Positions 1 to 64,000 of a stretch of DNA of 64,000 bases are shown here, one piece after another. The number at the start of each line of letters is the position of its first letter. Position 1 is the stretch's first letter. The position numbers and the translations under genes were made by a program. Below the pieces are notes generated by a model. It was not told where the DNA came from. It saw only the letters and a list, made by a program, of their open reading frames with translations, and made no database searches. The stretch comes from Callorhinchus milii (Eukaryota): positions 3,162,001 through 3,226,000 of the forward strand of contig NW_024704770.1 in NCBI RefSeq assembly GCF_018977255.1, written 5' to 3'.

Positions 1-280
1 CCCCCCCCCCCCCCCCCCATCCCACACACTCAACAGCCTCCCCCACCCAGGAACATCTCTCTGACGACAACAATGCAGCAGCTTGCATTTATATTGTGCT
101 CTTCAGGTGGGGCAGCGTCCTGGAGCGCTTCCGACAGCCCCCCCCACCTCTGACAACCACCCATCCTCCCCCGAGAGTCCCCTGCCCTGAGAGCCCACCC
201 TCTGACAGCCACCCACCCCCACCACCCTCTGAAACCCCCTCCCACTGACAGCCCTCGAGTCCCCCCCTCCCACCTCACTA

Positions 281-7672
<7,392 letters not shown>

Positions 7673-10600
7673 GTCCTCCCCACCCCAAGCTGTCCAGCCC
7701 CCAGCCCAGCTCTCTCCCTCGCCAAGTTCAGCCCAGCCCTGCTCAGCCCAGTCCTCAACCCAGGCCAGCACTTAATTCAGCTTCAGCATTTGTCCTGCAA
7801 AATATGAGAGAGAGAGAGATATTCAGCAGGCAGGAAATAAGAACAAACAACAACACACAACATTTACACAGCGCCTTTCACATCGGGAGGAAGTCCAAAG
7901 GCGCTGGACCAGGACAGTCGGGGATTTGGACGTTTAAATAAGACCGAGACTCGATCAGAATCGGTCTCGGAGTCATTGATCCATAAGAGATTCTTCTTCT
8001 TTTAATAATAATAACAATCCTTGCATTTGATATTGCGTCTCATTATGAATGGAGTTCCTCTCTCTTTCTCGGATGTCCCAACACCCACACGCACACCAGA
8101 CAGACAGACCCACACACGCACACCAGACAGACACACATATATACACACACACACACACACACCAGACAGACAGACCCACACACGCACACCAGACAGACAG
8201 ACCCACACACGCACACCAGACAGACACACATATATACACACACACACACACACCCCAGACAGACAGACAGACACAAACACACACACATACCATATTCACT
8301 CTCATCTGCATCGACCTCTCATGAGAAAGAGAGGATTAAATCAAATGTTGCAATCCCGCCGGCTTGCTTCCTGGTTTTGTTTTTAATCTGTCTGTGTGAG
8401 TCAGCAAGGCCGCAAACTGTACGTCTTCCCCAAGGTTCCTCTCTCTCTCTCTCTCTCTCCCTCCCTCGCTGCCCGAGACTCAAACCCAGCTCAACAGCCT
8501 TCCTACACTGCCTCGACTAACTTCCTGTTAGTGAGGTGAATGTTCACGTGACTGCCCTCGCCTCCACTCTTGTTATGAAGCTCGAATGTTGCGCCACTGC
8601 CTGGATTGCTTTTCTTTTTTTGGGGGGGTGAAGGGGGGGGGGGGGATTTCTACCTGAAAGGGTCCCGTGTAAATACAAGTGGTTGTTGATCAAGATGGGA
8701 TTCTCAAACCCAAACCCACACAGGGAACAACACCCTCCTCTTTTCCGATCGAGCCACACCTGAACAGGCAGAGATGGGAAGGACCGTTTTTTTTGTTTAC
8801 ATCTCCCCACTCCCTCCCTCCCTCCCTCCCTCCCTCGCTCATCCCCTCCTCCTTCCTTCTCGCTCGCTCCCCCCCCTCCCATGCTGGACTGCGAGCTCAC
8901 GAGCCCCAAACACCAAAAATCCGGCAGAGCAAAACAATTCTGCAAAAGAGAATAAAATAACCACGCGCACACCCACAGCCCCACCTCACATTCCAGCACC
9001 CGGCAGCTCAACAGCCTTCAGCAGCCATGCTGCACCAGTTTTTCCTGCTCTGCACGTGAGCATTTGCAACGAGCTGTGAAATATTAACAATAATAATCCT
9101 TGCATGTACACAACGAACCCCCCCCCCACGCCCCCCCGCCCACCCACCACCGCGCGAGGCAGCGGCCCCGGAACGCTTCACAGTGGCGGAGCTCAACGCC
9201 AAGCCGGGGGCGGGGAGGGAGGAGGCGGCCATAGGTCGAAGAGGAAGGTCTTCAGGCGCCACCTGAAAATGGGGAAGGAGAGGGGCGAGGGGGTGGGACA
9301 GAGGGAGAATGTTCCTGAGTTTTGGGGAGTGGTGGCTGGAAGCGGAGGGGGGAGTGGAGGGCGTGAGCGCCCAAGCAGGGGGCCGGAGCCAGTCGAGTGG
9401 AGGCAGTGGGTAGTGAGTGAGTAGGTTGGGGAGTGAGCAGGTGGGAGAGGTAGGGGGGTGCCAGGGGCATGAAGGGAGTACAAGACGAGTGGTGGTGGTG
9501 GTGGTGGTGGTGGTGGGGGTGGAGGGGGAGATTTAATAAAGCGATAAAGCTTCACTACCGGCAAAACCCTATCGATGTTATTGTGCAGTCAGTTCCGTTC
9601 TTCACAAACCGAAACGGAAACATTTAAAGGTCGAGTGACCGGACTCTTTCTGTTCTCAACCTCCAGAACATGAAAATATCATTCACCTCTCTATCTCTCT
9701 CTCTCTCGCTCTCTCTCTCTCGCTCGTTCTGCGGCTGTTTCCAGGGGCGGCATCCTGCGCCAGCCCACACAAACGCACAGTCACTACACGTTACCATCTG
9801 TGAGACTCTGCTGCACGCAATTGGCTGCCGCGTTTCGCCCACGAAATACACAGTCACTCCACTTTACGTTATACCCCGCGAAGCGCCTTTGAGGCATCGC
9901 CACGACGTGAGATGGCGCTGTATCAAATGCGAGGATTATTATTATTATTGTTGTAACAACGAGCATTTGTAATAGCACTCCTCACGTGGGGCAGCGTCCC
10001 GGAGCGCTTGACAGTGGAGGAGTCTGACCCCGAGACGGGGAGAGGTGACCGCGAGCGCGATCAGAAGGGAAGGTCTTTCGGCGGGATTTGCAAGTGCAGA
10101 GGGAGGGAGCGAGGCGGAAGCATCGAGGGAGAGAGGACAGCGAGTCCTGTGAAAGATGCCATGTCACCGTAAGGCTCGGTTATCCTTATCTTAGCTCTAC
10201 CGTGACTGTCTCGCTTTGCTGAGCCGAGCGGTGAGCTCCTGTTTCTCTGTCTGTCTGTCCCCCCCACCCCACCCCACCCCCCCCCCGCACACTGCCTGCC
10301 CTGTGCACCAGCGCCCAGCAAATTTGCAAGCCAAAAAATCTCACAAACAGCCGAGTTGCAGACAGCGAGCGTTCTCCAACCGCCAGACAGGCCACAGCGA
10401 CGTGTCAACAAATGCCTCCGACGCCCATCAGCGCTGCCTGTCCAACACACACACCCACAGGCATACACACACACACACACACACACACACGCCTCATCAC
10501 ACCTCCTCGCTCAGCAACACGCCCGACAACATCACACACACTCAAATCTTCGAGTCAGAAGGCTTGTGGGTTCAGGCCCCACGTCAGTACTTTGAGCTCG

Positions 10601-11831
10601 GTCTGGTTTGATGCTCCAATGCATGTCGCGGGGTTGCGCTGTGCTGCATTGTTGGAGGCGCTGTGCTTCACGATGAGATGTTTGCCCCGAGTTCCCCCAC
10701 CTGTGCCCAGTTCAGAGACTATTCGACGAGAGAAGGGAGTTTGCCCTCCCATGGTCCTGGCCGCAGATAAGAGTAATAATCCTTGCAGTTGATACAGTGC
10801 CTCTCACCACATCTTTGAGACGTCTCAAAGCGCTTCACAGGATATACCGTGATGTGAATTGACTGTGTGTTCAAACGCTCTGAGGTGCAGTATGAAGAGC
10901 ACTACTATAAATGGAAGTTGTTGTTGCTGTTATGTCGATGAAACTGATAAGATTGATGCGGCATCAAATGCAAGGATTGTAATTATAATATCTTTGGTTC
11001 AGCCTCAGTCAGAGGGTGCGTCAACACCTGAGCTGGAGCTCAGTGTAGGCAGTTTGATCATAAAAGTACATTTTCTACACGGTCTGGCATCACTCACAGA
11101 CAAACCAAACCACCTTCAGATCACCAGGAGAGAGGCGAGATGAGAGAACGTCAGCAAACAGTCACACAACCCGACTGACTCACCCCAACAGTCGGACAGG
11201 ACTAACAGAGGATACAACAATCCCTGGTAAAGCACTGATACAATCACTTCACTGGGTCTCCATCATCGCCAGGAACCCGAAAACAATGCAGGAATTATTA
11301 TAACAATCCGTGTATTTCACCCACAAAATATACAGTCCATTCACTTTATGGTGTGTTCTGTGAGGTGCTTTGCGATGTCTCGAAGACATGATAAGATGCT
11401 GTATCATTTATTTATGATCTGATGTAGCGCCTTATCACGTCGTCGAGTCGTCTCAAAGCGCTTCACAGAATACGTTGCACAGCAGAGTGGTTGTGTATTT
11501 TGTGGGTGAGACGCTATATAGGACTGGATCATATAGGATAGGAGGAACACAGACACATACACAGATAATTAGAGAGCAGCAGAGAGAGAGAGAGAGAGAG
11601 AGAGGAGACATTCAGACAGACACACGCAGCTAGGGAGGAAGCGAGATACTGTGCAGACAGACATACAATAAGGCAGTTGTAGGAGTGCATATCCTAGTGA
11701 TATATTTATTCATTAATAATAATCCTTGCCTTTGAATACAGCGCCTCATCACGTCTCAAAGCGCTTCACAGAATACCTAATTTGTGGACGAAGCAAGGCA
11801 GCCAATTGCACACAGCAATGCCCCACAAACA

Positions 11832-13150
11832 TTAGAATCCATTAGAGTGTACAGCACAGAAACAGGCCATTCGGCCCAACTGGTCTGTGCCGGTGTTTAT
11901 GCTCCACATGAGCCTCTCCTGCCCTTCCTCAACTAACCCTTCAAGCATCACCTTCTATTCCTTTCTCCCTCATGTACCTATTTAGCTTCCCCTTAAATAC
12001 ACCTCTGCTACTTACCTCAACAACCCCTTGTGGCGGCATGTTCCACCTTCCCACTACTCTCTGTGTGAAGACATTTCTTCTCACTTCCCTATTTGATCTA
12101 TCTGTGACTATTTTATATTGATGGCCCCTGGTTTTGGTCTCGACCACAAGTGGAAACATCTTCCCTATGTCCACCCTATCAAAACCTTTCATTATTTTAA
12201 AGACCTCTATCAGCGAAAAGCCTTACCTGATAGCTATAACCTCTCAGGTTTGGGATCATCCTCGTGAATCTCCTTTGCCCCCTCTCCAGTGCCTCTACAT
12301 CCCTTCTATAATGTGGGGACCAGAACTGCGCCGTATCTAAGTGTGGTCTAACCGAGGTTCTATAGAAGTTTACCATAACATCCCTGCTTTTCATTTCTAT
12401 CCCTCTAGAAATGAACCCAATGCCTGGATTGCTTTTCTTACGGCCTTATTAACCTGCGTTGCTACTTTTAGTGAATTGTGTATGTGTACCCCTGGATCCC
12501 CTTTGCTCCTCTGCCCTGTTTAGGTTTTTATTTTCCAGGCTGTACGTGACTTCCTTATTCCTTCTACCAAAATGTACCACCCCACACTTTTCTACATTGA
12601 AATGCATTTGCCATGTAAATGCCCACTCAGCAGGTTTATTAATGTCTTTGCTGTAATGTGTTGCCGTCCTCCTCTGTATTAACTGCTCCCCCCCCCAATT
12701 TGGTGTCGTCCGCAAATTTTGAAATTGTCCAGCTGATTCCCAAATCCAAATCATTAATGTATATTGTGAACAACAGTGGGTCCCAATATTGATCCTTGTG
12801 GAACACCACTGCCCCCCCCACCACCCCGCGCCAGTCTGAGTAACTACCCTTTACCCCCACTCTCTATTTTCTGTTTTGCAGCAGTTTGCTATCCATTCTG
12901 CTATTTTCCCCCGACTCCACATGCTTTGGCCTTATTCATTAGTCTATTGTATGGTACCTTATTAAACGCCTTTTGGAAATCTAAATATATTACATCTACT
13001 CTTGTGTACTCTTCCTGTTACCCTTTCAAAGAATTCAATGAGGTTGGTCAGGCCTGACCTTCCTTTTTGAAATCCGTGTTGACTATTCTTTATTATGTTT
13101 TCCGTTTCTAGATGTTTTTCTATTACCTCCTTCAGTAAGGATTCCATTAT
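11832..13150 (-). mobile_element. 5'-truncated CR1-type LINE with frameshifted reverse transcriptase
   Basis: Fragments QHGFQKGRSGLTNLIEFFE, LFTIYINDLD..ISKFADDTKLGG, WQMHFNVEKC, YRTSVRPHL, MKGFDRVD..FTQRVV in several frames. Confidence 0.9.
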
Positions 13151-13209
13151 CTGGATCGCGTGACCAATTTTGGTTTGCAGGGATTATTATCCCCAGAAAG
13201 CAAGAAGTG

Positions 13210-13533
13210 AATAATAATAATAATAATCCTCGCATTTGATATCGCGCTTTTCACGTCGGGAGGATGTCCCAAAGCGCTTCACAGAACACACTGTAAAGTG
13301 AAGTGACTGTATATTTGTGGGCGAACGCGGCAGCCAATTGCGCACAGCAATGTCCCACAAACAGTCATGGATTGAAAATGACCAATTTATTATTGTTTTT
13401 GGTTTTGGAGGGATTATTATTAGGCTCTGTGTGGAGTAAGGAAACTTGCCCGAGGTTTCGCCCTCTGCCTGGGATTGAACTCAGGTCTCTCACTTGCAAA
13501 GCGAGTGCTCTAACCACTGAGCTACAGGACTCC
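13210..13533 (-). mobile_element. tRNA-derived SINE (internal deletion)
   Basis: Same family consensus as 6668-7047. Confidence 0.8.
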
Positions 13534-14014
13534 ACAAAGGAATTATTAATAAGTAAATCAATCATCACACCAATGAGAAGCCCTGCTTGTTGCTGTGTGT
13601 TTAATGCATTACTAGCCATCCATGAAGCTTATTTGAAACCGTCTACACAGTTACAAAACAGGATCAACCACAATCTTGACAGCTTCCTTTGGGTTTACCA
13701 ATGGTTGTTTGACTGAGACTCATCTGCAGGCACAGTATCCTGTACACTCAGCTCTGGGGATTTCCCCCCAGATCCTGGCTTCACTCTACAGCAAGTCTCT
13801 ATTTCATCTGCACCTCACTCTCATCTGTTATTCCAAACCCCACCTCCGGCATCTCTCTACTGCACAGCACATACAATATACACACTATGTTTATGGAGCC
13901 CACAAAACACAGAGTCACCATATTTTGCAAAATACACAGTCACTACACTTTGAGAGTCTCAACGATGTGATAAGTCACTATATTAAATACAAGGATTATT
14001 AATTTAATTAATCG

Positions 14015-15170
14015 GTGTGTACAGTGTGCAATGAGTGTGTCTAGTGAGTGTGTACAGTGTGCAATGAGTGTGTCTAGTGAGTCTGTAGTGTGCAATGAGT
14101 GTGTCTAGTGAGTGTGTACAGTCAGTGCACCCAGGGAGTCTAGTGTGCAATGACTGTGTACAGTGCGGAGTGAGTGTGTGCTATACAAATGTAATTTGTT
14201 GTTGTATAATGAGTGTAGGGTAGGCCTGAGGCTTTGGGTTTGTCGTGGTAACAGGAACTAATTGGGTGGATTCCCTGTCCCAGATTCTTTGCAGGTGTCT
14301 GTACAGTAATAATAATAATAATCCTTGCACTTGACACTGCCCCTTATCACGTATTTGCGATGTCTCAAAGCGCTTCACAGGATACACTGTAAAGTGAATT
14401 GATTGGGTGTTGACTTTCAATGTGAAACTCTCTCTCGAGACCTGTAATGCGGGAGTGGTGTGTACAGTGTGCAATGCAATGAGTGTCCAGTGAATGTGCC
14501 CATTGAATGCGTATACAACGAGTGTGTATGGTGGTGACGTTGTACAGTGAGTGTGTATAGCAGTGAGTGTGTGCAGTGAGTGTGTACAGTGAGTGTGTAT
14601 GGTAGTGAGTTGAGTGTGTACAGTGAGTGTGTACAATGAGTGTGTATGGTAGTGAGTTGAGTGTGTACGTTGAGTGTGTACAGCGAGTGTGTATCATAGT
14701 GAGTGTGTACAGTGAGTGTGTACAGTGAGTGTGTACAGTGAGTGTGTAGTAGTGAGTGTGTACAGTAGTGAGTGTGTACAGTGTTTATAGTAGTGAGTGT
14801 GTATAGTAGTGAGTGTGTACAGTGAGTGTGTACAGTAGTGAGTGTGTAGTGTTTATAGTAGTGAGTGTGTACAGTAGTGAGTGTACAGTAGTGAGTGTGT
14901 ACAGTAGTGAGTGTACAGTAGTGAGTGTGTACAGTAGTGAGTGTGTACAGTAGTGTGTACAGTGTTTATAGTAGAGTGTGTATAGTAGTGAGTGTGTACA
15001 GTGAGTGTGTACAGTAGTGTGTACAGTAGTGAGTGTGTACAGTAGTGTGTGGTGATTGTGTACAGCGAGTGTGTACAGTAGTGTGTAGTGATTGTGTACA
15101 GCGAGTGTGTACAGTAGTGAGTGTGTACAGTAGTGAGTGTGTACAGTGAGTGTGAGCAGTGGTGAGTGTG
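14015..15170. repeat. Degenerate GTGAGTGTGTACA(GTA) tandem repeat, interrupted at about 14180-14450
   Basis: Dozens of 12-15 bp units visible directly. Confidence 0.9.
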
Positions 15171-15187
15171 AGCAGTTGGTCTCTCAC

Positions 15188-15500
15188 CTGGGAAGGCCTC
15201 AGTCCCGGGGCCGCGGGGTGGAGTACTGGGGCTGGTAACGTGGGGCTGCGAATGTGCGGTGTGTGCGGATGATCAGGTGTATATGTGTATGTACATACCT
15301 GTGTGTGTGTGAGGGGTCCCGGGGCTGCGGATAAGCGGCTCCTGCGACCAGAAAGAACCGACCCCTCTCTCTCGCTCCCGCCCTCCCGCCGCCGTCTCTC
15401 GGGCCCACTTCCTGTTCCGCATCCGGACGTGACGCATGTTTGCCGCGGCGCCCGCTGGGCGTTGTAGTCTCACTACGTGGTCCACGTGACCAGCGCCGCC
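15188..15500 (-). promoter_or_regulatory. Probable TYK2 CpG-rich promoter and non-coding first exon
   Basis: Local CpG-rich patch with ETS-type CTTCCTG/TTCCG, TGACG half-CRE, ZNF143-associated ACTACAACGCCCA (15456-15468, - strand) and E-box CACGTG (~15483). Strong minus-strand donors CAG|GTATGT (exon end 15299) and CAG|GTGAGA (exon end 15188). The acceptor before the ATG exon is at 7795. Confidence 0.6.
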
Positions 15501-16086
15501 CCCCACACCTCTCACACACACACTCAATCAATCAATCAATCAATCACCACCTTCACATTGCAAGTAAACACCCAGTCACTTCACAGCAACATCCTGGGAA
15601 GCGCTTTGAGACGTCTCAAATGTTGTGATAAGGCGCTGTATCAAATGCCAGGATTATTATTATTCAGTAATAATTTTGTTGTTGTCGGATTATAATATAG
15701 AATTCCCCCTCACCACCCCACTCCTTCCCCCCCCCCCCCTCAGCTCCTGTTAACCCTGCAAGCCAAAGCCCAAACGGGTAGGGCGGTCCTCCAGCTGGAC
15801 GAGCAACGGGAAAGCTTGCCGGACAGCGCTTCTCAATGGCAGGCTATGTGGCGTTAGCTAGTTAAGACTCCCAACAGTTACCCCCGACGCACACTTAGGG
15901 GGTCCCTCCCAAGCCCTTGGTTCGTGCCAACCTGCGCCTAATACTTTCCGGAATTAGGTAAGCAGGATGGATCCCTCCTGAGAGAGAGAGGGGGAGTGGG
16001 CATTCCATTTCAAGAATCTATCTCTGGGATTTCCACGGTTCAATAAGACAGCAATTCCTTAGCTTCAGTCTGTGCAATCCACAACT

Positions 16087-16092
16087 TTTATT
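16087..16092 (-). terminator. Candidate CDC37 polyadenylation signal (AATAAA)
   Basis: TTTATT on the + strand about 1.4 kb past the CDC37 stop and upstream of the TYK2 promoter. Confidence 0.5.
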
Positions 16093-17464
16093 AAAATACT
16101 GGTACAGAGTGACTAGCGCGGAGGCTGGCGAGACATAACGAATCGCCACAGAGAGCAAAAGAACAAACGTTTAAAGCTAACTTACTCCGTTCTGATCCCC
16201 GAATCAACCTTAACTTAGTAACGAAAACCAAACCTAGCCTAAAAAAAATCTCCAGTCTACAGAACTGCAGTGCTCTCTCTCCCCCCTTACCCCCACACAC
16301 GCATGAAAACAAGCCAGCTACTGACAAGAGAACGGAAACCTGAAGTCAGTCATTCCTGGGCCGTTTGTCATTGGTATTCCGAGCTTCTGCTCATTAAACC
16401 CTTTTCTCTCTTTCTCTCCTGTAAAAGGTTTGGAAACGATTCAAATCCAAAGCTTTCGATGTTGAAACTCTCATAAAATTGCAAACCTGGGTTTCCCTCT
16501 CTCCTCTCCCACCCCCAGCACCCCTTCTCCTCCCCCACACAGCCCCTCTCCCCCACCGCACCCCCTCTTTGTGCCCACACACCCTCTCCTCCCCCCCCAT
16601 CCCTGGCCGAGGAGTTCCCAACAGATGTGGATATTCCACATCTGACGGGATTGCTAATGAACCACCTGCTCCTTTCACTCCCCCCGTGTCAAGGGTGATG
16701 CCTCTCACTGGGAACGAGAGACACTGAGCCCAAGTTTACAGACTAACGAGTAAATTTCCTGGTTGATTTGCTCTCACCTCAGTGCTGGGATGTGAATGCC
16801 AATTGCAACCCCATCCGTCCCCCCTTCCCGTGCTGCCCTCCCTCACCGACACTAACCACCGTGGTTCAGATCAGCTAACTCAGCCCTGGCCGGCGATTTA
16901 ACCGGGTGGGGAGAGAGTCCAAGGGAAAACCTTATTTGAGAAACGCCTGGGGCCACATAAGTAATAATTTAGTGATTCCCTTCCAGAAACATAGATAACA
17001 TTTACAGGCTAGGGAGGGAGGAGCGGGCGGGCAGATAAAATGGGGGGGAGATGAAAAATGGACCACCCTGGATTAAACTATGGGTCACGTGGCTCAATAG
17101 ATACAGGCTGGTCCTGAGTCAGGGCGGGTGAGGTGTGAAGAGGATTACAGACCCAGCCTCTCGCTAGTCAGCATGCGGCTGTGTGCCTCAGGTTGTTAGT
17201 CGATTTGCGGATCGCTTTCCGGGGGTAATAATCCCTCGCACAGAAGCCACAGGACACAGAGGCGGAAGTGAAGAGGATCAGCCTAAACTCGGGATAGAAA
17301 AAGCTGGTTTGACAGGAATCTGGGCTTCGGGGTCAGTAGCTGGGATGTGTTGATTGAATGTTTGGTTGTGAATGTGATTTCCAACTGTGTCTGTGGTTCA
17401 GGAGTCTGTCTAACTGAACGTAGCACTGATCGTAAATACTAGCACGTATGAAAACGGAGTGATC

Positions 17465-20400
17465 TTAATTCCCCTCGGCAATTTCCTTCTTCACCTCCTC
17501 GTACAGGGCCTCCTCCGCCCCCGCCTTCTGCCCCCCTTCCCCCTCCGCCTCTTCCTCCGCCGCTGATTTGGCGTTTGGGATCCAGAGCCCAGAGTCGATG
17601 CAGCGCTGCATGTGGTGTTTGGCGTCCTGTGGAAAGCAACACGTATGTTCACACACTGACCGACTGCGTGCTATTCATCTTGACGTTATTCTTCTCTCGA
17701 AGCGTAGTGGTTAGCGCGCGTGCCTCGCAAGCGAACGAAAGGACCCGGGTTCGATTTAAACCATTGCCAAGTCTCCTTTCTCCACACACGCTCGCGCCTC
17801 TGTTAACCCAGCATTAATTAGGAACTTGCTTGCTGGTCAATTGGTGGATTGCTTTTCCGGGAGTAATAATCACTCCACCAAAACACAAAAAAAATTTGGT
17901 CACTCAATCCACGACTGTTTGTGGGGACATCGCTGTGCGCAATTGGCTGCTGCGTTTCGTCCACAAAATACACAGTCACTACACTTTACAGCGTATCATG
18001 TGAAGTGCTCGGAGACGTCTGAACGACCCGATAAGGCACTGTATCAAGTCGAACACACTCGCACACAGGCAAAGGAGGTACTCACCGCTGGGTCCAATTT
18101 GCTGATAACTTCCTGCAGCTGCTGAATGTCCTTCGCATCAAAACATTTCTGCATCTCCTGGCGAGAGAGAGAGAGAGAGAGAGGTTGTTACAGGGAAATG
18201 GAGTGAGATGGCAATCCGACACAGGAGCTCAGTGTGAGCCGCTGGCCTCCATACTCATAACAGCAATAACAAGATTACATTTGTATAGCAAGAGGTCCAT
18301 CAAAGCCAAACCACACGTCTGCTGTGTGAGGTCTGCCTGTCACGGCCTTGCTCCTGCTAACCCCACATCGACCTGTCCGCTCCCTCCGCTCAACAGACTC
18401 CGGCCTGCTCCACGTCCCCAGTCCTGTCCCCCCCACCATCAGCGGTCGGGCCGTCAGCCTCTCTGGCCCCACCCTTTGTAACTCCATCCCACAGTCCCTT
18501 CCCCTCGCCCTCTCCGAAGCTCATCACAAGACACTTGACCGCGCCTTCGGTCACCCAAGGGGCTGAACACAACGCAATCTCTCACATTCTCCCTAAGCCG
18601 ATCCACTGGGCCTCATTGCGCTCACCTCAGGGAGACTCTCGTACACATCCACTGGGTCCAGGCCCCCGGGCCCCAGACGTTTCTGCTTCTCCTCCTCTTC
18701 ATACTCCTTCATCGCCTTCTCTATCCGTGCCTGTGCACGGCCCTTCACTCGATCCTTAAAGGCTTCCAGCTCATCGTTGAAGGCATCCATGTACTGTTTA
18801 TCCGCCGTCTGCAGAGAGAACGGTTACAGACTGCGTGACACTTTATTTGCCCAGCTGGGTGGGTGTCTGACACACGCGGAAACCCATCACCATCGCTTAA
18901 GATCTCCAAACCAAACTGAGAATTCCTTGCATCCATCCCACTTACACATGGAAATCCCAGAGATAGATTGAATGGAATGCACTCTCTCTCTCTCTCTCTC
19001 TCTGAAGGGACGCAGCCTGCTTACCTAATTCCGGAGCGTATTAGGCACAGGTTGGCAAGAGCCAAGGCTTGGGGGGAGCCCAAGGTGTGCGTTGGGGGTA
19101 ACTGTTGGGAGTCTAACCAGCTAAAACCGCATAGCTTGCCATTGAGAGCACTATCCGGCAAGCTTTCTCAGTGCTTATCCAGCTAGTAGCACGCTACCCG
19201 TTAGGGCTTTGACTTGCAGGGTTAACAGGAGCTGAGTGGGAGGATTCCCTGCCCCAGGTCAGCCCTTCCAGGTCGTGCCGATAATGATAAAAATTATGAG
19301 CCAGGCTGTGCTGATGAGCCAGGCTGGGTTATGCCGTCATCAGCAGCGCCCTGGAGTACTGAGGATGCGCCTGGCTCAGGAACCCGACCAGAAACTATCA
19401 CGGAGGGCTGGCTACTGGGAGTTGTGTAAAACTGTGTAACCCATGTCACCTCACTCAGCTTCTCCTCCCACCCTCCCGAGCTCACGCACAGAGAATCGGT
19501 TGATAGGTGGGCCGATCGGATTACAGCGCCTTGGGACGTCCTCCCGACGTGAAAGGCGCTCTATAAATGGAATCTTGTTGTTGTTGTTGTAAAGTATAGG
19601 TACCTTGATCTTGGTGAAGAACTGTCGGAAGCAGGCCCTGGGGTCCACCTTCAAGCTCTTTGCTAACTCCAGGATAAACTGCATCACAATGGTTTGGTGA
19701 GCCACCTGCTCCATCAGCGAGTGTTTCTGCCAGCGAGGAAAAGCCGGGCACAGTTACACCAACAACACCACCACCAATAATAATCCTCGCGTTTGATATC
19801 GTGCCTTCGAGAGGTCTCAAAGCGCTTCACAGGATACACTGCAAAGTAAATGGTCTGTGTATTTTGTGGGCGAAACGCGGCAGCCAATTGTGCACAGCAG
19901 CGTCCCCACAAATAGTCGTGGATTGAGTGACCAATTTAGTTTTTTTTTAAAGGACTCCCGGAAAAGGGATCTGCCAATCGATTAACAACAGGGCACCTGC
20001 TTACTGCTGGGTAAACTGAGACGTGTGTGTGGAATAAGGAAATCTGCCCAGCATTTCGTCCTGCCGGGACCTGGGTTCGATTCCCGCTCCTAATCCCTCT
20101 GAATTGGGAAACCTCAACCTCAATGGCACCCCAGCCAAGCAAGCCTCTCTGTGTGGGAATCCCCAGGCCATCTCCCAGCACTCACACCGTACCTCCTCTA
20201 CCTCCAGGTCGATGCACCAGATCACCAAGTAGTTCGCCGTCTCCTCACACACCAGGTGCGGATTATCCGAGAGGTATTTCTGGCTGTCATCCCAGCGTCT
20301 CAGCATGCCTGCACAAACACACACACCGCATACACACACACACCGCATACACACCACAGAGTTACTTTCCATCACAGTTTAAGCGACATTCAGGAAACAT

Positions 20401-21600
20401 GGATGACCAACAACAACTTGCATGTATATAGCGCCCCTCGCGTACAGTAGCTTCCCAAAGCACTTGTGTGCCAGGCTGTGCTCAGTGGCTGTGCTCTCGG
20501 CTCGGGATCGCAACACAGGCTAAGATCAAAAGGCGCCATTGAAGGGGAGAGTCTTAAGATGTGCTTTGTGGGAGCCAGGGAGGGAGTGAGGCAAAGGGAC
20601 TGTGGGATGGAGTTCCAAAGGGATTTAAATCAGTGAAGCCTGGCGAGAACGAAGACGTGTGCGGGACACGGCTCGTGCCACAGAGCCCCAGGCAGGGGTG
20701 AAAGGCACCATGGAGGCCATGTGTCCCAGAGGCCCGGCTCCAGCTCATGGCCCCCCCAGCACACAGTCCCCAGACCCAGCTCCCTCACTTACCCAGGTGC
20801 TTGATCGGTTTCTCATATTTTTCCACAAACGTCTTGTGCTTCTTCTCCTTCTCCTCCTCGGTTTCGTTCTCACTCGTCTCTGCTTTTTTGTTGAAGACAC
20901 TCTGAGGGGGCAGAGAGAAGGTGGAAAGATTAGCCGGGCGTTATTTATATATACATATATATACATAATATAGGTAATAATAACTTGGTCACGCAATCCA
21001 CGACTGTTTGTGGGACACCCTGTGTGCAATTGGCTGTCACGTTTCGTCCACAAAACATCCGGTCACTAAGCTTTACAGTATAGCCTTTGAAGCGTTTTGA
21101 TACAAGGATTATTATTATTACTATATTCTCCCTCTGGTGACATTTCCATTCCCGGTATCCTCTCTCCGACGAGAGATACAGACAAATAGACAACAACAAC
21201 AAATTACATATGTATAGCACCTTTCATATCAGGAGATGTCACCAAGGCGCTGGACAGTCAGGGATCCACAGACAAGAGGCTTCCATACCCCCCAAGGCTC
21301 CGTGCCCCCAACACTGACCTTACTGAAGCCCTCTTTGCTCAGTGTGTCCACGTTCCAGGGCATGGCTTTCTCCTTCTTCTGCAAATCATTCTCTTTCTTC
21401 TGCCAATCCCTCTCCTCTTTCTTCAGCAGCTTCAGGTCCTCCTGTAGCTTCTCCAAGTCTCTCTTGGCATCGTCTGTCCCGACCATCGACAGGGCCTTCA
21501 TTTTCTTTTGGCAATCAGTCACTTTGCGTTTGCAATCTGTGGCTAACTTCTCGAACTCCTCTCGTTCTTTCTTCGCCTCCTCCATGCGCTCGATGCGAGC
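17465..21600 (-). CDS. CDC37: Hsp90 co-chaperone CDC37, exons 2-8 (exon 1 not found in window)
   Basis: Exons 21600-21319 (ARIERMEE..MPWNVDTLSKEGFSK), 20901-20793, 20308-20193 (LVCEETANYLVIWCIDLEVEE), 19726-19604 (MEQVAHQTIVMQFILELAKSLKVDPRACFRQFF), 18808-18626 (RLGPGGLDPVDVYESLP), 18157-18086, 17626-17465 (HMQRCIDSGLWIPN, stop). All GT-AG and in frame. Confidence 0.96.
17700..18050 (+). mobile_element. tRNA-derived SINE
   Basis: Same family; B-box GGTTCGA present. Confidence 0.75.
18865..19435 (+). repeat. Unclassified interspersed repeat, longest of four local copies
   Basis: Homologous to 15738-16038 (-), 22435-22640 (+) and 23405-23665 (-); shared GGAATGC-(CT)n-..TTACCTAATTCCGGA..TATTAGGCACAGGTTGGCA and GTTAACAGGAGCTGAG. 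Confidence 0.75.
19776..20090 (-). mobile_element. tRNA-derived SINE
   Basis: Same family body and tail. Confidence 0.75.
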
Positions 21601-21659
21601 CTAGACGGGAACATTGGACAAAGGCAGCTCTGTGAGCAAAGGCGCAGACCCACCGTTAC

Positions 21660-21980
21660 GTGGCGCCTGAAGCTCAATGCTTAGAGCCCTCGCCTCGCAA
21701 GTGAGAGATCTGAGTTCAATTCCAGGGCAGGTCCGGGCAAAATCTTAGGCAAGTTTCCTTACTCCACACACGCCTCGGTTTACCAGCAGTCAGTAGGAAC
21801 CCGGTTGTTAGTCGATTGGTGGATCGCTTTCTGGGGGTAATATTCCGTTAAATAAAATAACAATAATAATTTGACCACTTCAATCCACGGCTGTTTGTGG
21901 GATGTTGCTGTGTGCAATTGGCTGCTGCGTTTCGCCCACAAAATAGTCAATTCAGCATATTCTACAGTACATTCTGTGAA
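21660..21980 (+). mobile_element. tRNA-derived SINE, 3' end replaced by a GT-rich tract
   Basis: Head and body match the family. Confidence 0.75.
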
Positions 21981-21981
21981 A

Positions 21982-22232
21982 TGTGTGTGTGGGGGGTGTG
22001 TGTGTGTGGGGTGTGTGTGTGGGGGGGTGTGGTGTGTGTGGGGGGGGTGTGGGTTGTGTGTGGTGTGTGGGGGTTGTGGTGGTGTGGGGTGGGGTGTGTG
22101 TGGGGGGGTGTGTGTGGGGGGGTGGTGTGGTGTGTGTGTGAGGGTGGTGTGTGTGGGTGTGTGTGTGTGGGGTGTGTTGGTGTGTGTGTGTGGGGGTGTG
22201 TGTGTGTGTGAGGGTGTGTGTGAGTGGGGTGT
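21982..22232. repeat. G/T low-complexity tract
   Basis: Almost pure G and T. Confidence 0.9.
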
Positions 22233-23021
22233 GTCCTCTACACTTCTTTGTCCAATGGAGTCTGCAGCCAAGGAGATAAGGTATGAGATGGATTTTGCGT
22301 TTCCCAAGCTGGTGTCTGAACAAAAGCTCGGATGCGGGAGGTTGGAATTCTTTGCAAACTCCAGGTCAGTGCGATCGGTCGAGCTACGGAATAGATTATA
22401 GTTCTGCAAATCTGCGTTTTATCTTTCAGATGATGGAAGCTTTCCCGCTGCTTGTCCAGCTAGGACCACCCTACCCTACAGGCTTAACAGGAGCTGAGTG
22501 GGATGACTGGTCGGCCCTTCCAGGTCCTGCCGATGAGCCGGGCCGGGCTGTGCTGTCAGCAGCAGTGAGTGCCCTGGGATACTGTGGACCCTCCTGGCTC
22601 AGGGACCGGGGACTAGAGACCGTCACAGAGGCCTGGCTCCATTCCCACCTTCCATTGCCTGGCAGGTCACCTTGGAGCCAGTTCAGCCTCAAGGAAACCC
22701 CACTTACCTCCCTCCCAAGGAGGATACGGAACAGATGATGGAACGAGACAGGTACTGATGTGTGTATTCACCCCTGTCCTATATTGGACCGAGACAACGG
22801 ACACATCCTCCTTATCCTGGTAATCCTGGATTTAGATCTTGTGCCTAGAGAGCGTCAAAACGTCTCCAAGCGCTTCGCGGGGAATCTCTGACATAAAGTG
22901 TAGTGACTGTGTAATTGTAGGGAAACCACTGAGAGCCACTGTAAACACAGCCGTGAAACAAGCATATCCAGAGAATTGTCAGGGAGATCACAGGCAGAAA
23001 CAGCCGCTCATTTCTAACAGG

Positions 23022-23402
23022 ATAATAATAATAATAATCCTTGCATTTGATGCAGCGCCTTACCACGTCACTAAGACGTCCTAAAGTGCTTCACAGGATA
23101 ATACTGTAAAGTGAGCTGACTGTATTTTGTGGGCGAAACGCGGCAGCCAATTGCGCACAGCAGCGTCCCCACAGACAGTCATGGATTGAGTGACCAAATT
23201 ATTATTCTTTAAAGGATTATTATTCCCTGAAAGCGATCTGCCAATTGACAACTGGGTTCCTACTTACTGCTGGGTAAACAGAGGCGCGTGTGTCTGTGTG
23301 GAGTAAGGAAACTTGCTCAATGTTTTTTCCCTGGTGGGAATCGAACCCAGGTTCTCTCGCTTGCGAGGCGAGCGCTCTAATCACTGAGCTGCAGGACTCC
23401 AC
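23022..23402 (-). mobile_element. tRNA-derived SINE, full length
   Basis: Complete head, body and (TAT)n tail. Confidence 0.85.
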
Positions 23403-23528
23403 GTTTGCAAGCTATGCGGTTTTAGCTGGTTAGAATCCATTGCGCACTCTGGGCTCCCCCCACAATCCCTGGCTCTTGCCAACCTGTGCCTAATACTCTC
23501 CTGAATTAGGTAATCAGGAGGCGTCCCG

Positions 23529-23569
<41 letters not shown>

Positions 23570-24122
23570 CATTCCAACAATCTCTCTCTGAGATTTCCGT
23601 GTGTCGGTGGGAGGCTTGGAATTCTCAGCTTGGTTTGATGATGGGTTTCCGTGTGTATCAGATCAAAATAATCCCTCGAGACTTAGATGTGTGAGAGAGA
23701 GAGAGAGAAAAGGAAGAGAGAGCGAGAGAGAGTGTAACGTAATAAGATTATGTTACTGAGCAGTGTTTGTCGGGATCGCTGCCAAGAGGGAGGGAGGAAG
23801 GGAGGGAAGGAACTGGGAAGCGTATTTAAATGCAGGGTAGGAGGCGACAGAAAACAGGTGATTTATGTTCTAAAGCCCGCTCTCTCCAGCAGCCTGCTCA
23901 CTGCGCTGCACTGCATGACAGAGCTTCCTCCCTGAGCAGCACAAACAGGTTTGCTTTGACGGAGCTGCAGTGTGGCGTAGTAGCGCGTGCGATCATAAGC
24001 TGCCCTATCTGCTCAGACCTCTCTCCTGGGGTTTCTGTGCGAGCGGCACAACATGGGGAAGCCCCCAGCCTTGAACCCCGCCAGGACCCTGCAGCGTGCC
24101 GACAGGTGAAACCAGGTCGGAG

Positions 24123-32504
<8,382 letters not shown>

Positions 32505-33319
32505 TGTAATTACCTCCCCACCTCTCCTCCCTTCCCCCACTCACTCCCCCCACCACCACCCATTTTCCTCCATCCCCCCACACCACCACCCGAAAAGGTC
32601 ATTTACAAGACTATTTTACGACTTAAGAATGAAGATATTTGAATGTGAAAATGAATGTAAATGTGAATTCTCAGCGCTTCAGAACAGCCGAGGTTCAGTT
32701 TGCACATCTGATCTCTGTCCTCAAAGACTGTTCTGCACGGAAGCTTGTGTTCCCAGGGTCCCGCTCTGGATTTGATCCCGATCTCCCGATCTGCACTGGG
32801 GTCAGCTCCCAACCCGCACGAGAACCCTCATCAGAATCCACTCCCAATCCACACTAGAATCCACTCCCGATCCGCACCAGAATCCACTCCTGCACCAGAA
32901 TCCATTCACGACCTGACCAGAATCCACACCAGGATCAGCTCCCGATCCGTACGGGGAATCAGACACGAATGCTTTCTGCCTCACGTTCCCACTCTCACAC
33001 AAAATCACACCCATATATGTGTATATATATATACACTGCTATACAATCACACAGAAACACACTCAGACACACACACACTCATTCAGTGTGCCACACCCAC
33101 AACAACAACTTGCATTTACACAGCGCCCTTCACGCAGGGCAGCGTCTCAGAGCGCTTGACAGTAACGGAGCACGACACCGAGCCATGGGGAGGGAGGGGG
33201 AGGTGACCGTAAGTGCGGTCATATAGGAAGGTCTTCAGGCACGACCTGAAGATGGGGAGAGAAGGGACAAGACTGGAACTCGCTTGAGAAGCTGTGTTGA
33301 CTGGGAGAAAGGGTGGTGT

Positions 33320-33660
33320 TGTAGTCAGGTGGGCTCGACTCCTGGGCAGGGCGAAATGTTAGGCAAGTTTTCTCACTCCACACGTCTGTTTACCCACCAG
33401 TAAGTAGGAACCCGGTTGTTAATCGATTGGTGGATTGCTTTTCCAGGGGTAATAATCCCTCAAAAATAATAGTAATGTGTTCACTCAATCCACAACTGTT
33501 TGTGGGACACTGTGTGCACACTGTAACACTTGCTGTGTGCAATTGGCTGCCACGCTTCCCCCATGAAGTGTACAATCAATTGACTTACAGTACATTCTGT
33601 GAAGTGTTGTGAGACGCTTCAAAGACGTGATAAGGTGCTATATCAAAAGCAAGGTATTGC
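33320..33660 (+). mobile_element. tRNA-derived SINE in the probable SLC25A23 3' UTR
   Basis: Family body and tail. Confidence 0.75.
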
Positions 33661-34304
33661 ACAAGGCTTGATGTCCCCACTTTATCTGGGGGATTGATTA
33701 TGAAGAGCCAGCAATCTTCCAATCTGTCAGCCACCTCCCGAGTTGGGCTGTGCGTGGGAACTGTGCGCAAATCAGCCGTCACGTTTGCCGAACAAATTGA
33801 CAAGTCACCCCACTTGACTGCCATTCCTCGAGATGGTTTGAAATATAGGCATAAGATAGCTGAGACCTAAGAATTATTTCCTTTCCTGTCTCATGTTATT
33901 CAACCGTTGCTCGTCTTAAGACGTTCCCCCCCTAAATCCCCCAAGGGGTGAGTCAGCCCTTCAGTGATTTCTTGTTCTTTACCATTGACATCACCGAATG
34001 TTACAATATAAAATAGGCTATGGGGCTTTTCTTCACATGAGCTGCCCCATCTCCTCCCACCCTCCTTCTCGCCCCGCCTTGCACACCTTTGAATACTCTT
34101 CTTCGCACGTATGTACTTACTTATTTATTTATGTATTTATTTTTAAACGACTGTTAAATTATGGGTTTCCAAAGCATGAAGTTGTGAACTGCTGTGAAAT
34201 TTACTGGCTGCTCTGACGTGAAGGTGCACGTGCCCTTAGCTTGAAACGATTGTATAATTCTACTCAACGTCAAAGTACAGTTGGCATCCAGAGTTTTCAA
34301 AAGG

Positions 34305-34310
34305 AATAAA
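34305..34310 (+). terminator. Candidate SLC25A23 polyadenylation signal
   Basis: AATAAA followed by T-rich sequence, after an AU-rich tract (TTATTTATTT ~34121). Confidence 0.5.
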
Positions 34311-34949
34311 GTTTTTTTGATCTTTTGACTCTCTTAAGGCTGGCTTACTGCTGACTGCTAATATCATATCAGGACGTCCTCCCAACGTGAAAGGCACTGT
34401 GCAAATATAATTTCGTATTATATTGTAATATAGCAGGGAGGGTTACCCCCGCCCTCCCTGACCCCCACCCCTCCTGATCCCAATCCCTAACTATCCAGCG
34501 CCTTGGGACGTCCTCCCGAGGTGAAAGGCTCCGTGTAAATGTCATTTGTTGTTGTCGCTCATCTCGCTGTATCCAATGTCTGTCCGGTGGATGAGATTGC
34601 CGGGTGGTGGTGGTGGTGGGGGGGGGGCCACGTGTCTCTCTCTCGCTTCACGCCGTCTCCTTGACTCAGTCGCGTTCCTCTCTGGGGTCAGACGTGCCGG
34701 GTACCTCGAGCCCCAGGTCGGGACGGTGCCCGAGCAGTACAGAACGCGAGGGTTATTGTTGTCAGAATAAATAAGTAAACACCCCAAGTCATTGGGGGGG
34801 ACACGCGGCGGCCCAGGCAGCGTCTACGGAGGGGGGGAAATGAGTTAACGGTGCGGGTCGAGGAGCTTTTTGTCAGAGCCGTGGGCCGTTGGGGGTTTAT
34901 TTCCAATAATAATAAATTATTACTATTATTACCATCATCAAGTCCTTGT

Positions 34950-35476
34950 GAGCCATTGGTGAGCATCTCCAACGTGCCCCCCCCCCTCACACCAAGGGCA
35001 GATCCCGCCCTGCCTTTGCAGTGATTGGCCAATCCAGTGACGGGCGGGGGTGGGTGGCCGGCCTCTGCGTCCTACTGATTGGTGAGGCCGCGCTGTCAGT
35101 CGGGTGCCTTGCCTCGCAGCTCGCCCCGCTGATTGGTCCTGTCGCCCTGTCAATCAGAGCCCAAGGCCGCCGGGCAGGAAGCTCACGCCAATCAATGCCC
35201 GCCAGGGAGTGAGAGGGGGGGGCGCGAGAGTCCCGCACCCGGATTGGTCGACCGGGCTGTCAATCGGCCGAGCCCCGGGAACCCCGAGCTCCGGTTGGTC
35301 GGCACCCGCGTCCATCAGCGGCGAAGGGGGCGGATGTCCCGCCCTGCAGCCTCTTGGCGGCGTCCAGGTGGGAGCGGCGGCCATTACTGCCTCGCCGGCG
35401 CGGAGCGGCCCGTGAGGAACGGAGAGAGGCCCTCCCCCCCCGCCACCACCACCACCACCACCCTCAGCGAAAGCAA
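34950..35476 (+). promoter_or_regulatory. KHSRP CpG-island promoter with multiple CCAAT boxes, TALE (PBX/PREP) motifs and GC boxes
   Basis: ATTGG/CCAAT at 35024, 35029, 35078, 35132, 35188, 35243; CTGTCAATC at 35147 and 35257; GGGCGG at 35042; YY1-like GCGGCCATT ~35377; high CpG density through exon 1. Confidence 0.75.
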
Positions 35477-38400
35477 ATGGCGGACTTCGCGACAGCGGCG
35501 CCTCCTCCACACGCAGCCGGAGCCGGAGCGCCGGGCCCCGGGCCCGGGGGAGCGGCAGCGGCTTTCAAGAAGCCGGACGCTTTCGCCGACGCGGTGCAGA
35601 GGGCCCGGCAGGTCAGTCGGTGCGGTGGTGCGGGCGGGCGGGCGGGGTGGCCAACGCGAGGCCGAGGCTGCATCCGGAGCTGCTAGGCCGCGTCCGCCTG
35701 TGGGAGCACAAGGGGAGGGGGGAAGGCGAGGGAGGGAGACAATAAAGAGGCGCCTCCAGAGCCCGCCAAGCCGCGGGCCCGCCTCCAGAGGCCGCGAGCC
35801 CCTCTTTATTGTCTCCTCTCTCTCTTTCTCTCTCTCTTTCTTTCTTTCACACGTCAATAAATATTTAACAAATATATATCTGTGTATATAGATATATATG
35901 TGTTATATATTTTGATTATTTCCACCCACCGCCGCTCCCCCCCCCAAAAAAATCCCTTTTGACACACGTTCAGGCCCAGGTGCAGCCATGGAAGAGCTCG
36001 TCACCTTCTCCCTCAATTATATGTCTATATATATATATATAGATTTATTTATTATATATTTTATGTATATATATATATTTAATGTGTATTAATATATATA
36101 TATATTTTTTGGGGGTGGAGGAAGGAGACACCAAATGCTTTTCTTTTGCATTTGAACCCGATGTCAGGAATCCCTCTTGAGGTTAATTCTCGATCTCTTC
36201 TTTTATTCTATCCCTCTTGGTGTGTGTGGATTTTTTTTGTGGGGGGGGGGATCGGCGGCGGCGAAGGGGGGAGTAGAGGGGAAGCTTCTCTTCCACGTTT
36301 AACAGCACCAGTGATACTAATGCTTGCATTTGATTGTAGCGCCTTATCACGTCTTCCTGACGTCTCAAAAGCTCTTCCACAGAAAATATTGTAGTGTGGA
36401 TTGACTGGGTATGTTCTCGGGCGAAAATATTTACCCTCTCACCCACGACCCAGATGCCCAGATAGTAGGTGGGTTCAGTCCGCACAGCCACCCCTCGATC
36501 TTTTCAAGTAAGTCGTTTGACTCCTCCAGTCCTGCTCCACACTGGCATCGCTCTCTATCTACCTACCTCAGGGCAATTCAGGGATTGGCCGGGTAATAAA
36601 AGAACTAATTACTTACAGAAAATAATCTCTTTCTCCCCCAACTCCCCGGTGGGAAATAGATGGATGCACAGGTTGTGGTATTGGGAATATGGGAAGCTGA
36701 AACGCTCCCTGCTGTTGCCCCTCTTCCAAAGAGGAAATGTAAATTAAAATGTCCCTGATTCTCTTTCCCTTCTCCATCCCCATGCCCACGCACACACACC
36801 CCTAAAGTTTTCCATTTACCTGTTCTGATAGGAATAACATCCTAACCCCTGTCTCTCTTGAATCTCTTCCCAGTGTGGCCTCGGTGTCTCTTTTGTTTTG
36901 GGATTTGTTTGTCAGCGACGGTGATGGAGCCTTTCTGGGAGAAACTCTTGTCGCCGCTTTGTATAAAATGGACATTAAAGGATGGTTTGAGTATACACAG
37001 CTAGGCCTGAGTTTTGATAAACAGCGTATCTGTTTTAAAAATAGATTGACCCACGTTGTCCTGGAACCTCCCTTAACAGCTAAGTCTTACACTAGAGACA
37101 ATTACCAAATTAGCCACTGGGAACCCTTAAACATGGCATTGATCGTGGGCTAGATTCTGAGTCAAGCACTTACTCTAGTGTGACAGATCCCACTGTGGGA
37201 GAGTAAGTCTCCCCACTCCACCATGCATTTTCCACATTAATTGTCCTCAGCATTCAATCATTGAGACAGCCAAACTTAGTCATGATTTTGTGCTGGATCA
37301 CGTTCCCTGGAACTTGGTTGAGACCACCTGACCTTGGGTTCCTTAGCCTCTGCAGGGAGGGGAAACTTCTACCCCCTTGTTTTGAGCTAGCTACGAGCTA
37401 TGAGATGTCCAATGGAAAGTGAAAGGTAGGTTTGATGCTGTACGTTATTTTGGGAATGGGGAATGACAATTTTACTAGGCAAGTCTGCCCTGTGTTATTC
37501 AGAAAGCTGGTCGTGTGGAAGTACATTGTCTTCTCACGAGAGCATTGCATTGGGGGTGGAGGGGGAAAGGGGCAAGCAAATATGTCTTACAAGGGGGCAG
37601 TGAATAGGAAAACCAGAGAAAATCAGTGATTTACATTTTATTCCACCTATAATGTACTTCAAACTCCCAAGGTATCACATTGCATACTTCTGAGTCCATT
37701 CCCAGACTATTCTGTTGTACGTTTCCCTATCTGTTTTGAACCCACCATATTCCTCAATCTCCTCTTCCTGTGACAACTCATCCCATTGTCTATTGAACTC
37801 ATTTATGCTATTTGTGACAGTGATTTGTTGCTGGCATTTATTCCATTTGTTTGGTGCTCTTCGAAGCTACCTGTTCAGGGGTGTGAGACGCAATTTCAAG
37901 ACGGACACCAGGAAGAATTTACTTACACAGCGGGTGGTTTACAATTTGATTTGTTCCCTGGAAAGGTGGGCTGGGTTTCCGACACAGCTTGGTGCTGTGA
38001 TGATTGGTGTTTTGATGAGGGTGGAGTCAAATGGTTGCAAAATCTCTCATAATGTGAGGTTTTGCCTGAACTCCCCCATTTACTCATGAGTGTTTAAACT
38101 TGTTTACTGTGTTAATGAGGTGCATTCACTTTGATCAATGTGTTCACAGTTTTGAATACTCCTATGAGGTGTCACAAGGGGTCCTTTCCACTTATGCTCA
38201 ACTTTCTTACCTGTTCCCCCAAGCTCCTAATGTCATCTTAGTTGCCCTATTCTGCACCCTCCTGGAACAAGTCACCCATCTGCTCTAACACTGTCCATGC
38301 ATTCATTTCATGGGTGAACATTCTGAGCTTGCCTGCTTGTCTCCAGTTCAGAACATGTGTCTCCTTTTATATCCTATTTTATTGACTTAGCAGATCGAGT

Positions 38401-41400
38401 ATCATGCTACATTCGTTTGTCTCGGGAACCATCGTTGGTCTGGTGTTGGATTGCCTCTGTGTGAACATAAGAACATAAGAAGTGCTAGACGAAGAAAGAC
38501 CACGGTCCATTTAGTTCACCTTCCTGGCGGTCGCTTGCACATATGTCCCAAGCTACTTATGTACTATATTCCATAATGTTATATCCTAAAAGAAAACTAA
38601 TCTGTGTCGAAAGCCCACAATAATGTACTTGCCCACAATAATCCTCAGCCCTGTTCCTAACCACCTGCTAAGTCTTTTTCTTTGGCCTGTTTTTAAACTG
38701 CTGGTATTTGTGGCACAAAACTGAATCCTTTAGTTTTCCTTCTGTACGCCGGCTGTAGTGCTCCCACCATCTTGGTATCTATTATCAGCTACTCAGGCAT
38801 TGAACCAGGAACCTTACTGGTCTGTACTGTCCTGCACCCTAGCTCGCCGTCAGAGGGGCCCAAACAGGAGTTACTATTGGAGTTAAGATGGGATACAATG
38901 GAGAATGGCGCTTAGCAAGTAAATTCACGTTGGGTGTGACTGGTGGTATGGGGGTCAGCTCAAGGCCATAATTCTGTAAATGGCACATAAGCGATCCTGA
39001 GGCTGAACTGCCATGTGCTTCTTTCATTCAATTCCGAGCAGCTGGAAGTGGATTAGTTAGAATGAAAGATGAGGAATTGGCTTGTCAGTGGAGGAGGGAG
39101 ACATGCCTCTTCCACCGCCCTTGTCTCTTCACTCTTTGTCCCCGTGCCCCCCCCCCAACCATAGTGAATCATTTCTTAAATTAGGTTACGATATTTCCCA
39201 GTGTAACTCTAATCTGTAGAGACCCTGAGAGCTTGACTTTTAATCATCCTCAGTGCTATGTTAGCTTGTCTCACTCAGGCTTGTGTGATTGACTACAGTT
39301 CCCCTTCAGTTACAGAGGGGGAATCTCACGGCAACTCCGAGACTCTTAAAAATTAGGCTTGGCAGGTACTTCCAATGTTCTTCTCACTCCCTTGTACCTC
39401 CGAACTCCAGAAGCTACAGCCCAGGTTCTTTCCTCGCTTCCTCAAGTGCACTGGGGGGCTGCTCCATGTGAAGGGCGCTATATAAATGCGAGTTGTTGAA
39501 GGTTCCACACACCTAATCTGGCCAAGCTCCATTGCTTCCCGGTATCTCAGCATCTCTCTGCGGTCCAGTCTCCTGACAACACTAGTGGTCGTGCTTCACA
39601 CATGGAGAGTGACCACTGGATTGCTGGCACTTGAGCACACACACTGACAAGTTACCCTAGTAAGTAAGCGATGCCGGGGAGAGGAAGGGATTGGAAACCG
39701 ATGCCATGTTTAGCTCGTAAGCCGCACTGTTGGTTCAGAACTCGGACATTCTCCTTCTGTTGTTTTGCTCTCATCTGGATCGAACAAAGAGATCTGAATG
39801 AACTGTTCATTAATGTTGAGGTGACCTGGAATTACTGTGTCCAGCCAAAACCCTACAAAGTGGCTTTAATATGGTTTTTATGTTTTGCGGAGCTCGTCTT
39901 GCTATCTCTACAGACCCTTAGACGGGTTACTTGATCCAGCGGGTTATTTCCGGAGAATCATGCTTTTATGATTGTTGTTACCGTTGTTTCTTTTTTGTCT
40001 GCCTGTGCCGCAGATAAAAGTAATAATCCTTGTATTTGATATAGCGCCTTATCACGTCTTCGAGGCGTCTCTAAGCGCTTCACAGAATATACTGTAGAGT
40101 GAATTGACTGTATATTTTGTGGGTGAAACAAGATGGGTTACAGATGGATGTAAAGCAAATCCTGCTGCTGTTTCAGAGATTTTCTCTCCTATTATCACCG
40201 CTCGTACTCGCTCCCTCCTCACCCAAATTTATTGTCTGATCGCCGTACTCAGTTCCTGATCTTGTTTGTCGTGTCGGACGTCGTTGGTGTTGCTGTGCGT
40301 GTCTGCCTCATTGACAACATTCCCTTCATTTCGAATCGATTTTATTTAATTTAACAAGGGCTTTTATTTTGTTTGACATAAAAGGCGCTTGGTAAATGCA
40401 AGCTGTGAAGGGTGAGGTGCCCAAGCTGGGGAGTTCAGCATTGGCTGAGGACACATTGGTACCAGGTTGTTGCTGAGCTTCCACAGCTTGTTCACCTCCA
40501 CGCCCTTGTATTAATCTGCCGCAGGCTGCGTTCAAGCATTAATACTCCTAAAATAGTGCGTCTCCACGGGAAAAGGAGACCTCACTGAAATGCAGCGAGT
40601 GTCTGGGGAAGTTCTCCTTGTGCCTGATGTAGAACAAGTACCTCAGTAAAATGTTCCTGGGGCATTGCATGTTACTTACACGTCGTTTACTTGGACGCAG
40701 TGGCTTGTTTTATTTTAAAAGGAACCTTAGTGCGAATGCAGCTTCAACTTGAGAACATACTGTGTGGACCGAGGAAGAGAAAATGTGCTTTTTTTTAAAA
40801 AAAAATGAAAATTTGCAGCCACGATTGCTGCCCTTGAATTCAATGGTAGTTCAACAACAAGAGAGGAGAGAGAGAGAAAATAGACATTGAATGGTAAAGC
40901 CGCAGGGAGAGGGGAGGTGGGGAGAGGTTGTGAGCGGAGCTGAGTGGGAGCACGTCACATTAGCCTCGTTCCTCTCTTCGCATTAGCCTCTCGATAGGAT
41001 GTGGTTTTCAGCTCATCGTTTCCCATGTGGGATATTGGATCTTGCCTTATCGTGGGGGAGCGGGAGAGACTGACTAATTGAGTGTCATAAACAAGCTGAG
41101 AGCACATCACGTGCACGCCTGATCCTCTGCCGGGAACACCGAATCGAGCGGCAAGGAGATGGGTGAGGGAAGAGAATGTAAAATATAATAATCAATCCGG
41201 CGCTCAGTAAACATCTCCCGTTTCCTGTGCCCACCGTTTCCAAATCTGCTTTCGGAACGAGATGAGCAGTGAGCGCTCCCGGATCAGTGCGTTTGTCTCA
41301 GCTTCACCGTGCCTACTCCCTCGCTTCTTTCAAGACCCTCCCGATCGACCGCGCCTTCGGACACCCACGCACCTCCCTGCCCTCTGTCCCTCCTGATCCC

Positions 41401-44400
41401 ACCCCCCCCTCAGCTCGGGTCCAAATCCCTGATGTCCTTCCTTCCTGACGTGAAAGGCGCTGTGTAAATGTAATTTGTTGTTATTTGCCTTCTGAAGACG
41501 GCTGCAGATTTGCAGGTCCTTTGACGGGTGGATGAATGCACTCACTGCTGTCATATCTCAATCCTCCAGCTATCTCAAGAGAATATTTAGAATTTTCGCA
41601 TTGATTGGGACATCAATGGCAATAAAATGACCCTATTTGCCACTGATATTCTCAATAGGATGACTCGCGCTGCACAGGCACCTAATATATGCTGTAGTCA
41701 TCAGTAACCTACTGCCTTAACCTGGGACCTCAATCAGTTATTACGACAATCAACTCTACTACACAACAGCAACTTGTTTCGCACTCTTCACGTGGGGAAG
41801 GGTCTCGCAGGGCTTAACAGTGGCTTGGAGCCTGATCTCCCGGGAGGAAGGAGGAGGTGACCACAAGCACGGTCAAAATAAGCAGTGGTGGGAGACTTGT
41901 GAATACTGACGGCCAGTGGGTGTCGGAGACTGAAATTAAGCCGAGGATAGTTTGTTGTTGGTTTTGAGGGTCAAGATGAAAGTTTCCACTGAGGCGGGAG
42001 GGTGGAGCGGGGGATACAAAGCAGGTAGATAATGCTGGACTCAAAATCTATTTGATATAATAATAATAATTGTTGCATTCCTTTTGCTTGAGAACTCTGC
42101 AAATGTATATGATAGCAAGGGTATGAGAGAGAGAGAGAGAGTTGGTGAACAACAACAACAAATTACATTTGTATAGCGCCTTTCACGTCAGGAGGACGTC
42201 TGAAAGTGCTGGACTAATGGGACTGAGCCTATGGAGTGTAATAGTCCTGTACTTGTGTAGTCTGGCTGTGTGGTGTCGATTGGCAGAGTGGCCTCAGCCC
42301 AGGGTTCCCAGAGAGGTTGAGCTCCTGTTGCTGATCTTAGTCTGGTCTCTGTGAAGCTGATGGCAGTGTAGGGTGATCGGTTGGCGAGAGTCCTGTGAGC
42401 GTTTGATGCAGTGCTAAAGTCATAATCCACCAGCAAGGGGGCAGGCTTGCTTCTTGGGCTCTGCCACTGTATCAGAGCTGTTTCACTCCGAGCTGTAGAT
42501 AGATAGTGACACCTAACTGCGGGAGGCAGAGGTGAAGTGACCGTAGTACTGGATGTGGACGATGAGCACTCAATAAGGAAGCGCTGTGCAGTGCAGTGCT
42601 TGCGAGGCTACTGCGCTCTCTCTCTCTCTGACTGTGAATGGCAATCCTGCATGTGTTGTAATTATGACTTTAAAAAATCTACAGATAGCAGCTAAAATCG
42701 GAGGAGATACTGCCAACACCCCCACCACAACCAATCACAGCGCCCCCGAATTTGGATTCGTTGGTCAGAAGAGACAGCTGGAAGATGGAGGTAAGCTGGA
42801 ACTGAAAGCTTGCACTTCACAACTCGGTGCTTGTATAAAGAGAGAGGGGGGTGGGGGCGTGGGAGACGGGCGAACGACAGATAGGGTGATCTCAAAGCCC
42901 CTAACTTGTTGGTGGTTTCATTCAGTACAAGCTGCAGGAAAGCTTTGTGCACCTCGCCCTAAGGGAAAGTTAACCTTGACATCTCCTGATGTCTCGGCTG
43001 CTGTTTCTCTACAGCCTCAGGTCTCCTGTTTTTTTAGTGTGTGAAGGTGCTGACACACCCAGTGCAGGTGGAGGTGATTTAAGGTGGAAAAAGATGAAGG
43101 GAAAGCAGGAAACCCTCTTTCCTCCAGCAAAAGGAACGGGCCACGGTCTTGGGATTGTTAACAGGAGGATCGGGTTAGAGGCGATTTCATCACTCTTCAA
43201 GATGGTATTAATTACAACGAATAGCTGGCTGGCTGGGGAATCAGGAGAAGGCATTGGAATCATTCAAAATAATAACAACCATCATCCTTGCATTCAATAC
43301 AGCGCCTTATCACATCTTCGAGACATCTCAAAGTGCTTCACGGGACATACTGTAAAGTGTAGCGTCTGTGTGTTTCATGGGCGAAATGCGGCAGATGATT
43401 GCGCACAGCAGTGCCCCACAAACAGCCGTGAATCGCGGGACCATATTTTTTGTAATTTTTAAATGAATCCAGCGACGATTAATTGTCCACTCCACCAAAC
43501 ATGTAGGGAGAGTGGGCTTAATAATTGCCTGCTAAGTAGCTGAGGTGGAAAACCCCAGCCAAAAGTGGTTTTAAATCTCGTCGAGTGCCGCAGCAGCTGT
43601 TTGTGAGCCATGGAGCCTGTGGAAACGGGCTCCGCTGTGGGGTGGGGGTTCCTAAGGGTGATTTGTGGCGTATCAGACCTTTTACTACACACGCACACAC
43701 GCGCGCGCGCACACCGTGAGGGCTGGTGTACGTTACACCCGAGCGTTTCAGAACACAGGCGCATTTCGGTATCAAGGGGTATCGGGCAAGGAGTTGATGT
43801 ACAGATCCGCCATGATCTTATAGAACAGAATGGTGGAACAGTTTCGAAGGGCTGAATGGCCTCCTCCTATGATGGAAAAAGGCAGTGGCTCAGGTGTGCA
43901 TTTCTCCCCTGTGCCACGGATGTCAAATAAAACGAGTGCAGTGGACTGACCACATTATGTCTTTGCAGCGCATAGAACCTGGGTTGAAGGCTGCCCGGTG
44001 TGTGGGCTGTTGTAGTTTCTCCCCGGTCAATCTGTTGAATGCCGGGTGTGAGGAGGTGGGAATGCGTGGCTTGGCTCTCGCTCTCTCTACACTCTCTTGA
44101 ACCCCATTGCTCCTGGGGACTACTGCAACCTTGTAACTGGCAGCACGGCATCGGGAATTAGGCTGAATGCCAAGCAGCCTCGACCATCTCTTTCCCGCCC
44201 CTCCCCTCGCTCTTTTCCCTCATTCCCCTCTTCCTTTCTGTTGGATTTGTGAGATCTCTCGTTTGAAGTTTGCTGTCTTGCATTCTGTGCAAACGGCAGA
44301 TTTACAACAGCAACATGTGACATTAACGTCGGGAGGACGTCCCAAGAGGCTGGACAGTCAAGAGTTTTGGACCCAAGTAGGGGCTTGGGAGCAAGAGGGA

Positions 44401-47078
44401 GGGAGGGTTAGGGTAGGAAGTTGGTCGAAGACGAGGGTCTTGAGATGTGCCTTGAAGGAGGCAAGGGAGGGAGCAGGGCGAAGGGACTGTGGGTTGGTGT
44501 TCCGGAGGTTCGGGATGAAGGCCCAACCGCCAATGGTGGGGCAGGCCGGGGGGGAGCAGGTTGGAGCCTGCTGAGCAGATGGAGCAGAGAGGTTGATATG
44601 GTGTCAGCAGGTCACAGGTAGGAAGGAGCAAGATCATGGAGGGCTTTGAAGGTGAGGGCAAGGATTTTGAGGATTTACTCTATCCTCTGGGGGATGGGGA
44701 GCCAGTGTTGCTGGGCTGGGGTGGTGGGGTCACGGAACCTGCTGCGAGAGGAGACACGAGCTGTGGCATTCTGGATGATCTGCAGCTTGTGGTGGGAAGA
44801 GTTGGAGAGGCCGACAAGCAGGGAGTTGGCGTAGTTGAGTCAGGATGTAATAAATGCATGGATGAGGGTTTCAGGGGCCTGAGGGAAGAGGCATTGGTGG
44901 ATCCCGGTGATGTTGCGGAGATGGGGGAAAGCAGAATGGGTCATGGCAATTGTGCAGTGTCCCACAAACAGTCGTGGATTAAGTGACCACGTTTTTTTAT
45001 TGTGGGGGAGGGTTAGTTACCCTCGGAAATCGATCTGCCAATCAATTATCAACCGAGTTCCTACTTAACTGCTAGGTAAACAGAAGTGTGTGTGTGCAGT
45101 AAGAAAACTTGCCTAAGGTTTTGCGTAGCCCGGGAGTTGAACCCGGGTCCTCTGGCTTGCGAGGCGAGTGTGCTAAACACTACGCTACAGATGTGTCTAT
45201 GTGAAAAGGCACTATGAAAATGCAAGTTCCTTCTCTGTACCGAGTACTAATGTCGCTGAGAGCTAACTGAACAAACCACAGCCTGAATTCTGTGGTTGGT
45301 GTTGGAAAATCTGCTGTCACCAAGTCACTAGCTCTGCTGGGCAATAATAATAATAATAATAATCCTTGCGTTTGATCCAGCACCCTATCACGTCTTCGCG
45401 GCGTCTCAAAACGCTTCACAGGATTCACTGTAAAGTTTTGTGACTGTATTTTGTGGGCGAAACGCGGCAGCCAATTGCGCACAGCAGCGTCCCACACACA
45501 GTCGTGGATCGGGTGACCAAATTATTATTATTATTATTTCTTTGAAGGGATTACGTGGTCGAAAGAGGTTCTTGTTATAACCTGAGACGTCTTAAACAGT
45601 GGGATGAAAGGGTATAACTGAACTAAAGCCTTCTTCCTTGCAGTGTAACTGGTTTAAAAGCAACGTGTTTCGGTTGGTGTGAAGAGTAACCGAGATTGGA
45701 GAGAGCTCGGTCCTGGGCTGATGTTACCTACCTCGGTACTTTTGCCAGTGAACAATGTCTGTCGGACAATCCCACACAATGCTATGATACCAGGACTTAT
45801 CAGGGTTTACAGATGCTTGTTAGATGGTTGGTTCCATCCAGTGTCTGGGGTGTAAAGCCATGTCAGTATGGTCAACGGGAACATTTCAGTCTGGTACATT
45901 TCGGAGCGGGCGAGAGGGAGAAGAGAATAATAATAATCCTTGCATTTGATGCAGCGCCTTATCACGTCTTCGAGAGACGTCTCAAAGCGCTTCACAGGAC
46001 GCACTGTAAACTGAATTGACTATTTGAAGCCTTGAAATCCAAATCCTCGCCCTTTGCATTAAAATCCATTAGCAGTGTTTCTGGTTGAGGAATATTGTAC
46101 CAGTAAGTCTTGGTCATGAGCACTTTGAATCGCGGCTGTTTGCCACCTGGGTGTCAAAGGAAAGTGGGCGAGAGTGAACGGTCTTTGTGGGGCAACATGA
46201 GGGGTGGGTAGCGGAAGATGATTGAAGCTCTGCAAAGCTCCCACGGACCTGCCTTACGTACATTGGCTTCAACTGTTGCCCCAAAACTCTGGAACACTCT
46301 TCCTCTATCCCCCTCCCCCGCCCCCCGCCTTGCCCCTTTCCTTCCCTGTCTTCGGGTCGCTCCCGAGGACCTTCCTCTTCGACCGTGCCTACTACGGTCA
46401 CCTCCCCCTCGGCTCGGGAGTCGTGCTCCACCACTGTCGAGCGCTCTGGGAAGCTGCCCTGCGTGAGGGAACGCTGCGTGAATGCAAGTTGTTGTATTCG
46501 GTTGCTACCATATTATACTGCTGCACTGCTCTGAGTTGACCACCAAGGGGGTGCCTTTTGTGCCAGTCACCCGTCGTGTGTTGGGATGGCATTGTTTTAA
46601 AGCGTTTCTGGCGTTCGCCTAACGCCTCCGCTTGTTAATCACAGTGTGGTGAAGCCCTGTGGGGGAGGCTGCTGCAGTTTCCATCCTGTTGTCTCGTGAG
46701 CGCGGAAAATCTTCGGAACGTGCGACGCATTAAAAAAAAAATCCTACTCTCAAAATCCCATCAGTAAACGGCATCTCACCTGAGCCCTGTGTGAACGATT
46801 TCCCCATTCCCCCGGCCTTTGAATTCCCATTGTGCGTTGCACTGCATTCGTAGAAGCATAAGATATCACAGCACAGAAGGAGGCCATTCGGCCCATCGTG
46901 CTTGTGCCCGTGCCGGCTGTTTGGAAGAGCTACCGACCCAATCAGTCCCACTCCACCGCTCTCGCTCCCCCACGATCCTCGCAAGTTTTTCCTCTTCGGG
47001 TACCTATCCAGTTCCGTTTTGAAAGTTGCGATTGAATCGGTTTCCACCGGCCTTTCAGGCAGTGCATTCCATTCCTGG

Positions 47079-47124
<46 letters not shown>

Positions 47125-50100
47125 GGATGTTTGGGTGCTGTGTGTAGTGCAGTATTTCTCTGCCTTACACACTGCCTTCTCTCATTGCCTTTGAATCCCT
47201 GCAGAACACCTATCACTGTCCTCCCCCCCCCCCCCCCCATCCTTCCCTATCACATCTGGTAATCAATATTGCCTCTGGGAAGCACTCCCAAGACTCTGTC
47301 CTTCAAGGAAGTTGCTGTGTAAGTGCAAGAAGTGGTTTGTGTGTGTGTGTGTGTGTGTGAGCGAGCGCCAGTGCTACCAAATGATTTCAAGACAAGTGAG
47401 AGTGGCGTTCGATTGATGTTGACTGGTTTTGTTCTGTAAATTGGAGCCTTTTGTCATTCTTCTTTTCCTCCCTTTTTCTTGTCTGTTTTGCAGATCAGCC
47501 CGACAGCAAAAAGATAGCGTCACAGAATGATCGTAAGTACAGAGCACCTTCTGATCAGATGATGTCAGTCCTTAGCCCCTGCTAGTGCTGACATTCTCCA
47601 CGTGAAGCCTAAGTAAGGCCCTGTGAGTGAGGTTTTGCCCTCTCCCTCTGCCTCCTGTTCTATCTAAGGAGGCAGTTTTTCACCCAAAGGCTAGTGGAAA
47701 TCTGTCCCTCCCTCCCTGAAAGGCTGTGGTTTATACATGTATTCTGTGTATTCTGTCCATACACAGTTTCCAGCCTGAGGTGGATAGATGTTTGTTAGGT
47801 CAGGGGATCAAGGGATAGGGGGGGGGGCAAGGCCAGGTAATTGGAGTTGAGGTACAGATCAGCCATGATCTTATAGAATGGCGGAATTGGCTTCAGGGGC
47901 TGAATGGCCTTCTCCTGTTTCTAGGTTTCTCTCCTTGCCTTTAAATCCCTGCTGGAAATCCGCCTCTGACCGTGCATTTAAACCCCCTCTCATCCTCCGC
48001 TATCACAGTTGCTGCTCTTTACACTTTGAAACCTGTAACCACAGGCGAAAGTGGTCCTGGTTATCTGGAATATGCCAGAGTGGAGAGTTCCAGTGATGGA
48101 GTGAGTACCAGCGCTGACATGATGGGGAGAGAGAGAGAGAGATAGAGCAGGGAATGGGGTTAGTGTAGAGAGCTCCAGTGGGGGAGCGAGCACCAGCACA
48201 GACATGATGGGGGTAGAGAGAGGGAGCAGGGAGTGGGATTAGTGAGCACCAACAGACATCCCCTGTTATAAACGTCCAGGGTAAACAGTCTTGTACTGGG
48301 TAATGTGCCTGTGTGCCAAATTGTGTGTGTTTGTTATATATATAAAAAAAACTTCTTCTGTTCCAGCTATCGGAGCTCAGCTGGGATCGATGCACCATCA
48401 GCCAAGGTAAGGCAGAGCACAGAGCTGAAACCTGTACCTCACAGAGGCTTTGCCCAGGTTCTGCCTGAGAGAGTCATGGACTGGCACAGCTGAATGCTAC
48501 TCGGATCGGCTTTGAATAATTCAGACGTATAGAGAAAGACCTTCAGCCTCTCTGCCCCCACCCTTTGAAACTGCATCCCACAGTCCCTTCACCTCACCCC
48601 CTCCTTTGCTTCCTTCAAGGCCCGTCCTCAAGACCCTCATTAACCGTGCCACCCTCCTAACCCCACCCTCCCTTCCCTCGACCCCTCCTGATCCCAACCA
48701 TCTGCTCGGGTCCAAATCCCTGATTGTCCAGCGCCTTGGGACATCCTCCTGATGTGAAAATCGCTGTACAGGTACAGTATTGTATTGTAAGACCAGGGGT
48801 ACTGCAAAAGTCACTGGCTAGTCCTCTTGCTTTGTTTCGACATTCACAGACCCTTTTAGTAGTAAACAGCAAAGTGTTTAGAAAGCTATTCCACCCCCCA
48901 CCTCCCTCCTCCACCACCCCCCGATATACTTGGCTGTTGGTTATGTGGCTGCTTCTGATGTGTGGTGGTGACGGGTTTGTCTCCCTTTGTTTTACAGAGC
49001 GGAAGAACATCGCCCCCGTAACATGTAGGCTAAACCTTTATTATCCTTGACTTGTTGCTCCTTTGACATGAGATGAGATTTGTGTTAGCTTGTTACCAGT
49101 GATTGTACAGCGTGGAGCACATTGCTTTTTTTGCTCGGAGGCTGCTTGTTGTAAAGCCAGGCCTATCTGCCCTGCAGATAAAACACAGGTTCTTTTTGCT
49201 ACTTTTAAATCGCAGGGCAGCACATTTGCAGCTTGTGTTTCCCCCCCCCCCCCCCCCCCTTCCCCCTCCTTGTTGACGTCCTCCTGTTAACTTTTTCTCT
49301 CTCTTCAAATATCTAAACTTTTCTTTCAAAAGATTATTTAAAAACTTGGGAGAGAATGTGTTTTTTTTTAAATTCTGTGGTGAAGTTTTTCCTCCTGTGG
49401 AGACATGCCATATGTTAGCAAAGGTGCTGTTCACAGAATCATACAGCACAAAAGGAGGCCATTCGGCCCATCGTGGCCGTGCCGGCTTTTTGAAAGAGCT
49501 TTCCAGCTAGTCCCCACTCCCCCGCTCTTAGCCCATAGCCTAGCAATTTGTTTGTTTTCAAATACACATCCAATTCCCTTTTGAAAACTGTTATCAAATC
49601 TGCTTCCACCACCTCTGGGTAAAAATAAATAAAATAATTCTCCGCGTCTCCCCTCTGGTTCTTTTGCCAATTATCTTAAATCCGTGTCCTCTGGTTACTG
49701 ACCCGCCCGCCCGCCAGAGGAAACAGCTTTTCCTTATTTACTCTTATCAAAACCTCATATAATTTCGAACACCTCTGTGTGGGAGGTCTGGACGCAGTAA
49801 GAGCGAGCTAGGCTTCCTTGTTGAGGTTGTAGGAAAGTGGCGTGGCTACTCACTCAGACTGTTTTTGTTTGCAGGGTGACGGTCACAGAGGAATACAGAG
49901 TACCGGACGGCATGGTGGGGCTGAGTGAGTATCTTGGCTATGTTTTGGGGTTGTGTTGGCGGGGAGCCTGGGACTCGCCTGGAATCCGTTGTGCGCCGTG
50001 TAGGAGCAGTGAAAGCCGGGGTACGTGGGGCTGCTCGAAGCTCGTTTTGTGTTCAGAATCCAAATCCAGCCTTGGCTGATTGTTACGACAACTTGCGTTT

Positions 50101-53100
50101 ACACAGCCCCCTTCATGTTGGGGTTGGGTCCCGGAGCACGACAGTGGCGGAGTCTGCCGCTGAGCCGTGAGGGGGCGGGGGCGGAGGTGACCGTAAGGGC
50201 GAGCAAAAGGGAAGGTGTTTAGGCAGGACTTGAAGGTGGGGAGTGAGGGAGGGAGTGGGCAAGACGGAGGGAAGGATTGACGGAGAGAGTAACAAGAGTT
50301 TCGGGGCTGAAGGTGGAGAGCAATTCCTTTTCACTAAGGAAGCCGTTCGAATCCGGACTTGGCTTTGGGGCTTTGCTCCGTTAGCTGATTTCAGGACGGG
50401 GTGAGGTTAGGGAGGGTGGGATCAGCTGGGGTGTCTGCTCCTGATTGACCCCCTTGGGGGTGGGGTCAATTGTTTGCCTCCCATGTCTGCCCTGTGTCCT
50501 GCTCTCTGCCCATGTTTGCTCATCGTGCTTTATTTTGCAGTTATTGGCAGAGGCGGGGAACAAATAAATCGAATCCAGCAAGAATCTGGGTGTAAAGTAC
50601 AGATCGCTCCAGGTAATACATCATCTCCTCTTCCTGCTGCTGCCCTCCGTTTCAGCACAAGCGGCGAGCTCACCGGTTTGGGGGTTGGGGGGGTATAGTT
50701 TACCGTGTAACCCTGGGTAGGTCTGCGAAAATCAACCAGTCACTGCACGGACGGTATTCAGTGCCACGTGATAATAATAATAATAATAATAACTTGGAGA
50801 TGACTTGGAGACACTGACCTATCTTGTCAGCTGCTTATTTAATACAAGGTTTCTTTTTCCGTGCGTTTTCAGAGGCTGTTATTGAGCAGGAGCCAGGCTT
50901 CTGAATGTGTCTGGGATGACTTACACAACAAAGACAGAGGAGGGATGGTTGGTGGGGTGGGGGAACAGTCTACATAAGAGTTTACCAGGCAAAGGAAGAC
51001 TGTGTCCATCTGGTTTGCCTGCCACCATCTTGGCAGTCGCTTGACATGTCATGTCCCAAACTACATAATGTATCTCGTGATATTATTTCCCAGTAGTAAT
51101 CTATCTTAATTTGCTAAGAATTATCCAGCGTTTCAGACTTTAGAGGCAAAAAATGTTCAGTAGTCACCCTGACTGCATTCATTCTTTGAAGGTATGATCA
51201 GAGAGCAAGTGGAAGGAGAGAGGTTTGTGTGTGGAAACGATAGCACAGCGAGCAGTGGTGAGTTTGCTAACGAGTGACTTGACTGTTTGTTTCAGACAGT
51301 GGAGGGATGCCAGAACGTATCGTGTCGCTGACTGGGAATCCAGAGGCCATTCAGTAAGTCTCAGCACAGCACCGAGCAGGGGGGATGTGGTGGGGAGACT
51401 TCAGCCAGAGAGGTTGTTGGAGGCGGTGGTGAGGGTTGACGTTCAGGAGTCCTGTAGCTTAGTGGTTGGCGCGCTCACCTCGCAAGCGAGAGGACCCGGT
51501 CTTTAGTCGATTGGTGGATTGCTTTTCGGGTGTAATAATCCCCCAAAAACTCTTATTTTAAAAAAAATCAGTCCCTCGATCCACAACTGATTGTGAGACA
51601 CCACTGTGCGCAATTGGCTGCCGCATTTCACCCACAATATACACAGTCACTCCACTTTAGAGTATACCCTGTGAAGTGCTTTGAGACGTCCAGAAGATGT
51701 GATCAGGCGCTGTATTCAATGCAAGTGTCGTTATTGTGATAATTATTGTGTTTATAGAACCGCAAAAATGCTGCTGGACGAGATTGTATCCCGGGGGCGA
51801 GGAGGACCACCGGGGGGTGGGGGAGGGAGTGTGGGGGGACCACCACACGACGCCACCAACGGTCAGAACGGCTCCATCCAGGAGATCATGATTCCCGCAG
51901 GGAAAGCCGGACTGGTCATCGGGAAAGGGGGAGAAACCATCAAACAGCTTCAGGTACCAGACGTCATAAGGCGCTGTATCAAGCGCAAGGATTATTATTA
52001 TTGCAGTGTATTCTGTGAAGCGATAAGGCGATATGGCGCTGTATCACGTGCAAGTATTTTTTATATGTATGTGTGTTATATCGGGAGGACTTTCCACAGC
52101 GCTTAAATCTCTGCGCTTAAATGACGAGTCACTTCAATCCACGACTGTGTGTGGGACTCTGGGCAATTGGCTGCCGGGTTTCGCCCACAAAATATACGGT
52201 CAATACATTTGACAGTGCATCCTGTGAAGAGCTTTGAGAACGTCTCGAAGACGTGCTGAGGCGCCGTATCAAATGCGAGGGTTATTATAATTGTGCATTT
52301 TTCTCTCTTTTTAATTTAAAAAAAACAACACAGGAACGTGCTGGCGTAAAGATGATTTTAATCCAAGACGGTTCACAGAACTCCAACGTGGACAAGCCAC
52401 TGAGGATTATCGGGGACCCTTTCAAAGTGCAGGTGTGAGGCCACTCAGTGTCGCAATGTGAATTTAATCCTCTGAAACACTTGTCTATTGCGCTCTTTCT
52501 CCCGCTTTCTCTCCCTCCCTCCCCTCAATTCTTCCTCCCAGCCACCGGTATACCTATTTGGCTTTTCGCCCACAAAATATGCAGTCGTTTCACTTCACGG
52601 TGTATCCTTTAATGAACGCGGCTTGCAGATCGATGCGGGACATTGCAGTGAGCCCTTGGGTTACCAGAATCTTCCTCCTCCCCCCGTTACAGCAAGCGAG
52701 AGACATGGTGATGGAGATTCTACACGAGCGCGAGCAGGGAGGGTTCGGAGACCGGAACGAATTCAATCCAAGGCCCGGCAATCCCGGAGTCGGTGCAGGC
52801 ATTGGCGGCATAGACGTAAGCGCTCTCTCTCGCGCGCTCTCTCTCTTGCTTTCTCCCTGCTGTACAGCGCTGCTCACCGCGGTTCTGAAATACAGCGCCT
52901 TATTACGTCATCGTCGAGACGTCTCAAAAGCGCTTCCAAAGAACATACCATGAGGTCTTGCCGGGCCCGCCTCCGGCTCACAGGCTCCCTCGGTCTGGCT
53001 TCCCGTTGACAGTAAATCAAGCCCATAACGGCCCCTTGTCACGCAGATCCCGGTGCCTCGGCATTCGGTGGGAATCGTTATCGGACGGAGCGGAGAAATG

Positions 53101-56100
53101 ATCAAAAAAATACAAAACGACGCAGGCGTGCGGATACAGTTTAAACCAGGTCAGTGGCGAGCGCCGGTGCAGGCAGTGCTGGTGACGACGGTGCGGGCAG
53201 TGCCGGTGGCGCTGGTGCGGGCAGTGCTGCTGGCGCTGTGCCATGGTGCCAGCAAGACCTGGGTGTGGGAAGCTTCTCCGCTAACTTCCTGTCCTGTGTG
53301 AGTGTGTGAGAAAGAGAGTGTGGAGTGGCTGTCTGTGCGTGTGTACGGGCGAGCGCGTGTGTGTGTGAGAGAGTGTGCAGAGTGGCTGTATGTGTGTGAG
53401 AGAGTGCGGAGTGGCTTTGTGTGTGTGCGAGTGTGCGGAGTGGCTGTGTGTGAGTGTGCGCGCCTCTGTCTGTCCATGTGTGTTTGTGAGTCTTGCCTGG
53501 CGGAGTCCGTGTACGTAACTAACCATGTGCTCTCCTCCTGTGTCTCCGCAGATGATGGGACCACGCCGGACAAGATCGCTCACGTAATGGGGCCTCCTGA
53601 GCGATGTCAACACGCCGCTCAAATCATCAGCGATCTCCTGCAGAATGTGCGGGTAGGAAGTCAAGGTCCTCTCTCTCTCCCTCCCACACCCCACCACCCT
53701 CCCACCACCATCCTGCCCTCCTCTCCCTCCGGATTGCTGGCTCCTCACCTCGTCGGGTTGGAGTCCCAGCCTCATGTCGCTGTTGTTGTGTGTGCGCAGG
53801 GCGGCCCGCCCGGACCCCCAGGGCCCGGAATGCCTGGTCCCGGCCGAGGAAGGGGAAGGGGGCAAGGCACATGGGGCATCGGCCCCCCTGGAGGGGAGAT
53901 GGCATTCTCGGTGCCTAGCCACAAGTGTGGGCTCGTCATTGGCAGAGGTGGGTATCGACCCATCGGACGGACGGACTGACTGACTGAATCCCTCCCTCCC
54001 GCCCGCTTTACCTGTGAAGAGTTTTGAGACATCGCAACGACATGCTAAGGGCCCTGTGTCACGTGCGAGGGTTACTGTTTCAAGCTGCCCTGTGTGAGGG
54101 CTGCGATATAAATGCAAGTTATAATAATAATTAATAGTAATAAGAATCCTTGCATGTGATAATAGCGCCTTATCCCATCAGGGGGAACGTCCCAAGACCC
54201 TCAAAAGCGTTTCACGGAATCTACTTAAAAAAAAAGCGAATTGACCTTATGTTTCGTGGGCGAAAGTTACGGCAATTGGGGAACCTTTGAGCTCACAAAC
54301 CAGGCTGTATATTCTGAGTGAGTTATAGTCACACAGGAGACCTCTCACTGCTTCTTTCTCTTCCCCCCCCCCACCACCCATCACCACATCCCTCTGCCCC
54401 TCCCCCCCCCCCCCCCCCAATGTCCCCAAAATGACTGCTGTTTGTGTTCAGACCCAAACTTAAGTAATCGCAGGGTGCTCTCTCGTGCTCGCTCTCGGGT
54501 GCACTCTCTCTCGCGCGCACTCTCTCTCTGAGTTGAGGCAATGACTTTTGTGTGGGGCAGGAGGTGAGAACGTCAAGGCGATAAACCAACAGACGGGAGC
54601 GTTTGTAGAGCTGCAGCGGCAGCCCCCACCCAACGGGGACCCCAACTTCAAGCTCTTCACCATCCGCGGCTCCCCCCAACAAATCGATCACGCCAAGCAG
54701 CTCATCGAGGAGAAGATCGAGGTAAAGGTGGGGGGAGTGGGGTAAAAGGCGGCTCTGTCTGGGGTCACAGGGCAGGCTTGATCACGAGTGAGGCACTGAT
54801 ACCTGGGAGGAGTTTGGTTAGTGAGGGTGGTGGGGGAGAGTTTTGGGAGGGAATCATCTCCAGTGTTGTGTGGCTGCAGATAAACACCAGAGCCCTGTCG
54901 CTCAGTGGTTAGAGCACTTGCCTCGCAAGCGAGAGACCTGGGTTCGATTCCCTTAACTTATTAGCTTAAAAGATTATTATTACAGAACCAGGCAATCTTA
55001 TCCAAGCTTTCCTACCAAGACCATCCTCAGGGAATCGCGTGTGGGCGGGTGTTGGTTGTGCGCTTATTCTAACCCCAACTATTGTCTTGTGGTTGCAGGG
55101 TCCCCTCTGTCCTATTGGCCCCCCGATACCTGGGGGCCCAATGGGACCTTTCCAACCAGGACCGTTTCCCCAAGGACCTCCCGGAGCTCCTCCTCCCCAG
55201 TAAGTAGCTCTGGTTCCGGTGGTGTGGGGGCGGCTGGGTGGGGAGTGTTGGTTGGTTGGTGGGTGGGGGAGAAACGAATGGCGTCTGATGTGCAGTTGGT
55301 GTGATTACTTGGGTTTTTTGCCTGATGCTCTTACTCTATGATGATGATGGTGGTGGTTGGGTGATTGATGGACAGCGAGGTGTCTAACTGATTGTCTCCC
55401 ACAGTCCTGTTGCTGGCGGGCCCCCCCCTCCTCACCAGTACCCCCCCCAGGGCTGGGGCAACACGTACCAGCAGTGGCAGCCACCCGGTGGACCTCACGA
55501 CCCAAGTAACTATTCCAACCTTCTCACCCCATCCCCCCTCTGCTTGCTTGCTTGTTTGTTCACAGGGACATAAGAACAGGAGTAGGCCATTCAGTCCCTC
55601 GAGCCTGTTCCGCCAGTCCTTTTCATTTGGCCTGTGGTGCCTGTGCTTTGCCGGATCTTTGGAAGAGCTGCACAATCAGTCCCGTTCCCCCCTCCCACCC
55701 CCTTTTCTCTTTCCCCATATCCTTGCAAGCTTTTCCTCTTCAAGTACCTGTCCCAATTCCCCGTGTTTTCAGCTTGGGCCGTAATGGTAGTGGTTAGCGA
55801 GAGGAGCCGGGCTGGTTCCCGGGCAGGTCAGGGCCAAACCGAGAGGAGTTTCCTTCTCTCCACACACGCTGTTTTCTCTGGTTACCCGGCAGTCAGTGGG
55901 AACCCGCTTGTGAGTCGATTGGCGGATTAATCCCTCCAAGAAAAATAATAATAATTGGGTCACTCGATCCACGGAAGTGTGGGGGGATGCTGCTGTCCGC
56001 AATTGGCTGCCGCATCAAGTCACTCCACCTTGCGGTGTGTCCCGTGAAGCACTTTGAGGCATCTCAAGCACGTGATGAGACGCCGTGTCAAATGCCAGGA

Positions 56101-57957
56101 TTATTATTATTATTAATTCTGGTTTGTGTGGCTGCAGGTAAAGCTCCTGGAGACCCGAACGCTGCAGCCTGGGCAGCTTATTACCAACAGTATTACCAGC
56201 AACCGGGACCCCCAGTGCCCGCTCCACAGCCAGGCCCCGCACCAGGACCCCCAGGCCCAGGTAAGACCTGTGTGTGCGCGCGCGTGTGCTCTGAGCGTGG
56301 GCATGTGTGGTGTCTGCTGTGTACCTGGGTGTAGGTGGAGTGCGCTGGTCTGGTACATACACACACACATGGTGCTAACCTACGACTTTGTGTCCATCAA
56401 ACAGCGGAGCCTGCACCACAGCCACAGGCGCCCGGACAGCCTGACTATACTAAAGCCTGGGAGGAGTACTACAAGAAGCTAGGTAGGTGCTCAGTAACTT
56501 CGCAAATATGCATACGGTCTTGTTTTGACCCCCACACACCCCGTGTCTGTCTGTCTCTCTCTCGCTCTCTTCCCAAACTCCCCCTCCCCCCAGCACCTCT
56601 CTCAAGTTCCACTCCCTCCCTGTTCCCCCACCCTCACCTCTGTTTACCCCAGCAGTAAGTAGGATTATTAACCCCCGGTTGTTGGCTGTGTGTGTGTGGG
56701 GGCGGGGGGAACGAGTTGTTCGCTGCCTTAATGGCGCCCTTTTTCCTGCTGGGGCAGAGGAGGGAATCCTCGATGCTCCCGGAGGGAGGGGATGGGGGGG
56801 GGAGGAGGGGGTTGCACAGGGTAACGTCTGATATTAGGTATGGGGGGGGGGGTATTTCCACAAAACCTTCCGCCTGTTCTGACGGCTCCTCTCACGCAGG
56901 TCAACAGAACCCCCCTGGCCAGCAACCGGGACCCCAACAGGACTATACGAAAGCATGGGAGGAGTACTACAAGAAGCAAGGTACGCGGGGTTTGTGTTTA
57001 ACCTGGGTCCAAACCCCTGACTGAACAGCGCTTCGGGGCATCTGTCTGACATGAGAGGTGCTTTGCAGGGGGTGGAGGTGGGGGGCGGTGACCGTAAGCG
57101 CCATCGAAAGAGCAAGGTCTTTAGGCTGGACTTGCAGATCAGGAGGGAGGGAGGGGGCGAGGGAGAGTGGTCCGGAGTTTCGGGGAGCAGCGGCTGAAAG
57201 TGTGGCCGGCGGCGGTGGAGAGAGGCGGTGGGGTGGGGGGGGCGGGGGGGGCGAGCTAGCTAGCGCTCTCCGTGTCCAGACTGTACACTGACATGCGCGC
57301 GTGTGTGTGTCTGTGTCTCGCTCTCGCAGCTCAAAGTGCCCAGGGAGCAGCAGCAGCAGTAGCAGCAGCACCACAGCCAGGAGGAGCCCAGCCCGACTAC
57401 AGCGCGGCCTGGGCTGAATACTACAGACAACAGGCAGCTTACTATGGCCAACCCGCAGGGCCACAGCCCACACCACAGCAGCCACCAGTGCAACTAGGGC
57501 AACCGGTACGTCCACCAATTAAGTGGGCTAACTAGTGGCCTCAACCGAGAGTGAGAGAGAGAGAGAGAGAAATCACTAGAGAGAGTCTCTCGTTGATAAA
57601 TATTTGCTTCTAATGGTTTCCTCTTTCGACCTGACCCTTTCTGTCTGTGTGTGTGTCTCTCTCTCTCTCGCTCTCTTCCTCCCCTTCTACCGGCCGCCTG
57701 CTCTCCCTCCCTCCCTTCCTCCCTCCCTCTCTCTCTCACTCCCTTGCACTTCCTCTCCATCTCTCTCTCTCTCTCTCTTCCTCCACCACTCTCCTCCCTT
57801 TCTCGCTCGCTCTCTCCCCCTCCACCCCCACCCCCCCCCTCTCTCACTTCTACCAACACCCTCCCGCTCTCTCCTCCCTTTTTCTCTCTCTCCCCCCTCC
57901 CTTTCGCGCGCTCTCTCTCTCTATCTTTCGTTCTCTCTTTCTCCCCAGACACAGTGA
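35477..57957 (+). CDS. KHSRP: KH-type splicing regulatory protein (far upstream element-binding protein 2)
   Basis: 21 exons: 35477-35611 ([12 protein letters not shown]), 42685-42790, 47494-47532, 48367-48406, 49875-49924, 50541-50612 (IIGRGGEQ), 51296-51353, 51758-51953 (VIGKGGET), 52334-52432, 52693-52815, 53047-53149 (VIGRSGEM), 53552-53652, 53800-53947, 54561-54721, 55099-55199, 55405-55505, 56138-56260, 56405-56482, 56900-56980, 57330-57505, 57949-57957 (TQ, stop). Four KH GxxG loops and four AW(EE/AE/AA)YY tyrosine-rich motifs. Confidence 0.96.
44305..44940 (-). mobile_element. L2-type LINE 3' fragment
   Basis: Minus strand reads like the L2 ORF2 end ([26 protein letters not shown]), followed by the C-rich L2 3' UTR and a (GTT)n-like tail. 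Shorter L2 tails recur at about 9150-9420, 18290-18560, 46220-46500 and 48530-48770. Confidence 0.7.
44945..45550 (-). mobile_element. Two SINE fragments
   Basis: Head/body at 44945-45190 and body/tail at 45345-45550. Confidence 0.7.
51446..51750 (+). mobile_element. tRNA-derived SINE filling most of a KHSRP intron
   Basis: Head, partial body and tail ending just before the acceptor at 51757. Confidence 0.75.
55790..56115 (+). mobile_element. tRNA-derived SINE
   Basis: Family consensus with (TAT)n tail. Confidence 0.7.
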
Positions 57958-58147
57958 AGCAGATGGGGGAGACGAAATGCAGACTCGGGAGAGATATTCC
58001 TTTTAACAATGATGCAGACTGTCTGATGAGAAGATCAATAGGCTTAGATTTCCCTATCACTGTGTGTAAAAAGATGTTCATATTGAGCCAGCCTAGGAGA
58101 TAAGAGTCAAGCTAAGCTCCATCTTCATCCTCGGGTCTGTCTCTTAT

Positions 58148-58469
58148 AATAAAATCAAATTATTAAAAAGTTGAGGGGGAAACAAAACACCTTTTTTGTT
58201 TTTATTTTAAACCTAGATCACTCAGCTTTTTTTTTTTTAGTTTTAAGGATAGTTTCAACATTCCAGTCGACGTACTGTTTGTTTTTTTTTTCCCCCGAAA
58301 TTGAATCCCAATTCATTTTACACTGAAAACGAAACAAAAATGGCTGCTGGTCTGTTTTTTTGGCATCTTGTTTATCTTTATCTGTTTAAAGGTCTTTTTG
58401 GGGGGGAAAGAAAATAAAATGTAAGCTTGGTTTTTACTTTTTACCGCTCGTTTTACACTTCACAATAAA
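58148..58469 (+). terminator. Cluster of candidate KHSRP polyadenylation signals
   Basis: AATAAA at 58148, 58413 and 58464 in a U-rich 3' UTR; a GT-rich tract follows the last one. Confidence 0.55.
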
Positions 58470-59874
58470 TGATATAAAATAACATAACCGTTGTGTCCCT
58501 GTGCGGGGGTGTGTGTGTGCCTGTGTGGGTGTGTGCCTCTCTGTGTGTGTCCCTGTGCGGGTGTGTGCCTGTGTGTGTGCCTGTGCGGCGGTGTGCCTGT
58601 GTGTGTGACCCACCACTCGGGTTCTGATCCGACTGTTCAGCGCCTCGGGACGTCCTCCTGACGTGAAAGGCGCTTTTGCAAATGCAATGCTGTTTAGTTT
58701 GGGTCAAACATTGTAGCTGTGTGTGTTTCTCAACCCCCCCCCCCCCCCCCCACCCCTACCCCTCTCGCCCTACCTCCCAACCATCTCCGATCTGCTTACC
58801 TCCCACCCCACTGACCACTGCTGCCTCCCCTCGCCTGGCTCTGGCCTCCTGCCTGTCAGCTCACACCCTCCTCCTTTCCATCGTCGGCGGCCGCCCTTTC
58901 ACTCCGAATCTCTGGGGCGCTCTCCTATCCCCCCCTCCCACCTCACCCCCTTCCTTCCCCATCTAAGGGTAATGACTACAGCAGCCGGAGTGTCAAAAAG
59001 GCTGGAGCCAACAACAACAACTTGCATTTGCACAGCGCCCTTCATGTGGAGTAGCGTCCCAGAGCTCTCGACAGTGACCCCGAGCTGAGGGGGGAGGAGG
59101 AGGGGGCGCTGTCCGTGAGCACAGTCAGAAACAAAGGGCTTTGGCGGGGATTTGAAAGGGGTGGGGGGGGGAGTGGAGGGATTGAGGGAGAGAGTTTTGG
59201 AGGCGACAAGAAAGGGAATAAAGGAGCGAGTCTGTTGTCCGTCCACTTTAATAGTCAGAAGGACAAGGAGGACACGGATTACAGTGTGACTGAGCCCCAG
59301 AGCGGTGTGTGGGGCTGTGTGTGTGTGTGTGTGGGGGGGGGGGGGGGTGGTGTTGGGTGGGTAGGGCTGTGTGTGTGTGTATGTGGGGGGTGGGGGGGGG
59401 GGAGGAGATGGATCACCATCTCCGGCTCCGCAAACTGCCGCCAAAGGCAAAAAGGTCGTCACTCCCTGTTAGTCACTCTTTCAACCAGACACGGAGCAGA
59501 CACGACAGTCGTACTAACGGCCTCTTTACAGACAGGTTGTCAGAGAGAGCGAGAGCCGCGGTGAGAGTTTGGCCGTGTTTATCCGCATGGCGTTCCAAAG
59601 TATATCCCTCTGTAAGTGGAGCCGTCTTCGCCTCGTGTGCTGTTTCCCCCCCAACCCACACACACACACTCTCTCCCTCTCACACACACACACACCACAC
59701 TCCCTCACACACCCACTCCCCACACACACATACCCACTCTCCCTCACACACACGTGCACGTTCCTCCTAACACACACACACACCCACTCCTCCCCCCACA
59801 CAGACACACGCATACATTCTCTCTCCCACCCCCACCACCATATACACGCACACGCACACAAATGTCCGCTCCCC

Positions 59875-60414
59875 TCACAGGACTTTGATCATCGCGGCCA
59901 CACTGTTATAGACGCTATCCTCTGTGTCTTCCCCCATCACCTGAGGGGGTGGGGAGAGAGAGAGAAGCAGAGGGTCAGAGGCAGGTGTTGACTCGTGTTG
60001 TACCATCACCCCTGGGGTCCCAACGCACTCATCCCGTTTAAAGCTGCCTCAGATGCTTGTGGGTTGGAGCCCCACATGGGGTGCGGGGGAGGGAGGGGGC
60101 GAGAGAGGGAGGGTCGGGTGGGGGGAGACTTTGAACTCGCAGACCAGGCTGACACTCGGGTGGATCGAGCTCCCCCCTCCCCCCCACCCCCGCCGCCTTC
60201 CTCCCCACTAACCCTCGCTTACCCTCTTCAAGAGACCTTTATTGTCATAATAATCCACCACCCACTTGGCATTTGCCAAGTAATTCCGCACTCGCTTGTT
60301 GATGATGGTCTTGTGGTCGTCAAAGCGCCCGGGGCCCTCTCCCCTCTTGTGCAGTCGGCTCTTCATGGTCTCCGGGGAGCATTCCATCAGGATCACCATC
60401 TCCGGCTCCGCAAA
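59875..60414 (-). CDS. Adenylate kinase, AK1/AK5-type short-LID family, last two coding exons only
   Basis: Exon 60414-60223 (192 nt; FAEPEMVILMECSPETMKSRLHKRGEGPGRFDDHKTIINKRVRNY..YYDNKGLLKR) and exon 59940-59875 (VMGEDTEDSVYNSVAAMIKVL, stop), with canonical splice sites. Resembles AK1 ETMTQRLLKRGETSGRVDD..KKRLETY and has the same exon breaks. Upstream exons (P-loop) not visible. Confidence 0.82.
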
Positions 60415-60554
60415 CTGCCGCCAAAGGCAAAAAGGTCGTCACCCCCCGTTAGTCACACAATCCGCTGCCTTGGGACGTCCTCCTGACCGGACAGGCGCTA
60501 GACAAATATAATTTGTTGTTGTCGTTGTTGCCCGGGATTAACGACCTCCCATGT

Positions 60555-60920
60555 TAATAATAATAATCCTCCCATTTGACCCCCATCATCACGTCGTCGA
60601 GACGTCTCAAAGCGCTTCACGGAATGCACTTCAAAGTGTAGTGACTGTGTATTTCGTGGGCGAAACGCGGCAACCAAACAGTTGCGGATTGAAGTGACCA
60701 CATTATTATTATTTTTTGTTGGTGGGGAAGGGATTATTATTAACCCCAGAAAAGCGATCCGCCAATCGACTAACCAGTGAGTTCCTACTTACTGCCAAGT
60801 AAACAGAGGCGTGTGTGTGGAGTCAGGAAACTCGGCTAAGGTTTTGCCCCGACCCTGGGAATCAAACCCAGGTCCTCTGTCTTGCGAAGCGAGTGCTCTC
60901 ACCACTGAACTATAGGACTC
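60555..60920 (-). mobile_element. tRNA-derived SINE, near full length
   Basis: Family consensus. Confidence 0.8.
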
Positions 60921-60999
60921 TCCATTGAGTGTGGTTGTAAATATCTCCCTCTCGAGTGGAGGCGGTGGGAAGGGGGGTCCTGGAGGCAGGTAAGTACCT

Positions 61000-61024
61000 N
61001 NNNNNNNNNNNNNNNNNNNNNNNN
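61000..61024. other. Assembly gap (25 N)
   Basis: N run between the adenylate kinase-like and IL27RA-like exons. Confidence 0.99.
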
Positions 61025-61395
61025 ATTCTCTCTCACTGTCTCGTCACTCTCTCTCTCTCTCTCCCTCTCATTTTCATTCATTCTCCGTCCCTCTCACTCA
61101 CTCTCTCGCCACCTCTCCCATTCTCTCTCTCTCTCTCTCTCACTCCCCCCCCACTCTTTCTCTCCTATCTCCCTACCTCTCTCTCTCTTTCCCTCTCCCT
61201 GTCACTCTCTCTCCCCCTCTCTATCCTCTCTCACTCACCCTTCCACGTCTCCCACACCTCCCTCTCACTCTCTCCTCCCTATCTTCTCCAGCTGTCTCTC
61301 TATCACTCTCACTCACTCTCTTTCTCCATGTCCGACTCTCTCTCACGCTCTCCCTCTCTCCCCCGCCTGCCCCCTCAACCCCCTTCCCCCCTCAG

Positions 61396-61650
61396 ACACG
61401 ACTGGCTGTGGCTGTGGCCGTTGATGTCCTGCAGACTCCGGGGTTGGAGCTGGAGCCAGTGATCGCTGAGGTGGAGGAGACGGAGCTGGAGGAGATCACG
61501 ACCCCACTGACCCCTGACCCCAGCCCCGAGGGTCTGTACTGGTCAAAGCCCCCGAGCGAGAGCACGGCTCAGCCCGTTATCACGTCAACAGTCACCTACG
61601 GTTACGAGAAGCACTTCCTGCCGAACCCAGAGGATCTAATATACGACTGA
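61396..61650 (+). CDS. IL27RA: Terminal coding exon of an IL-27 receptor alpha (WSX-1)-like class I cytokine receptor
   Basis: A long pyrimidine tract and CAG acceptor precede ..EPVIAEVEETELEE..TYGYEKHFLPNPEDLIYD, stop. This matches the recalled human IL27RA tail (box2-like LPILEVEEME; SGYEKHFLPTPEEL). Only one exon is visible. Confidence 0.72.
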   Translation, partial: TRLAVAVAVDVLQTPGLELEPVIAEVEETELEEITTPLTPDPSPEGLYWSKPPSESTAQPVITSTVTYGYEKHFLPNPEDLIYD

Positions 61651-61669
61651 GCTGTTAAAAGCGTTAATG

Positions 61670-62020
61670 GATCCAGTAGCTCAGCGGGTAGACCCCTCGC
61701 CTCGCAAGCGAAGAGTCCTGGGTTGGATTCCCGGGCGGTTCAGGTCAGGATGAAACATTGGGCAACTTTCCTCACTCCACACACACTCCCCGCGCCTCTG
61801 TTGAGCAGCAGCAAGTAGGAAACCGGTCGTTAGTCGAGTGGCTTTTCCTGGGATAATAATCCCATCAAAAATAATAATAATAATCATAATTCGGTCACTT
61901 CAACCCACGGCTGTTTGTGGGGCCGCCGCTGGGCGCCATTGGCTGCCGCGGTTTCGCCCACAAAATTCACAGTCGATTCACTTGACAGCGAGTCCCGTGA
62001 AGCGCTTTGAGACGTCTCTC
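61670..62020 (+). mobile_element. tRNA-derived SINE just after the IL27RA-like stop codon
   Basis: Family consensus. Confidence 0.78.
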
Positions 62021-62912
62021 CATTCACGTCGTCCTGACTGTCAGGTCAGGGGCTCAAGGGACACGGGGCAAACAGCAGGTCGTTGGAGTTGAAGTACGGA
62101 TCAGCCATAGAATGATGCAACAGGCTGGAGGGGCTGAATGGCCTCTGTTCCTATAAACGAGCGCATTTATCCAGAGGGACTGTCGGCCAGGACACTGGCA
62201 GGAAAGAGAGAGAGAGAGAGGATCGCAGGATCTGTAACGTCCACCTTGAACAGGGCACAGGCGGGAGGGGGAGAGGTGGGGGGGAGGTGGGGTGGGGGGT
62301 GGGGAGAGGTTTAACAGCGCCTCCTGCGAAGCAGCTCCCTGTGCCTCAGCCCCCACCCCCCCCACCCCACCCCCACAGCACAGAACTGACTTGGCATCAG
62401 CCCAGCTGAGGGGCTTGGACCCACCACCCCCTGCTCTCAGTGTGTGAGGTGCTTGGGGAGGGATGGGGAGGACACTGAAAGCACAGCCATAGGAAGGATT
62501 AATAACAATAAGTCTCGCACAAGCGCAGATCTCACACAATCATCTCACCCCGAGCGGAAACCAGCGAGACAGCGAGAGCAGCAACCTGCAGATAAGTTTT
62601 ATTTTTGTGAAAGACTGGTGGAACATTAAACGGCTCGAAAGCCCCCTTTCCTGTTTACCCCGGTCTCTGCGGCTCAGTCTGATGCAGATAAGAAAGCTTA
62701 ACCCCTCGCTGGCCCCGGCCCTGGCTGCCACAGCCTGTGTTAACCCCGACCGGGTTCTCGGCCTCGCGCCCACGTTTTTAACGTCCCGCCGTCTGTCGGC
62801 GCTGAGAGCAGCCTCGGCAGCTCAGCTCACCGTCCCCTCGGGGCTGGGCATCAGCAACCTCCAGGGGACACGCGTGGCCTTGGTGTGTTCTGCGTTGACA
62901 TGTTCAGTGTCA

Positions 62913-63142
62913 TGTCGGCGTGTCCAGGTGTTGGCGTGACGTATGTCCCAGGTGTTGGTGTGACGTGTGTCCCAGGTGTCGGCGCGACGTGTGTCCCAGG
63001 TGTCGGCGTGACGTGTGTCCCAGGTGTTGGCGTGACGTGTGTCCCGGGTGTTGGCGTGACATGTGTCCCGGGTGTCGGCGTGACGTGTGTCCCAGGTGTT
63101 GATGTGACGTGTATCTCAGGTGTCGACGTGTCAGGTGTCGGC
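62913..63142. repeat. 24-bp minisatellite TGTGTCCCAGGTGTCGGCGTGACG
   Basis: About 8 near-perfect units directly after the P2RY11 stop. Confidence 0.92.
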
Positions 63143-63147
63143 GCGGC

Positions 63148-64000
63148 TCACACATGGACCTCTGTGGCCCCGGTGTACGCCGGTGTGTCCTGCTGGCCCC
63201 GGCCCGGGCAGCACAGGGCCTTGGCATGCTCGGGCAGGGCCGCGTACAGCAGGGGGTGGAGGCAGGCATTGAGGGTGACCAGACCCTTGCTGACCTGGTA
63301 GGCCTTGTAGATGCCCCCGGCCGCCTGGTCCAGGCCGTGGAGCCTCCGGTACAGGTTGACATTCCTCAGCACCGTATAGGGCAGGAAGGAGACGCCATAC
63401 AGCGAGAGGACCACGAGCACCAGCGCCAGGACCCGGTGGCGCTCGGCCCGCTCCACGCTGGGGCTGGCCCAGACCGCCCGCACCACCGACAGGTAGCAGC
63501 TCAAGGTCACCAAGAAGGGCAGGGCGCAGCTCCACACGGCCAGAAACAGGCTGTAGTGCAGGTAGCCGGCCAGGCGGGCGTCCACGGCGGTGCCCAGGCA
63601 CTGCAGCTTGCCGTGCCGCTCCTCCAGCTGGGAGTAGGAGAGGGTGGGCCCGGTGATGGCCGCGGTCAGCAGCCAGCCCGCCAGGCTGGCCAGCTTGGCC
63701 CGGCCGGGCCGCACGTGGGCCCGGGCCAGCATGGGCCGCACGATGCCCAGGTAGCGGTTCAGGCTGATGAAGGTGATGAAGAGGATGCTGCCGTACAGGT
63801 TGCAGGTGAAGAGGAAGCGCTCGGCCCGGCAGAGGCTCTGGCCAAACCGCCAGGACTTGCCGCTGGCGTAGTAGGCGATTAGCAGGGGCAGCGAGGCGGC
63901 GTACAGCAGGTCGCTCAGGGCCAGGCTGAAGGCCAGCACCGTGCCCGAGTGCCAGGGCCGGGCCACCCGGCACACGAACAGCCAGACGGCCAGACTGTTG
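63148..64000 (-). CDS. P2RY11: P2Y purinoceptor 11 (class A GPCR), 5' end beyond the right edge
   Basis: Uninterrupted ORF with RPWH, LALSDLLY, ERFLFTCNL, ISLNRYLGIV (NRY in place of DRY), CLGTA, YQV and HPLLY, all characteristic of P2Y11. Confidence 0.9.
   Translation of the reverse strand, partial: NSLAVWLFVCRVARPWHSGTVLAFSLALSDLLYAASLPLLIAYYASGKSWRFGQSLCRAERFLFTCNLYGSILFITFISLNRYLGIVRPMLARAHVRPGRAKLASLAGWLLTAAITGPTLSYSQLEERHGKLQCLGTAVDARLAGYLHYSLFLAVWSCALPFLVTLSCYLSVVRAVWASPSVERAERHRVLALVLVVLSLYGVSFLPYTVLRNVNLYRRLHGLDQAAGGIYKAYQVSKGLVTLNACLHPLLYAALPEHAKALCCPGRGQQDTPAYTGATEVHV

Follow-up and report, generated by a model that had tools for sequence, protein, structure and literature searches.

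An adenylate kinase gene lies beside KHSRP in the elephant shark, Callorhinchus milii. We asked whether it is a form of AK1, a form of AK5, or a third member of their family. Coordinates without a contig name refer to the window, by which we mean the whole stretch of 64,000 nucleotides that was analyzed, part of contig C29. The reading that we prefer, with a probability of roughly 0.7, is that the gene is a sister copy of AK5 from the second vertebrate genome duplication, reduced to its last kinase domain and predicted to encode an active NMP kinase. The argument draws on the following features.

54557-58469, plus strand: 3' part of KHSRP (KH4 exon, FUBP_C exons and 3' end), with KH and FUBP_C matches and AATAAA at 58464
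59247-59874, minus strand: likely 3' UTR of the kinase gene, probably ending near ATTAAA at 59247-59252
59405-59476, minus strand: 72-nt local copy of the acceptor region 60385-60456 (66/72 identical), inside the likely 3' UTR
59875-59940, minus strand: coding part of the last exon, 66 nt, 21 codons plus TGA, cag/GTG...TGA
59941-60222, minus strand: GT-AG intron, 282 nt, skipped in contigs of probable RNA runs X1, X2 and X3
60223-60414, minus strand: penultimate coding exon, 192 nt, 64 codons, phase 0/0, cag/TTT...AGG/gtaag, overlapped by probable RNA contigs
Within 60223-60414, minus strand: LID region with R128, R132, R138, D140, D141 and R149 (AK1 numbering)
61000-61024, no strand: run of 25 N, likely concealing 5' exons of the kinase gene and those of an opposite-strand neighbor

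KHSRP, a name that we presume from its domains and sequence, is on the plus strand and the kinase gene on the minus strand, so the two are arranged tail-to-tail, as an earlier note on this DNA had claimed. That note's description of two intact spliced exons encoding a short-LID adenylate kinase C terminus, with the pattern RLHKR..GRFDD..KR, was also borne out: the exons translate without a break into 85 amino acids and a stop, and the pattern is present. The 64-amino-acid exon scores 28.9 bits against the Pfam ADK family (PF00406; cut-off, 26.8 bits), and in the PDB it matches AK1 of pig and human best (E about 6e-10). The gene has the same exon borders, phases and 192-nt exon length as C. milii's own AK1 and AK5 second domain, a match that is not expected by chance, and the stop codon falls at the end of AK1 and AK5 domain 2, one codon shorter. 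Identity as a first domain was ruled out by the lack of a 3-residue insertion, by the terminal stop and by a profile score of 113 versus 146 to 154 bits.

The intron is spliced out in contigs of three runs, belonging to two studies, that are probably RNA; runs X1, X2 and X3 were taken as RNA by guess, none being recorded as such, and the contigs of DNA run X8 do not cover the exons and hence give no unspliced control. ATTAAA at 59247-59252 is the sole minus-strand signal from 58480 to the stop codon, and contigs of run X1 lie over the likely 3' UTR at 59414-59560, 59577-59643 and 59762-59938. Loose contig ends in runs X1, X3 and X8 match the flank of the 72-nt copy.

Databases hold C. milii proteins named 'adenylate kinase isoenzyme 1-like' (XP_007884703.1 and A0A4W3H7X4, two of three protein-search candidates). 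This is a real third AK1/AK5 paralog, spliced and automatically annotated as AK1-like, that has apparently gone unrecognized as a separate gene. An Atlas search with it returned generic ADK clusters only, and a literature search, with most subscription journals outside its scope, returned no paper on it. AK1, AK5 and KHSRP were absent from the one supplement searched of an ohnolog database (PMC13450315), whose ohnolog tables may affect the novelty of the gene. Any surprise is modest, since ohnologs that mammals have lost are well documented as a class.

The 5' part of the gene was looked for in several ways. Queries with the Pfam family and related proteins matched no 5' exon in the C. milii assembly, C29 included, and a motif scan of the window and the next 120 kb found neither a P-loop nor a DG[FY]P motif. 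C. milii database proteins include two more upstream exons, from GYTHLS to AFDKF, and contig ends past 60414 read LKQAEAFDKF in all three probable RNA runs. These contigs extend beyond 60414 by 282, 291 and 282 nt, compared with 281 nt for the AK1 exons (117 + 164); because the lengths fit, the P-loop exon, known by its length and not by its letters, is likely whole. The contigs end at the 5' border of that exon, and the sequence of one C. milii database entry begins downstream of it. On the opposite strand, the last exon of the neighbor (plus strand, 61393) is preceded by about 1.9 kb of contig sequence that is absent from 58400-64000, so the N run at 61000 likely hides a real gap.

The neighbor's exon itself (61393-61743) ends in ...LPNPEDLIYD, is carried on contigs of 2.3-2.5 kb, and has no Pfam match and no Atlas result. 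Several A>G differences, which may be alleles, occur in probable RNA contigs over 62155-63376.

A recent duplicate of the chimaera lineage, or a decaying remnant without 5' exons, would account for the absence of those exons from the assembly, and the 34% identity to the shark's own AK1 over 85 amino acids can be read in its favor. The upstream exons exist, however, and are spliced in frame; the earlier note had raised the chance that they were absent or disabled, and both database proteins and probable RNA contigs contain them. Over the 255 nt of the last two exons, amino-acid identity is 34% to the shark's own AK1 and 31% to AK5 domain 2, while pS is 0.68 and 0.91, respectively, so that synonymous sites are near saturation. 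Outside the exons, among the matches listed, only repeats align with the AK1 and AK5 loci. Near-saturated pS and kept introns together indicate that the copy is old and is not a retrocopy. Of the 34 family-invariant columns in the covered region, the gene retains 25, a rate well over the background of 38 of 127 other columns (p 2e-7). A recent or decaying copy is therefore largely refuted, and we give it very little credence.

Gene order on C29 is TYK2, CDC37, SLC25A23, KHSRP, the kinase gene, the 25-N run, the plus-strand last exon, a P2Y-type receptor gene, PPAN and PDE4A. Names follow Pfam domains where matched and are presumed from sequence otherwise, as for CDC37 and PPAN. The receptor is a single-exon gene at 63148-64000 on the minus strand (7tm_1, E 4e-42), with PPAN-like and PDE4A-like genes beyond. 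Between SLC25A23 and KHSRP, an open frame on the minus strand (37678-37857) ends in ...WEWTQKYAM; it has no Pfam match at E 0.01, and we take it to resemble the end of a UBE2D-type protein.

True AK1 of C. milii is on C8 (20.51 Mb), the two-domain AK5 is on C5 (15.26-15.28 Mb), and CMPK1 is also on C5 (1.29 Mb). The KH4 exon of KHSRP has three genome matches, namely itself on C29, C5 at 15.43 Mb (75%) and C8 at 20.36 Mb (67%), and the distance from the AK1/AK5-type gene to the KH paralog is about 6 kb on C29, 143 kb on C5 (AK5) and 148 kb on C8 (AK1). AK5 and its KH neighbor are convergent, like the kinase gene and KHSRP; Myb, Miga and I-set genes separate the pair on C5, and no gene separates the pair on C29. 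We take the C5 order to be PIGK, AK5, ZZZ3, USP33, MIGA1, NEXN and FUBP1, as on human 1p31; the evidence consists of Myb, Miga, I-set and KH matches and peptides. We know of no AK1/AK5-type gene on human 19p13.

The wider neighborhood points in the same direction. SLC25A23-type matches are on C29, C5 and C8, and the top JAK and PDE4 matches are on C29, C5, C1 and C21. Only C29 and C5 have both the KH/SLC25A23-type and the JAK/PDE4 sets, as would be expected if a fused chromosome had been doubled at 2R. According to a passage in PMC8302630, 2R in the elephant shark typically left a pair made up of a large chromosome and a microchromosome; C5 measures 69.3 Mb and C29 measures 4.27 Mb. A contrary sign is that the SLC25A23 exon is nearer to its C8 paralog (59%) than to its C5 paralog (49%). 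With KH, SLC25A2x, JAK and PDE4 paralogs spread over C29, C5, C8, C1 and C21, the locus shows the paralogy expected of a 2R ohnolog.

Such a setting has to be weighed against an old small-scale duplication, in which a copy of AK1 or AK5 domain 2 moved beside KHSRP and the related amphibian proteins described below arose by a separate duplication and converged. All three AK1/AK5-type genes on large contigs lie less than 150 kb from a KH paralog, whereas three 300-kb windows make up only about 0.1% of the 992-Mb genome (gene density ignored). The orientation also equals that of AK5 and FUBP1, and the kept introns speak against a retrocopy.

Other AK-type sequences in the assembly were noted. An AK1-like gene on contig C1636 was set aside as a fourth copy, being likely foreign DNA. 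That contig (C1636:1-9346, 9.3 kb) has a CpG o/e of 0.78, one frame-broken exon and the last exon on the opposite strand; it has no repeats in common with the other C. milii DNA compared, giving one match to it (the AK1 exon), versus 293 to 920 for six control stretches. At C14:3369897-3370097 there is a near copy of the AK5 first-domain P-loop exon and its flanks, which looks like a recent partial duplicate.

Relatives of the gene are found among amphibians. A newt protein is the first BLAST match after the shark's own (among the best 150 of 6657 representatives). When the newt protein was used as the query, at least seven rows, representing five species of salamanders and caecilians, belonged to the group (among the best 120 of 1803), with Pleurodeles as a sixth species. 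The three best non-self BLAST matches are caecilian proteins (149, 141 and 140 bits; the next scores 139). These salamander and caecilian proteins, named 'adenylate kinase isoenzyme 1-like' (XP_078541655.1, XP_069508988.1, XP_030052750.1, XP_029440614.1, XP_033779301.1 and KAJ1160930.1), have RFDD, ECS.ETM, DGFPR, QA and a hydrophobic residue 39 in common with the shark protein. Each has a single domain and a length within 211-242 aa, and most start MGNCN. In Microcaecilia, AK1-like is on a 535-Mb record and AK1 on a 346-Mb record. The gene probably also survives in salamanders and caecilians. An orthology search in sharks, rays, ray-finned fishes and frogs, which was of low sensitivity, found none, and a candidate protein from Polypterus was ruled out as an ortholog, as it groups with AK5 domain 2.

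In three trees (58, 31 and 29 rows), the shark protein was joined to the amphibian AK1-like proteins (94/88, 94/88 and 87/86), and that group to AK5 domain 2 (94/88, 92/83 and 86/82; UFboot 86-94). The 31-row tree was built without 27 of the 58 rows (all first-domain, CMPK1 and long invertebrate rows and some near-duplicates), and the 29-row tree additionally without two fast teleost AK5 rows. Lamprey groups with AK1, and the shark protein lies outside the AK1 clade in the three best trees. The shark branch is long (1.25-1.45), no fork holding the query is starred, and fast copies could be drawn together by long branches. None of the seven finished AU tests rejects an alternative (p 0.086-0.416): p is 0.143 for the query with its own AK1, 0.096 with its own AK5 domain 2, 0.416 as sister to AK1, 0.283 with AK1 alone, 0.403 with AK5 alone, and 0.095 and 0.086 for the amphibian copies with amphibian AK1. 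The earlier note had considered nesting within AK1 or AK5; the shark protein is nested in neither in any best tree, although none of the seven tests rejects such placements.

Profile scores are tied (AK5 domain 2, 154 bits; amphibian AK1-like, 149 bits; AK1, 146 bits), and the shark protein is 34-42% identical to the amphibian group and 37-40% identical to AK1. Of the residues that it shares with a single group, seven are those of amphibian AK1-like, five those of AK1 and one that of AK5. The small-scale duplicate draws its case from the AU tests, which a grouping with AK1 or AK5 survives, from these tied scores, and from the presence of F95 and A102 in AK5 domain 1 and of F95 in CMPK1, which makes convergence possible. 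Set against the placement and orientation of the gene, we find such an origin improbable. The earlier note's proposal of a duplication sister copy is supported by the synteny within the genome, the near-saturated pS and the three moderately supported trees, but the AU tests exclude none of the alternatives. The case for an ohnolog is mostly one of synteny, with the tree suggestive; we hold it likely that the KHSRP-side gene is a 2R ohnolog, and a position as sister to AK5 more likely than one as sister to AK1.

A copy from genome duplication could also be only the 3' half of a two-domain AK5-like gene, with its front in the gap and an ortholog in teleost ak5l. Contigs that reach no further upstream than the P-loop exon, an N run whose length may differ from that of the true gap, and the position as sister to AK5 in three trees all suit this arrangement. 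Yet C29, including the 120 kb after the window, yielded no N-terminal or first-domain exon, and the amphibian relatives are single-domain. Nor was the earlier note's link to fish ak5-like genes supported: among 401 gathered proteins, no frog, amniote, ray-finned fish, teleost or elasmobranch member of the group was found, in a search insensitive enough to have missed the shark-caecilian link itself. A two-domain gene orthologous to ak5l seems to us about as doubtful as the small-scale duplicate, if not slightly more so.

The AK1 locus may explain the fish names. In two predicted gene models, AK1 isoform X1 of Xenopus tropicalis (627 aa) and a protein of Lampetra (560 aa), an AK5-like front and a first ADK domain precede a last domain of AK1 type, and the first domains of these long forms cluster together, apart from those of AK5 (99/92). 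The X. laevis annotation treats the front half of this locus as a gene of its own; in the shark, the 50 kb upstream of AK1 showed no AK5-like front half. The front half seen at the AK1 locus in frog and lamprey would be a likelier origin of 'ak5-like' names than the KHSRP-side gene; a literature search for the name ak5l returned nothing relevant. MG-x-x-C starts occur in many fish and amphibian AK1 forms, and the MGNCN of amphibian AK1-like is similar. Passages in the literature describe a human AK5 transcript limited to the second domain (PMC11626602), a myristoylated AK1beta form of AK1 (PMC2680645) and the AK set of medaka, mouse and human (PMC8726475). We infer that the ancestral gene was a single long one that had an internal start.

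For a sister copy of AK5, the following history can be proposed. The ancestor would have had an N-terminal segment and two kinase domains, a layout still seen in AK5 and in the long AK1 forms of frog and lamprey, and stood beside a FUBP gene. A first duplication would have produced the AK1/FUBP3 line and the AK5/FUBP1 line, and a second would have placed AK5/FUBP1 on a large chromosome (C5) and the kinase gene with KHSRP on the small, GC-rich C29, where intervening genes would then have been lost. If this is true, the gene represents a third vertebrate lineage in the AK1/AK5 family, and a single two-domain ancestor was split among copies after genome duplication: AK1 would be the last domain nearly unchanged, AK5 the long form with a drifting last domain, and the new copy one with the arginines and an altered pocket. 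The 'AK1-like' labels in chimaera and amphibian annotations would likely mask a separate gene.

Residues bear on what the protein might do. R132, R138, D140, D141 and R149 of the LID are all encoded in 60223-60414, and the NMP-site residues R44, G64, G94-x-P-R97 and Q101 are present in C. milii database proteins, and contigs bear out the junction with that exon. Every covered catalytic arginine is kept, and the AMP pocket is altered (T39I, Y95F and G102A). Positions 39, 95 and 102 read I, F and A in the shark copy, T, Y and G in AK1, and V, F and A in AK5 domain 1, so the T39 and Y95 of AK1 proper are replaced by I39 and F95. T39 has a role in adenine binding, and AK5 domain 1 accepts a broad range of NMPs. 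On the strength of these residues, we think it rather probable that the gene encodes an active NMP kinase with a looser base preference. Using the AK1 mechanism, the enzyme would make ADP + NDP from ATP + NMP, and I39, F95 and A102 would form a looser NMP pocket.

A bolder extension is speculative, and we consider it unlikely as a whole: AK1 and AK5 would be pieces of a single ancestral two-domain gene that had an internal promoter, and the third ohnolog, beside KHSRP in chimaeras, salamanders and caecilians, would be a myristoylated, membrane-bound single domain with a remodeled pocket, serving as a CMP-accepting kinase in the shark and as a nucleotide-binding pseudo-kinase with a GKD/GRN P-loop in amphibians.

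Compared with known enzymes, the shark copy resembles CMPK1 in its DGFPRN motif and non-threonine residue 39; CMPK1 differs in having N at the Q101 position and differently placed exons, and its gene lies apart, at 1.29 Mb on C5. The amphibian AK1-like proteins have P-loops that read GKD, GKN or GRN instead of GKG, with K21R in two of five, and their activity may be lowered; the model of a caecilian relative has the AK1 fold (pLDDT 80.6, TM 0.85 to 1z83). With AK1 (PDB 1z83, 3adk), the shark copy has in common the short LID, the last two introns and R44, R97, Q101, R128, R132, R138, D140, D141 and R149. It departs from AK1 at T39I, Y95F, G102A, V139F and G177D, and it lies on a different contig from true AK1 on C8. 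The AK5 second domain (AK5p2, PDB 2bwj) is its sister in the trees, has the same intron positions and is likewise convergent with a FUBP-family gene, whereas the N-terminal segment and first domain of AK5 were not found for the shark copy on C29, where a gap lies upstream. With G22R, R132Q, R138C and R149H, the second domain of shark AK5 (C5:15280791-15284085) may have lost catalysis; strong divergence is also seen in the second domains of teleost AK5. The shark copy has R132, R138 and R149, where shark AK5 domain 2 has Q, C and H, and the retention of these three arginines suggests a division of labor between the two genes.
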